Source: Candidatus Spongiisociaceae bacterium (GTDB lineage: Bacteria; Actinomycetota; Acidimicrobiia; Spongiisociales; Spongiisociaceae). From it: 64,000 nucleotides of DNA. Shown here one piece after another: positions 1-64,000 of this stretch. The translations under genes and the position numbers were made by a program. The first letter of the stretch is position 1. Each line of letters begins with the position of its first letter. The notes under the pieces were generated by a model that saw only the letters and a program-made list of their open reading frames with translations, was not told the DNA's origin and did not search any database. The stretch is from positions 2,816,001 through 2,880,000 of the forward strand of contig CBDCOH010000002.1 of NCBI GenBank assembly GCA_965219685.1. Direction: 5' to 3'.

Positions 1-1
1 G

Positions 2-166
2 CGCATCCTGGCCGTGGCCCGCGGCCGTGCCGTAGTAGACAGCGCCGACGGTACGGTGCGCCGACTAGGCGCCGGCTCGACGGTCCTGATCCCGGCCGAG
101 GTCGGCACATCGACCCTTGTACACAGCCCCGGTACCGCAACCGTTCTCGAGATCGGAATCCTGTAG
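2..166 (+). CDS. 3' end of a gene truncated by the window edge; cupin-like C-terminus (possibly mannose-6-phosphate isomerase class I)
   Basis: Open frame from position 2, RILAVARGRAVVDSADGTVRRLGAGSTVLIPA...LEIGIL, ending TAG at 164-166; G-x-T/S-V-L-I-P-A cupin-like motif. Confidence 0.45.
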   Translation, partial: RILAVARGRAVVDSADGTVRRLGAGSTVLIPAEVGTSTLVHSPGTATVLEIGIL

Positions 167-335
167 AGACAGCTTCGAGCAAGTGCCTACCAGACCCAAG
201 CTCATCAGTAGGGACGACCTCGCAGGCAATTCGGTGGTCTGCGACACCAGTTCGCGAAGACCAGATGGACCGATCGCTCGCGCAGTCTTGTTGCATGCCG
301 TCGATGCGTCACAGACCGGATGTAGGGTTTGAGGC

Positions 336-1313
336 ATGGACCGGACAGCCGAGATACCGGCGGGCAACCTTGCTCTGTTCCCCACGGGAGAGGTCGACGA
401 GCCAACCTCGACGGCCGGTTCGCACGTCAGGCTCGACACCGGCGTGGACGCCCCCCTTGACTCCTTGAACCGCCCCGTGCTTGTGTGCGGGCGCGCAACC
501 GACGCCTTGGGCCTGCTGCCGGCCGGTAGCATCCAGACGGCCGTGACCTCCCCGCCGTACTGGTCATTGCGAGACTACGACGTGGCAAACCAGATCGGTC
601 GTGATGACGGACTTGGCGACTACATAAAGAGCATCGTCCTGGCCTTCGACCAGATCCGACGGGTTCTAGCCAATGACGGGACTGTCTGGCTCAATGTGGG
701 CGACAGCTACACATCGGGCAATCGGAAGTACCGCGCTCCCGATCGAAAGAATCGCGCGAGGGCGATGCCGGTGCGTCCACCCACGCCAGCCGGCCTGAAG
801 CCGAAGGATCTGATCGGTGTGCCGTGGCGGCTTGCGTTCGCTCTCCAAGACGCCGGCTGGTGGTTGCGATCCGAGGTGATCTGGTACAAGCCCAACGCGC
901 ATCCGGAGTCGGTTCGTGACCGCCCAACCAAGGCACACGAGACCGTCTTCCTGCTGTCGAAGAACCAGGACTACTTCTACGATGTGTCAGCTGTGAAGGG
1001 CCCGAACGGCCGCCGACTCCGCACGATGTGGGACATCAAGACCGAGCCCCGTCAGCGAGACGCCGGAGGGATCGACGACCATCCTGCCGTCATGCCGATG
1101 ACGCTGGCTCGCCGCTGCATCCGGATCACCAGCCGACCCGGCGACTTTGTACTCGATCCCTACGCCGGATCCGGCACGACGCTCCTGGCAGCCCAGGAAC
1201 TCTCCAGGAGTTGGGTCGGTATCGAACTGAAACCCGAGTACGTGGAGTTGATCGAACGCAGGATCGCCGGGCGAGCCATGACGGCGGTCGGCGAACGAAC
1301 ATCGAGGATCTGA
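336..1313 (+). CDS. Site-specific DNA methyltransferase, beta class (N4-cytosine type, M.SmaI-like)
   Basis: Motif IV TSPPY precedes motif I DPYAGSGTT; KPKDLIGVPWRLAFALQ and HETVFLLSK blocks typical of M.SmaI/Cfr9I-like enzymes. Confidence 0.92.
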   Translation: MDRTAEIPAGNLALFPTGEVDEPTSTAGSHVRLDTGVDAPLDSLNRPVLVCGRATDALGLLPAGSIQTAVTSPPYWSLRDYDVANQIGRDDGLGDYIKSIVLAFDQIRRVLANDGTVWLNVGDSYTSGNRKYRAPDRKNRARAMPVRPPTPAGLKPKDLIGVPWRLAFALQDAGWWLRSEVIWYKPNAHPESVRDRPTKAHETVFLLSKNQDYFYDVSAVKGPNGRRLRTMWDIKTEPRQRDAGGIDDHPAVMPMTLARRCIRITSRPGDFVLDPYAGSGTTLLAAQELSRSWVGIELKPEYVELIERRIAGRAMTAVGERTSRI

Positions 1314-2060
1314 AAGCCCGTATCGAGTCTCTTTCACCGATGGGTGTCCGGTTCGTTGCGCGGTTGATCGAGTCACTCTCGTCTCCTCCACGAGCTGATC
1401 TCACCAGTTCTTGGATTACGAGCAACCCTGAGTGGGTGGAGTACATCGGCCTCGCGATCTCCGTCCATCACAGCAACACCGTGGAACCCCTCGGATTGAT
1501 CAGCTTCGAAGTAGCTTTCCGGAACGCATGCGAAGCTTGTCGAATGGGGGGTGGACGAGCCGAGATCGGCAACCCGAAGATTCGTCGACATCACCGTTCA
1601 GAGTGACGACGACTCGGAGCGCAAACTGTCTATCAAGTCGACTGCTGCCCGGAGGTTATCGGCAACAACTGCTCATATCTCGAAGCTCACGGAGGCTGCG
1701 TGGATTCAAGATGTCAGGTCGGCAAGGACGCGAAGGCTCAACACCCTGGATCTGTTCCGTCAGTACCGTGAAGCAGTGGACGCGATAGTCATGCTCCGGG
1801 CGTTCCGGAGTGGGAGAGACGTGGTTCCCACGAAGTACCAGTTACTGGAGATTCCTACGGCAATCTTCGCCTCGCTGGAAAACGCTCCCCAAGCAGCCTT
1901 CGCTGCCGACGGCCCGACCGTCGACTGTACCTACGGAGAGGAACCGGTCGCGGCACGAGTGTCGCTGGACCGCTCCGACGCGAAGATCGCCGTGAAGCAG
2001 ATCAAGCTCTCCGCCTGCACCATCCACGCCGAGTGGTACATGTCGGATCGGACCACCTAA
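1280..2060 (+). pseudogene. SmaI-like type II restriction endonuclease, split by a frameshift at ~1537-1551
   Basis: N-half in the frame of ORF 1028-1606 (VHHSNTVEPLGLISFEVAF) and C-half in ORF 1551-2060 (KLSIKSTAA..HISKLTE, YQLLEIP, KQIKLSACTIHAEW) match blocks I recall from R.SmaI; directly follows the MTase; start codon uncertain. Confidence 0.7.
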
Positions 2061-2137
2061 GTAACCGGAAGATCGTCACCGTCGGGAACCGGTCCGACTC
2101 GGGCAGGCACACGTCGCCGACAACCGCCGGACACGGT

Positions 2138-3601
2138 CTAGGCCTGGTAGCTGCCCGAGGTGGCGCCGCCGCCGGTGCCGGTCCAGTCGGTGTGGAAGAA
2201 CTCTCCCCTGGGGCGGTCGATCCGTTCGTAGGTATGAGCGCCGAAATAGTCGCGCTGGGCCTGGACAAGGTTGGCGGGGAGGCGCTCCGAGCGGTAGGCG
2301 TCGTAGAAGGCCAGCGCTGAGGAGTAGGCAGGCACGGGGATACCGGCTCCCACTGCGGCGGTGACCACCCTGCGCCATCCTGAGTCCGCCCCGCGGACCG
2401 CATCCACGAAGAAGCCGTCCAGGAGGAGGCTGGGCAGGTCGGGCCGCCGGGCGAACGCCGCGGTGATGTCGTCGAGGAACGCGGCCCGGATGATGCATCC
2501 TTCACGCCACAGTTGAGCGATCCGCCCGTAGTCGAGGTCCCACCCGTGTTCGCGGGCGGCGGCGCCCAGCAGCATGAAGCCCTGCGCGTAGGAGACGATC
2601 TTCGAGGCGTAAAGGGCGTCGTGGATGGCGTCGACGAAGTCGTCGCCCCATCCGTGGCGGGTTGCCTTCGAGGGTTGCGGGCCCGGTCCCAGGACCCGGG
2701 CCGCCTCGATCCGCTGGTCGTGGAGGGCGGACACCACCCGGGCGTACACCGCTTCGGCCACCAGCGTCATCGGGTATCCGAGGTGGAGCGAGTCGATCAC
2801 CGTCCACTTCCCGGTCCCCTTCTGGCCGGCCGCGTCCAGGATGGCCTCCAGCGTGGGCTTACCCCGGTCGTCGGTGTGCTCGAGGATGTCCGCGGTGATG
2901 TCCACCAGGTACGAGTCCAGCAGACCGTCGCCCCACCGGCGGAATGTGGTCGCCATCTCCGGATGGGACATGCCGAGGCCGACCCGCATCAGGTGGTAGG
3001 CCTCCGCGATCACCTGCATGTCGCCGTACTCGATGCCGTTGTGCACCATCTTGGTGTAGTGGCCGGCTCCGCCAGGGCCCACCCAGTCGCAGCACGGGGT
3101 CCCGTCGGCAACCTTGGCGGCGATGGCCTGCAGGATGCCCTTCACGTGGGGCCAGGCGGCCGGATCCCCGCCGGGCATGATCGAGGGACCGTGGCGGGCT
3201 CCCTCCTCCCCGCCGGAGATGCCGGTGCCGATGAACCGCAGACCCCGCTCCGCGAGGCTCCGGGTGCGCCGGACCGAGTCCTCGAAGTAGGAGTTGCCCC
3301 CGTCGATGATGATGTCCCCCTCGTCGAGGAGGGGAACCAGCTGTCCGATGATGGCGTCCACCGCCCCACCCGCCTTGACCATGAGCATGATCCTCCGCGG
3401 TGGCTTCAGGGCTGCGACCAGTTCGTCAACGGTCCGGGTCCCCATCACCCGCGTGCCGCGTGCGGGCCCTTCGAGGAATTCGACGGTGCGCGCGGTGGTC
3501 CGGTTGTAGACGGCCACGGTGAACCCATGGTCGTCCATGTTCAGCACCAGGTTCTGGCCCATGACGGCCAGACCGATCAAGCCGATGTCAGCGGAAGTCA
3601 C
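2138..3601 (-). CDS. gndA: NADP-dependent 6-phosphogluconate dehydrogenase (decarboxylating)
   Basis: GLAVMGQNL, KMVHNGIEYGDMQ, GQKGTGKW and QAQRDYFGAHTYER motifs. Confidence 0.97.
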   Translation of the reverse strand: MTSADIGLIGLAVMGQNLVLNMDDHGFTVAVYNRTTARTVEFLEGPARGTRVMGTRTVDELVAALKPPRRIMLMVKAGGAVDAIIGQLVPLLDEGDIIIDGGNSYFEDSVRRTRSLAERGLRFIGTGISGGEEGARHGPSIMPGGDPAAWPHVKGILQAIAAKVADGTPCCDWVGPGGAGHYTKMVHNGIEYGDMQVIAEAYHLMRVGLGMSHPEMATTFRRWGDGLLDSYLVDITADILEHTDDRGKPTLEAILDAAGQKGTGKWTVIDSLHLGYPMTLVAEAVYARVVSALHDQRIEAARVLGPGPQPSKATRHGWGDDFVDAIHDALYASKIVSYAQGFMLLGAAAREHGWDLDYGRIAQLWREGCIIRAAFLDDITAAFARRPDLPSLLLDGFFVDAVRGADSGWRRVVTAAVGAGIPVPAYSSALAFYDAYRSERLPANLVQAQRDYFGAHTYERIDRPRGEFFHTDWTGTGGGATSGSYQA

Positions 3602-3649
3602 TGGAGTCCATGGTAAAGGAGAACCGAATGTAGTGGACGGACCGCCCGT

Positions 3650-4330
3650 TCACCCCTCTTTGAGCAGGAAACGAACCAGTACCAGCGCGATCCCGGCGCC
3701 GAGGAACTGCATGATGATGAAGCCCGGCGCGGAGGCGGGTGCGATCCCGGCGAATGTGTCGGAGAACATGCGGGAAATGGTTACCGCCGGGTTGGCGAAG
3801 CTGGTGGACGATGTGAAGAAGTATGCCCCGCCGATGTACACCCCCACCGCCGGGGCTACGAACCCCAGGCCCCCTCCTCCCGGCCGGGCGATCAGGCAGA
3901 TCACCATCATCAACCCGAGGGTGGCTATGACCTCGCCGAGGAACTGCCCGGCGCCGCCCCGGACCGTCTGCGACCACTCGACGGCATCGAGGGAGAACAT
4001 GAGGTTGGCTAGGACGGTCCCTGCGATACCCCCGGCGACTTGCGAGCCGACGTAGGCGGCGCCCTCCGGGGCGGACCGGTTCCGCATCGCCACGTCGAGC
4101 AGGGTGACGCACGGGTTGAAGTGGGCGCCCGAGATCGGGCCGAACGACCAGATGAGCACCATCAGGGCGAAGGCGGTCACCACCGCCGCCTCGAACAGCT
4201 GGAGCCCGACGTCGTCGGGGCTGAGGCGCTGGGCGGCTATCCCCCCTCCCACCACGGCCATCAGGAGAAAGGCCGTCCCGACGCCTTCGGCCACCAGGCG
4301 CCGGCTCAGCGAATAACCATGAGCATCCAT
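3650..4330 (-). CDS. MIP/aquaporin family channel (AqpS-like, arsenite efflux)
   Basis: ISGAHFNPC and FTSSTSFANPAVT motifs, six hydrophobic segments, divergent from arsC. Confidence 0.88.
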   Translation of the reverse strand: MDAHGYSLSRRLVAEGVGTAFLLMAVVGGGIAAQRLSPDDVGLQLFEAAVVTAFALMVLIWSFGPISGAHFNPCVTLLDVAMRNRSAPEGAAYVGSQVAGGIAGTVLANLMFSLDAVEWSQTVRGGAGQFLGEVIATLGLMMVICLIARPGGGGLGFVAPAVGVYIGGAYFFTSSTSFANPAVTISRMFSDTFAGIAPASAPGFIIMQFLGAGIALVLVRFLLKEG

Positions 4331-4444
4331 CGGGCGCAAGCGTAGAGCCGCGGACAGGGCTCCGATGGCATCAAAGGGGCGTGTGCAACCGGATTCACCA
4401 TAGGTTCACCGCCAGTTCGCGTCCAGGTCGTAGCATGCGCCCGT

Positions 4445-4867
4445 ATGAGCCAGATCACACCCAATCCCGAAGTCCTGTTCGTATGCGTCCACAACGCGGG
4501 CCGCTCCCAGATGGCCGCCGGCTTCCTCCGGCACCTGGCCGGGGAAAGCGTGAGGGTCAGGAGCGCCGGGTCGATGCCGGCCGACCGGATCAACCCGGCC
4601 GTCCAGGAGGCCATGGCCGAGAGAGGGATCGACCTCGGAGCGAGCATCCCTTCGAAGTTGTCGAGGGACAAAGTCTCCGCCGCCGACGTGGTGGTGACCA
4701 TGGGCTGCGGTGACGCCTGCCCGGTGCTGCCGGGGAAGCGCTACCTGGACTGGGAACTGGACGACCCGGCCGGCAAGGGTGTCGCTGGGGTCCGACCGGT
4801 CAGGGACGAGATCGAAGTGCTGGTGAGGGGCCTGCTGACCGACCTGGGTGTCGAACCCTCCTCGTAA
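4445..4867 (+). CDS. arsC: Arsenate reductase, LMW-PTP fold
   Basis: CVHNAGRSQMA P-loop, MGCGDACP, DWELDDPAG. Confidence 0.93.
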   Translation: MSQITPNPEVLFVCVHNAGRSQMAAGFLRHLAGESVRVRSAGSMPADRINPAVQEAMAERGIDLGASIPSKLSRDKVSAADVVVTMGCGDACPVLPGKRYLDWELDDPAGKGVAGVRPVRDEIEVLVRGLLTDLGVEPSS

Positions 4868-4899
4868 GATCGGAGCAGCATCGAGACAGGACGTGTGAC

Positions 4900-5637
4900 T
4901 TGGCTGTTCGGCTCGGCATCGACATCGGCGGAAGCGGGATCAAGGGAGCTCCGGTCGACCTGGAGTCGGGTGCGCTGACCGACAAGCGGGTCCGGATCAA
5001 GACACCCCGCCCTTCGAACCCCGAGGCGGTGGCAGGGGTCGTCCGCCAGGTCGTGGATGCCTTCCCCGACGTGACGGGAGCGATCGGGTGTACGTTTCCG
5101 GCCATCGTCCTCGCCGGCCGGATCAACTCGGCCGCCAACGTCGACCCCTCCTGGATAGGCACGGACGCCGACCGCCTCTTCTCCCAAGCCTGCGAACGTC
5201 CGGCATCGGTGGTCAACGACGCCGACGCGGCCGGAGTGGCCGAGGCCCGGGTCGGCGCCGCGGCGGGTCGCAAGGGCGTGGTGATCGTCCTCACCCTGGG
5301 AACCGGCATCGGATCGGCCGTTCTGCACGACGGCCGCCTGGTGCCCAACACCGAACTGGGACATCTAGAACTGGAAGGCAGGGTGGTCGAGTCCGGTGCC
5401 TCCAACCGGGCAAGGAAGCAGGAGAGCCTCTCGTTCAAGGTGTGGACCGGACGCCTCAACGCCTACCTGGCCCACCTGGAGCGGATCTTCTCACCCGACC
5501 TCTTCGTCATCGGCGGCGGGATCTCCAAGCGCTTTGGCAAGTTCGGTCCCATACTCCGCGCCCGGGCTGAGATAGTCCCCGCCGCACTCCGGAACGACGC
5601 CGGCATAGTGGGCGCCGCCCTGTGGGCAGGTCGGTAA
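4900..5637 (+). CDS. ppgK: Polyphosphate glucokinase (ROK family)
   Basis: GIDIGGSGIKGAPVD, NDADAAG, LTLGTGIGSA, PNTELGH, NDAGIVGAA. Confidence 0.92.
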   Translation: MAVRLGIDIGGSGIKGAPVDLESGALTDKRVRIKTPRPSNPEAVAGVVRQVVDAFPDVTGAIGCTFPAIVLAGRINSAANVDPSWIGTDADRLFSQACERPASVVNDADAAGVAEARVGAAAGRKGVVIVLTLGTGIGSAVLHDGRLVPNTELGHLELEGRVVESGASNRARKQESLSFKVWTGRLNAYLAHLERIFSPDLFVIGGGISKRFGKFGPILRARAEIVPAALRNDAGIVGAALWAGR

Positions 5638-5928
5638 CCACCACCGCGTACAAGGGGATTGACACTGTCCCACCATACCGCACTATTGGAGGAGCCAAGC
5701 ACCCCAAGCGGTCCGAACCGGCGTCATTCGCCCGCCCGAAGGATCATCTACCGGAGCGCCTTGCCCCGGCAAGCCCGGCCCGACACGCTCCGAGCCCAGG
5801 AACGGTGGTGGCGAGGGCCCGGAGAACCGGTCCCTCCTGGCGGTTTTCGCGACCTGGGCGCCATCCGGGTACGGAGCCGGTCCCGGACTGGCGACCTCCG
5901 TCCTCCCCCATCTCCGGATTGCCCGCGG

Positions 5929-7236
5929 CTAGGGGCCGACGGCGAACTCGCAGTAGCGGTCGACCTGGTCCGCAGGCAGCCGGACGCTCACCAGGGTCCC
6001 GTCCGCCGTGTGGTCCTCGGCGAGCACCTCCGCCTCGCGGCGGAGCCTGCCCAGCACCTGCCCCCTCGTGTAGGGGACGAGCAAATCGATCTGTTTCGAG
6101 TCGAGGGCCAGATGATCGGCGAGACGGTCCGTCAACTCGTCGATACCCGTTCCCTCTAGGGCGGACACGATCACCGCTTCCGGGTAGAGACCCCGCAACC
6201 GGGAGGCGGTGGGATCATGCGCCAGGTCCGCCTTGTTCAGGACGAGTATCTCCGGAAGGTGTCCGGCGCCGATGGAGTCCAGCACCTCCCTGACCGCTGC
6301 GACCTGCTCGGGCGCCGAGGGTTCCGATGCGTCCACGACATGGACCAGGAAATCGGCCTCCGATGTCTCCAGCAGCGTCGAACGGAAGGCCTCGACGAGT
6401 TGGTGGGGAAGGCGGCGGACGAATCCGACGGTATCCGAAAGGAGCAGCAGGCGACCGTTGGGGAGCTCGAAGCGCCGCGTCGTGGAGTCCAATGTCGAGA
6501 ACAGCCGGTCCTCGGTGCGCACACCGGCGCCCGTGAGAGCGTTCATGAGGGTGGACTTGCCGGCATTCGTGTATCCCACCAGTGACGCAGACGGGATGGC
6601 CTTGCCGGTCCTGGACTTGCGCTGGCCCTCCCTTGCCTGATGAACCTGCGCCAGCAGCTTGTCCAGATTCGAGATCCTGCGCATGATGCGGCGGCGATCG
6701 GTCTCCAGCTTCGTCTCCCCGGGACCGCGGGTGCCGATGCCTCCGCCGAGCCGGCTCAACTCGATGCCCTTGCCCCGCAGGCGGGGCAGGCGGTAGCGGA
6801 GCAGGGCGAGTTCGACCTGGAGCATCCCCTCCCGGCTGGTGGCGTGCTGGGCGAATATGTCGAGGATCACGGCCACCCGGTCCACCACGTCACACTCGAA
6901 CAGCTCCTGGAGGTTGCGCTGCTGCCCGGGAGCGAGGCTGTTGTCGAACACGACCACGTCCACATCGAGCCGGACGGCGTCCTGAGCCAATGCCTCCGCC
7001 TGTCCCGGTCCCACGAAGGTGGCCGGATGGGGCGACCGGCGCTTGAGAACCACCGTCGCGACCGGCGTCGATCCCGCCGTATCGGTCAGCAGCCGGAGTT
7101 CGTCCATCGAACGGCCAACGCCGCCGGGACCGGTCCCGTCCAGTTCGACACCGACCAGCAAAGCCTTCTGGCGCGCGACTTCGAGGTCGGTGACCGTGGC
7201 GGTGAGGCGACGGGCGCGACGTCCGTCAGCTGTCAT
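5929..7236 (-). CDS. hflX: GTPase HflX
   Basis: GGGIGTRGPGETKLETDRR, GYTNAGKST, DTVGF, NKAD. Confidence 0.97.
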   Translation of the reverse strand: MTADGRRARRLTATVTDLEVARQKALLVGVELDGTGPGGVGRSMDELRLLTDTAGSTPVATVVLKRRSPHPATFVGPGQAEALAQDAVRLDVDVVVFDNSLAPGQQRNLQELFECDVVDRVAVILDIFAQHATSREGMLQVELALLRYRLPRLRGKGIELSRLGGGIGTRGPGETKLETDRRRIMRRISNLDKLLAQVHQAREGQRKSRTGKAIPSASLVGYTNAGKSTLMNALTGAGVRTEDRLFSTLDSTTRRFELPNGRLLLLSDTVGFVRRLPHQLVEAFRSTLLETSEADFLVHVVDASEPSAPEQVAAVREVLDSIGAGHLPEILVLNKADLAHDPTASRLRGLYPEAVIVSALEGTGIDELTDRLADHLALDSKQIDLLVPYTRGQVLGRLRREAEVLAEDHTADGTLVSVRLPADQVDRYCEFAVGP

Positions 7237-7319
7237 GACCGGGGTCCTTCAGCGGTTGCCGGGATCCGTCCGTCCCGGTTGGTAAGAGGCATGGAGGCGA
7301 AGCCGTGTCAGGACGCCTA

Positions 7320-7631
7320 TCAGAGATAGGAGTTCTCGCCGGCGTGGGAATCCTCCTGCTCCTCGGCGATGATCTGCGATTCGCGGACCGCTACCGCCAG
7401 CCGATTGTTCTCCGGCCAGAGGAAACGCCAAGCGCCCGTCGGGACCGCCCAGAAGCGCAGGCCGGTGTGGATGTCTACCAGCGACAGCGCGTCGTTGGTG
7501 GACTCGGTGCCGGCCGGGACCAGCAGCCCCGAGCGCGTCGCCGACTCCTCCATCAAGTGACCGACCCGCCACCCGGGCAGGATCCGGTAACCGTTCGAAT
7601 CGATGATGTGTTCGTTTCTCGTGGAATCCAT
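7320..7631 (-). CDS. Hypothetical protein
   Basis: 103 aa ORF between hflX and selC with plausible composition; no recognised motif. Confidence 0.5.
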   Translation of the reverse strand: MDSTRNEHIIDSNGYRILPGWRVGHLMEESATRSGLLVPAGTESTNDALSLVDIHTGLRFWAVPTGAWRFLWPENNRLAVAVRESQIIAEEQEDSHAGENSYL

Positions 7632-7807
7632 GTTTCAAATCGTCTGGTCGCATGAGGGTAGCCGCCTCCGAAGGCGAACCATCCGCTCGGTTGACGCACC
7701 GCGCTGGTAGGCGTACCGCGAGCAGCCGACCCCAGGCGGGCCACCGCCAGACCGCAACTGCGTGCCCCGCTGATGGGAGCTCGCTGACGGGCGTTATCCT
7801 TGGCCAT

Positions 7808-7899
7808 GGAGGCGAACGAGCGCCTGGTGGGCTCCCTGGTCTTCAAAACCAGTGGGGGTACGAGAGTGCCCCGGCGGGTTCGATTCCCGTCCGCCTCCG
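7808..7899 (+). tRNA. selC: tRNA-Sec (anticodon UCA)
   Basis: Acceptor GGAGGCG/CGCCTCC, anticodon arm CTGGT-CTTCAAA-ACCAG, long variable arm GGGGTAC-GAGA-GTGCCCC, T loop TTCGATT, G discriminator; CCA not encoded. Confidence 0.95.
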
Positions 7900-8385
7900 C
7901 TATTATTAGGATTTTTCTCATGTTAGAGTGGATTGTAGTGTGTTGCTCTTGATAGTGTTACACACAAGGCCCAGCGGATTTCTGGTTTGGCGGGGTGACT
8001 TCCGCAACCGAACCCGTTTCGGCCTGACGCACCAAGATCGGCCGACAGAAACGCCACCGACCTGCCATCAGCCAACAGGTCCCAGGGATTGCGGCAGACT
8101 CGAGGCGGACACCGGTAAGGCAAAGTGCCCCTTTACGGGCAGTACACCGCCCGACTTGAGTATCCCGACTCCACGAAAGGGGCGACCGTCAGCGTCCACC
8201 GACACTGGGCAACTCCACGACTCGGTCCCAGAGGTCGCGGGAACTGCGTGCTTGTCATGGGCGAGCAACGAGATCGGCGAAAGGACACTCGGTTGGAAGG
8301 CGACGACCTTGGGACAGCCCAATCCGATCCCACCAGAACAGCTTCAACAAATCGGAGTCCAATCTTGACGGCCTCCTCCAAGCCA

Positions 8386-8944
8386 TCAGTTGGGCTTGGT
8401 GACATCGATCACGATCACCGAGATCTTGTGTAGCTCGTCGGTTGTCAGCTCCTCCTGGAGTTGTCGGGCCAACTCTTCCGGGGTGTCGGGTCGTTGACCG
8501 TTGGGGGGTCTTGTGGTTTCGCCGGCTCCGAACCATAGGACGAGGTATATCCCGTACCCGGATGTGGCCGGATCGGTCGTGTACCGGCCGATGAGTTGGC
8601 TGCGCAGGGCACTCCACAGGTCGCGGTGCTTGTCCTTCTTGATCTCGGTTGGAACGTTGAACCCTTGGAAGGTCGTGCGGATATCGGCTCGCTTGTCTGC
8701 TGCGTAGCGACCCTAAGGTGCTGCGTCAACCTCTCGGGGGTAGGCGTTCCTTGAGACTCTCGAGAAGCGCGTCACGACAGGAGTCTTCCCGCTTGCCATT
8801 GGTCAGGCGACCATAGGAGTCTTCGTTCCAGAGCTGCCTCCAGGGGTTGGTGTTGTCACCTCGCACATGGTCCGCGAGGTCCCTGAGCCGGTCGCGGAGA
8901 AGGGCAGCTAGGTCAGCCGGGTTCGCGGGAGCTCGGTTGCCGAG
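8386..8944 (-). pseudogene. Remnant of the C-terminal PD-(D/E)XK-type nuclease domain of a NACHT/STAND (Avs-like) protein
   Basis: Manual translation PANPADLAALLRDRL..WRQLWNED..REDSCRDALL / frameshift ~8735 / in-frame TAG 8713-8715 / RADIR..VPTEIKK..HRDLWSAL..QLIGRYTTDP..GYGIYLVLWFG. Confidence 0.65.
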
Positions 8945-9367
8945 ACCATGGGGACCAAGAACTCATGGACTGCCGTAACCGCTGGAATCCCACCAACTAT
9001 GCAATCCGAGCGCCTTCTTAGATGCGGCTTCAACATTTGGCTCCGAATCCCCGGCATTCGAGTCACACCCGGGTGTAGGCTGAGGTACGGCGGAGACATG
9101 GGTGACAGCCGATGCGCAGCCCACGACCTCAAGAATTGGGCACGGCCGCTACGACGCTTCAACAGAGGGTACTCCTTCTGCCCGAAGAGTTCGGTGGCCG
9201 GAATGGCATCCGCCCACTCCGCCATACCGTGTTCGCCGACGCTCGAATTGCGAGCATCCGGCCCGATACCGAATGTGAGCGGGTAGCTCTAACGGAAGCC
9301 TATGTCGACGCATTCGGCTACTCACTGGCTACTCACTTTGGGGTGGAGAGCGAAAGGACGCCGTAAG

Positions 9368-10324
9368 TTGATCTCGTACGTGAACGGGGACTACGTCACG
9401 AAGCCTGTGATCTCGGTCTTCGATCGGGGTTTCGTTATCGGAGACGGCGTTTACGACTCAGCCCGAACCTTTGGTGGCAAGATCTTCAAGCTTGATCAGC
9501 ATCTTCAACGGTTGAGCCGATCGATGCGTTACATCGAGATCGATGCGGATCGCTATGCCGCGGAAATCCGCGGAGCTACGGAAGGGGTGGTTGCTCGTAA
9601 CAGGGAGGATATCCTCTCAGTGGGCGATGTGTGGGTGATCCAGATCGTCACCCGCGGATTGCTCGAGGATGCCGGCGAGTCCGGGTTCGGACTTGACGAG
9701 GAACCTGATACGCCGTTCCGCCCGACCATCGTTGTGATCGTTAGGCCGCTGAACTTCAAGGCTTTCGGGCTCCTGTACCGGGACGGCGTGGACCTCGGCG
9801 TCTCGCTCCTGACCCGAGCCATGAGCGGTCCCCTCGATCCACGCGTCAAGTCGACCGGCAAGCTCGCCTATTCGCGTGCCGAACGGAAGGCTGCCCGGAT
9901 GAGCAGGGGGCATGCTCTCGGCGCGAAAGCATGGACCGTGCTATTCCACGATGACGGTTCGATCGCAGAGGCATCCGGGGCGAACATATGTGCCGTCGTC
10001 GGTGACCGCCTCGTGCGCCCGCCCCGCCACTACGCGCTCGAAGGCGTCAGCATCGAGACCGTTTGCGAGTTGGCGCAGGACCAGGGCCTGTCGATCGAAG
10101 AGCGACCTATCACCGTCTACGACCTAGTCAATGCCGACGAGACGATGCTGACCTCGACGAGTTTCTCTGTTCTTCCGATCGTCAGTATCGACGGGATTCC
10201 ACTTCCCGGAGGAGGCACCGTCTACTCGAAGACATTGGAACTGTGGAAAGACATGGTCGGTTTCGACTTCGTTAAGCAGGCCCAGGACGTGGCAAGAGGG
10301 ATCGGTGGGAGCACAGCCGGATAA
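9368..10324 (+). CDS. PLP-dependent aminotransferase class IV (IlvE/Dat fold)
   Basis: DRGFVIGDGVYD, HLQRL, catalytic Lys in RVKST, EASGAN, LEGVS; TTG start after GAAAGGA RBS. Confidence 0.9.
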   Translation: MISYVNGDYVTKPVISVFDRGFVIGDGVYDSARTFGGKIFKLDQHLQRLSRSMRYIEIDADRYAAEIRGATEGVVARNREDILSVGDVWVIQIVTRGLLEDAGESGFGLDEEPDTPFRPTIVVIVRPLNFKAFGLLYRDGVDLGVSLLTRAMSGPLDPRVKSTGKLAYSRAERKAARMSRGHALGAKAWTVLFHDDGSIAEASGANICAVVGDRLVRPPRHYALEGVSIETVCELAQDQGLSIEERPITVYDLVNADETMLTSTSFSVLPIVSIDGIPLPGGGTVYSKTLELWKDMVGFDFVKQAQDVARGIGGSTAG

Positions 10325-10367
10325 GGCATCGACACCCGACATGGGTGACACCAGCGGAGGTAATGAG

Positions 10368-12104
10368 ATGCAGACAGCAACAAGGAGAGGGACGTGGATC
10401 AGAACGAAGAGCATGCTGTGGCTGGCTGCTACAGTCCTGTTCTTCGCGGCCTGCGGGGACGATGACGGCGAAGCGGCTACAACCACCGTCGCTCCTACCA
10501 CGCAACCCACCGAACAGACGACGCAGCCACCGGAGCAGACGACCCAAGCCCCGGTAACTACGGCAACTCCCGAACAGACGGCCCAAGCTCCTGAGGAGAT
10601 GCAGCCGTTCATCATCGTGGTTCCGGGAGACATCGAGAATCTGGACGGTATGGGAACGTACACCCAGTTCGCCGCCCAAGTCTGGTTCCACACCCACGGA
10701 CGGCTGATGCGCTTCAAGGAGTTTCCGTCACCCACGGCGCCCGGGCAGATAGTGCTGGACAAGAACATAGCCGAACCCGAACTCGCCGAGTCCCTCGTGA
10801 CGGAGGACTTCCAAACGTGGGACTTGACTCTCCGGGAAGGACTCGTGTTCCCGAGTGGAAACCCCCTGACCACCGACGACGTCATCTATTCGTTCGACCG
10901 GGCTATCTCTCTGGCCGGATCCCCCGGATTCCTGCTCAACACAGCCGGGATAACGGATGTCGGCCAGTTAGAGAAGATCGACGACACCCGGCTCCGGATC
11001 ACCGTGCCCAAGCCGAACAACCGGCTGCCGAGGATTTTCGCCCTGGTCGACGTGGTCGTCATGGACTCCCAACTCCTGAGCGACAACGCCACCGATGACG
11101 ATCCGTGGGCAACCGAGTGGGCCATCAGCAATCACGCGGGATACGGGCGCTACGTGGTGAAACAGTGGGAACCGGGTAGCCGTATCGTGCTGTCGCCGAA
11201 TCCCGACTGGTTCGAGGGCCCGCCCGAGACCGGCGACCTCGTATTTCAGGTGGTTCCAACCGAAGCGAATCGGTTGCTACTCCTCCAGCGCGGCGAGGCC
11301 GACGTCGCAACGTTCATGACCCCGCGGACGGCCGTCGGGATCGACCCGGATGATCCGGACGTGGCGGCCCTGAGGTTCCCGTCCGACTTCGTGAATACGG
11401 TGACGGTGAACCATGGCGTCGAGCCTTTCGACAACGTCCTCGTTCGCCGCGCCATGGCCTACGCGATCAACTATGACCAGATCAGGGAGGAGGGCTGGTT
11501 CGGATTGGCGACGCCCCCGTCGAGCCCGGTCATTCCGGGCTACGAGGGCCACGAGGCCGTCTGGGACTACACCTACGACCCGGACAGGGCAAGACAGTTG
11601 CTCGCCGAGGCGGGATTCCCGGACGGATTCGACACGCGGATGCTCTACTCGCCGGAAGAGGACCCGAGCCACGAAGCCTTAGCCGTCATGATTCAGGGCC
11701 AGCTGGGCGACGCGGGTATCAGGGTGACCCTCGAGCCGGTCACCGGCGGCCAGTTCTTCACGCTGTTCTACGGTGAACGCGACTTCGATATCGCCCTCAA
11801 GTTCTGCGGCATCTGGGTGTCGGAATACTGGTACTCGAGCAACCTGATGCTGGCCACGAACGGCTTCTGCAGCGGTACCTACAGCAATCCCAGCGTCGAC
11901 GAGGCCATTGCGGCACTCGAAACGGAGACCGACCCGGAGACGGCCCAGGCACTGGCAACCCAGGTACAGGAGCAGTTCGCCGAGGATGCCGGGTATGTCC
12001 TCATCGGACAGCCGGACTTCATCGTCATGGCCAGAAAGGGCGTGTCCGGCGTTATCTACCCAGTGCAGGACGGCACGGCGATCTTCTGGGGCCTCACCCG
12101 GTAG
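10368..12104 (+). CDS. Opp/Dpp-type (family 5) ABC substrate-binding lipoprotein
   Basis: Lipobox FAAC, Thr-rich linker, LREGLVFPSGNPLT, VRRAMAYAINY, ARQLLAEAG. Confidence 0.92.
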   Translation: MQTATRRGTWIRTKSMLWLAATVLFFAACGDDDGEAATTTVAPTTQPTEQTTQPPEQTTQAPVTTATPEQTAQAPEEMQPFIIVVPGDIENLDGMGTYTQFAAQVWFHTHGRLMRFKEFPSPTAPGQIVLDKNIAEPELAESLVTEDFQTWDLTLREGLVFPSGNPLTTDDVIYSFDRAISLAGSPGFLLNTAGITDVGQLEKIDDTRLRITVPKPNNRLPRIFALVDVVVMDSQLLSDNATDDDPWATEWAISNHAGYGRYVVKQWEPGSRIVLSPNPDWFEGPPETGDLVFQVVPTEANRLLLLQRGEADVATFMTPRTAVGIDPDDPDVAALRFPSDFVNTVTVNHGVEPFDNVLVRRAMAYAINYDQIREEGWFGLATPPSSPVIPGYEGHEAVWDYTYDPDRARQLLAEAGFPDGFDTRMLYSPEEDPSHEALAVMIQGQLGDAGIRVTLEPVTGGQFFTLFYGERDFDIALKFCGIWVSEYWYSSNLMLATNGFCSGTYSNPSVDEAIAALETETDPETAQALATQVQEQFAEDAGYVLIGQPDFIVMARKGVSGVIYPVQDGTAIFWGLTR

Positions 12105-12153
12105 CTGTGATCCCGTACCGGTTGCGGGCAATGCCCCGGGAGCACCCGGCCAG

Positions 12154-13161
12154 GTGACCAGGTACATCCTGAGGAGAGTGGCGGCGTCGCTCCTGCTGAT
12201 CGTCGCCGTGACCACGGTCACCTTCGTGATGCAACGCGTCCTCCCGATCGATCCGGTCGAGTCTTTGGTGGGGCCGATACGGACCGAGGAGCGACTGCAG
12301 GCCCTCCGGGAGCAACTCGGTCTCGACCAGCCTCTTGCCCGCCAGTACGCGAATTACATGTCGGGGCTCGCGAGGGGCGACCTGGGGCAAGCCTGGCACA
12401 CGGGCCAGCCCGTGACCTCGGACCTCGCGTCCCGGTTTGCGGCGTCCCTCGAACTAGGGGCGGTTGCGTTAGTCATCGGCGTTCCGCTCGGAGTGGTGCT
12501 CGGGGTCGTCTCCGCCCGACGGAGGGACACAGTGGGGGACTACGCCGTGAGGGGCGTCTCGCTGTCGTTCATCGCTCTGCCAGAGTTCCTGGTCGCGCTC
12601 CTCGCCGTCTATGTCTTCTTCTACCTGTTCGGTGTAGCCCCACCTCCCATCGGTCGGCTCGGCGCGACGGTGCTGCAGCCGCACCAGGTCACCGGCCTGT
12701 ACCTCGTGGACAGCGTCCTCGAGCGGAACTGGACGGCTTTCCGTTCGGCCGCGGGTCACCTCGCCCTCCCGGCGTTGACGCTGGCGATGGTGCTGATGAG
12801 CTACTTCGCCCGGTTCACCCGCGCATCGATGTTGGAGGTCCTGAATTCGGACTTCGTGCTGGCGGCGCGGTCGCTGGGACTTCGCGAAAGGACCATCGTC
12901 TACCGTTATGCTCTCAAGACGGCGATGCTTCCCATCGTGTCGGTTCTCGGGATCGCCATTGGGGCTGCATTGGGCGGCCTCGTCGTCATCGAGCTCGTAT
13001 TCGCGTGGCCCGGCCTCGGCCGGTACGCAGTCGACTCGGCCAAGCTCAATGACCTGGCGGCGGTCCAGGGCTTCATGCTTCTCTCCGTCGCCGTGTACGC
13101 GGTGGTCAACCTGGGAGTGGACATCCTCCAGGCCGCCTTCGACCCACGGATCCGTTACTAG
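12154..13161 (+). CDS. ABC transporter permease (OppB/DppB-like)
   Basis: LGLDQPL, GDLG, RASMLEVL..ARSLGL (EAA loop), VFAWPGLG, DPRI. Confidence 0.92.
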   Translation: MTRYILRRVAASLLLIVAVTTVTFVMQRVLPIDPVESLVGPIRTEERLQALREQLGLDQPLARQYANYMSGLARGDLGQAWHTGQPVTSDLASRFAASLELGAVALVIGVPLGVVLGVVSARRRDTVGDYAVRGVSLSFIALPEFLVALLAVYVFFYLFGVAPPPIGRLGATVLQPHQVTGLYLVDSVLERNWTAFRSAAGHLALPALTLAMVLMSYFARFTRASMLEVLNSDFVLAARSLGLRERTIVYRYALKTAMLPIVSVLGIAIGAALGGLVVIELVFAWPGLGRYAVDSAKLNDLAAVQGFMLLSVAVYAVVNLGVDILQAAFDPRIRY

Positions 13162-14021
13162 TGGCCGACCGCATGGGCAACCAGGCGCGGGTAGGCTCAC
13201 CCGGGATCCTATCTCGATGGAGACGACTCCCATCGCTCTACATCGGAGCAGGCCTGGTCGGCGCGATCGTGGTCGTATCGGCCGTTGCCCCCGTCTTCAT
13301 CGGTTTCGGCGCGACCGAGCGCGTTGGCGCCCTGCTGGCCGGCCCGAGCCTTTCCCATCCCTTCGGCACGGACGTGAACAGCATGGACGTGATGGCCCGA
13401 ACTCTTCACGCCGGGCGGTACGACCTCGGGGTTGCTACGGCGGGAGCCCTGCTGGCGATGGCAGTCGGAGTCGCGGTCGGCGCGACCGCGGGCTTCGCCG
13501 GAGGCATCATCGACGAGATCATCAGCCGGGTCGTCGAGGGTATCCAGGCCTTCCCGCCTCTCGTCCTAGCTCTCGGGCTCGTCGCCGCGGTGGGGTCTTC
13601 CACACCGGTTCTCATCGGAGTGATCGCGGTGGTGCAGTCCGTCTACTACGTGCGGGTCATGCGTGCTCAGGTGCTCTCCATTCGAGAGCGGGACTACGTG
13701 CGGGCGGCACGCGCCATCGGCTTGCCGCGCCGACGAATCATCATGCGGCACATCGTGCCGAACGGAATCGGCCCCGTCATCGTCCAGGTGAGCTTGAACA
13801 TCGGCGTGGCAGTGCTGCTCATCTCCGCGCTGAGCTTCATCGGCCTGGGCGCTCCACCGCCGACCCCGGAGTGGGGTGCGATGATCGCGGCCGGCCTCAA
13901 AGTAACCATCACCGGCGAGTGGTGGGTGTGGACGTTTCCCGGAGCGATGCTGTTCGCAACCGTGGTCGGCTTCAACATCCTCGGAGACGGTCTCCGCGAT
14001 GTCCTGGATCCGAGGACGTGA
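13161..14021 (+). CDS. ABC transporter permease (OppC/DppC-like)
   Basis: HPFGTD, YVRAARAIG, LSFIGLG..PEWGAMI, GDGLRDVLDP. Confidence 0.93.
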   Translation: MADRMGNQARVGSPGILSRWRRLPSLYIGAGLVGAIVVVSAVAPVFIGFGATERVGALLAGPSLSHPFGTDVNSMDVMARTLHAGRYDLGVATAGALLAMAVGVAVGATAGFAGGIIDEIISRVVEGIQAFPPLVLALGLVAAVGSSTPVLIGVIAVVQSVYYVRVMRAQVLSIRERDYVRAARAIGLPRRRIIMRHIVPNGIGPVIVQVSLNIGVAVLLISALSFIGLGAPPPTPEWGAMIAAGLKVTITGEWWVWTFPGAMLFATVVGFNILGDGLRDVLDPRT

Positions 14022-15007
14022 TGCATACCGACCGGGCGCCGATCCTCAGGGTGCGCGATCTGAGAGTCAACCTCTCCCACCGGGGCCGGGCCGGGCTTCC
14101 GGTAGCCGGATTCGACCTCGACGTATCGCAAGGCGAGGTGGTCGGAATCATCGGCGAGACGGGCGCTGGCAAGAGCCTGGCGGCCCGGGCGATCACGATG
14201 CTTCTCCCGAGGGGTGCACGGATCGTCGGGGGTGAGATCCTCTTCGAGGGACACAGCCTTATCCGACTGGACCGCGAGCAAATGCGCCGGATGCGCGGCA
14301 GCCGGATCGGGATGATCTTCCAGAATCCCCGCGAGAGCCTGGTTCCGGTCCACACGATCGAGCGCCAGCTCCGGCTCGTGCTCAGGAAGCCGGCGGGACG
14401 CCACGACCGGACCTCGCGACCATACGAAGAGGGCGTCGCCGAATACCGTCGCCTCCTCGGCGTGCTCGGTCTGCACGAGCCCGAACGGGTCCTGAAGAGC
14501 TACCCGCACCAGCTCAGTGGAGGTATGGCCCAGAGGGTCTTCATCGCTCTGGTCCTGGCGGGAGACCCGGACCTCCTGATCGCCGACGAGCCCGCGACCG
14601 GGCTGGACGCGGCCACCCAGGCGCAACTGCTCCTCGAGTTCGGCGAGTTGATCCGCGAGAGGGACAAGACAGCCATCATCATCACCCACGACCTGAGTTC
14701 GATCATCGACGTGTGCGATAGCCTCGCCGTAATGTATGCTGGCCGGGTCGTCGAGCGTGGGGCTGTCAACCAAGTCCTGGCCACCCCGCAACATCCGTAC
14801 ACGATTGGGTTGCTGGCCTCCGCGAACCTATCGGACGAGGCCACGAGAACGGAGTACATCCCCGGAACGCCGCCGAGCCCGTTCGCGCCGGTGGCAGGAT
14901 GTCCTTTCAACCCGCGCTGTCCAGAGGTGTTCGACAGGTGCCGGGACTCCGAACCGCAACCCGTAGTGTCAGACGGTCGCTACGTCAGGTGCCACCTCCA
15001 TGGCTGA
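14021..15007 (+). CDS. ABC transporter ATP-binding protein (OppD-like)
   Basis: GETGAGKS, LSGGMAQR, LLIADEP, C-terminal CPFNPRC cluster motif. Confidence 0.93.
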   Translation: MHTDRAPILRVRDLRVNLSHRGRAGLPVAGFDLDVSQGEVVGIIGETGAGKSLAARAITMLLPRGARIVGGEILFEGHSLIRLDREQMRRMRGSRIGMIFQNPRESLVPVHTIERQLRLVLRKPAGRHDRTSRPYEEGVAEYRRLLGVLGLHEPERVLKSYPHQLSGGMAQRVFIALVLAGDPDLLIADEPATGLDAATQAQLLLEFGELIRERDKTAIIITHDLSSIIDVCDSLAVMYAGRVVERGAVNQVLATPQHPYTIGLLASANLSDEATRTEYIPGTPPSPFAPVAGCPFNPRCPEVFDRCRDSEPQPVVSDGRYVRCHLHG

Positions 15008-16019
15008 ACTCCTCACCGTCGAAGGATTGAGCAAGACCTTCGCCGGCGCGGGGACGTTCTGGGCGAAGCGCGGCACGATCGGCGCGGTGAGGGACGTCTC
15101 GCTCACCCTCTCCCGCGGCGAAGTCCTGGCGATCGTCGGTGAGAGCGGGAGCGGGAAGACCACCCTCGGCCTGTGCGTGATGCGCCTTATCAGGCCGTCC
15201 TCCGGTGTCGTTCGTTTCGAAGGGGTCAACACGCTCCGGCTGCGCGGTAACGCGCTGCGAGACTTCCGGCGCAACGCCCAGATCGTGTTCCAGAACCCCC
15301 AAGCCTCGCTCAACCCGCGCATGCGCGTCGCTTCGATCATCGGTGAGCCGGCGAAGTTCCACGACGGTCTCCGACACCAGCCGCTGAAGGACCGGGTTGC
15401 GGAGTTGATGCACTCCGTCGGCCTCGACGAGGCCGAGGCACGGAAGTACCCCCATGAACTCAGCGGTGGGCAGCAACAACGTGTCTCGATCGCACGCGCT
15501 CTCGCATCGAGGCCACGGCTGCTGGTCCTGGACGAGCCGACATCCGCACTCGATGCTTCCGTGCAGGGGCAGATCATCGGGCTTCTCAACGAGTTGCGGG
15601 AGCGTCACCGTCTCGGCTACCTGCTGATCTCGCACGACCTCCGTCTGGTGCGCGGGAACTCTGACCGGACGGCCGTCATGTACCAGGGCACGCTCACCGA
15701 GGTAGGCCCGACCGAGGAGATGTTCCGCCGGCCTATGCATCCGTACATGCGCCTGCTCCGGCACACGATGCCCTCGGTAGCCGGAGCAGCACTGCGGCGG
15801 ATCGCGACCGGGCACCTCGTCAGGACTGCAGAACCGGTGGACACCGGTTGTGTCTTCCGACGCCGCTGCCCGACGGCCAGGCCGCGATGCGCCGACGCGC
15901 AGATGCTCGACGCGACACAAGCACACTCGGCAGCATGTTGGCGGGCCGGGACACCTGACTTCGAAGAAGAATGGTGCCGGGTCATGAATCCGGCTTCCGC
16001 CGTCATCGGTTCCGATTGA
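15000..16019 (+). CDS. ABC transporter ATP-binding protein (OppF-like)
   Basis: GESGSGKT, LSGGQQQR, LDEPTSALD, GCVFRRRC. Confidence 0.93.
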   Translation: MAELLTVEGLSKTFAGAGTFWAKRGTIGAVRDVSLTLSRGEVLAIVGESGSGKTTLGLCVMRLIRPSSGVVRFEGVNTLRLRGNALRDFRRNAQIVFQNPQASLNPRMRVASIIGEPAKFHDGLRHQPLKDRVAELMHSVGLDEAEARKYPHELSGGQQQRVSIARALASRPRLLVLDEPTSALDASVQGQIIGLLNELRERHRLGYLLISHDLRLVRGNSDRTAVMYQGTLTEVGPTEEMFRRPMHPYMRLLRHTMPSVAGAALRRIATGHLVRTAEPVDTGCVFRRRCPTARPRCADAQMLDATQAHSAACWRAGTPDFEEEWCRVMNPASAVIGSD

Positions 16020-16071
16020 CATAGAAGAACATATAGAAGGACACGAAGGGACACGGAAGGAGGAAGAACCC

Positions 16072-16428
16072 GTGGACGGCTTGGCAATCGTTACGCCCAT
16101 TGACACCGATGACTACGAGGATATGCCGCTGGAGGGCCACGTCGTGTCAGGCGACCCGCAGGCCAAGGTGCACTGGATCCGTAGGGAACGCTCGGGGCTC
16201 GGCATGTTGCAAACGGGCCTGTTCATCGCCCAGCCCTCCGTCTGTCGTTGGGTGTTCGAGGGCGACGAAACCATCTACGTCATCGAGGGCGAGGTTCGCA
16301 TCGATTTCGTCGAGTCCGGTGAGAGCGTCGAACTCGTTGCAGGCGACATCGGATCGTTCCCGAAGGGGGTGGATGCGATCTGGACGTTCAAGAAGCCGTT
16401 CAAGGAATTCTTCGTGCTCTGCGGGTGA
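16072..16428 (+). CDS. Cupin domain protein (DUF861/EutQ-like)
   Basis: DETIYVIEGEV, GDIGSFPKG..W; GGAGG RBS upstream. Confidence 0.85.
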   Translation: MDGLAIVTPIDTDDYEDMPLEGHVVSGDPQAKVHWIRRERSGLGMLQTGLFIAQPSVCRWVFEGDETIYVIEGEVRIDFVESGESVELVAGDIGSFPKGVDAIWTFKKPFKEFFVLCG

Positions 16429-16494
16429 GGACAAGAGCCCGTCCTCGAAGGTCCCGCGGCCTTCGAGGACGGGAAGCGACAGAGGAGAGATGCC

Positions 16495-17568
16495 ATGCAA
16501 GGACAGGTTATGACAGTGCTCGGTCCGGTGTCGCCCGAAGAGCTCGGACCCACGGTGACGCACGAACACCTACTGGTCGATCTCTCGTGTTACTGGCAAC
16601 CGCCGGATGACCCGGACCGTCGAGCCCTGGCCGAGGCGCCCTTCGAGATGAGCATGATCGGGATAGTCAAGCGGGATCCGTTTTTTTCGCTCGACAACAA
16701 CACGCTCGACGATGTCACCGCGGCGACCGAAGAAGCGAGGGAGTTCAAGAACCTGGGCGGGGGCACGATCGTCGACGTAACACCGGCCGACATAGGTCGC
16801 AACCCGCTCGCCCTCCGGACCGTCGCCCGATCGGCGGGGCTCAACATAGTTGCCGGGACCGGCCATTACGTCCACATCGCGCATCCGCCCGGCCTGGAGA
16901 ACGAACCGACCGGAGAGATCGCAGAGCGAATGATCATCGAACTGACCGAAGGCATCGACGGCACCGGGATACGAGCAGGCGTGATCGGCGAGATAGGCAC
17001 TAGCCACCCGCTCCACCCGCGCGAAGAGAAGGTGCTGCGGGCTGCTGCCCGCGCCCAGCAGGGGACCGGCTACCCGATATCGGTCCACGTCGCCCCTTCG
17101 GCGCGCCAAGGCCACGACGTGCTGGAAATTCTTGAGAACGAGGGCGCCGATCTCGGGCGGGTTGTCATGGGACATCTCGACCTCACCTTGGGCCACCTCG
17201 ACGCCGAATTCGACGAGATCGTTGGATACCACTCCTCGCTCGGCGAGCGTGGGTGCTACATCCAGTACGACACTTGCGGTGTCGAACTCTACGTGCCGTC
17301 CGGCGGCCTCGGTCCACCATTCTGGCTTCCTTCCGACCTGACCCGGCTAAAGGCCATCGCCCGACTGTTGGAGGCGGGCCACGGCGATCGACTCCTGCTC
17401 AGCCAAGACGTCTGCACCAAAAAGGATCTGGTCCGCTACGGAGGCTTCGGCTACGGGCACATCCTGCGGTACTTCGTCCACAACCTCAAGGAGATAGGCG
17501 TCACACGGTCGGAGAGCGACCGAATGCTCATTGACAACCCCAAACGTATGCTCGCGCGGCAGGGGTGA
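16495..17568 (+). CDS. Phosphotriesterase-family metallohydrolase (PTE/PHP)
   Basis: TVLGPV, THEHL, GVIGEIG, GHLD, LLLSQD, DNPKR. Confidence 0.92.
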   Translation: MQGQVMTVLGPVSPEELGPTVTHEHLLVDLSCYWQPPDDPDRRALAEAPFEMSMIGIVKRDPFFSLDNNTLDDVTAATEEAREFKNLGGGTIVDVTPADIGRNPLALRTVARSAGLNIVAGTGHYVHIAHPPGLENEPTGEIAERMIIELTEGIDGTGIRAGVIGEIGTSHPLHPREEKVLRAAARAQQGTGYPISVHVAPSARQGHDVLEILENEGADLGRVVMGHLDLTLGHLDAEFDEIVGYHSSLGERGCYIQYDTCGVELYVPSGGLGPPFWLPSDLTRLKAIARLLEAGHGDRLLLSQDVCTKKDLVRYGGFGYGHILRYFVHNLKEIGVTRSESDRMLIDNPKRMLARQG

Positions 17569-18209
17569 CGACCCGGGCGATGGTGACCCGCCGTTCTTGG
17601 AGTCCAGTGAGCCGGCGTTGCGGTGATGCTGCAGGCTGGTCGTGAGGTTGCGGGATTTGGGTCTTAACCGGCTCGGGGTTTGCCGGAGAGTTCTTAACTC
17701 AACAATTCCAACCTAGCAAGGCAGGGGCACGGAGAGTCGGCGTACGCCAGTAAGGCCTACATGAAGTATCCAACACCCATGAACCAGACATTTATTCGGT
17801 ATTACCGGCGTATGGACACCCAGACCCTGGATGACATTTACCAGGTCCTCTCCGCAGGCAGGCGGGACTGGGCATAGAGAGCACGGCGCTGGCCTTAGGT
17901 TCGTCTGGGCGTTCTCTCTATGTTACCACTTCGTTTACTACTTGTTCTCTGGTATCTCGTGGTTCTTCCTGGTACTACATGAAGCTATCGGATTACCCTG
18001 AAATGCCCTGTAACCTGGGAGAATAGAGGCCGTGTGGCAGCATCCGGCACCTAGTGGACCTTTGCAGGACGGCAGTCGTCCGCCTCCGCTAGCAACAAGT
18101 TCGAACACGTTCCGTGCCCGGTGGTAGAGGGCAAAGCTCCCCATCCCGACTCCGGTCCACGGAACAGCAAGGCCAACCGTTGGCATGACTCGCAGAGACT
18201 CTCCACTTG

Positions 18210-19247
18210 CTACAACGGGGCCGGGGCGACTCCGAGTTGTGCACGGGCTTCATCGAGCACCTGCAACACACTGACAGACATCGACAGGGGATGCAGTGGC
18301 GACTGCGTTAGACCATCCGAGACATGGCGGGCTGCCCAGACCGCTTGCCTGCACAATCCATCCTCGGCTGTGACAAGGCCCGATCGATCGACGTACTCCG
18401 CAACAGGCACGTTCCTATCGTCATACAGCGTCAACCCCCCGGGAGCAGGATGGCGCGAAGGAATCAAGACCCGGCCATCTGAACCGCCGACGCTGGCCTC
18501 CCCAGAGCCAAATGTGTAAATACTGCAAGTTGCAACGGCTTGTTGACCACTCTCGTTGGTCAAGACAGTTACGGATTGACCATCAACACCTGTTGGAGTT
18601 ACCTCCCCTACGCACTGAACGTGGATCGGCGAGCCCATAACTAAGATGGCGAACCAAACTGAATAGACTCCTATATCCAGTAGAGCTCCGCCTCCAAGTG
18701 CCGGATCATGTATTCGGTTTGTAGGATCTAAAGGAAAGACCGCCCCCAGATCCGCTGTAACCAGTTGTACCTTCCCGAGTTCACCGTCCTGTAGCAGTCT
18801 GTCCAAGACGCTGGTCCTTGGATGAAAGCGTGAATGCATGGCTTCCATCGCGAACCTATTGTGAACTCTTGCTGCATCGCCAATGGCCTGTGCCTCTAAG
18901 GCAGAAGTAGCTAGTGGTTTCTCAACAAGGACATGTTTACCCGCCTCGAGTGAAGCCACGGCCATCCTTTTGTGATGGCTATGCGGGGACGCGATATAGA
19001 CGATGTCAACATCGCTATCGGCGAGCACCGCCTCATAAGAACCGTAAGCACGAGGAATGGAAAACCGTTGGCCAAAGCGTTCAGCCCTCTCGCGCGATCG
19101 AGAGCCAACTGCAGTCACGTCTTGATCGGTGTGACGCTTCAAAGACCGTACGAACTTATTGGCTATTACTCCTGGTGCTAGGATCCCCCAACGCAGGACC
19201 GGGCCACCACGAAGAGGGACAGACTCCGCCTCATGTAACGACTTCAT
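18210..19247 (-). CDS. Gfo/Idh/MocA oxidoreductase
   Basis: LRWGILAPG, VYIASPH, GKHVLVEKP, GGGALLDIGVY. Confidence 0.92.
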   Translation of the reverse strand: MKSLHEAESVPLRGGPVLRWGILAPGVIANKFVRSLKRHTDQDVTAVGSRSRERAERFGQRFSIPRAYGSYEAVLADSDVDIVYIASPHSHHKRMAVASLEAGKHVLVEKPLATSALEAQAIGDAARVHNRFAMEAMHSRFHPRTSVLDRLLQDGELGKVQLVTADLGAVFPLDPTNRIHDPALGGGALLDIGVYSVWFAILVMGSPIHVQCVGEVTPTGVDGQSVTVLTNESGQQAVATCSIYTFGSGEASVGGSDGRVLIPSRHPAPGGLTLYDDRNVPVAEYVDRSGLVTAEDGLCRQAVWAARHVSDGLTQSPLHPLSMSVSVLQVLDEARAQLGVAPAPL

Positions 19248-19459
19248 GTCACGGCCCTCATCCGACTACCCGACTCCCGAGCCACGGAGACCGTGACCGA
19301 TCACGTGTCCGCGGCCGGGGCCCGATGCTCTAACGCAAACTCCGCGCAGCTTGGGCCGGGCAAGCGACTCCAAGTAGCCCTTCGTCTCGAACCACCTGAT
19401 CGCATACCGGATCGTTCCCCGTGGGCGAACTGTCAATCCGCGCATGTCGTCCCCAAGTC

Positions 19460-20269
19460 TCACAGCAGGTCGCTCAGGTCATCTTCGAGATTCGTGAAGT
19501 CAATATGGCCTTTCTGCTGGCACACCGCGATGTTGAGGTACTCCAACGGGGCGTCGGTGTGGTTGATGATCCCGTGCGAACCTCCGATTCGATTGGGGAT
19601 ACAGTCACCTTTGGTCACGTCGCCGACCTCGCCATCGACTTTCATCCGCCCCCGACCGCCGATGATCACGTAGCACTCCTGGATGGTGTCATGACGGTGA
19701 TAACCGACCGAGGTGCCGGGAGGCATGAAGGCGTGGTCGACGAAACCCCAATTCGTGGTGAAGACATCGCTGTCGAAGAGGCGCCGGGCGCGGATCTCCC
19801 CTAAGCCTACGTGAGCGCGGCGCGGCGTGAGCAAGGTCGGATCGAGACGTTGGACCAACTCCAACTCACTGTCGTCGGACTCCCGGCCCGTGAGATCATC
19901 GTCCAGCGGCACAGCATCGAACGGTCCATCCTGTGGAGCCACACCGATCCCGACGAAGCTGGTCCAGTGATCGGTGTGATTGAAGATGCCGTGGGCGTCG
20001 CCGGCCCGGCACAGCGCCACCGAGCGCGACTCGACCACACCGAAGTGCTCGTTGTGTGCCACCGACAGCGGACCGTCGATCACCACCAGGCACTCTTCGG
20101 ACTGTTCGTGGAGATGGAGGCCAAGGCTGTGGCCGGGCCCGAGGCGGCCCGCCTTGATGAACGCGAACGACGTCTCGAAGTCCGATCGGTCCAGCATCGT
20201 TATCTCGCCGGCGCCTCCCTTCTCCCGCCGAGCGGTGAACGGACCGGTTTCGTAGTTACGGATTCTCAT
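19460..20269 (-). CDS. Bicupin (two cupin domains)
   Basis: GLHLHEQSEE..HGIFN and GYHRHDTIQE..HGIIN metal motifs. Confidence 0.85.
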   Translation of the reverse strand: MRIRNYETGPFTARREKGGAGEITMLDRSDFETSFAFIKAGRLGPGHSLGLHLHEQSEECLVVIDGPLSVAHNEHFGVVESRSVALCRAGDAHGIFNHTDHWTSFVGIGVAPQDGPFDAVPLDDDLTGRESDDSELELVQRLDPTLLTPRRAHVGLGEIRARRLFDSDVFTTNWGFVDHAFMPPGTSVGYHRHDTIQECYVIIGGRGRMKVDGEVGDVTKGDCIPNRIGGSHGIINHTDAPLEYLNIAVCQQKGHIDFTNLEDDLSDLL

Positions 20270-20448
20270 GATCTGTCCTTATGCGAGGGTGGCTCGAGCC
20301 CGTCGTCGCCCCTCGCGGTGTCGAGCTGCTAAGCCACTGCTAGCGAAAACAGCAGTTTCACGCCGGGGCGGCGATCTGGAGGAGTCCCCCCCCTCTCGAC
20401 CATGCATCCTAGGGCCGAGGTACGGCACCCGCTCAACCACACTTCTCC

Positions 20449-20937
20449 CTAGTGTGGGAGCCGTCCCGGCGGCGGCTGCAGCAGTTCCAAGACAATCTGG
20501 TCCGGATCATGGAAGTAGACCGCGTACCCGCCCTCATTCACGCCCGCCATGATGCGGTTCGGCTCTGAGAAGAAGGAGACGCCCGCCGCACTCAGCCGGT
20601 CGTACCACCCGTGAATGTCGTCGACCGCCACCGCTAGGTGGGCGGCGCCAGGATTGGCAATGCCGATATCCCCTCGCTGTCCCAACGGTCTCACGTACTG
20701 CACGAGCTCGAGGTCGTGCGTGGAGAGCTGACGAGGCCGGCCGGGCACCGCCAACTGGGCAACGACGATCCGGGCGTCCGGGTAGCCGACCAGGCTCCGC
20801 GTGTACGGGTTGTCCTGAACCTGACGATGGACCAACTCGAACGACAGCAACCCCACGTAGAACTCGACAGAGCGATCCATGTCGGACACGGTGAAGCTGA
20901 AATGCCAGACACCATGGACACCTCCGACGGTTGCCAT
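20449..20937 (-). CDS. VOC/glyoxalase family protein
   Basis: HFSFTVSDMDRS, LELVQY, HLAVAVDD, YFHDPDQIVLEL. Confidence 0.9.
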   Translation of the reverse strand: MATVGGVHGVWHFSFTVSDMDRSVEFYVGLLSFELVHRQVQDNPYTRSLVGYPDARIVVAQLAVPGRPRQLSTHDLELVQYVRPLGQRGDIGIANPGAAHLAVAVDDIHGWYDRLSAAGVSFFSEPNRIMAGVNEGGYAVYFHDPDQIVLELLQPPPGRLPH

Positions 20938-21153
20938 TCAGTCAATCCCTTCTTCCTGCAAGCGGAGGGGGGCCCTCCGTGCTGAACCCGAGCTCCCCGT
21001 ATTCTCGGAAAGCCCTCGTACTCTCCTGCCACACTAGGATATGTTCTCTGCCGTCGCCCACCTTTGCAGCTCTGGTATCCACTTCGCCAACCTCGCCGAC
21101 AAAACGGCTTCCGACCGGGTTGGGCGACCTCCTGACGATCCGCCAACCCGCAT

Positions 21154-22203
21154 TCACGACCCCAGAAGGCTTGGTCTGTTGCAAGCAGTCTCCAGGTGAC
21201 CACCCACCCTGTCGGTAGTGGAAGGGTTAGGCGGACTCAACATTTCGAGTATCTCAACTACATGAAGGGCCACATCGGGTGCCGCACGAGCAGCCGTCCC
21301 GCGACGTATCGCATCCGCCATATCTATGACTCCGATCCCGCGCTGGTTCGAGCTATGACTAGTAGTCTCCTGCTCCACCCTGACAGGATGCCAATTGCGT
21401 TCGTCGTGCCTACGCCACCGTGCTAGGGCCGAGAACGTGTCGGGATTCGGTAGGCACAGCACACCTTCGGTACCGAACACTTGCAGAATCGGCACCTCGC
21501 TCGACGGCGTGTCACCATAGCGTAGGGTTAGTACACACAGGACATCGCCCGCAAACCTAATACTGCAGGAAGCGAAGATCGCTGACGGATCCAGTAGAGG
21601 TGTGACATAAGAGAGTCTAGAGATCCCCGACACCGCGGAGGCAGAACCAAAGAGGTTGACGAGCGCCGAAAGATAATACGGCGCCATGTTGAAGAGCGGA
21701 ATCACTCCGGTTCGGTGTCGTTCGAGTACAGGTAAGGGCCGTAGCATGGAGGCAAATCCTGAGATTGGCTTTCCGATCAGGCCCTGATCCATTGCCCGGC
21801 GACCGGCTTGGAAGCCTGGACCGAGGACGGTGTCCGGTGCACAACCTATGCTCAACCCGGCCTTCTCCGCAGCAGCCAGCAATGTGGCGCCCTCGCTTGT
21901 GGTCAATGCGAGAGGCTTCTCACTGTAGACGTGCTTTCCGGATTCAAGGATGCGAAGACTTGTCTCGTAGTGAGACGGGATAGGTGTGAGGTTGACGATA
22001 AGGTCGAGTTCCTCACAGTCAAGTATGTCCTCGCCATGGAACACCTTTGGGATATCATACGCCCGAGCCAATCGCCCAGCCGCCCGGTCATCTAGATCAC
22101 CGACGCCGATCACTCTGATCCCGGCACTAGCCGCCAGGTTCGGTAGATACTGACCGGCGACCTCTCCCGCACCGAGAATACCCACTCCCGTTGGCTGAGT
22201 CAC
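21154..22203 (-). CDS. Gfo/Idh/MocA oxidoreductase
   Basis: VGILGAG, VNLTP, GKHVYSEKPLA, GCAPDT, RGIGVIDMA; start uncertain. Confidence 0.88.
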   Translation of the reverse strand: MTQPTGVGILGAGEVAGQYLPNLAASAGIRVIGVGDLDDRAAGRLARAYDIPKVFHGEDILDCEELDLIVNLTPIPSHYETSLRILESGKHVYSEKPLALTTSEGATLLAAAEKAGLSIGCAPDTVLGPGFQAGRRAMDQGLIGKPISGFASMLRPLPVLERHRTGVIPLFNMAPYYLSALVNLFGSASAVSGISRLSYVTPLLDPSAIFASCSIRFAGDVLCVLTLRYGDTPSSEVPILQVFGTEGVLCLPNPDTFSALARWRRHDERNWHPVRVEQETTSHSSNQRGIGVIDMADAIRRGTAARAAPDVALHVVEILEMLSPPNPSTTDRVGGHLETACNRPSLLGS

Positions 22204-22399
22204 CACGATGACTCTCTCCTTCCCGGACACCCGGTTACCGCCGTGTGGAGGGGTTGCAACCGGGCATACCCTCTGCTGTCGGGAAAAAACTGCCCTCCGT
22301 GGACGCATCCGAATACGGGATGGCACTGACAACGTGGTCGGAACAGGTCGTCTCCCGTTCGGTTTCGGATGAAAGAGTTGATGATCCACATGACTCGTC

Positions 22400-23251
22400 T
22401 CACTTCATGGCTCCGATTCGCAGGCCCTCCGTGAGCTTTCTCTCAGTAAACGTATACAAGACGATTATGGGAGAGATCGTTAGCATGAGGGACGCGAAGA
22501 GCGCCCCATAATCGGAACCGTACTGTCCTCGGAATTGTGTCAGCCCTACCGGTAATGTTCGGCTGTCGGGACTCAGCAGGAGAACCTGTCCCAAGCCGAG
22601 TTCGTTCCAGATGAAGATGACTTGGACAAGGCCCACTGCGAGCACCCCTCCCCACGAAAGCGGCAGTACGATGCGTTGGAAGGCTTTGAACTCGCTTGCT
22701 CCATCGATGTGCGCCGCCTCGATGAGGTCCAGCGGAAAGGAGGAGAAGTACGCACGCATCATCACGGCCGCGAAAGGAATAAGACGGGCAGCGTACATCA
22801 CACCAAGAGCTAACGGGTTACTCAGGACACCGAGACGGTCTGACAGCACGAAGAGTGGTATCCAGGTGACGATGAACGGCAGGGTGATGAGAAGGACGAA
22901 GTAACGATTCAGTAACCCACCGAACTTGGTACGGCTTCTGGCGATTGCATAGCCGGCAAACACGCCGGCTCCTACTCCGAGAACGACCCCTACACTGGTT
23001 GCGATCACGCTGTTGCGTGCGAACAGAATCAGTGGCTCTCCAAGGTTCGTGCCATCCCAGGCCCTATGGTAGTTCTCGAACAGCAGTCTTGATGGGAGGT
23101 TCAGCGGTTCGGCGATTATCTCGGTTTGTGACTTGAACGAGGAGAACAGACTTCCTACGACCGGAACGATCGTCACCAACGTCCATAGCAATAGGCAAAA
23201 AACCCCGAAGCCTTTGAGAATGCTGGCTGGTATGCTCCGTAGCGGCCACAT
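22400..23251 (-). CDS. Carbohydrate ABC permease (MalG-like)
   Basis: FENY, LIEAAHIDGAS, WNE, TLPVGL; start uncertain. Confidence 0.9.
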   Translation of the reverse strand: MWPLRSIPASILKGFGVFCLLLWTLVTIVPVVGSLFSSFKSQTEIIAEPLNLPSRLLFENYHRAWDGTNLGEPLILFARNSVIATSVGVVLGVGAGVFAGYAIARSRTKFGGLLNRYFVLLITLPFIVTWIPLFVLSDRLGVLSNPLALGVMYAARLIPFAAVMMRAYFSSFPLDLIEAAHIDGASEFKAFQRIVLPLSWGGVLAVGLVQVIFIWNELGLGQVLLLSPDSRTLPVGLTQFRGQYGSDYGALFASLMLTISPIIVLYTFTERKLTEGLRIGAMK

Positions 23252-23262
23252 CGTGATCGGTA

Positions 23263-24189
23263 TTACCCCGCCCGTTCGAGGCGTTTGGTCCGAATTATGG
23301 TGAGATACGCCATCGATAGTCCAGCTATCACCAGGCTCGTGACAATCGCCTGGGCTGTTGCATAGCCAAACCTCCGATTGACGAAGGCCTCGCGCCATAC
23401 GAAGGTTGCTGCGACTTCTGACAAGCGTCCCGGTCCACCCCGTGTCATTACGAATACCTGATCGAACACCCGGAAGCCAAACATGAACTGGATGAGGGTA
23501 ATAGTTGCGATGACATCTCGGATATGGGGAATACTGATATGTCGGACCCGCTGCAGTACGGACACTCCATCAATGGTTGCTGCTTCATGGATGTAGCGAG
23601 GTATATCCCTTAATGCTGCGATCAGAATGACCATCGGAAACCCGGCAAACTGGAGAACACTGACGAGAATGATCGTGAGGTTAACCGTGGCAGGATCACC
23701 AAGCCAGGGTCGGGAAAGGGACGGATGTATCCGTGCAAGAAGGTCATTGATGCCTCCGAAATTGCCGTCAAGAAAGAATGCCCACACAAGGCTGGTGAAG
23801 ACGATCGGCAGCAATACCGGAAGGAATATCAGGAATTTGAACACGGACGCGCCTCGGATCCTTCGGTCGATAGCCAAGGCGATAGCGCCACCGACTCCGA
23901 CCGTTCCGATCGTCATACCAATCGAATAGACCACTGTGTTCCGGATCGCCAATCTGGCGACTGGGTCACGTACAAGGTCGGAGTAGTTGTCAAGTCCGAT
24001 AAAGACGCCCGGACCGGCGCCAGTCCACTCAAGCAATGAGATTCGTGCCGAGTCTAGGAATGGATACAGGAGGAGGGTAGCTGACAGGGCGACTGCCGGT
24101 AGGGCGAAGAGAGCCCAGACGATGAAACGTCGGATACCTCCACCGGGTGGAGGTATCCGACTACCTTTCTGAGAAGTCGACCTGGTCAA
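23263..24189 (-). CDS. Carbohydrate ABC permease (MalF-like)
   Basis: FIGLDNY, HEAATIDG, FDQVFVMTRGGPG, GYATA. Confidence 0.92.
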   Translation of the reverse strand: MTRSTSQKGSRIPPPGGGIRRFIVWALFALPAVALSATLLLYPFLDSARISLLEWTGAGPGVFIGLDNYSDLVRDPVARLAIRNTVVYSIGMTIGTVGVGGAIALAIDRRIRGASVFKFLIFLPVLLPIVFTSLVWAFFLDGNFGGINDLLARIHPSLSRPWLGDPATVNLTIILVSVLQFAGFPMVILIAALRDIPRYIHEAATIDGVSVLQRVRHISIPHIRDVIATITLIQFMFGFRVFDQVFVMTRGGPGRLSEVAATFVWREAFVNRRFGYATAQAIVTSLVIAGLSMAYLTIIRTKRLERAG

Positions 24190-24232
24190 CTAAGTTCGCG
24201 CTCTCGGCCTTCTGGCGTGAGTTGAGCGTCTC

Positions 24233-25654
24233 CTAACCCGCCCGGAGTTCATCTGCAATGCGCTCCAGATCTGCCATGAGAGCCTCGGCAGTGATAGTGT
24301 CCACCAGCATCTCCACCCAGCCTTCGGCTATTCGATCCCGAAGCCGAATGTGCAGCAGAGTGTTCGGTGCCGGTCGACCCGCGAACTCATCGAGTGCCGA
24401 GAGCTGACTAAGAGCGAGTGGGGGAACTATCTCCGGATCTGGTGAAACATCCTTACGGCCCGAGAATCGTGAGTACTGGGCCATGTACGTCTGGAATTCC
24501 GCACCGGCGATATAGGAAATGAAATCCGCAGCCAACTCTGGATTGTCGCTATTGGCTGCAACCCCCAAGCCGTCAATTGTTGCCAACTGGAACTGGGTCG
24601 GTTCGGCTGTAAGCGACGGTAGGAGCAGCCAACTCCCTTCAAAAGGTAGGTCCGCAGCGTTGATTGCCGCCACTTCCCAACTACCGCTCATGAACATTCC
24701 TGCTTCTTCCGTGAAGAAGAGGGTCTGGCCAATGTCCCGATTAACGGTCGACGGCGAGTCTCCGTAGACTCCCCGATCATTCCACTCGGTATTGATGACC
24801 TCGAACGCTTCTACCGCACAGGCATCCGTGAACCTTGCAGTGGGAGTTGCTCCGGGCAGCCACCCTTGTTCCAGTGCCAGTGCCCAGTCGGTCCCACAGT
24901 TGCTCGCCATGTACTGGCCTGTAAACCACATTGTGGCTCTGAACCCGCTAGTTGCTAGCGCGAGGGGCGTCTTACCCGCATCCCTGAGAGCATCCGTGAT
25001 CGCGTACCAGTCCTCCATCGAGGCGACTCGTCCGGCATCGGGAGCATCGATTCCAAGTTCAGCGAACATGGTCTTGTTGTAATACACGACCGGGATCCAG
25101 TTGAGCCCGACGTTAATGGCAGAGTGCCCGCCATCTGCATCGGTGTAGGTCGCGACGATGGGACCGAGGAAAGCGTCCCCAAGGCCATCCTCCGCGTATA
25201 CGTCGCTGAGGTCCGCCAGAGTCCCGGTATTAACGAGGTCTTCCCAGGTACCGGCGAATCCGACCTGGAGCACGGTCACGTCCGGCGCCTCGTCGGTCGC
25301 GAGAATCCGCGGCAGGGTCGGGAAGTAATCGTTCCCGCCGACTATGGACTCCAGAATGATCGTGGTCCCCGGGTTCGCGGCCATGTACTGGTCAGCGCCG
25401 TCATGTATGAAATCCCAATCGGGGTGGACAGCCACCGTTATCTCGCCCGCGAGTCCGGCTGCGGCCGTCGTGGGCGGAGCCGTCGTAGCTGCGGCCGTCG
25501 TGGGCGGAGCCGTCGTAGCTGCGGCCGTCGTGGGCGGAGCCGTGGTAGCCGCGGTCGTATCTGGAGCGTCGTCGTCACCACACGCGGCGGCGATCAGGAC
25601 CAATACGACAGTGAGTGCAGCCCACTTCTTCTTCTGACCTGCGATGTTTCTCAT
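24233..25654 (-). CDS. Carbohydrate ABC substrate-binding lipoprotein
   Basis: Lipobox IAAC, Thr/Ala linker, YYNKTMF, AGMFMSGSW; GGAGGAG RBS. Confidence 0.9.
   Translation of the reverse strand: MRNIAGQKKKWAALTVVLVLIAAACGDDDAPDTTAATTAPPTTAAATTAPPTTAAATTAPPTTAAAGLAGEITVAVHPDWDFIHDGADQYMAANPGTTIILESIVGGNDYFPTLPRILATDEAPDVTVLQVGFAGTWEDLVNTGTLADLSDVYAEDGLGDAFLGPIVATYTDADGGHSAINVGLNWIPVVYYNKTMFAELGIDAPDAGRVASMEDWYAITDALRDAGKTPLALATSGFRATMWFTGQYMASNCGTDWALALEQGWLPGATPTARFTDACAVEAFEVINTEWNDRGVYGDSPSTVNRDIGQTLFFTEEAGMFMSGSWEVAAINAADLPFEGSWLLLPSLTAEPTQFQLATIDGLGVAANSDNPELAADFISYIAGAEFQTYMAQYSRFSGRKDVSPDPEIVPPLALSQLSALDEFAGRPAPNTLLHIRLRDRIAEGWVEMLVDTITAEALMADLERIADELRAG
25458..25547. repeat. 30-bp tandem repeat x3 encoding the TTAPPTTAAA linker
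   Basis: GCTGCGGCCGTCGTGGGCGGAGCCGT(C/G)GTA repeated three times inside the SBP gene. Confidence 0.9.
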
Positions 25655-25749
25655 AGGCTCCTCCATGTTGTAGGACGGCACCGTTTTGAGTGTTCTGGCA
25701 CCGTGTGTCGGCATGCGACTGCATAGTGCCGACGATCTATGTGTGACGT

Positions 25750-25778
25750 TCACTATACAGCGTTAATACTCACTATAC
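25750..25778 (-). promoter_or_regulatory. Direct-repeat operator/promoter upstream of the sugar ABC operon
   Basis: TCACTATAC at 25750-25758 and 25770-25778 (20-bp period); reads GTATAGTGA on the coding strand and contains a TATAGT -10-like hexamer. Confidence 0.45.
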
Positions 25779-25968
25779 GGGCTGAGGCTGCAAAAAATGC
25801 GGCTGTGCGCGTTAACGTGGGCAGGTCGAATCCTCGGAGTGCAGCGATCCGCTTGGTGCGGAGTCGGCCATCGGCATCGGCCGCCCACTCGGTGGTGCCC
25901 TGTGACAGACCCGGAGGCCACTATCTCTGTGTTTGGTGGAATGGTGGATCCGGGTTCGGCGGTGACTC

Positions 25969-26382
25969 CTAGGCCGTCCTTACCGGCGGGCCGTCGTATG
26001 CCGGGTCTCTCAGGTCGGATCCCTCCCGGTAGGCGGGGCTGTTAATCACCAGGTAGGTGAGGTTGCCCTTGAACTCGTAGGGAACTCCTCTGGGTATGAG
26101 GATGAAGTCGCCGGGTCCGAATCGTTGGGGCGGATCGTCGCCGACCCGGGCGATACCGTCCCCCTCCACGATGAACATGGCGCGGTCGGTCTCCTCGCAG
26201 GTGATCTGCTGCAGCCTGCCCCAGATCTTGATGTGGGTGATGCTGAGCGAATGTGTCTGATCGGGCATCGAGAACGCCGGATCGCGCTCCGTCGATCCGA
26301 TCGCCTTCTTCATGACCAGCGTGTCCTGATCGGGCCCAATCTCGGCGATCTCCGGCACGTCTTCGAGCCTAATGACGGGCAT
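25969..26382 (-). CDS. Cupin domain protein
   Basis: MFIVEGDG, GDFILIPRGVPY; GGGAGG RBS. Confidence 0.82.
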   Translation of the reverse strand: MPVIRLEDVPEIAEIGPDQDTLVMKKAIGSTERDPAFSMPDQTHSLSITHIKIWGRLQQITCEETDRAMFIVEGDGIARVGDDPPQRFGPGDFILIPRGVPYEFKGNLTYLVINSPAYREGSDLRDPAYDGPPVRTA

Positions 26383-26580
26383 CGGTCCTCCCTATGGTCG
26401 GCAAGCTCACGGAGAAAACCGTACACGCCGGAACGAGCTACCAGGGTTGGAGTCCGTCGGTCAGCAGTTCCGCAGATCGGTCCGAGCCGGGCGCGTATAG
26501 GCGCGGAACTCGGGCATATGCATCGGACTCCCTTCCCTAATCGCAAGGGCCGTGATGGGCGTTGGCAGGCTCCAAACCCT

Positions 26581-26703
26581 GCCGGCCGGATGATCTACAT
26601 GGACGCGGGGGAATCGGTGGACCAGGGCCCGACGGAGGACCTCATACGCAAGCCACAAAACGAGGACCTCAAGAGGTTCCTCGGTGCCATGTCAACCGCC
26701 TGA
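26581..26703 (+). pseudogene. C-terminal remnant of a polar amino-acid ABC ATPase (GlnQ-like)
   Basis: AGRMIYMDAGESVDQGPTEDLIRKPQNEDLKRFL resembles the ADRVIFMD.G..E.G....P....FL tail; no Walker motifs upstream. Confidence 0.55.
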
Positions 26704-26730
26704 CCGCAAATCGGAGACGAGCGACCCGTC

Positions 26731-28428
26731 TCAACCCGGGGGTATTACGGGCAGGACTATGTGTGACATCCGGACGGTGTCGTGGTAGACGGTTTGGCGG
26801 GCGACTCGTATCTGGTCGTCGTCGGCGATGGGGTTGCCGGTGTTGAGGTTGCGGTCGAAGCGGGGGAAGTTTGCACTGGCGATGTCAACCCTGATCCGGT
26901 GGCCCTTCTTGAACACGTTACTCGTCACCCAGAGGTCGATGGTGAACTCGTAGACCTCACCGGGCTCCAGCAGCACCTGGTGCTCGGCGCTCTCCCGGTA
27001 GCGGCCGCGGATGATCCCGTCGCATAGGTTCCTGGCGTACCCGTCGGGGTGTACGTCGACCAGCTTGGCGGTGAAGTCGGTGTCTTTCCCGTCGGTGGCG
27101 GCGAACAGCTTGACGATTACCGGCCCGGTGACCTCCAGGTCGGCCTCGATCGGGTCCGACGTGTAGACGAGGACGTCGTTGCGGTACTCGATCGGTCGCT
27201 GGTCGTAGGAGCCCCACTCGACGATCTCCGGGTTGCAGCAGGTGGTCCCGCCCATGGTGGGGGTCGCGAACGCCGGGTTGTACACGTACTCGTCGGCGGG
27301 CTCGTCGCCCGGCGGCTCGGTCGACAGCGTCCCGTCGCCCAGGAGCGAGTTGGCCGAACCCCGGCTGTGGAAGTACCACGGGGTGAACTCGGTGCGGGCC
27401 AGCGGCCATTCCTGCTCGTCCCGCCACTCGTCGGCGCCCATCGTGTAGATTCGCAGCGGTGGGTCCTCGTCAACCCCGTTGTCCTTCCCCTTCAGCCAGT
27501 GGTCGTACCACCGCAGCTGGATCTCGTCGACGTCCAGTACCGAGGCCTTGCCGAAGTCGACCTCCCCCGCGTGGGTCTCGGTGTTGGTGTGGTGGTGCCA
27601 CGGACCGATCACGACCCGCTGGTGGTTGCGGGCGAGCTCGGAGCCTCCCCTCTGCTGCATCCCCACGAAGTTGTTCATGGTGCCGCCGGCGAACACGTCG
27701 TACCAGCCGCCGATCTGCAGCACAGGGATCTTCACCCTCTCGTACTGCTCCTTGAGTGACATCCCCTTCCAGTAGTCGTCGTAGTCGGGATGGTCGAGCC
27801 ACCTCTGGAAGAAGTGGACGTCCTTGCCGCCGTACTCGGGTATGGCCCGCAGCGGCAGCTTCGAGAAGATGCGCTTCCAGTTGAAGCGGTCGATGAGCTG
27901 CCAGGTGCGCCCGCCCATCCGGAAGCTCCATGTGGCGTTGAGGTGCAGGGTGAAGGCCCCGCCCTGGTAGTGCGGCGAGTTGTGCAGGTTGTCGCCGATG
28001 ACCCGGGGCACGATCGCCTTCAGGTAGCGACTTCCCATCGCAGCCGCCATCCACTGCACGCCCCCGACGTACGAGTCGCCGTGCATGCCGATGTTCCCGT
28101 CGCACCAGGCCTGCGAGCCGAGCCACTCCAGGGTGTCGTACCCGTCCTCGTACTCCTGGATCCACGGGTTGAAACGGCCGTCCGAGTCGTTGCGCCCCCG
28201 GCAGTCCTGAGCGGCGAAGACGTACCCGTTCTGAGCGAAATAGATGGCGGAGTCGACCACCCATTCGGACATGTTGTCGTACGGGGTCCTGGCCAGGATC
28301 ACCGGGAAGGGACCCTCGTGCCGCGCAGGAAAGTAGATGTCGATGGACGTCTCGACGCCGTCGCGCATCGGCACCCTCACGTTGTTACGAACGTCGATAC
28401 CGGCAGGAAGGAAGGCGGTCTCCGCCAT
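26731..28428 (-). CDS. CocE/NonD family serine hydrolase
   Basis: VPMRDGV, RTPY, QDCRGR, GDSYVG nucleophile elbow, GGWYD, IGPWHH, NFPRFDRN. Confidence 0.94.
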   Translation of the reverse strand: MAETAFLPAGIDVRNNVRVPMRDGVETSIDIYFPARHEGPFPVILARTPYDNMSEWVVDSAIYFAQNGYVFAAQDCRGRNDSDGRFNPWIQEYEDGYDTLEWLGSQAWCDGNIGMHGDSYVGGVQWMAAAMGSRYLKAIVPRVIGDNLHNSPHYQGGAFTLHLNATWSFRMGGRTWQLIDRFNWKRIFSKLPLRAIPEYGGKDVHFFQRWLDHPDYDDYWKGMSLKEQYERVKIPVLQIGGWYDVFAGGTMNNFVGMQQRGGSELARNHQRVVIGPWHHHTNTETHAGEVDFGKASVLDVDEIQLRWYDHWLKGKDNGVDEDPPLRIYTMGADEWRDEQEWPLARTEFTPWYFHSRGSANSLLGDGTLSTEPPGDEPADEYVYNPAFATPTMGGTTCCNPEIVEWGSYDQRPIEYRNDVLVYTSDPIEADLEVTGPVIVKLFAATDGKDTDFTAKLVDVHPDGYARNLCDGIIRGRYRESAEHQVLLEPGEVYEFTIDLWVTSNVFKKGHRIRVDIASANFPRFDRNLNTGNPIADDDQIRVARQTVYHDTVRMSHIVLPVIPPG

Positions 28429-28628
28429 CGGTCGCCCTTCGTTGGCTCTCGGCCCGGACAATAACCGCCGACCCGCGGCACGGCTTCCCAGGATCTGCTT
28501 CGAGACCGGCCTGATCGTCCCACAGGCATAGCCCCGCGCCGTGAGGCACCAGGATCCTTGGATCGGCTTTGCCCGGGCATCCGACACCTCAGAAGGACTG
28601 CCCGCTGCGACCGGCTACCGTTTGGTCC

Positions 28629-29033
28629 ATGATGGACATGCACACCGACGACCCTTCACACCTCGCTGTGAGCGGCCTCGTGCAAACACCCGACCGCTAC
28701 GACCTCGAAGCCCTCGTCCGCCTCGGCGACAACCGGGAAGGGACCGACTCGGTAGTACCGGTACGCCGGGTGATCGACGCCGCCAGCCCCGCGGCTTCGG
28801 CCACGCACGTGACCGCTTTGAGCGCGGACGGCTCCTACTCTGCCTCGATCCCTCTCGGAGAAGCCGTTTCCAAGGGCGAGATCCATATCGACGAAGCGGC
28901 CGGGAACCCCCTGCCCATCCGGCTACTCGTTCCCGGAGGCATGACCTTGTGCTGGAACGTGAAGGGCCTGGGTCGGCTCCGGGTCACGGAGGGACCGGAA
29001 CCGGACAGCCTCCCGGAGGTCCTGACCCACTGA
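28629..29033 (+). CDS. Hypothetical protein, weak resemblance to the molybdopterin-oxidoreductase small domain
   Basis: LAVSGLV, SADGSYSASIPL, PIRLLVPG..CWNVKGL. Confidence 0.6.
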   Translation: MMDMHTDDPSHLAVSGLVQTPDRYDLEALVRLGDNREGTDSVVPVRRVIDAASPAASATHVTALSADGSYSASIPLGEAVSKGEIHIDEAAGNPLPIRLLVPGGMTLCWNVKGLGRLRVTEGPEPDSLPEVLTH

Positions 29034-29662
29034 TGACCGCCGACGCGGGGATGGCTTTCGCCCAGCTGTTCTCCCAGCGGCGCCGCGAACTCGACCTGTC
29101 GGTGGTCGACGTTGCGGTCAGCACCGGCCTGCCGATCGAGGTCGTGGTGGGCTGGGACCAGGGGAGGTCCGTGCCCGACGGTGACGACCTGGACAAGGTG
29201 TCCGACTTCCTCAAGCTTCCGAAACCCCTGCTCACGGAGGCTCTGCGGCGCGTGGCCGACCACCGCCTCGAGACAACCGGGCCGGACCTTCCCAGGCCGC
29301 CGGAGCCGGCGGAGGACCCCTTCGATGCCGCCGCGATGTCCCAGGAGGCCCTGCTCGACGACCCTTACCCCTCCACGACCGTCGGCGAGCGTCTTCGCCA
29401 ATTGCCGGGCATGGCCCGGCGCTCCTTCTCGGGCCTCTTCAACGATATTCGCCGGTACTGGAGCCGCAAGCGTCGCATGGCGAGAGCGCCGACCGCCTAC
29501 CCGTCCTACAGGGAGGACCGTGACCAACTGCTCACCTACCGGTTGAGAATGGTCTTCACGGCCGCGGGCACCGCGGTGCTCACCCTCGTCCTTCGCTGGT
29601 CGCTCGGCGGGCTGGGTACGTCGATCGCCGACCTGTGGAATGCTCTCACCGGGGCTCTCTGA
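29033..29662 (+). CDS. XRE-type HTH protein with C-terminal transmembrane helix
   Basis: RRRELDLSVVDVAVSTG..VVGWDQGRSVP HTH; hydrophobic C-terminus; TGATG coupling to the upstream gene. Confidence 0.7.
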   Translation: MTADAGMAFAQLFSQRRRELDLSVVDVAVSTGLPIEVVVGWDQGRSVPDGDDLDKVSDFLKLPKPLLTEALRRVADHRLETTGPDLPRPPEPAEDPFDAAAMSQEALLDDPYPSTTVGERLRQLPGMARRSFSGLFNDIRRYWSRKRRMARAPTAYPSYREDRDQLLTYRLRMVFTAAGTAVLTLVLRWSLGGLGTSIADLWNALTGAL

Positions 29663-29706
29663 CACAGATGTTCCTCACACGCGCTCGCGACGGCTAGGAT
29701 CATCCT

Positions 29707-29987
29707 CACCAGAGAAAGGAGGTGGTCCGACTTGTTAGACAGTTCGTGTAGGACTCTGGAGGTGGCCGAGCGCTAGCGGCCGCGGGTCGCTTCCGATCGC
29801 TCCCCACACGGGAGTGATCGGGCAGGTGGCGACTCCAACTCGGACCACCGGGTCTCCCGTCCGCATGCTGGTCCTCATGCGGCATCGGTAACGAGGGCAG
29901 CGAAGCCCACCGATGAAGTACGGGCAGGCAGCAAAACTATCCAGAAGTCGTCGGGGACCCCCATACGGGGGTCCCCGGCTGTTTTTT
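29707..29987 (+). ncRNA. Candidate stand-alone structured RNA with extended SD and 14-codon micro-ORF
   Basis: TAGGAT -10 at 29695-29700, at least five predicted helices, intrinsic terminator; family not recognised. Confidence 0.6.
29950..29987 (+). terminator. Intrinsic terminator
   Basis: GTCGGGGACCCCC-ATAC-GGGGGTCCCCGGC followed by TGTTTTTT. Confidence 0.88.
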
Positions 29988-30048
29988 GGCTAGTGGCTGG
30001 TACCTAGTGGAACATACCGACAATATAGGCTAACATATACTGCTTTTG

Positions 30049-30328
30049 ACCATTCACCATTCACCATTCACCATTCACCATTCACCATTCACCATTCACC
30101 ATTCACCATTCACCATTCACCATTCACCATTCACCATTCACCATTCACCATTCACCATTCACCACTCACCACTCACCACTCACCACTCACCACTCACCAC
30201 TCACCACTCACCACTCACCACTCACCACTCACCACTCACCACTCACCACTCACCACTCACCACTCACCACTCACCACTCACCACTCACCACTCACCACTC
30301 ACCACTCACCACTCACCACTCACCACTC
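30049..30328. repeat. Heptamer tandem array (ACCATTC)16(ACCACTC)24
   Basis: Counted directly: 30049-30160 and 30161-30328; overlaps the stop codon of the cysteine synthase gene. Confidence 0.97.
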
Positions 30329-31270
30329 AAAGCCGTGCTCTGCCAGCCAGTCCTCGTTCCAGATCTTGGACAGGTACCCGCGTCCCGAATCGGGGATCAG
30401 CACGACGACGAGGCGGTCCGTGGTCTCGGCCGCTACTTCGAGGGCGGCGTGCACGGCCATCCCTCCCGAGCCTCCCACCAGGAGACCCTCGCTCCGGGCG
30501 AGGCGGCGGGCCATGTCGAAGGACTGGTGGTCGTCGACCATGATGTAACGGTCGACGAGGTCCCGGTCCAGGGTCTCAGGCCAAAAGTCCTCCCCGACCC
30601 CCTCGACCCTGTACTGGTGGATGTCCTCCTCGCAGGTGGCCGTGAATATGGATCCCTCGGGATCGGCGCCGACCAGTTCCACACCGGGCTTCCGCTCCCT
30701 CAGGTAACGGCCCACCCCCGTGATCGTCCCGCCCGTCCCGACCCCGGCCACGAAGACATCCACCTCGCCGCAGGTCTGATCCCACACCTCGGGTCCCGTA
30801 GTCAGGTAGTGCGCCTCCGGGTTGAACCGGTTCGAGTACTGGTCGGGGCTGTAGGCGCCTTCGATCTCGGCGGTGAGGCGTCGGGCCACCCCGTAGTAGG
30901 AGTCCTCGTCCTCCGGCAGGAGCTCGGTGGGCGTGACGATTACCTCCGCTCCGTACGCCATGAGCAGGTCGATCTTCTCGGGCGCCACCTTGTCGGGAAC
31001 CGTGCAGATGACCCGGTACCCGCGAACCGCCCCCACCATCGCCAACCCGGCGCCGGTATTGCCCGATGTCGGCTCGATGATGGTCCCGCCTTCGCCGAGG
31101 AGACCCATCTGCTCCGCACGGTCGATCATGTTGACCGCGATCCTCTCCTTGACGGAACCCGCCGGGTTCAAGTAGTCCACCTTGGCCACCAGGTTCCCGG
31201 GCGGGTGCAGGCGGGACAGGCGGACGAGGGGTGTCCCGCCCACCGCGTCGATGGCGCTCTCGTAGATCAC
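30320..31270 (-). CDS. PLP-dependent cysteine synthase / cystathionine beta-synthase family (no CBS domains)
   Basis: GGTPLVRL, NPAGSVKERIA, EPTSGNTG, GVGTGGT, PDSGRGYLSK. Confidence 0.93.
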   Translation of the reverse strand: MIYESAIDAVGGTPLVRLSRLHPPGNLVAKVDYLNPAGSVKERIAVNMIDRAEQMGLLGEGGTIIEPTSGNTGAGLAMVGAVRGYRVICTVPDKVAPEKIDLLMAYGAEVIVTPTELLPEDEDSYYGVARRLTAEIEGAYSPDQYSNRFNPEAHYLTTGPEVWDQTCGEVDVFVAGVGTGGTITGVGRYLRERKPGVELVGADPEGSIFTATCEEDIHQYRVEGVGEDFWPETLDRDLVDRYIMVDDHQSFDMARRLARSEGLLVGGSGGMAVHAALEVAAETTDRLVVVLIPDSGRGYLSKIWNEDWLAEHGFEW

Positions 31271-31313
31271 GAGCGGGGAGGGTAGCGGCGGGGATCCCGG
31301 GCGCTGCCGGAGC

Positions 31314-33332
31314 TCACAACTGGGCCGCCATCTGCTCGTAGGTGGAGACCGGCGTGCGGCAGACACCCCGCTCACACACGTAGGCGAGTGTCTCCCCCTC
31401 GCGATACCGGCCCGCCAGCACCGGGACGGTGTCGTCGGGCTCTGTAGTGGGCGCTACCAGAACGTTGGGACGGTACGCGGAGGCGAGTCTTGCCGCCCAC
31501 TCCAAGGAATCGGGCCCGGCCAGGGCGACCTCCCGGTAACCCGCCTGCGAGGTTGCGAGGACGGCCAGCAGGTGCCCTGCCGCGCTCGGAGCCGCCTCGA
31601 CCAGCCGATGGCCGGAGCGAACGATCTGCTCGAACCGGTCGTGGTAGGTGAAGTCCCCGGTCAAATGGCCGATGATCAGGTAACACTCCGCCGCCAGGGA
31701 CGCCCCGGAGGCGCTCGGGTTGTCCTGCTGGTCGGGTGGCCGGACCACCAGGTTGGAAGCATCGGCGGCACTGGCGAACAAGACGCCCCCCGGACCGCCG
31801 AAGTGGCGTTCGAGCAGGTCGATAAGATCCTGCGCCGCCTCGAACCACCCGGACTCGCCGGTGGCCTGGTACAGCTCGAGAAGGCCGAGGGCGTAGGAAG
31901 CGTGATCCTCCAGGAACCCCGCCACGGGGGACAGACCGTTGCTCCAAGTGCGGGACAGCCGCCCGTCCGGGCGCCGCATCTCGCCCAGCACGAAGCCCGC
32001 GTTGTCGCGGGCCGCGTCTAGGTAACGGCCGTCGCCCAGCACCGGTCCTGCCACGGCCAGTGCTCGCAGGGCAAGCCCGTTCCATGCGGTGATTATCTTG
32101 TGATCCAGGCCGGGCCGGATCCTGGTCTCCCTACGAGCCAGCAACCCCGTCCTGGCTCTCCGGATCGCTGCTGCCACCTCCTGGCGGCGCATGGAGAAGA
32201 GCTCGGCGACCTCGGTAACGGTGAGCGCCTGGTGCAACACGTTGGTGCCTTCGAAGTTGCCGGACTGCGTGACCCCGAAGTAGGCCGCGGCGGGGGGACC
32301 GTCGGCCGGCCCCACGACCTCGTGGAACTCCCCGTGGTCGAACACGTAGAACTTGCCTTCGACACCTTCGGAGTCGGCGTCCTCGGCCGCGAAGAACCCT
32401 CCCGCCGGGTGGCGCAGATCTCTCAGGATGTAGTCCAGCGTCTCGGCGGCTACCCGGTGATAGAACCGGTCCCCGGTGATCTGGCCCGCCCGTAGGTAGA
32501 GGCGGGCGAGGTCGGCGTTGTCGTAGAGCATCTTCTCGAAATGGGGAACGAGCCAGATCCGGTCGACCGCGTAGCGGGCGAACCCGCCGCCCAGGTGGTC
32601 CCGGATGCCCCCGCGGGCCATACGGGTGAGGGTATCGGTCAGCATCCCGGCAGCTTCGGTCGCCCACGGGAGTCCGGCGATACGGCTCAGGAACTCCAGA
32701 GAGGGCGCCTGGGGGAACTTGGGGGCACCGCCAAAGCCGCCGTGCTCCCGGTCGAAGTGGTGGGCGAGCGTGCGGTAGGCGGTCTCGACCCGATCGCTGT
32801 CCGGGACCTCCTCGGCAACGGGAAGCGCCGCTCCGATGACCTTGGTGAGTTCAGCCGCCTGCGCCTGCACGTCCCCGCGCCGGTGTTCCCATGCGTGGCT
32901 GATCGCCTCCAGTACCCGGCGGAAGCTCGGCATCCCATGGCGTTCAACATCCGGGAAGTACGTGCCGGCGAAGAAGGGCTTGCCCTCCGGTGTGAGAAAC
33001 ACGGTCATCGGCCACCCACCCCTGCCTGTCATGGTGTTCACGGCATCCATGTATATGGAGTCGACATCGGGCCGTTCCTCGCGGTCGACCTTGACCGAGA
33101 CGAAATACCGGTTCATGAACCGGGCGGTCTCCTCATCGTGGAACGACTCGCGCTCCATGACATGGCACCAGTGGCAGGTGGAGTAGCCGACCGACAGAAG
33201 GATGGGCCGGTCGGTGCGTCGGGCGACCTCGAAGGCGTCGTCACTCCACGGATACCAGTCGACGGGGTTGTCCCGATGCTGGATGAGGTAGGGCGACAGG
33301 CCTCCGAGATCGAGATTTCTCAGGAGTGACAT
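31314..33332 (-). CDS. Thioredoxin domain-containing protein YyaL/SSP411 family
   Basis: [46 protein letters not shown]. Confidence 0.94.
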
Positions 33333-33592
33333 GGCGAACAGGATTGTATTTCGATGGTTGCCTCGGGGTCGGTCATCCAATGATACGGGCTACGGGCGGC
33401 GGCGGCGGCGCATCCCACCACAGCCGGTCACTCCCCGCAGCGTGGCGCATCTCCGATCAACTCAACAGGAACCGGATCGGTCGCCGGCACGAACCGGCCG
33501 GACGTCCGCGGATCATCCCCGGAGCCAAGCTCGGGAGACGGACCGCTAAGGGACGCCTCGCCGGGACCGGAACAAAACGCGAACAAAGGGGG

Positions 33593-33621
33593 TTAACAAG
33601 TGGAAGTACTTCTGGCATAGT
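33593..33621 (+). promoter_or_regulatory. Putative sigma70-type promoter of the sigma factor gene
   Basis: TTAACA-N17-CATAGT with extended TG; about 250 nt upstream of the ATG. Confidence 0.5.
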
Positions 33622-33880
33622 TATGGTTGCCGGAATCGGTTGGTCATACCGTGCGGTCCAGATCCGCGTCGTCGTCGGTGGAGGTTCCACAGGGCGTGAC
33701 CACGATATTGCCGGGTGGCAGAGTAGGTTGAGCGGGCCGGTACCATTGCCGCACGACCCCCGCGCGCCCGTGGCAGCCGGCACGACGGAGGAGAGGCGCC
33801 CCAAGTAGGGTGCCTGAGGAGAGGCCAGCGACGATGGCGAGAATCTTGAGGATCGAACGAGGACAGGGGGAAGCATCCGC

Positions 33881-34894
33881 ATGGTTGTAGCCAACCGGAC
33901 CAGGCAGAAACCGGTGCCCGCGGCGGCGGATGCCCGTACCAGGCGGGCGCGTGAGCGCAACCGCAGCAAGCTGACCGACGAGCGGGGACGCTTGACCACC
34001 GATCTGGTCAGCCAGTACCTGGCCGCTATCGGCGAGTACGACCTGCTCACCGCCGAGCAGGAAGTGGAACTCGCCCAGAAGATCGAGTCCGGGCAGGAAG
34101 CGGCGGCGCGTTTGTCGGAGGGCGACTTCACCACCTCCAAGGAACAGTACACGCTGGAGCGGAAGCGGAGCAAGGGTCGCGAGGCCAAGGACACGTTCCT
34201 CACTGCGAACCTGCGTCTGGTGGTGGCCAACGCCAGGAAGTACGCCAACACCAACGGCATCGACTTCCTCGACCTGATCCAGGAGGGCAACCTGGGCCTG
34301 ATCCGGGCTGTCGAGAAGTTCGACTGGCGCAAGGGGTTCAAGTTCTCGACCTACGCGACCTGGTGGATACGCCAGGCCATAACCCGCGCGATCGCCGACA
34401 AGTCCAGAACGGTCAGGATCCCGGTCCATCTCCACGACACGTTGGCCGCGGTCAGGGCGGCTCAGGCCAGCCTCAAAGCCGAGTTGGGCAGGGACCCGAA
34501 GCCGGCCGAGATCGCCGAGGAAGCCGGTGTCACCCTCGACAAGGTGGAGTTGGCCCTCAGCGTCTCCGATGCCGCCTCCCTCGAGAAGCCGGTCGGCGAG
34601 GACGGAGCCCAGCTCGGGGACTTCATCGAGGACCAGGACGCCGCCGACCCGGTTCGCATCACCGAGGAACTCGACGTCTCGGAGTGCCTGCGCCGGTCAA
34701 TCGACCGACTTCCCCGACGCGAGGGCAGGATCCTCGCGCTGCGTTACGGGTTCCTCGACGGGGTGCCCCGCACGCTCGAGGAGATCGGGGAGGAGTTCAA
34801 CCTGACCCGCGAACGGATCCGCCAACTTGAGAAGCTGGCCCTCTGCCGGTTGCGGCATCCTTCATTCGGTATCCGCGAGCAGGACCTGATCTGA
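33881..34894 (+). CDS. RNA polymerase sigma-70 factor, RpoD/SigA/SigB family (group 2-like, no region 1.1)
   Basis: [47 protein letters not shown]. Confidence 0.95.
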
Positions 34895-34971
34895 CCGCAG
34901 ACCTGTAGGGACAGACCTGCCGCGCCGCGTCGGGCCACCGGCAACCCGGGACCCGAGGTGTCAGGGTCCGG

Positions 34972-36378
34972 TCACCCCTCGTAGACCGCGCCTTCCGGGT
35001 AGAAGGCACCCCAGGCGAACCAGAACTCGTTGCGGTGCACCGCGATCTGTAGGCGGTTGCCTGCGAGCGGGCCGCTGACCGCCTCGCCCAGCAGGGTCCA
35101 CTGCGACGACGTCTCCAGGTCGCGGAACACATCGCCCTCCTTGGCGAACGTGAGTTCCCGGCCGTCGACAGTTCGAAGGTAGGCGAGGCCGGTCCCGATC
35201 GAGCGACCCTCGCTCAGATCTCTGGTGTCCAGGGCGTCGGCCGTCTCGCCTCCCCAGAAGACCGCGACCGGAACACCGCCGACGGAGTCGTTGACAGCGC
35301 CGAGCGCCGAGATGACCGGGAACGGATAGGCGGTGGCGCCCCCGCCCTCGGTCACGCCCACCACTCGCTCCAACGCCCGGTAACGGGGATCGATCTCTCC
35401 CGTGTAGAACGGGTAGGGAGCCGACCGGGTCGAGTAGCCCTCGTAGGGGTTGTAGACGTAGGGCGCTCCGAGCCCGCTCTCGCGGGACAGCGAGACACCG
35501 TCGGGATAGGCGGCGGCGAACTCGCCGAAGGAGACGATGGCGGTGGGGACCGGCTGCAGGAACGTTCCCGTCGCGGTGCCGACGATGGCTTCGCCGGTCA
35601 CCTGCTGCCACAAAGAGACGGTCCGATCGTCCCACATCACGAGATCGGAGTTGCGCAACAGACCCGACACACCGAAGCGCAGCACGTGGCCGTCCACCCT
35701 CCGATCGAAGGCGAGGGCCGTGTTGCATAGAGGGCAGTAGGTGACCGCCACCGGGATCCCGGCGATCTCGTCGTTGACTATCTCGTGGCGGTGGAGGATG
35801 CCCAGCGGATAGAAGCGGGCCTCGCCGCCCAGCAGCACCAACGTACCCGGCACCCGGTTGTCGAGCCATGAGGAGGCGTCGGCCACCGACTCGAAGACGG
35901 GGCGGTCGATGGGCGGTATGCCGTCACGGGGATCGATCATGGGCAGGCCCACCAGCAGTTCGCCGAGATCGATCGAGTTGATGCTCCAGTCGGTGGGCCA
36001 CGGAGCGGTGACCTGCCTGACCAGCGGGTCGAGGCGCTCCAAGGGATCAGAGGTAACGGCGGAGGGAGCGGAGGTCGAGGGGACGGAGGTCGAGGGGACG
36101 GAGGTGTCGGCAGGCGCAGTTCCCACCGATGTGCTGCTCGCCGCAGTACTGCTCTCCGCCGCGGCTGTAGTGCCGGGTTGGGACCCTTGCGTGCTCGAGG
36201 GGACGGCCGCGGTAGTGGGGACCGGCCCGGCAGGCGTGGTCTCCACCGCGGACGTTGGAGGAGCCGGCTCGGCATCCTCCGACCCGGAACAGGCGGCGGA
36301 TAGCACCAGCAGCATCGCCAAACCGGAGAGTGCCAAGGCCCGTAGGGCCCGGTGAAGGGGATGCTGGGCGGTCAACAT
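34972..36378 (-). CDS. DUF3179 domain lipoprotein
   Basis: Lipobox SAAC, S/T-rich linker, DGIPPID, HEIVND, YCPLCNT, FGVSG, FWFAW. Confidence 0.88.
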   Translation of the reverse strand: MLTAQHPLHRALRALALSGLAMLLVLSAACSGSEDAEPAPPTSAVETTPAGPVPTTAAVPSSTQGSQPGTTAAAESSTAASSTSVGTAPADTSVPSTSVPSTSAPSAVTSDPLERLDPLVRQVTAPWPTDWSINSIDLGELLVGLPMIDPRDGIPPIDRPVFESVADASSWLDNRVPGTLVLLGGEARFYPLGILHRHEIVNDEIAGIPVAVTYCPLCNTALAFDRRVDGHVLRFGVSGLLRNSDLVMWDDRTVSLWQQVTGEAIVGTATGTFLQPVPTAIVSFGEFAAAYPDGVSLSRESGLGAPYVYNPYEGYSTRSAPYPFYTGEIDPRYRALERVVGVTEGGGATAYPFPVISALGAVNDSVGGVPVAVFWGGETADALDTRDLSEGRSIGTGLAYLRTVDGRELTFAKEGDVFRDLETSSQWTLLGEAVSGPLAGNRLQIAVHRNEFWFAWGAFYPEGAVYEG

Positions 36379-36466
36379 GAGAGCGAGCCCAGCCTAGGCG
36401 ATCCGGGTGCCTACTCCCGCCGAGGTGTGGACGGGACTCGCGCCGGGTCGCGGCTCCGGGCGGGCC

Positions 36467-37330
36467 CTACCCGGGTGGCGCCAGGTAATTGGAGGTTGCC
36501 AGCTTGCCGTCGACGAAGTCGAAGACCCAGGTGGACCCCTTCTGGAACGGAAGGGTCGCCGGATCGCCGACCAGCTTCCGCAGGATCTTCCTCACGTTGG
36601 CCCGATGCGAGCAGAAGAGCCTGGTGCCCCCGCCCGGGCTTTCGACCAGGGACTCGACCCGGGTCCTTCCGGCTTCCTCCCACAGGGCCTTGCTGATCTG
36701 CGGAACGAGCCCGCGCGCCCGGGCCAGGGGAGCGACCGTCTCCACACAACGGGCCGCGGGGCTAGTGACGATCGTGTCGATGTCGAACCACTGGAGGAGC
36801 CCGACGATGGCCTCCGCCTGTGCCGTCCCTCGTTTCGACAGCGGCCGGGCTGAGTCGTCGGGGCCCCACCTGCCGCGGGCGCCGGCTTTGGCATGACGGG
36901 TCAGCAGGATACGGTCGGCGGGACCTCTCCACTTCTCCCCCAAGCCGGCTACCAACTCCCGCTCCGTCGCGTAGGCGACCCGGGAGTCCAGGGACTGCTC
37001 ACCCACCCAGCGGATCCGGTCGACCTCGCCCGAAGGGACGAACGCGAGGCTTCCGGCCCGCATCGCCCAGTAGTCCACCACCTTCGGCATACCGTTCCGC
37101 TTCGTGTACGAGAGACGGCCGAGGTAGCAGCCGACCACGGGAGTAACTCCGGCCTCCTCCCACACCTCCCGGCTGGCGCATTCGAGCAGGCTCTCGTCGT
37201 CCTCCACCTTCCCTTTGGGAAACGTCCAGTCCCCGTACTTGGGGCGGTGCACCTGCAGGAACTCGACGCCGTCCGGTCCTTCACGCCAGACCACCCCACC
37301 AGATGCGCGCTCGACGGGAAGGTCCGTCAT
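36467..37330 (-). CDS. NUDIX hydrolase fused to histidine phosphatase domain (MutT1-like)
   Basis: HRPKYGDWTFPKGK..REVWEEAG Nudix box; RHAKAG phosphatase motif. Confidence 0.9.
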   Translation of the reverse strand: MTDLPVERASGGVVWREGPDGVEFLQVHRPKYGDWTFPKGKVEDDESLLECASREVWEEAGVTPVVGCYLGRLSYTKRNGMPKVVDYWAMRAGSLAFVPSGEVDRIRWVGEQSLDSRVAYATERELVAGLGEKWRGPADRILLTRHAKAGARGRWGPDDSARPLSKRGTAQAEAIVGLLQWFDIDTIVTSPAARCVETVAPLARARGLVPQISKALWEEAGRTRVESLVESPGGGTRLFCSHRANVRKILRKLVGDPATLPFQKGSTWVFDFVDGKLATSNYLAPPG

Positions 37331-37434
37331 CGCAAAGACATGAACGTCTGCCTGTTCATAGGATCATGGCCACTCTAGGGGCGCGGCCGCTCCTACCCTG
37401 TTTTCACACCGCGGCACCGGACCGCAGGGTCCGG

Positions 37435-37986
37435 TCATCGCATCCCGGCTCGTCCTACCTCGATCACCGCGTCGACCGCCTCGCGGGCAGTGTCCACCAT
37501 CGTGACGAGACCGGGGGCTGTACGCAGGTCGGCGGTCAACATATCGACGATCCGCCCCCATGCCTGGCGGAATGCGATGACCGGGTCCGGCGGCACTCCG
37601 CGCCTCGCGGCCAGGAACGCATCGTTCCATGCAAGGGCCAGTTCGGTCAGCGTCCCGATGCTCCCCGGCATGACGACGTAGGCGAAGGACAACTCGGACA
37701 TGATCTTGATGCGATCGATGAGGCTTTCCGCCGGAATCTCCTCGGTCAGATAGCTGTTCCCGCCCGGCCTGCCGGGGAAGAGAGCGGGCGCAGTGACCCC
37801 GATCGCCCGTCCTCCGGCACCGGCGGCTCCGGCCGAAACGGCCTCCATCAGCCCGGAGTAGCCGCCATTGACCACCCCGAAACCGGCGTGCGCGAGACGC
37901 CGGCCCAACTCGACACCCATCTCGTAGACACCGTCGCCCGGCCGCGAACTCGACGCGCCGTACACGGCCACGATCCTGTCGTCCAT
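37435..37986 (-). CDS. LOG family protein
   Basis: GGYSGLMEAVSAGA, PGSIGTLTEL. Confidence 0.88.
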   Translation of the reverse strand: MDDRIVAVYGASSSRPGDGVYEMGVELGRRLAHAGFGVVNGGYSGLMEAVSAGAAGAGGRAIGVTAPALFPGRPGGNSYLTEEIPAESLIDRIKIMSELSFAYVVMPGSIGTLTELALAWNDAFLAARRGVPPDPVIAFRQAWGRIVDMLTADLRTAPGLVTMVDTAREAVDAVIEVGRAGMR

Positions 37987-38165
37987 CCCGGCCGAGGGTA
38001 CACGGACCGTCCGAGATGCGCGGTCCCTCGGACCCACACTGGACGGCTCGTGTCGCGGCCCGCCGGAGATCGCCCGGCCTTGAACCAGTAGTTTCGTGCC
38101 CTGATTAGGGTGAATGCCGAGTAAGGAAGACCCAGACGCCGATCACTCACAGGAGGAGACGCAGG

Positions 38166-38957
38166 TTGAGCGAACGTCCCCGTTTCTACAGACGAAGGTC
38201 CGTCCAGATCGCCGCGGTGGTGATAGTCGTACCTCTCGCGGCCCTAGCCTGGTGGCTGCTTTCACCCCTCTTCATCGACGAGGTCGTGGACGAACCGTTC
38301 CCCAGGGCGGCCATGGCGGTGATACCGGACGACATGACCGCCGAAGAGGTCGAGCAGAAGATGATGGAGGCGGAGGCGGTCGACACGCCCGCCTACGAGG
38401 ACATGCCGGAACCGGCAGCGGCGGCGCCTCCCACGACCACTCCCGGAACGACGACCACCCACGCGTCCGGCGCGATGGATGCGGATGACCCGGTCGAGAC
38501 GGACGAGGGGAGCGCGGGCACAGCCGTCGAGGAGACCTCGGGCACTACGACCACGTCGCCGGCTTCCGAGGAGGCGAGCGCCACACCTACGACTGCACTG
38601 CAGCAGGCCCGTCCCGTAGCCCTGGCGACCGGGGAACTCATGGATGCCGACTCCTTCCACAAGGGTTCCGGACAGGTGACCCTCTATCGCCTGGAGGACG
38701 GCACGAACCTGGTACGCATGGAGGACATCTCGGTCACCAACGGGCCCCAGCTCCACGTGCTGCTGGCGCCCATACCGAGCGTGGGCAGCCGCGAGGATCT
38801 GCAGTCCGCCGGATACATCGACCTGGGACCGCTCAAGGGCAACAAGGGTTCCCAGAACTACGAGGTACCGCCCGACTATCCGATCCCCGAGGAGATGACC
38901 CTGGTCATCTACTGCGTGCCGTTCCACGTGGTGTTCGCAACCGCGCCCCTGGCGTAG
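38166..38957 (+). CDS. DM13 domain membrane-anchored protein
   Basis: N-terminal TM with SPLFID; HKGSG, NGPQLHV, LKGNKGSQNY, IYCVPFHVVFA. Confidence 0.88.
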   Translation: MSERPRFYRRRSVQIAAVVIVVPLAALAWWLLSPLFIDEVVDEPFPRAAMAVIPDDMTAEEVEQKMMEAEAVDTPAYEDMPEPAAAAPPTTTPGTTTTHASGAMDADDPVETDEGSAGTAVEETSGTTTTSPASEEASATPTTALQQARPVALATGELMDADSFHKGSGQVTLYRLEDGTNLVRMEDISVTNGPQLHVLLAPIPSVGSREDLQSAGYIDLGPLKGNKGSQNYEVPPDYPIPEEMTLVIYCVPFHVVFATAPLA

Positions 38958-38959
38958 GT

Positions 38960-39024
38960 TGGTGAATGGTGAGTGGTGAATAGTGAATGGTGACCAGTGC
39001 TAAGTTAACTTAACACCTAACACC
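38960..39024. repeat. Short heptamer repeats between convergent genes
   Basis: TGGTGAA TGGTGAG TGGTGAA TAGTGAA TGGTGAC (38960-38994) and TAACACC x2 (39011-39024). Confidence 0.75.
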
Positions 39025-41093
39025 TAGACCAACGTCTCCAGGATCGCCGACACGATTCGCCGGGGTGTGATGATGGCATGGTGCTCCACCCCGAACTGGG
39101 GCCATGGTGCGTCGAACCCGGCCACCCGCAGGATGGGCGCCTCAAGGTCGTAGAGGGCCTCCTCCGCCACGGTGGCGGCGACCTCGGCCGCCATTCCCGC
39201 CGTCTTCGGGGGCTCCTGCACCAGGACCAGGCGACCGGTCTTCGCCACCGATTCCAGCACGGCCTCGCGATCCCACGGCTTGAGCGTTCTCAGGTCGATG
39301 ACCTCGCAGTCCACCCCTTCGGCGGCCAGATCCTCCGCCGCCGACAGAGCCACCCTCACCATGCCCCCGTAGGTGACCACGGTCACGTCCGGACCGGGCC
39401 TCCGGATCCGGGCCCGGCCGATCGGGAGACTGTAGTAGCCGGTGGGTACATCCTCCCGGCCAGCCCGGTACAGGACCTTGGGCTCGAGGAACAGGACCGG
39501 GTCGGGACTCTCCGCGGCCGCGGTGAGAAGGCCCTTGGCATCGACCGCGGTGGAGGGAATCACCACGGTTAGGCCTGGGGTGTGGACGAAGTAGGCCTCC
39601 GGGCTGTCGGCGTGGAACTCGTGGGGGGCGATCCCCCCGCCGTTGGGCCAGCGAACCACGATCGGCAGCGAGACGTTGCTCCGGGTGCGGAAGCGGAAAC
39701 GGGCCATATGGCTGACGATCTGGTCGAAGGCGGGGTAGACGAACCCGTCGAACTGGATCTCCACCAGCGGCAGGGCGCCGCCGATCGCCATGCCCACCGC
39801 GGTGCCGGCGATACCGGTCTCGCAGAGAGGCGTGTCGATCACCCGGTCGGCCCCGTACCGGTCCAGGAGGCCTTCGGTGATGCGGAACACGCCTCCGGTC
39901 TTGCCCACGTCCTCCCCCATCACCACTGCGTTCCCGTACCGGTCCATGACCTCGCGGAGCGCCGCGTTGAGCGCCTCGGCCATTGTCCAGCGGCTTGTAG
40001 GCCCCTGGAGAGGCGGGTCGTAGCCGATGCGCCACAACTCGTCCGGCACCACCGCGGACGGCCTGCCACCCTCCCTCTTCATCGCAGTGCCGAACTGGCG
40101 GGCGAGATCACGGGGGATCCGAGCGTAGATGTGGCGGACGGCCTCCTCCCGGGGCGGTTCTTGACGGGTCTCGATATCCGCCAGCGCCTCGTCGAACTTG
40201 GCCGCCTCGGCCTTCACCTGGTCTTCGATCTCGTCCGACCACAGCCCCTCGCCTACCAGGAAGCGCTTGAACCGGACCAGCGGATCCCGGTCCCTCCAAG
40301 CGCTGACCTCCTCGTCGTCGCGGTACAGGCTCGGATTGTCGGCGGTGGCGTGGGGGCCGTACCGGTAGGTGACAGCTTCGATCAAGGTGGGGCCGCCGCC
40401 GTTGCGCGCCCGCTCGACCGCCGCCCTGGTAGCCGTATACACCGCCAGCACGTCCATCCCGTCCACCTGCACGCCCGGCATGCCGTACCCGACCGCCTTG
40501 TCGGCCAGCGCAGCCGCCGCGGTCTGGTTCCGGACCGGCATCGAGATGGCCCACCCGTTGTTGGAGCACAGGAACACGGTGGGGGTCTTCCAGAGACCTG
40601 CGAAGTTCATGGCGGAGTGGAAATCGCTCTCGGAAGTGGCGCCGTCCCCGAAGTAGACCACCGTGATCAGGTTCTCGCCGGCCAGCCGGGCCGCCTGGGC
40701 ATGGCCGACCGCGTGGGGCAACTGGGTGGCGATCGGGATCGTGTGGATGTTCATCCGATAGCGATGCACATCCCAGTCCCGGTTGGGCAGACCGCGGAAA
40801 TAGGCGAGCATCACCGAAGGGGGCATCCCCCTCGCAAGCTGGAGGGCGTGCTCCCGGTAGCTGGGGTAGATCCAGTCCTCCGGTCCGATGGCGTAGGCGG
40901 AACCGATCTGGGTTGCCTCCTGGCCCTCCCCGGGCGGGAACGTCCCGAGACGGCCCTGGCGCTGCAGGTTCATCGCCCGACGGTCGAACTGGCGGCCCAA
41001 CGCCATCAACCGGTACATCTCCACGAGGTCCTTGTCGTCCAGGTCCGGCACCTCCCCGACGAGGCGACCGGATGGATCGAGGATCTGCAACAC
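39024..41093 (-). CDS. 2-oxoacid dehydrogenase E1, alpha and beta subunits fused
   Basis: Alpha: GQEA, GDGATSESDFH, NNGWAIS, YRYGPHAT; beta: GEDVG..GGVFR, DTPL, EIQFDGF, IDLRTL; one 689 aa ORF. Confidence 0.92.
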   Translation of the reverse strand: MLQILDPSGRLVGEVPDLDDKDLVEMYRLMALGRQFDRRAMNLQRQGRLGTFPPGEGQEATQIGSAYAIGPEDWIYPSYREHALQLARGMPPSVMLAYFRGLPNRDWDVHRYRMNIHTIPIATQLPHAVGHAQAARLAGENLITVVYFGDGATSESDFHSAMNFAGLWKTPTVFLCSNNGWAISMPVRNQTAAAALADKAVGYGMPGVQVDGMDVLAVYTATRAAVERARNGGGPTLIEAVTYRYGPHATADNPSLYRDDEEVSAWRDRDPLVRFKRFLVGEGLWSDEIEDQVKAEAAKFDEALADIETRQEPPREEAVRHIYARIPRDLARQFGTAMKREGGRPSAVVPDELWRIGYDPPLQGPTSRWTMAEALNAALREVMDRYGNAVVMGEDVGKTGGVFRITEGLLDRYGADRVIDTPLCETGIAGTAVGMAIGGALPLVEIQFDGFVYPAFDQIVSHMARFRFRTRSNVSLPIVVRWPNGGGIAPHEFHADSPEAYFVHTPGLTVVIPSTAVDAKGLLTAAAESPDPVLFLEPKVLYRAGREDVPTGYYSLPIGRARIRRPGPDVTVVTYGGMVRVALSAAEDLAAEGVDCEVIDLRTLKPWDREAVLESVAKTGRLVLVQEPPKTAGMAAEVAATVAEEALYDLEAPILRVAGFDAPWPQFGVEHHAIITPRRIVSAILETLV

Positions 41094-41269
41094 CTACACG
41101 CCCTCCCGACGATCCGAACAAGCCTGCGAAACGACATTGTAAGACCCCGCAGCCGGTCCTGTCAGACCGGGGCCGCACCCTCCTGAATCCCTCCCGAGGG
41201 TCGCATGCACCCACCGGCCCCCGTGGGGACGGGGACGGAATGCCGGTCGCGGCGGACTGTTAACGTGAG

Positions 41270-42358
41270 TTGATGGCCCGCATCCGCCCGGAGATCGACT
41301 CGCTGACGCCGTACGAAGGGGGGGCGACCACCGACGAGATAGCCCGCCGGTACGGCGTCGAGGACATCGTGAAGCTGGGCGCGAACGAGAACCCGCTGCC
41401 GCCCTTCCCCGAAGTCCAGGAGGCCTTGGTCGCTGCGGCCGCGGGTATCAACAGGTATCCCGACCAGGGCGTGGTGGGACTCGCCGAAAGTCTGGCCGAG
41501 ACGATCGGCGTGGCCCCCGACCACCTCTGGTTCGGGGCGGGAAGCGCCGAACTGCTGACCACCACCGCCCGCGCCCTGGGCGGGCGCGCGCGCAGTTGCG
41601 TCTACCCGTGGCCTTCCTTCGCCATGTACCCGATCAACTCGACGCTGGCCAACGCCGAGAGCATCACGGTACCACTCGACCAGAGCCATGCCGTCGACCT
41701 CGACGCAGTTCTGGGGGCCATCAGGGACGACACCACCCTCGTGTACCTGTGCAACCCCAACAACCCGACCGGCACCTACCTTCCCCGGTCCGAGATCCGC
41801 GCCTTCGTCGACCGGGTCCCTGACGGCACGCTCGTCGTGGTGGACGAGGCCTACGGCGAGTACGTGGCGGCCGAGGACCGGCCGAGCGCCATACCGCTGG
41901 CAGTCGAGCGGCCCAACGTCACGGTCGCGCGCACTTTCTCGAAGATCTACGGGTTGGCGGGACTGAGGATCGGTTACATGGTGGGCCGCCCCGAGACCCT
42001 GCGCTCGCTGCGGAAGGCACAGATCCCGTACGTGGTCAACTCCCTCGCCCAGGTCGCGGCGACGACCGCCCTACGCTTCCCCGAACGGCTGGAGGAACGG
42101 TTCGACATGAACCGAAAGGGTGTCGAATACGTCGAGTCAGCCTTCGGGGAGCGCGGTATCGAGTTCGCCCCCACGCAGGCCAACTACGTCTGGACACGCC
42201 TCGGACCCAGGACCAGGTCCATCATCCAGGCTCTCCTCGAGCGGGGCACGATCATCCGCCCGGTATCGGACCAATGGACCCGGGTCAGCATCGGCGCGCC
42301 CCGGGAGAACCGCCGGTTCATGGCCGACCTCGACGCGGTGCTCGCAGCCTCCCGCTAG
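41270..42358 (+). CDS. Histidinol-phosphate / aromatic aminotransferase (HisC/Pat family)
   Basis: KLGANENP, CNPNNPTG, DEAYGEY, RTFSKIYGLAGLRIGY. Confidence 0.92.
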   Translation: MMARIRPEIDSLTPYEGGATTDEIARRYGVEDIVKLGANENPLPPFPEVQEALVAAAAGINRYPDQGVVGLAESLAETIGVAPDHLWFGAGSAELLTTTARALGGRARSCVYPWPSFAMYPINSTLANAESITVPLDQSHAVDLDAVLGAIRDDTTLVYLCNPNNPTGTYLPRSEIRAFVDRVPDGTLVVVDEAYGEYVAAEDRPSAIPLAVERPNVTVARTFSKIYGLAGLRIGYMVGRPETLRSLRKAQIPYVVNSLAQVAATTALRFPERLEERFDMNRKGVEYVESAFGERGIEFAPTQANYVWTRLGPRTRSIIQALLERGTIIRPVSDQWTRVSIGAPRENRRFMADLDAVLAASR

Positions 42359-42376
42359 CCGCGGCGGGCCAGAGGC

Positions 42377-42937
42377 TCAGCTATCCAGCCAGGCTGCCGA
42401 CTGGTCCAGCAGCCACGTGCTCACCCCGTGGGCACACTCGAGCACGTCGCAGGTCTTGAGTTCCCGCATGAATATCTTCTGCAGTGGCAGGTCGATCCGG
42501 CACACCAGTGACAGGCTCCGCGTGGCCGGGTCGGTGACCGACATGTAGGTGTCGGTGGCCGATACCTCCACGGGAAGGGTCATGCCGGACACACCGGCCA
42601 ACTCGGTGGCGAGGATCAACAGATCGGGCGGCTTGGGCAAGGGTGGCAGCGCCCATTTGAAGAACATGGGCAGTTGCAGTCGTTCGTCCTGCTCCTCGTC
42701 GAATTCGTGGTGGCCGGCCACCAGATCCTCGAAGGCCAGGATCACCCTGGGATCCACTTCCAGCACCATGAGCATCTCGAGCGGTCCCTCGCAGGCCTCC
42801 TCGGGATGCAGGTCCACCTCCCAGGCCTGGCCGAGGGAGTAGGACTCGATGAAGTGGCGCTCGGCGTGCACGTGGAATCCATGCTCCACGGCGTGGGCCT
42901 TCATATCGGTTATGAACCCCGCGAGGTCGACACCCAT
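42377..42937 (-). CDS. Hypothetical protein
   Basis: 186 aa ORF with genome-typical codon usage; no recognised family. Confidence 0.75.
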   Translation of the reverse strand: MGVDLAGFITDMKAHAVEHGFHVHAERHFIESYSLGQAWEVDLHPEEACEGPLEMLMVLEVDPRVILAFEDLVAGHHEFDEEQDERLQLPMFFKWALPPLPKPPDLLILATELAGVSGMTLPVEVSATDTYMSVTDPATRSLSLVCRIDLPLQKIFMRELKTCDVLECAHGVSTWLLDQSAAWLDS

Positions 42938-43017
42938 GTGAACCTAGGAGCGTCCGGAAGCCCGGACAGGACCGGAGTCCACGCCGGATCGTCGGAGAAG
43001 GCGGGAAGCGGAGCGCA

Positions 43018-44079
43018 TCAAACCCGTACCTCGTAGTACAGATGCATCGGATCGTCCTTCAGGCCGAACTCGCGGAAGGAGCCGAATCCGGCATCGCGGG
43101 CGATCCGTTCGGCGACCACCGGAGGCAATCCCAGCGTCCCCAGAGCAGCGCCCCCCTCGGCCGAAGCCCCCGACAGGAGGCAGGCCGACACGCTGTAACC
43201 GTACTGCATGGCCAGCATCGGGTTCTTCAGGTTCTTCTCCCAGACCTCGGAGCACTTCATGTCCTTGATCAACCAGGTGCCGTCCCGCTTGATAGCCCTC
43301 CGGATGTTGGCGGCGATCCGATCCGGGAAGGGAACGTCGTGCATGCAGTCCAATGTCAGGACCAGGTCGAACCCGGCATCGGCGGGAAGCTCCTCGCCGC
43401 CCGCGTGCACCAGCGTGGCGTTGTCCACGTCGGCCAGCCGCCGCCGGCCGTGGGCAACAGCGTGTCCGGAAGGCTCGAAGCCGACGAAGTTACTGGCGGG
43501 GAAACGGCGAGCCATCGCCCGGACCGAGATGCCTCCCCCACAACCGATGTCCGCCACTACGGCTCCGGCCTGGAGTTTGTCGACGACGCCGTGAAGTTGG
43601 GGAAGCACCCTGTCAAGCAGGTACGTACTCACCCAGGCATTGTTCATCCGGTCGATCTGGCGAGCCACCGTGTCTCCCATGTCGTGGTAGGTCACACCCA
43701 TTCCGGTGCGGAACGACTCCAGGATGCCATCCACCTGGTCGGGTGGGAACCCCCCTATGAACGCCCCGGCCGCGAACGAGACGGTGCTGTCGTCGACGAG
43801 AACCCGCTCCCCCTCCGGATCGAGCGAGTAGGTCCCCTCGGGGCTGCGGGTGAGGAGGCCGGCCGCTGCCTGTCCCATCAACCACTCCCTGACCATGCGT
43901 TCGGCCAGGCCCGTGGTGGCCGCCAGTTGCTCCGGCGTGAAAGCTGCGCCGCCGGCCATGGCCTGGTACAGGCCAAGACGGTCCCCCAGGTGGACCATGA
44001 GGCTCACCACTTCGCCCTGCTTGTACTTCCAGACCTTGAATACGTAGGCCTTGAGGAGTTCCGGATCGACTTTTCGCAT
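43018..44079 (-). CDS. Class I SAM-dependent methyltransferase with N-terminal HTH
   Basis: GDRLGLY, VREWL, VADIGCGGG, DCMHD. Confidence 0.9.
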   Translation of the reverse strand: MRKVDPELLKAYVFKVWKYKQGEVVSLMVHLGDRLGLYQAMAGGAAFTPEQLAATTGLAERMVREWLMGQAAAGLLTRSPEGTYSLDPEGERVLVDDSTVSFAAGAFIGGFPPDQVDGILESFRTGMGVTYHDMGDTVARQIDRMNNAWVSTYLLDRVLPQLHGVVDKLQAGAVVADIGCGGGISVRAMARRFPASNFVGFEPSGHAVAHGRRRLADVDNATLVHAGGEELPADAGFDLVLTLDCMHDVPFPDRIAANIRRAIKRDGTWLIKDMKCSEVWEKNLKNPMLAMQYGYSVSACLLSGASAEGGAALGTLGLPPVVAERIARDAGFGSFREFGLKDDPMHLYYEVRV

Positions 44080-44172
44080 GGGCGTAACACTAGTGGTCCG
44101 CCGCCATCCCGAATCGCACCGGGTGATGCCGACACCCCTCGAATAGGACCCCGTCGACGCAGGCCGGCCCAT

Positions 44173-44206
44173 CAATCACCAATCACCACTCACCACTCAC
44201 CACTCA
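44173..44206. repeat. Short heptamer repeat of the same family as 30049-30328
   Basis: CAATCAC CAATCAC CACTCAC CACTCAC CACTCA. Confidence 0.8.
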
Positions 44207-44297
44207 TGCCGGGCCCATCGCTCGACGGGCCCGAGCATCTTCCGCAGACGCCTTGCCGGCGGGGACTCCCCGCTGTGAGGCGCCAACCCACCCCCGG

Positions 44298-46118
44298 CTA
44301 CCGGCTGTAACCGCTGCTGTCCGAGCTCGCGGCCGGAACGTGGGCCGTGATGTGGTCCAGCAGGAAGGTGAAGTCGTTGAAGGAGTCCAGCCCGCCGAGT
44401 TCCCTGCCCAATGGACGGAGCCGATCCGTCAACGACCAGAGGTCGCTTCCCACCGACCCCGCGTCCGCCTCGACGTAGGGGAGGCTGGCGTAGCGATCCG
44501 ACGCCAGGGCAACCACCGCGCCGAACTGCAGGAGGGGATCGGCGGCGTCGAACTCGATGTCAGGCCGCTGCCTCATGATGGTGGACTGCCGGTTGGAAAG
44601 ACCGCTCAACGGGGTCACCCACCTGAGGTCCACGTCGGCCAGCTCGACCGTCCGGGCCGGACTCCGCCGGACCCGGTCGCTCAGTTCGAGTTCGTAGAAC
44701 ACCGTGGTCGCCGCCCCGACCGGGATCTCGGCGAACTCCTTGCGGTCATCGAGGAAGGACTCGTCGGACGTGACCCGGTTCTCGTAGCCGATCATCCTCC
44801 ACGACTCCACCACCTGGTCGTTCCAGGTCACTTGGGCCCGGGTCTGGTCGGCGAACGGAACCGAGAGGGCCAGCCAGCTTTCACGGCTGAACGTCGAGCG
44901 CGCCTGGCCGGTGTCGCTCAGGTACCGGTACCAACCGTTGCCGTACTGGGCGAGCTGCTCGAGCAGGTAGTCGTGGTAGTTGGCGATCCCCACGCCGACG
45001 GTGATAAGGCGGAGCGGGTTGCCGCTGTCGGGGTCGTGGGCCGACTCGAGTATGGCGAACGGGTCGGTGGCATCCACGTTCGCCACCCCGTCGGACATCA
45101 GGATGATGTAGTTGTGGGCGTCCGGACGTTGGCGCCTGACCCGGTCGGCCAGCCAGACGCCCTCGTCCAATCCGGCCTGCACGTTGGTGCTGGAGTGGGG
45201 AGCGAGCCGGCTGATCGAGTCCCTGACCGCCCGGTCATCCGGGGACCGGTGCTCGACCGTGAGCCGGTCGATGACATCCTCGGTGAAATGGACAACCGCG
45301 ATGCGGTCCCGGCTCCGCAGGCCCCTCCGGATGCTCTCCGCGGCCTCGCGGGCGATCGCAACCCGGTTGCCTTCCCGCATGGAACCCGACGCGTCGAGCA
45401 CCAAGGTCACGTTCAAGGGCCGGTCGTCGCGGAACTCCGGCGCCTGAAAGCCGATGCGGGCCAGATGCTTGCGGTCGTCCAGCGGATGCCTGACCAGATC
45501 CGTGACGATGGCGAAGCTGTCCAGGTGCTTGGGGTGTTCGTAGCCGTAGTTGAAGGCGTTGATCCACTCCTCGGCCCTCACCGAGTCCGGGTTCACCTCG
45601 TATCCGGAGCGGGCCCAGTTGAGGGCCAGATGGAAGGAGGTCCGGTCGGTGTCGAGGCTGAAGGTCGACGTCCTGTCCCTCGAGGTCGACACGAAGCGCG
45701 ACTGCTGGTAGTCCCTGAACGTGGTAACCGACGGCGGATGCGCCTTCGGCGCCTTGTATGGGGTGGTGGTCGCCGCCACGTCAGCGGCCGGATCTTCCTC
45801 CACGATCATCGGCTCTGCCGCCTCCTCTGCCTCGTAGGCGATCCAGGTAGCCGCGGTAGTGGTCGGCGCGTAGGTCTGCTCGGTCTCGTACCTCGCCGTG
45901 GTCGTCGCAGCAGCCTCATAGGCCGCGGCGGTCGTGGCCGGTGCCGCAGTGGTCCGGGGAGCGCCGGTGGTCGCGGCCGGCTCGTGGTCCTCCTCCCCGC
46001 AGCCGATCAGCCCCAGGACGAGCAGCGCTCCCAAGGCGATGTGAATGAAGGGTCGCCTCGCCCACTCGGAAGCAACCCCCTGCCTGATTCTCGATCCCCC
46101 TGTCCCAGCCCCGTACAT
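44298..46118 (-). CDS. von Willebrand factor A domain lipoprotein (YfbK-like)
   Basis: LIGC lipobox, STFSLDTD, VRAEEWINAF, MIDAS DASGSM, SDGVAN, IGYENR. Confidence 0.9.
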   Translation of the reverse strand: MYGAGTGGSRIRQGVASEWARRPFIHIALGALLVLGLIGCGEEDHEPAATTGAPRTTAAPATTAAAYEAAATTTARYETEQTYAPTTTAATWIAYEAEEAAEPMIVEEDPAADVAATTTPYKAPKAHPPSVTTFRDYQQSRFVSTSRDRTSTFSLDTDRTSFHLALNWARSGYEVNPDSVRAEEWINAFNYGYEHPKHLDSFAIVTDLVRHPLDDRKHLARIGFQAPEFRDDRPLNVTLVLDASGSMREGNRVAIAREAAESIRRGLRSRDRIAVVHFTEDVIDRLTVEHRSPDDRAVRDSISRLAPHSSTNVQAGLDEGVWLADRVRRQRPDAHNYIILMSDGVANVDATDPFAILESAHDPDSGNPLRLITVGVGIANYHDYLLEQLAQYGNGWYRYLSDTGQARSTFSRESWLALSVPFADQTRAQVTWNDQVVESWRMIGYENRVTSDESFLDDRKEFAEIPVGAATTVFYELELSDRVRRSPARTVELADVDLRWVTPLSGLSNRQSTIMRQRPDIEFDAADPLLQFGAVVALASDRYASLPYVEADAGSVGSDLWSLTDRLRPLGRELGGLDSFNDFTFLLDHITAHVPAASSDSSGYSR

Positions 46119-46469
46119 AGTCAACCTCCCCTCGAACGTCTCATTGCCCGAGCGGTCATCAACCGCTCTTTCCGCATAGACGCTCGGAAAACCCGACCCG
46201 GTTCCCACCATCCCGGAGTTTTCTCCGAGGCGGACTCGGCGGGGGACGCCAAGTGGTCGGTCACGATCAGGCCGCGAAGCGGGCTCGAACACGATGCCGG
46301 CCGCGGCAGACAGACGCCGCCGACCGACCCCCACTGCCTGACGTGGCTCCCCCCGTCGCCCACCCGATCAGCTTTCGCCCGACGCCGGGGCCGGAATCTC
46401 CGACCGACCCTGTCGCGCGGACATCGACATCTCGAGGCATCGAGCAAGAGGGTGTCGGGCCCGCTCCGG

Positions 46470-47753
46470 TCAAGGGGGCAGGCCATCCCGTGGCCGGGCA
46501 TCATATCCGTCAGCGGTCCGCCGGACCACGAGGCTCTCGGTTTCGAGCCAGCCGTGATGCTTGCGGCAGACGGCGACCAGGTTGTCCACATCGGTCCGGC
46601 CGCCGTCGCGATGCCATTCCCGGATGTGATGGAGTTCGCACCTGTGCATCGGGGCGCCGCACTCGAAGCAGCCGCCGTCACGGACAGCCACAGCCAACCG
46701 CTGGGCAGCGTTGGCGAGTCGTTGCCTGCGGCCCAGCCACAATGGACGACCCGCCCGGTCGAAGACCATCCCGGCCAGTTCGGTATCCGGGGTCAAGGTG
46801 CCGAGGATCTCGCGGGGAACCGGACCCACCCCGATCATCTCGACATGAGCGGCCGGGTCGGTGCCGTCCACCACACCCATCGGAGCTACCAGGATCACCT
46901 GGGTCGATGCCTTCGCCTTCACACCCGAGAACCCGGCGATGAACTCCCCGGTCTGCGAGTCCCGGTTGGTGAGCAGTTCGTAGACCGCGTCCGCCAGACG
47001 TTGCCTGGGGTTGCGAACCTGGTCGGGATCCCGCCCGTCGGCCCCGTCGCGGCGGAGCAATTCCAGGAAATGGCCGTCGACAGCCTGTCGCAGATGTTCG
47101 AACTGGGGCCGTGGGAGCTTGGCCATGAGCACCCCGAGTCCGGTGTCCTTCTCCACCCACAGCTTGGCTTCCCGGGCCCGACGCTGCCGTTCCAAGGGAC
47201 TCACGCCCGCTTCGATCAGCTTGCGCTCTGCCCACTTTCTCGCATGCCGCCCGAACTTGTCCGGCAACAGCCGGTCGGCGGACTCCAGCAGGGAAGCATC
47301 GGCCTCCACCACATCCGGTCCCACCTTCTCCGCCGCATCGGCCAGGGCAGAAGCCTGGTCCAGGGTGATGTCGCCCTCGGCGAACTTCTCCCGCACCTTG
47401 GGCATGTCCGACAGCCGGCGGGCCACCGTCGCCATCCGCTTGGATTCCCGCCGCGGGAGGCGCGCCTTCGTGCGCAGGACCTCGACCGGGTCCGAGCCGG
47501 AGTCCGCTTCCGACACTGTTCGCGTCACGTCGCACATCATCGAGGCCACCCGGGTCTGCATCCGGCCCAACAGGTCGAGTGTCCGGTCCGCTCGGTGGCG
47601 GGGCATCGGACCTATCTCGACGCGTTCCAACTGGCCCAGGAGAACCGCTATCCGGCCATCCACGCCAACACCCGTGCCCGCGCGATCCGGGGAATCGGCG
47701 AGTGTCTCGGCGGTAGCGCGATCGATGTGTACGAACGTATGTTCGTTTCTCAT
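46470..47753 (-). CDS. DUF222 + HNH endonuclease (REP13E12-like)
   Basis: QRLADA, LGRRQRLA, RDGGCFEC..CELHH..W..GGRTDVDNLVAVCRKHH. Confidence 0.9.
   Translation of the reverse strand: MRNEHTFVHIDRATAETLADSPDRAGTGVGVDGRIAVLLGQLERVEIGPMPRHRADRTLDLLGRMQTRVASMMCDVTRTVSEADSGSDPVEVLRTKARLPRRESKRMATVARRLSDMPKVREKFAEGDITLDQASALADAAEKVGPDVVEADASLLESADRLLPDKFGRHARKWAERKLIEAGVSPLERQRRAREAKLWVEKDTGLGVLMAKLPRPQFEHLRQAVDGHFLELLRRDGADGRDPDQVRNPRQRLADAVYELLTNRDSQTGEFIAGFSGVKAKASTQVILVAPMGVVDGTDPAAHVEMIGVGPVPREILGTLTPDTELAGMVFDRAGRPLWLGRRQRLANAAQRLAVAVRDGGCFECGAPMHRCELHHIREWHRDGGRTDVDNLVAVCRKHHGWLETESLVVRRTADGYDARPRDGLPP
47732..47745. promoter_or_regulatory. LexA (SOS) box
   Basis: CGAAC-GTAT-GTTCG is a perfect match to the actinobacterial CGAAC-N4-GTTCG consensus, at the start of the HNH gene. 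Confidence 0.8.
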
Positions 47754-47922
47754 GGTCCCAGTTGTATCATGCCGCTGTGACAGATACAACCCCGAATATC
47801 GAAAAGCGTCTGTCAGTTCACCAAAACGCACCGTGTGGTGATACCGAGGACAAGGGCGACCGACCACTCATGCAGGCCGACGGATCCCCGAAACCGCCGT
47901 CCATTCAAGGGCATCGGAACCC

Positions 47923-48525
47923 CTAGTTCATCCTCGGATCGGCCGGATAGGTGGAGAACCAGGCGTAGCGGCCGCCGGCTCTGCGGAGGACCTCCTCCCA
48001 CAGCTGTTCGGGAGCCGGTGTGAACACATCGTCAGGTAGGGCGTCGACCACGAACCAGCCGTTGGACGACAACTCCGACTCCAACTGCCCCGGACCCCAC
48101 CCGCTGTATCCGGTGAACACCCGCGCTTCGAGCCCCGAGTCGGGCTCCGGTTCGAACTCGAGATCGACGGCCCGGACGCCGAGCACCTCCGGCCAACCCT
48201 CCAACGGCGCCGAACCGGCGCCACGAGCCAGACCGATGCCGCCCCCTTCCCCCACCGGCCCCCCGACGAACACGACCCGTGGATTGACCGCCGCCGACCA
48301 CCACCCGGGGAGATGATCCAGCAGGTCGGCCTTCGTAGGCCGGTTCAGCACCAGCCCCACCGCCCCCTCCTGGCTGTGCTCGACCATCAAGACCACAGTC
48401 CTGGAGAAGTTCGGGTCAAGCATCCCGGGCATCGCCACCAGCAACCGGCCGGCCAGCGACGTGAACTCCTCACCCACGTCAGGGCCCTCCGCTGGCAATC
48501 CCTCCGAACCAGGCATCGTTTCCAT
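47923..48525 (-). CDS. YqgE/AlgH family protein
   Basis: LLVAMP..DPNFSRTVV, GLVLNRP, GGPV, GYSGWGPGQLESEL. Confidence 0.93.
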   Translation of the reverse strand: METMPGSEGLPAEGPDVGEEFTSLAGRLLVAMPGMLDPNFSRTVVLMVEHSQEGAVGLVLNRPTKADLLDHLPGWWSAAVNPRVVFVGGPVGEGGGIGLARGAGSAPLEGWPEVLGVRAVDLEFEPEPDSGLEARVFTGYSGWGPGQLESELSSNGWFVVDALPDDVFTPAPEQLWEEVLRRAGGRYAWFSTYPADPRMN

Positions 48526-48725
48526 CTACCACCCAATGTTGCCACATCCGGATGAAGCAACGTCCTGAACACGCATGGATACTGGGCTCCGTCAACGAGG
48601 TGCCAAGCTCATGGTGCTCGGCGGATCCTGCCCCTCTCCCCCACGAAGTCTGGTTCCGTTGAGTCCCTCGCATCGGACGAATTCCTCCGGACGACCTACT
48701 TGAACAGCCGCCAGTCAGGGGGAGG

Positions 48726-48896
48726 TCAGGTGACCTCGCTGGTGCCTATGCCTAGATGACCCTCGATCCGGGCAACCCGCTGTTCCAACTGCCCTAGACG
48801 TTCACCAACCTTGTCGCGTCGACTCATCACCACGGTGAACAAGTTGAGAGCAACAACCACTACCCACCCGACGGCGGTAATCGCTACCGTGTCCAT
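48726..48896 (-). CDS. Small membrane protein (56 aa, TM + coiled coil), below ORF-track cutoff
   Basis: MDTVAITAVGWVVVVALNLFTVVMSRRDKVGERLGQLEQRVARIEGHLGIGTSEVT; GAGAGGGG RBS upstream. Confidence 0.65.
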   Translation of the reverse strand: MDTVAITAVGWVVVVALNLFTVVMSRRDKVGERLGQLEQRVARIEGHLGIGTSEVT

Positions 48897-49334
48897 GCGT
48901 ATCCCCTCTCTCCTTCTACTCGTGGATCAGCTGTATCCAACGCTATCATCGCTACCAGTCACTGTAGTACGATACCACCATCGACGCCAAGTGGTCCACC
49001 CCGTCTCGATAACCCACGACCCAGCCACTGACTGATGCTGTCCACGATCCACCCGAACCCGCCGGCGAAGACGAGGGCATCGTGATTGTTGTTCGGTGAA
49101 TCTCCGCACACTCATTGGGGAGTTATGGAGACCGGGCCCTCGGTGTCCTGCGGCTGCCGCCTACCGGTCGACTCCGGCGAGTAGAACTACTTCCGCACGG
49201 TGTGAGTGCAGAACCTACCAGGAGCACCCAGCACCTTTTGGCGCTCTGTGAACGAAAGACCATAACTTGTCACACCCACCTCATATCCTGAACACACACG
49301 GGTCCTCGACATCTGGACATAAGGGAGGTAACAC

Positions 49335-50578
49335 ATGGCGGCACTCACGTTCGAACAACTCCATCGGGCGGTCGCCGGGGAGGCTGTAGCTCTCCGTTTA
49401 CGAACAACTCTCCAGCCCGCTGGCGGGCCGGGGGACAAGATCTTCCCGCCAACGTACGCTGTTGCGCAGAATGCCGAACACAAGTACGCCGTCGAAGAGA
49501 GAGTTGTCGATGGCGAGATCAAGACGACTGTCCTGTTGGACTCGGTGGCATCCCAGGCCAATCGAGCCGAACTGGCGCTTCTCGACGGATGGGAGACCGA
49601 CGAACTGGACTTCCCGGTCCCGTTCGTTGACTTCACCATTGACAGCGATCTGGCCGATCTAGGTAGGCTGACCGTACTAGAAGCCCCCCACCGAATCGTC
49701 GACGCCATCTTTAGGGACAGCCTGCTGGATGACACTCTGTTCCGTCTCTCAAACGTGGGCCAGTCCATAACGAACTGCAGTCCCCGAGACGCTACGGCGC
49801 TATTTCGCTACTCCCCCACAGCCCTCTTGTTCGGAGTCTGGGACTCGACAGGCCCAAAGGGAGGACTGGGATCGAAGTTCCAGCGAGCCTATGTGTCGGA
49901 GATAGTCGGCATGGATACCAAGATCGGCAAGAAGGTGGGAAGCCGGATCGATCCCTTGCAGATCGAGAAGCTCGCACAAGAGGACAAGGCGTTCAACCAC
50001 CAAGACGCCGCCCAGGTGTGGACCTTCGACGAGAGGGTGGCCGAGAGGGACAAGAGAGGGAAACCCACATATGCATCTCGAGGCGCCGAGACCGGCGAAG
50101 CCGGTCAGCCCTCCAAGATCAACCATGGGAACGTCGCGCCGACCATCGATGAGGTCTCGGGAGGAGTCACAATAAGCGAAGCCATCCAGACCACCGTCAT
50201 TTCCCTGGCCGCGCTCCGGCGACTGCGTTTTGCCGGCCACGATCGAAACACCGAGACAGTAATCCGGACCGCAGTGGCCGCGCTCGGAGTGGCGGCGATG
50301 GCCTACCAACACGAACTCGACTACGACCTTCGCTCGCGTTGCCTTCTGGTTCCGACCCACCCACCGCGGATCGAACTCATCGGTCGCGACGGTTCGGCCC
50401 CCGAAACGGTTACGATCGACCGGTCAGGTGCTGCTGGAATACTGCGAGCGGCCACCGATCGCGCATCACAAGCAGGGATCGGATGGGAGTCACAGGAGAT
50501 CAGGCTGATCCCGGCCCCGAAGCTGGTCGAGTTGATCAAACGGAGCCGTAGCGTGTCGGCGGCAGAGCAACCGTCGGG

Positions 50579-50582
<4 letters not shown>
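49335..50582 (+). CDS. cas7: Type I-G CRISPR backbone protein Cas7 (Csb1)
   Basis: LQPAGG..KIFPPTY, LLDSVASQANRAE, HRIVDA, PTALLFGVWDS. Confidence 0.93.
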
Positions 50583-55948
<5,366 letters not shown>

Positions 55949-56106
55949 TACCTTGCATCTTGCGTGCGATCTCTTCAATGCCCAAACGGACATTCGGGTT
56001 CAGTAGTGGGGGCAACGGACGGACCAACCAGATCTGGACAGGCACGAGACTCGCGCTGGTCCAAGATCATTCGAGGCTTCGCAATAACTGATATTCTTCG
56101 CCTGAG

Positions 56107-57750
56107 GTGAGAGATTTACCGAGACTCGTACCCGTTCGTATGGTCAACGAGTTCGAGTACTGCCCGCGTCTGTTCTACTTGGAGTGGGTACAGTCCCGTT
56201 TCGTTGACAACCCAGATACGGTGGAAGGACGCTATGTCCATCGCCGGGTAGACATAGGCGGTGGACGGTTCGGCGACTCGACCGAGGACGAGCCGGTTCG
56301 AGTAGCCCGTTCGGTAACTCTGGGATCCGAACGCCTTGGCCTTATCGCCAAGGCGGACCTCATCGAGGGTTCCACGAACGGGCAAGTGATACCGGTCGAG
56401 GTCAAGAGAGGGCGCCCTCCATCGCATGGCCCTGCTTGGTCACCGGAGCTGATCCAGCTGTGTGCAATCGGTCTCCTGCTCCAGGACAACGGATACGAGT
56501 GCACTGAGGGTCAGATCTACTTCGCCGAGACGCGCCAGCGGAGAACAGTCCCATTCGACGACGAACTGGTAGCCAGAACTCTCAGGGTGCTCGACGATCT
56601 GCGGCCGGTGGCGGCGGCGCCTGATCCACCTCCCCCCCTCATCGACAGCCCGAAGTGCCCACGCTGTTCACTGGTGGGTATCTGCCTCCCCGATGAGACC
56701 AACCTCCACACCCGCAGATCCCGGAAGCGACCCCGGCGACTCACACCTCGGGATTCGGCCGCCCGCCCTCTCTATGTCACCGAGCAGGGGGCGAAGATCG
56801 GGATCAGAGGGGGCCGTGTGAGAGTCACGAGACACAACCAAGAGATCCAGCAGGTCAGAGCCATCGACGTATCCCAGATCTCGGTGTTCGGCAACGTACA
56901 GCTGAGCTCCCAACTCATGCGCGCGGCCTTCTCACGAGAGACCCCGGTCTGCTGGTTCTCGTACGGAGGATGGTTCCAAGGCATCGCCCAAGGACTGCCA
57001 TCGAAGCACGTTGAGCTCAGAAGGCGACAGGTCGGGATCGCAGCCCAAGCCGGTCTGCCGGTGGCACGGCGAATGGTTGAAGGCAAGATCCGTAACTGCC
57101 GAACGTTCCTCAGACGAAACTCTCGATCCGACACAGGGTCCGTTCTGCCCCAGCTCAAAGACTTGGCCGACAAGTCAGCCTCGGCGGAATCGATAGAGTC
57201 GCTACTCGGGTTCGAGGGGACGGCCGCTCGCCTGTACTTCGGACGGTTTGCCGGGATGCTCAAGAATGACGACCTTGGCACGTTCGATGTCAAGGGCCGA
57301 AATCGACGACCTCCCCGGGACCCCACCAACTGTTTGCTCTCCTATGCCTATTCCCTGCTGACCAAAGACCTGACTGCAACTGTGCTCGGAGTCGGATTCG
57401 ACCCCTACTTGGGTCTATACCATCGTTCTCGTTTTGGACGGCCGGCCCTTGCGCTAGATCTGGCTGAGGAATTCCGACCACTCATCGCCGACTCCGTAGT
57501 AGTCAACGTGATCAACAACGGCGAGATCCGCTCATCCGGTTTCATCATCCGCGCCCAAGGAGTGGCCCTGAGTCAACAGGCCCGACGCTCATTCCTTGCT
57601 GCGTACGAGAGACGACTGGATCATCAGGTGACCCACCCGACGTACAAGTACCGCATCACCTACCGTCGCGTACTGGAAGTTCAGGCTCGAATGCTCGGTG
57701 CCTATCTTCTGGGCGAGATTCCCGAATACGTACCCTTCATGACGAGATAG
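56107..57750 (+). CDS. cas1: Cas4-Cas1 fusion
   Basis: Cas4: YCPR, EVKRG, QL, CPRCSLVGIC; Cas1: GFEG..A..YF, RRPPRDP, LYH, LALDLAEEFR. Confidence 0.96.
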   Translation: MRDLPRLVPVRMVNEFEYCPRLFYLEWVQSRFVDNPDTVEGRYVHRRVDIGGGRFGDSTEDEPVRVARSVTLGSERLGLIAKADLIEGSTNGQVIPVEVKRGRPPSHGPAWSPELIQLCAIGLLLQDNGYECTEGQIYFAETRQRRTVPFDDELVARTLRVLDDLRPVAAAPDPPPPLIDSPKCPRCSLVGICLPDETNLHTRRSRKRPRRLTPRDSAARPLYVTEQGAKIGIRGGRVRVTRHNQEIQQVRAIDVSQISVFGNVQLSSQLMRAAFSRETPVCWFSYGGWFQGIAQGLPSKHVELRRRQVGIAAQAGLPVARRMVEGKIRNCRTFLRRNSRSDTGSVLPQLKDLADKSASAESIESLLGFEGTAARLYFGRFAGMLKNDDLGTFDVKGRNRRPPRDPTNCLLSYAYSLLTKDLTATVLGVGFDPYLGLYHRSRFGRPALALDLAEEFRPLIADSVVVNVINNGEIRSSGFIIRAQGVALSQQARRSFLAAYERRLDHQVTHPTYKYRITYRRVLEVQARMLGAYLLGEIPEYVPFMTR

Positions 57751-57752
57751 CG

Positions 57753-58049
57753 ATGGCTAGACGCAAGAGATACCTAGTGGCGTACGACATCCGAGACGAC
57801 AAACGGTTGAGACGGGTCCACAAAACGGTGAAAGGCTACGGATGGAGCCTCCAGTACAGCGTGTTCATCTGCGACCTGGACGCCATGGAGCTGCTCTCGC
57901 TGAAGACAGACCTCGGCTCGGTGATCCACCACGCTGCCGACTCCATAGCTATCGTAGACCTAGGCGCCCCGGAGGAGCGCGGCAGCGAGTGCTTCCAGTT
58001 CATGGGTGTCGCGGCTAGGTTGCCCGCATCCGGTGCCGTGATTGTCTGA
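57753..58049 (+). CDS. cas2: Cas2
   Basis: YLVAYDIRDDKRLRRV, LQYSVFIC. Confidence 0.96.
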   Translation: MARRKRYLVAYDIRDDKRLRRVHKTVKGYGWSLQYSVFICDLDAMELLSLKTDLGSVIHHAADSIAIVDLGAPEERGSECFQFMGVAARLPASGAVIV

Positions 58050-58220
58050 TGCGAGCGGTCCGGTGACACCCGTAGCCCCAGTGAGCGCTCGTTTCGTCGC
58101 TCTACCAGGGGTTTCCGGCTCCTTGACAACCAAATGCGGACTCCAGGAAAGCCGCCCTTTCAAGTACCGCTCGCAAACCTTGACAAAGCCCCAGGTCAGG
58201 GCTAGGTTTTGGTGCGAGCC
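58050..58220 (+). promoter_or_regulatory. CRISPR leader with promoter
   Basis: TTGACA(58180)-N17-TAGGTT(58203); 10-bp inverted repeat TGCGAGCGGT (58050-58059) / ACCGCTCGCA (58166-58175). Confidence 0.8.
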
Positions 58221-60133
58221 GAACGGGCAGTCTTACGACTGCCCCTCCATTGCGGCTGCTTGGGCTTGGCCGTCGGCTCGAAGGTTCCGATCTGAACGGG
58301 CAGTCTTACGACTGCCCCTCCATTGCGGCTGCTCCCTCGGTGCGACGGTGACCTGTACGGCGGGTCGAACGGGCAGTCTTACGACTGCCCCTCCATTGCG
58401 GCGGGTTGCTTCGCTGATGGTTCCCCGCTCCCGGACTGAACGGGCAGTCTTACGACTGCCCCTCCATTGCGGCCGGGTGAACCCGTGGCAGGGCGACCGC
58501 ATCACCGCCGGAACGGGCAGTCTTACGACTGCCCCTCCATTGCGGCTGTGGTGGCGGAGGGGCTGCTGAGGGTCTCCAGAGGAACGGGCAGTCTTACGAC
58601 TGCCCCTCCATTGCGGCTGCGCCGGCATGGCCGGGATCGTGTGGGTGCGGTCGGAACGGGCAGTCTTACGACTGCCCCTCCATTGCGGCTCTGCCATCCT
58701 TGTGCTCCTCTCTCCACTGGCGGATGAACGGGCAGTCTTACGACTGCCCCTCCATTGCGGCCTAGCCCGTCGATCCCGATAGGGGCCGCCATGATGGCGA
58801 ACGGGCAGTCTTACGACTGCCCCTCCATTGCGGCGGGGTATACGACAGCCGCCGGCGCCGGCGGGTGACCGAACGGGCAGTCTTACGACTGCCCCTCCAT
58901 TGCGGCATGGATGCAGCGATGGCAGGGTTCAAACTGTATCGGGAACGGGCAGTCTTACGACTGCCCCTCCATTGCGGCAAGACACACCAGTAAATCAGCT
59001 TGTACGACTACCCGAGAACGGGCAGTCTTACGACTGCCCCTCCATTGCGGCGATGTCGAGGGCGAGGATCGAGTCGTCGGAGTCGGTGGAACGGGCAGTC
59101 TTACGACTGCCCCTCCATTGCGGCCCGGTCTCCGCCCCGTGTTCGTCGTCAGGTCTTTGTCTGAACGGGCAGTCTTACGACTGCCCCTCCATTGCGGCCG
59201 GTATCTTTTCCTGCCGTTTTTCCGGTCGATCGACGAACGGGCAGTCTTACGACTGCCCCTCCATTGCGGCTGATCGGGTGCTGGGTTGTCACCGGCGACC
59301 GGTTCTGAACGGGCAGTCTTACGACTGCCCCTCCATTGCGGCCCGACGGATCCGACCGGGACCCCGCATCCGACGAGAGAACGGGCAGTCTTACGACTGC
59401 CCCTCCATTGCGGCGCCGCGGACCCGCCGCCGCAGGCGCTGTACATCGGCCGAACGGGCAGTCTTACGACTGCCCCTCCATTGCGGCCATCCGAGGGGAG
59501 TCCGTTCCCCAATCGGTATTGGAGAACGGGCAGTCTTACGACTGCCCCTCCATTGCGGCATCCCTCCGTCGGGGGTCTGCCACCAGGCGAGATTAGAACG
59601 GGCAGTCTTACGACTGCCCCTCCATTGCGGCACACGCCACCGGTGCCGCCGCCGGTCTTGTCTAGGGCGAACGGGCAGTCTTACGACTGCCCCTCCATTG
59701 CGGCACGGGCAGGTTGAACACGCCGCCGGCGGTGGTCACGAACGGGCAGTCTTACGACTGCCCCTCCATTGCGGCACTCTGGGCATCATCACACCCAGCC
59801 GGGCCAGCACGAACGGGCAGTCTTACGACTGCCCCTCCATTGCGGCATTGTTAAGCCTACCGGCGTGCTCTCTGCCTACTGGGAACGGGCAGTCTTACGA
59901 CTGCCCCTCCATTGCGGCAGCAATAGCCTTACTACCTACTCCTGTGGGCCGCGAACGGGCAGTCTTACGACTGCCCCTCCATTGCGGCGCACCTGACGCA
60001 AGCCGATACGGTCGGACGTATGATGAACGGGCAGTCTTACGACTGCCCCTCCATTGCGGTACCTCGATCCACACCGCGGCGTAGGTGCACCACACGTAAA
60101 CGGGCAGTCCTACGACTGCCCGTTCATTCCAGT
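58221..60133 (+). CRISPR. Type I-G CRISPR array: 27 repeats (36 nt, last degenerate), 26 spacers of 34-38 nt
   Basis: Repeat GAACGGGCAGTCTTACGACTGCCCCTCCATTGCGGC with GGGCAGTC/GACTGCCC hairpin; repeat 26 ends in T, repeat 27 (60098-60133) diverged. Confidence 0.98.
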
Positions 60134-60141
60134 ACCGACCG

Positions 60142-61317
60142 CTACCAGAAGCTCGACTCTTCGGAGTGCACGTGGTCGGGGAGTCTGTAGCTGATTCCTG
60201 CCTCGTCGAATGCGGATACCTCCAGAAGGGAGGTGAAGGCGGTGAAGTTGGTCTGCTTGGCTACCTTCGCCAGGTACTTGCGGACGAAGGCCTTGTAGCG
60301 CATCTGCATCCTGAACCACGGGAGAACGCCGACCACCGGTGTGGCCGGGTACATGAGCTGGTCGGACAGCGGCTTGCCGACCAGAGCCCGCGACACGCGA
60401 TAGACGTACTTGCTGAAGCTCCGGCGGACCTCGGGTTCGGTCATACCCACCAGCAGCGGTCCCGAATTGATCAGTGCATTGGCCATCACCATCGACTCGA
60501 CTCCGGGAGTGGGCTCGCACATCCCGCCGATCTCGAACAACCTCACCGCCGCCGCCTCGTCTTCGAACAGAATCGTGTCGGGTATCCCCATCAGATAACC
60601 GGTGTAGCGCCAAACGGCCATGAAGCTCTCGCGCTCCTCGTCGTTGTAGCTCGCCCCCAGGTTCTCCATGTGCCTGAGCAGTCTGGCCGAGAACGCCGTG
60701 ATCGCGAAGCCCAGATGCGCGGCGCTGACGGGCGCTCCCCAAGCGTCGCGATCCCAGTCATCGGACTTGTCCAGGAGCCTGCGGATCTGTGCATGGATGA
60801 TCCGGACCCGGACCGAGAGCTTCCACCCGTCACCGGTCCTCTCCAGCCCACCGGGCATGAAACACTCGATCATGTGCCGGTTGTTCTGCTTCAGCCGCCT
60901 CACACCCTGATCGCGGAGCCGGCCCGTTATGAAGAAGGACTTGCTGATATTGGTCGAGAAACCCTCCACCAGCGTTCCGGCCAGCATCGAGGCCAGAACG
61001 ACCGGTGAGTTCCGGTGGAACATGCGGATACCGGGCAGGAAGGCATCCGGGTCCAGCCAGTCGGGCGTGGCGGATGCGTGGTCGAAGAACTCCCGTACGA
61101 AGACCGGGCTCGCCTTGAGCGCCTCCTCGTCCATATCCATGGCGACGCGGAGTGTCTGGTTTATCTGCCTGGGTCTCTGCGAGTAAAGCTGTTCGACGAA
61201 AGCGTCCGCAACCGGATCGGTGATGAGCATGTGGGCGATGTAGTTCGACGCCAACTCCGGGTCGATCAGCCGGGCCTTCTCGAAGCCCTCCGCGTAGTCC
61301 GTCGGTATGTCGAGCAA
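60142..61317 (-). CDS. Oxygenase MpaB/DUF2236 family protein
   Basis: DPVADA, TPDWLD, RVRIIHAQIRR, WG.PVS, VWRYTGYLMGIP. Confidence 0.85.
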   Translation of the reverse strand: MLDIPTDYAEGFEKARLIDPELASNYIAHMLITDPVADAFVEQLYSQRPRQINQTLRVAMDMDEEALKASPVFVREFFDHASATPDWLDPDAFLPGIRMFHRNSPVVLASMLAGTLVEGFSTNISKSFFITGRLRDQGVRRLKQNNRHMIECFMPGGLERTGDGWKLSVRVRIIHAQIRRLLDKSDDWDRDAWGAPVSAAHLGFAITAFSARLLRHMENLGASYNDEERESFMAVWRYTGYLMGIPDTILFEDEAAAVRLFEIGGMCEPTPGVESMVMANALINSGPLLVGMTEPEVRRSFSKYVYRVSRALVGKPLSDQLMYPATPVVGVLPWFRMQMRYKAFVRKYLAKVAKQTNFTAFTSLLEVSAFDEAGISYRLPDHVHSEESSFW

Positions 61318-61353
61318 CTGTGTCCCTCCGGACCTTCCTCTACATCGTCGGTC

Positions 61354-63558
61354 TCAGTGGTCGTCCTCTGCCTCTACCCGGAGGTCGGGCAGCCAGTCCA
61401 GCCACGGCGGCAGGTACCAGTTCCGGGCTCCCAGCACCTCCATGCTGGCCGGGACCAGGATCGATCGAACGAAGGTGGCGTCGAGGAACACCGCTATCGC
61501 GAGACCGAACCCCATCAACTGGTTGATGACGGTGCGCCCGGTAGCGAACGCCCCGAACACCACAACCATGATGAGTGCCGCCCCCGTGATGATACCGGCG
61601 GTCGAGCGCAACCCGTAGGCGACCGCTTCGGTATTGTCGCCGGTCTCGTCGTAGCGTTCACGAATCCGGCTCAGCAGGAACACGTGGTAGTCCATCGACA
61701 GCCCGAAAAGCACGGCGAAGAGGAACAGCGGCATCCAGGCGTCGATCACCTCGGCCCGCTGGAACCCGAACAGGTCGATCCCGATTCCCTTCTGGAAGAC
61801 GAGCACCAGCAACCCGTAGGTCGCGCCGACCGAGAGGAGGTTCATGACGATGGCCTTCAGCGGGATGACTATCGACCGGAAGACCATCATCAGGATGATG
61901 AAGCTGAGGCCGAGCACCAGGGCGAAGACGATCGGCGTGTAGAACCTGACTATCCCGTAGAAGTCGGCCACCTCCGCGGTGAGGCCGCCCACGTGGACCT
62001 CGGCCGGTACGCCTTCGAAGAAGGCGGGGATGATCTCCTCGCGGAGAACGGTCACCTGATCGGCCGCCTCCGGGCTGCTCGGCTGTCCCGGGAAGGGGAG
62101 GGACAGGAGGGTCAGATCGCCGGCATCGTTGACCGTCTTGGTCGGGGGGACGGGAAAGGCGGGGTTGGTGAACAGTTCCCTCTGCAGGTCGCCTATCGCC
62201 GCTGCCACTTGCGGATCGTCGGCGTCGCCGTCGATGACTATCTCGGCGGGGCTGAGGACCCCGGCAGGGCTGACACTCCCCACGGAGAACTTCTCCTCGA
62301 GGAGGAGGAAGGCTTCCTTGGCCTGCGCGCCGTCGGGGAAGGTGTTCACATCGTTAAGGCCCGTCCGGATGTCCAGGTAGAAGTAGGACAGGGCCAGCAT
62401 CGGTATGCCGACCAGGAGGATGCTGATGACCGGGCGCCGCATGACGACCCGCGTCACGCTCTCCCAGAACCCCTCCTGGCTGACCTCGGGACTCTTGAGG
62501 GAGAAACGGGCCAGGAACGGTATGGGGAGGAGATCGACCCTCGGACCGAGCAGCGCCAGGGCTGCAGGCAGCAGCGTGAGGGTTCCCAACAGCGCGAAGA
62601 TGACCACCACGATCGCGCCCAGGGCCAGCGACTGGTAGAAGGACGCCGGCGTGATGAGGAGACCGATGAGAGCCAGCACCACGGTGGCCCCGCTGAACAC
62701 CACGGTACGCCCGGCGGTCGCGGCGGACCGCACCACGGCGTCGAACGTCTCCAGGCCCCGCGCCAGTTCCTCCTTGAACCTCGACACGATGAGAAGCGAG
62801 TAGTCGATTCCGACGGCCAGGCCGATCATCACCACCATCAGCCGGACGAAGAAGACCAGTTGGAACTGCTGGCCTATGACCGCTATGCCGGCCGTTGCCA
62901 GAACGATGGCGAACGCGGCGAGGCCCAGCGGAAGCAGGGTGGCGACGACGGCGCCTAGCAGCACGAGGAGGATGATCAGCGCGACCGGAACACCGAACCG
63001 CTCGCCCTTCTCCAGGTCTTCGAGCGCCAGTTCGTTGGTCTCGTAGGCAACGCTGGCGTCTCCCCCGATCAGCACGCGAAAATCGTCGGCCGCATCCGCC
63101 TCCTCGATGATGTGAATCACCTCCCCCACGTTCGCCGTGGCGGCGTCGGCGTTCCCGGTCATGCCGAACACCAGGATGGTCGTCTGGCGGTCCAGCGACA
63201 CTATGACCGGGTTGGAGGTCAGGTAGAAGTGGTCCAGCACGGTCACCTTGTCGGCTCCGAGGGCGGTCACATCGGCTGCGATCGACTCGACCTTCGTGCG
63301 GAAGGCGGCGTCGTCCACGGTGAGGGACGGCGACTGGACCACCACCAGTTCGGTCAGCTGCCTCGGCCCCCGCAACCGATCCTCCAGCAGCGCGGAAGCC
63401 TTCTCGGATTCGTAACGGCCCGCGAGCCGGAAGTCGGTGGTGGTGGCGGTGTCGAGCAGGCGGTCGATGAGACCCAACGAGACCACCAGCGCCAGCACCC
63501 AGAGACCGATGGTGAGCAGTGGCCTCCGTGCTGAGAAGCGGGCCAGAACGCCGATCAT
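61354..63558 (-). CDS. MMPL family (RND) transporter
   Basis: GLAVGIDYSLLIVSRF, TAGRTVVFSG, FGLSMDYHVFLLSRIRE, DATFVRSILVPA. Confidence 0.93.
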   Translation of the reverse strand: MIGVLARFSARRPLLTIGLWVLALVVSLGLIDRLLDTATTTDFRLAGRYESEKASALLEDRLRGPRQLTELVVVQSPSLTVDDAAFRTKVESIAADVTALGADKVTVLDHFYLTSNPVIVSLDRQTTILVFGMTGNADAATANVGEVIHIIEEADAADDFRVLIGGDASVAYETNELALEDLEKGERFGVPVALIILLVLLGAVVATLLPLGLAAFAIVLATAGIAVIGQQFQLVFFVRLMVVMIGLAVGIDYSLLIVSRFKEELARGLETFDAVVRSAATAGRTVVFSGATVVLALIGLLITPASFYQSLALGAIVVVIFALLGTLTLLPAALALLGPRVDLLPIPFLARFSLKSPEVSQEGFWESVTRVVMRRPVISILLVGIPMLALSYFYLDIRTGLNDVNTFPDGAQAKEAFLLLEEKFSVGSVSPAGVLSPAEIVIDGDADDPQVAAAIGDLQRELFTNPAFPVPPTKTVNDAGDLTLLSLPFPGQPSSPEAADQVTVLREEIIPAFFEGVPAEVHVGGLTAEVADFYGIVRFYTPIVFALVLGLSFIILMMVFRSIVIPLKAIVMNLLSVGATYGLLVLVFQKGIGIDLFGFQRAEVIDAWMPLFLFAVLFGLSMDYHVFLLSRIRERYDETGDNTEAVAYGLRSTAGIITGAALIMVVVFGAFATGRTVINQLMGFGLAIAVFLDATFVRSILVPASMEVLGARNWYLPPWLDWLPDLRVEAEDDH

Positions 63559-64000
63559 GGAATGACTTCCCCTTTCGGTTCGCCGAGCGGGCTCGAACAG
63601 CGTCGATGCCCGCCGTCTCGACCGGGATGGAGGCCACGGCCGGGGCTGAGTATCCAAACGTGGACACACCCTCGATGCGGAGCCTCGAGAATCCGGGACT
63701 TGCCGTCTGAACCTTAGCCGTGGGGGCGAAGCCTTCCCCGACAATCCGGATCGTCGGGTCTCGGTCGATGATTGTCCGAAGTCCGGCGTACTCCAGACAG
63801 CTGCATAGAGGAACCGGACAGGACAAGGATCCGCCGCCGATACCAGCCAGGGGGACACGGCGGGTCGGCAGCGACCCGGCGCGGCCGGCGTTAACGGACC
63901 TGTACTTCCTGCTCGCCTTCCGGCACCGACCGGATCCGGCTCTGCTGCTACGAGGTCACCGCGACCCCTTACACTCGGTGCCGCCCCACGCTACGGCCAG

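Follow-up and report, generated by a model that had tools for sequence, protein, structure and literature searches.

The STAB-SD of Bacillus cryIIIA and the ermC leader are 5' stabilisers that act through ribosome binding, with a strong SD-like sequence of the GAAAGGAGG type that lies close to the 5' end and pairs with the 16S tail but does not serve to initiate translation. In leader-peptide attenuators, such as amino-acid operon leaders, the mycobacterial cysteine uORFs and the whiB7 leader, translation of a short frame remodels downstream pairing ahead of a terminator. The dual-function sRNAs SgrS/SgrT, RNAIII/hld and SR1/SR1P are stand-alone sRNAs with a short translated frame, while tmRNA combines a fold that has pseudoknot-type contacts with a short, ribosome-read internal frame whose stop is conserved. 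6S and Ms1 are widely conserved, stand-alone and highly structured RNAs that bind RNA polymerase and carry no frame.

Ms_IGR-5 (Rfam RF02471) was first reported in Mycobacterium smegmatis, between MSMEG_5794 and MSMEG_5795. It is described as NAD-capped in M. smegmatis in a preprint that treats IGR-5 and Ms1 as distinct (bioRxiv 10.1101/2021.12.14.472595), was validated by RNA-seq in S. lividans (PMC8079986) and is reported as an sRNA transcription unit in S. avermitilis (PMC8780764). Its expression is known from Mycobacterium and Streptomyces, but it has so far been an orphan 'Actinobacteria sRNA' in Rfam, with neither function nor anatomy given in the texts searched; these covered Ms_IGR-5 and the M. 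tuberculosis/M. smegmatis locus names and contained no functional study and no description of a frame.

The window analysed here is a stretch of 64,000 nucleotides from Candidatus Spongiisociaceae bacterium (Actinomycetota, Acidimicrobiia; contig CBDCOH010000002.1, positions 2,816,001 to 2,880,000). Positions 29708-29987 of its + strand are a real, stand-alone and probably separately transcribed small RNA, and the sequence features drawn in an earlier note on this DNA all lie where that note placed them (Table 1). Our preferred reading, to which we give a probability of roughly 55%, is that of a translation-gated RNA, in which a conserved core loads a ribosome that translates a tiny frame through the RNA's own fold. 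The Ms_IGR-5 family is hereby extended to the order of the window, and its most conserved features are all ribosome-related: an SD as long as the 16S tail, a mini-frame that is under selection yet non-coding-like, and a second SD whose spacing to the stop is fixed. An orphan RNA becomes directly and cheaply testable in actinobacteria.

Table 1. Features of the RNA, in window coordinates.
Feature	Position	Strand	Basis or detail
Whole RNA, ~280 nt	29708..29987	+	Inferred start A29708 through the terminator T run; RF02471 match and contigs of relatives
-10-like hexamer TAGGAT of the RNA's own putative promoter	29695..29700	+	A/T-rich patch at fixed distance from the conserved 5' end
SD1, 16-mer AGAAAGGAGGTGGTCC, complementary to the whole single-stranded 16S rRNA 3' tail	29713..29728	+	Own 16S gene, duplex energy
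Micro-ORF MLDSSCRTLEVAER, TTG, 14 codons, TAG	29732..29776 (stop 29774-29776)	+	Start, stop and frame conserved
SD2, internal GGAGGTGG, ends 9 nt before the stop codon	29758..29765	+	Fixed spacing to the stop
AGGAC in the ORF, proposed pseudoknot partner of the P6 loop	29750..29754	+	Paired changes, few events
P1 5' strand (CCAGAG)	29709..29714	+	Pairs with 29754-29759
P1 3' strand (CTCTGG), within the ORF	29754..29759	+	Pairs with 29709-29714; covariation
P2 5' strand (GGTGGCCGAGCGCT), the last 4.5 codons and first stop base	29761..29774	+	Pairs with 29839-29849 (A29844 bulged) and 29828-29831
P2 3' strand: GGCG, internal loop ACTCCAA, CTCGGACCACC	29828..29849	+	Pair counts, order and phylum
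P3 hairpin, begins inside the stop codon	29775..29791	+	Pair counts, order and phylum
P4 hairpin, variable, missing in some relatives	29793..29821	+	MFE fold; alignment A1 (length and presence vary)
3' domain: P5 (29850-29860 with 29920-29929) around P6 and P7; conserved GAAG before the P5 3' strand	29850..29929	+	MFE fold
P6 hairpin CCGCATG / CATGCGG, loop CTGGTCCT	29861..29882	+	Covariation
P7 hairpin, variable or absent in relatives	29883..29915	+	MFE fold
Intrinsic terminator	29950..29987	+	Stem 29950-29979, 13 pairs (11 G-C), then T run

By homology the element is a divergent member of RF02471, a family that is catalogued but uncharacterised. The family model matched it at 30.1 bits (E = 3.6e-5 in a 461-nt search and 8.1e-5 at the same score in a whole-genome search), below the gathering score of 45 bits, and an Rfam scan of the window at the gathering threshold returned nothing at the locus. 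The match is nevertheless untruncated, model positions 1-184 aligning to 29708-29914 with their blocks in the same order. In the reciprocal direction, RF02471 scored four loci of a model built solely from 46 sequences of the window's order (R1) at 175.9, 57.5, 51.7 and 51.5 bits, all above the gathering score, and gave an E of up to 0.001 in 11 of the 20 R1 loci tested. The earlier note had proposed a check against Rfam covariance models and had suggested that the RNA might be undescribed; the check uncovered a family, under its cut-off but along its full length and with reciprocal confirmation, and the RNA is not undescribed.

The window's RNA, probably a stand-alone transcript as Ms_IGR-5 is, shares with it, in the same order, a 5' purine tract with AGGAGGUGGUCC, a GAGGUGG block, GCUAG, a strand with CACC and a hairpin whose loop is GUCC. 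The window's RNA differs in its extra hairpins (P4 and P7), its canonical terminator and its neighbours. An Rv0812-like aminotransferase gene adjoins Ms_IGR-5 in M. smegmatis, whereas the RNA of the window has an HTH gene and a convergent PALP gene on its two sides. Membership of an Rfam family is not defined by genomic position. The 175.9-bit locus (L083) and locus L103 each lie just downstream of an Aminotran_4 gene, in agreement with the published position beside MSMEG_5795; an aminotransferase neighbour was seen only in these two. Rfam matches at the locus to CC2171, ncS035, RNaseP-T and HOXB13-AS1_2 had E of 0.63 or more, depended on the SD string or the terminator alone and were rejected. 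The ncRv10810c leader element (bioRxiv 10.64898/2026.08.18.745482) lies in a different intergenic region. DUF3073 (Rv0810c-like), considered as a possible partner gene, had no significant match in the genome (E = 0.75).

Relatives are abundant, as the homologue search proposed in the earlier note for Acidimicrobiia and other Actinomycetota revealed. The RNA is carried by 59 of 61 genomes of the window's order, and full-length R1 matches were found in 68 of 151 sampled genomes of the phylum, single in each except for one genome with two; a whole-genome search found one copy in the genome of the window. The 5' module also occurs in Acidobacteriota and Leptospira, which suggests that the RNA is much wider-ranging and older than its name. 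The RNA-library data are assembled contigs of relatives (4 runs, with no contribution from X16 and X17): two contigs of 225 nt, from relatives in two studies, are confined to the element (29718-29932 and 29719-29889) and show no ends, strand or level.

Across 104 distinct upstream sequences, an A/T-rich patch at -12 to -7 keeps a constant spacing from the conserved 5' end; 96 of them have A at +1 and 98 have a pyrimidine at -1. A scan for the sigma-70 consensus called no promoter, the TAGGAT hexamer included, and so the promoter call rests on the conserved patch and the A at +1; conservation likewise places the probable transcription start at A29708. At the other end, the strong terminator claimed in the earlier note is borne out by its stem and T run.

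The 16S gene of the same genome ends in GGATCACCTCCTTTCT, so that SD1 can pair with it at 16 of 16 positions, one of them as G-U. The 16-nt complementarity to the 16S 3' tail, which the earlier note had put forward, therefore holds for the genome's own 16S gene. There are 21,882 GGAGG sites on the two strands of the genome and full 16-position pairing with the tail is reached at only three: SD1 itself, the strand opposite the 16S gene and a third site that relies on several G-U pairs. The predicted energy of the SD1-16S duplex is -27.8 kcal/mol, compared with -8.7 for GGAGG alone. Among relatives, the ability of the five bases 5' of GGAGG to form A-U or G-U pairs with the tail is preserved in 100 of 101 distinct homologues, the purines upstream in SD1 varying between A and G only. 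The sequence AGGAGGUG(G/A)UCC is unchanged in 106 of 110 fetched loci, a count that is not independent because this motif was the search anchor. SD1, which begins 5 nt from the inferred 5' end, is under selection. That the RNA may engage the ribosome via the 16S tail was the core idea of the earlier note, and it is the best lead.

The 14-codon ORF with its second GGAGGTGG, also described in the earlier note, is conserved among relatives. An ORF with a canonical start is retained in 48 of 50 order-level loci; the start position is near-cognate only (CTG or ATA) in one of these 50 and in 13 of 56 parsed phylum-level loci, and the frame is broken in L051. The start codon, mostly UUG, lies 5-10 nt 3' of GGAGGUG. 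The stop occupies one structural position in 99 of 101 distinct homologues, with all three stop codons used there, and between SD1 and that position there are 3 in-frame stop triplets, compared with 77 and 122 in the two other frames. Although relatives have 21 to 26 nt between SD1 and AGGAC, a start remains in frame. In 99 of 101 distinct homologues exactly three codons separate GAGGTG from the stop, and the GGUG of SD2 is fixed while neighbouring bases of P2 covary. One lineage has its frame shifted against GAGGUG, but there too an ORF ends at the same GCUAG. The first five to six codons lie in an A/U-rich open loop (40% G+C, compared with 67% in the surrounding loci). The homologues are related by descent, so all these counts overstate the number of independent events. 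Comparison of the homologues shows that the ORF is under selection.

The minimum free energy of the RNA is -150.3 kcal/mol (z = -6.0), which none of 200 shuffles equalled. At order level 96.5% of cells were paired, compared with 34-42% when partners were slid, and 12 of 32 pairs showed compensatory change; at phylum level the figures were 95.1% and 24 of 32, pair counts that lean towards structure as alignment A2 was fitted to the model. The G-U pairs are compatible with the + strand only. Within the order the middle pair of P1 is A-U in 40 sequences, G-C in 4 and C-G in 2, and compensatory change across the phylum affects three of its six pairs. P2 is paired in 99.8-100% of cells within the order, with compensatory change in 10 of 14 pairs across the phylum, and P3 shows it in four of five tested pairs. 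P6 covaries at six of seven pairs within the order and at all seven across the phylum, its loop GTCC being invariant in alignment A1. A continuous P5 helix of 10-13 pairs, differing in sequence, was found in 14 of 49 relatives by a contiguous-helix test that is valid only where there is no bulge and is uninformative for the window's own family. Helices P4, P5, P6 and P7 agree with the drawing in the earlier note, and the conserved structure for which it had proposed a covariation check is backed by compensatory changes in the pair counts. AGGAC may form a pseudoknot with the P6 loop, since, of 51 sequences, 47 combine GGAC with a GUCC loop and 4 combine CGAC or CGAU with a GUCG loop; with few independent events, this contact is tentative.

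The Rfam consensus structure of the RF02471 match pairs the SD1 bases locally and has neither P1 nor P2; the covariation-supported structure, deduced from the alignments, replaces it. A helix between 29721-29734 and 29836-29849, which the earlier note held to hide half the SD and the start codon, does exist with 13 of 14 pairs (mismatch C29731/C29839), but it is not the fold that covariation supports. Of 46 relatives, 12 leave column 20 of this helix unpaired, 11 column 24 and 9 column 25, and compensatory change occurs at one pair in a single sequence. The conserved partner of the CCACC strand is instead the second GGAGGUGG, in the ORF, with 99.8% of cells paired and compensatory changes. The MFE fold of the window sequence uses the SD1-hiding helix and is about 10 kcal/mol better than the covariation-supported fold (pseudoknot excluded), so that SD1 may be partly masked in this sequence.

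In the preferred reading, a ribosome would load at SD1, where the 5' 16-mer can pair with the entire free 16S 3' tail, and translate the frame; translation and the steps after it are our proposal. The remainder of the 13-14-codon frame is locked in the fold, CUCUGG in P1 and GGUGGCCGAGCGCU in the long-range P2, with AGGAC in tentative contact with the P6 loop. The stop codon lies at the P2/P3 junction, and a ribosome that had reached it would have unzipped the pseudoknot, P1, P2 and P3. At that point the internal GGAGGUG would stand at start-like spacing from the P site and the 16S tail of the terminating ribosome could re-pair with it. The RNA would thus toggle between two forms, one compact and untranslated, the other opened and ribosome-bound, whose candidate outputs are a target RNA, a protein partner or an effect on the stability of the RNA itself. 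More speculatively, and less likely than not, Ms_IGR-5 and its relatives may be an old multi-phylum family (Actinomycetota, Acidobacteriota, Leptospira and perhaps more) with the ribosome as ligand. In such a family a super-SD as long as the 16S tail would load the ribosome, translation of a throw-away mini-frame would melt the pseudoknotted fold and the terminating ribosome would be held by a second SD, placed at a start-like distance from the stop, so that the RNA reports or exploits free translation capacity. If true, a ribosome-as-ligand RNA would add a so far undescribed kind of riboregulator.

The traits of the described systems recur here in part. Like the attenuators, the RNA has a short frame, whose translation would remodel downstream pairing, followed by a terminator; unlike them it has no same-strand gene downstream and no run of a sensed codon. 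It resembles tmRNA in its structure, pseudoknot-type contacts, short internal frame and conserved stop, but it lacks a tRNA-like domain, has its own SD and start codon and its peptide does not end in a conserved tag. Rfam scans matched neither tmRNA nor 6S, in line with the earlier note, which had recognised neither. With 6S and Ms1 it shares wide conservation, a stand-alone locus and extensive structure, and it too may bind a core gene-expression machine, in its case while carrying a frame.

The strongest competitor, possible although unlikely, is an ordinary sRNA that acts by base-pairing or protein binding through the GGUCC loop of P6, the ACUCC internal loop and the GAAG junction. The super-SD and mini-frame would merely keep a ribosome at the 5' end, shielding the RNA from 5'-dependent RNases. 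Such a role would suit the placement of SD1 so near the inferred 5' end, as in STAB-SD and the ermC leader, the conserved single-stranded motifs of the 3' domain and the stand-alone unit with its changing neighbours. However, a pure stabiliser needs neither a start codon, an open frame nor a fixed stop, and all three are conserved, making a non-initiating use of SD1 doubtful. The RNA also differs from STAB-SD and the ermC leader in having no downstream message, and the P6 loop appears to be used within the molecule.

The earlier note's own idea of a 30S or 70S sponge or hibernation RNA, in which the 16-pair duplex parks ribosomes and withdraws them from mRNAs, is improbable. It would draw on the best non-trivial site for the 16S tail in the genome and on the strength of that duplex. 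Weak start codons dominate, TTG being used in 41 of 50 order-level loci compared with about 13% in the genome background (a rough figure that includes spurious frames), and SD2 could hold a terminating ribosome. However, a sponge would need abundance near that of ribosomes, and the published accounts, in the parts searched, do not call Ms_IGR-5 abundant. A conserved stop is not needed for parking, and one copy per genome also speaks against it.

Still less probable is a small mRNA whose 13-14-residue peptide is the functional molecule. The frame is conserved and a D-S-S-C-like start and an E-V-A-like end recur, also in Acidobacteriota and Leptospira, but the conserved residues coincide with RNA motifs (GAGGUG and AGU). 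In the phylum sample the peptide is polar, 9-15 residues long and not conserved in sequence. Residues after 'EV' change together with P2, and covariation of P1 makes its codon L, P or R. Most N-terminal positions differ between close relatives, and one lineage reads the region in another frame. In SgrS/SgrT, RNAIII/hld and SR1/SR1P, by comparison, the peptides are longer, conserved and active, whereas the peptide here drifts with RNA structure. In the translation-gated reading the peptide would be a by-product.

The stop codon of the upstream HTH gene lies 46 nt before the RNA. On the 3' side of the terminator there is a 7-nt repeat array and then the convergent PALP gene; the earlier note's statement that no gene lies downstream is correct for the RNA's own strand, and a same-strand downstream gene is also absent in most relatives. 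Among 18 order-level loci scanned, the downstream gene was convergent in 11 and was PALP in 10, with an adjoining Cys_Met_Meta_PP gene in two more, and the upstream gene and its orientation varied. No conserved neighbour gene was found across the phylum in a scan of 144 of 292 candidate flanking frames, plus 20 more, many of these frames being spurious in such G+C-rich loci. These neighbours raise the prospect of a local regulator of convergent sulfur amino-acid genes, in which terminator read-through would be antisense to PALP or Cys_Met_Meta_PP and Ser/Cys codons would act as the sensor. This seems very unlikely, as other genes flank the RNA elsewhere in the phylum, close relatives have another codon in place of Cys and the terminator is strong. 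A type I toxin-antitoxin-like peptide mRNA, which the earlier note had suggested, or the chance G+C-rich structure or 3' UTR of the HTH gene by which that note would have explained its RNA away, has next to nothing in its favour beyond a short frame in a structured RNA close to the HTH stop: type I toxins are hydrophobic, of roughly 20-60 residues and accompanied by an antisense or overlapping antitoxin RNA, and the short, polar and variable peptide does not resemble such a toxin, while the presence of the RNA almost throughout the order and in much of the phylum, its covariation, the changing upstream gene and the conserved promoter position contradict the other two.

A permissive Rfam scan matched the RNA to the whole model of RF02471 (Ms_IGR-5, 'Actinobacteria sRNA') at 30.1 bits (E = 3.6e-5), below the gathering score of 45; the curated scan of the window gave no match at the locus. 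BLASTN with 296 nt found a match in 59 of the 61 genomes of the order Spongiisociales, the window's own included, and the two without one are 72% and 96% complete. A covariance model, R1, was built from 46 of the 50 order loci, leaving out the near-duplicate rows L013, L022, L024 and L043. Searched against 151 sampled genomes of the phylum Actinomycetota, it matched at full length in 68, once in each bar one genome with two matches. When 20 R1 loci were returned to Rfam, 11 matched RF02471 at E ≤ 0.001 and four of them passed the gathering score, with a top score of 175.9 bits. The permissive match and these reciprocal tests make the window RNA a new and divergent member of an already known orphan family, one whose Rfam model is too narrow to include it. 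Thus the earlier note's suggestion of an undescribed RNA does not survive; the homologue search it proposed was positive, the Rfam comparison so only in permissive form.

The best-scoring locus and locus L103 both lie just downstream of an Aminotran_4 gene. This fits the position of M. smegmatis Ms_IGR-5 between MSMEG_5794 and MSMEG_5795 in the accessible text of bioRxiv 10.1101/2021.12.14.472595; MSMEG_5795 is named in the accessible part of a paper on Rv0812. Two RNA copies on different contigs were seen in genomes G046 (L043, L047) and G080; as G046 is only 78% complete, its copies could be a strain mixture or a true duplication. Genomes flagged unpublished are included in the order and phylum tallies above and, below, in the Acidobacteriota tally (14/201) and the phylum start-codon, 101-homologue, 104-upstream and open-loop G+C counts; no conclusion rests solely on them.

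The -10-like hexamer, 16-mer, TTG-to-TAG frame, second Shine-Dalgarno (SD)-like motif and terminator described in the earlier note were all recovered in place. The single 16S gene of the genome ends in GGATCACCTCCTTTCT, so the 16-mer (SD1) pairs with the entire free tail with one G-U, exactly as had been claimed. Across all 21,882 GGAGG sites of the genome, 16/16 pairing occurs at only three: SD1, the 16S gene's own antisense strand and a site with several G-U pairs outside the window (G000:C2:1837718, minus strand). Extended SDs of 12 to 14 nt (GGAGGTG(A/G)TCC type) are frequent in the genome, and what sets SD1 apart from them is the purine tract 5' of GGAGG. The duplex of SD1 with the tail has a predicted energy of -27.8 kcal/mol; GGAGG alone gives -8.7. 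Purines occupy all five positions 5' of GGAGG in 100 of 101 homologues; a fixed G faces the tail C, and only A/G changes occur opposite the tail Us, as pairing with 3'-UCUUU-5' of the tail would predict.

Features of the RNA and its convergent neighbour, with window positions
Feature	Position	Strand	Basis or remark
-10-like hexamer TAGGAT	29695-29700	+	sequence
SD1 16-mer AGAAAGGAGGTGGTCC	29713-29728	+	sequence
Micro-ORF	TTG 29732 to TAG 29774-29776	+	sequence
SD2, second GGAGGTGG	29758-29765	+	sequence
Terminator (GC-rich hairpin and T run)	29950-29987	+	sequence
Helix P1	29709-29714 with 29754-29759	+	middle pair A-U 40, G-C 4, C-G 2 within order
Helix P2	29761-29774 with 29828-29831 and 29839-29849, A29844 bulged	+	99.8-100% of cells paired
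Helix P3	begins within stop codon	+	4/5 tested pairs compensatory across phylum
Helix P5	29850-29860 with 29920-29929	+	closes three-way junction
Helix P6	29861-29882	+	covarying pairs 6/7 in order, 7/7 in phylum
PALP gene (cysteine synthase/CBS type in order), convergent	30320-31375	-	

The plus strand has a folding z of -6.0. A consensus fold was derived from RNAalifold and pair counts on the order and phylum alignments. Covariation, which the earlier note asked for, is seen in these counts: within the order 96.5% of cells are paired overall, compared with 34 to 42% when partners are slid, and 24 of 32 pairs show compensatory change in the phylum alignment, which is fitted to the model and holds related sequences. 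The 5' strand of P2 begins with the second GGUGG and ends on the U of the stop codon, and 10 of its 14 pairs are compensatory across the phylum. P5 is continuous (10 to 13 pairs, of differing sequence) in 14 of 49 relatives. In the P6 loop, an invariant GUCC is the probable partner of AGGAC in codons 7 and 8 (GGAC-GUCC in 47 sequences, CGAC or CGAU-GUCG in 4 of 51), a contact kept tentative because events are few. The main departure from the earlier note concerns one place, where it had paired SD1 and the start with the CCACC strand. That helix is present in the window sequence and its minimum-energy fold, which is about 10 kcal/mol better than the covariation-supported fold, the pseudoknot not being counted. 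As a conserved fold it fails: three positions are unpaired in 9 to 12 of 46 relatives, one pair in one sequence shows compensatory change, and across the phylum the CCACC strand co-varies with SD2 while SD1 stays fixed. Alternation between the two folds may be a local two-state behaviour of this species.

Conservation of the micro-ORF bears out the 14-codon frame of the earlier note. Starts are canonical in 48 of 50 order loci (41 TTG, 4 ATG, 3 GTG; the others are one CTG and one broken frame) and, in the 56 of 60 phylum loci where the anchor motif was located, in 43, with 12 CTG and one ATA. A stop follows three codons past GAG-GUG in 99 of 101 distinct homologues (TAG 56, TGA 26, TAA 17). 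The exceptions, L117 and L121, use another frame, from TTG or ATT, to the same GCUAG end (read by eye). Between SD1 and the conserved stop, these homologues hold 3 stop triplets in frame and 77 and 122 in the other frames. SD1 and AGGAC are 21 to 26 nt apart in the order, so it is selection, not a constant length, that holds the frame. The open loop, comprising the start and first codons, is poorer in G+C (40%) than the surrounding loci (67%) and is rich in A/U-ending codons such as UUA, AGU, UGU, AGG and ACU. TTG starts are over-represented relative to about 13% in a rough genome background, an excess that may be partly inherited. AGU (rarely AGC) recurs 9 to 12 nt past the start in several phyla, G+C-rich genomes included (29738-29746, codons 3 to 5, in the window); an RNA motif and a patch of slow decoding are both conceivable.

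The anatomy is centred on the ribosome. Five bases from the 5' end lies an exposed SD as long as the 16S tail, followed by a conserved start and a frame that is interwoven over its distal two thirds with P1, P2 and the probable pseudoknot. GAGGUG stands at a fixed nine bases 5' of the stop, which itself falls at the P2/P3 junction. A translation-gated RNA is the preferred reading, at a probability of roughly 0.55, a figure that rests mostly on its identity and frame-selection parts. A ribosome would load on the RNA and translate the micro-ORF, and on reaching the stop codon would have opened the entire 5' domain. Once the P site held the last sense codon, GAGGUG would lie 6 nt upstream, in the same geometry as SD1 and start (7 nt), so a terminating ribosome could re-pair its tail. 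The RNA would thus alternate between a compact and a ribosome-opened form. The observation in the earlier note is confirmed, its interpretation partly supported. In the accessible article texts, RNA-seq validates the family in S. lividans (PMC8079986), S. avermitilis has it as a stand-alone sRNA unit (PMC8780764) and in M. smegmatis it is NAD-capped and termed 'uncharacterized' (bioRxiv 10.1101/2021.12.14.472595). Searchable article texts held neither a function nor a reading frame for Ms_IGR-5, which supplementary ribosome-profiling lists might include; within the literature searched, its ribosome-centred anatomy is new to print.

Alternatively, this may be a conventional sRNA for which the ribosome serves merely as a 5' shield. 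A ribosome sponge would draw on the SD1 pairing but would need no conserved stop. A functional micro-ORF peptide would also call for a maintained frame. The N-terminal residues differ among close relatives, the P1 codon is L, P or R in step with P1 covariation, and the residues after 'EV' vary together with P2. The residues thus follow the RNA, with selection acting on the frame and not on the peptide.

Transcription of a separate unit is indicated by 104 distinct upstream sequences: the conserved 5' block begins with A in 96, a pyrimidine precedes it in 98, and an A/T-rich patch lies at -12 to -7, which places the start at about A29708, seven bases past TAGGAT. Contigs of 225 nt from relatives in RNA libraries of two studies cover the element only (29718-29932, depth 60, and 29719-29889), a weak hint of a discrete, abundant transcript. 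In the order, a PALP gene is convergent downstream in 10 of 18 loci scanned and Cys_Met_Meta_PP adjoins the RNA in two more; sulfur amino-acid genes thus adjoin it in 12 of 18 (among L010-L052). A local antisense effect on these convergent genes is a further alternative that would suit the order, and the linkage was not seen elsewhere in the phylum among the flanking genes scanned. Outside the order the neighbours are DNA ligase, dehydrogenases and others, the downstream gene often being convergent. Such changing neighbours rule out both a 3' UTR and a leader. An HTH gene (HTH_31 or HTH_3) was recognised upstream in 3 of 18 order loci (L016, L035, L052). The window's upstream ORF (28541-29662, plus strand, listed as 373 aa) has no Pfam match; inspection by eye suggests an HTH protein whose C-terminus is hydrophobic and whose true start is probably a later codon near 29034.

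An exact-pattern scan of named genomes (SD1, gap, GAGGUG, nine bases, stop) gave at least 119 stretches, 80 of them listed; because the pattern sets the stop spacing, this is not independent evidence in the matches, whose MAG labels may be wrong. Among the matches listed are Mycobacterium, Micromonospora, Pseudonocardia, Nocardioides, Cellulomonas, Acidimicrobiia, Thermoleophilia and Nitriliruptoraceae (all Actinomycetota), and also Acidobacteriota, one Syntrophobacter-labelled MAG and Leptospira jelokensis. Of the 80 listed, 75 are confirmed by R1, and three Acidobacteriota loci pass the RF02471 gathering score (51.6, 49.6 and 47.7 bits; one of the three genomes is flagged unpublished). The forms in Bryobacterales/Terriglobia and Leptospira had no Rfam match and, in four of five, no R1 match, yet they share the 5' module, their frames being 17 to 18 codons long. 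The Rfam model does not extend to some of the forms outside Actinomycetota. All five genomes with these Bryobacterales/Terriglobia and Leptospira forms have the pattern a single time (reversed control 0). Of the Leptospira phylum, 6 of 201 genomes sampled have it, with near-identical sequences, and so do 14 of 201 Acidobacteriota (reversed control 1). Outside Actinomycetota (Leptospira L170/L247-L252; Acidobacteriota L154, L157, L172, L188, L253-L264; and L176) the module consists of a 16S-tail SD, a start and a 12- to 19-codon frame ending E-V-x-x-x-stop, with the stop in a paired region.

Between the terminator and the convergent PALP gene lies a tandem array of 40 copies of a 7-nt unit (30049-30329; ACCATTC, then ACCACTC units), and by the listed ORF end (30320) the last codon and stop of PALP fall inside it. 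About 190 arrays of at least three such units are spread over the genome on both strands, so it looks like a genome-wide repeat family. The window also carries a full-length selenocysteine tRNA gene (7808-7898; RF01852, 77 bits).
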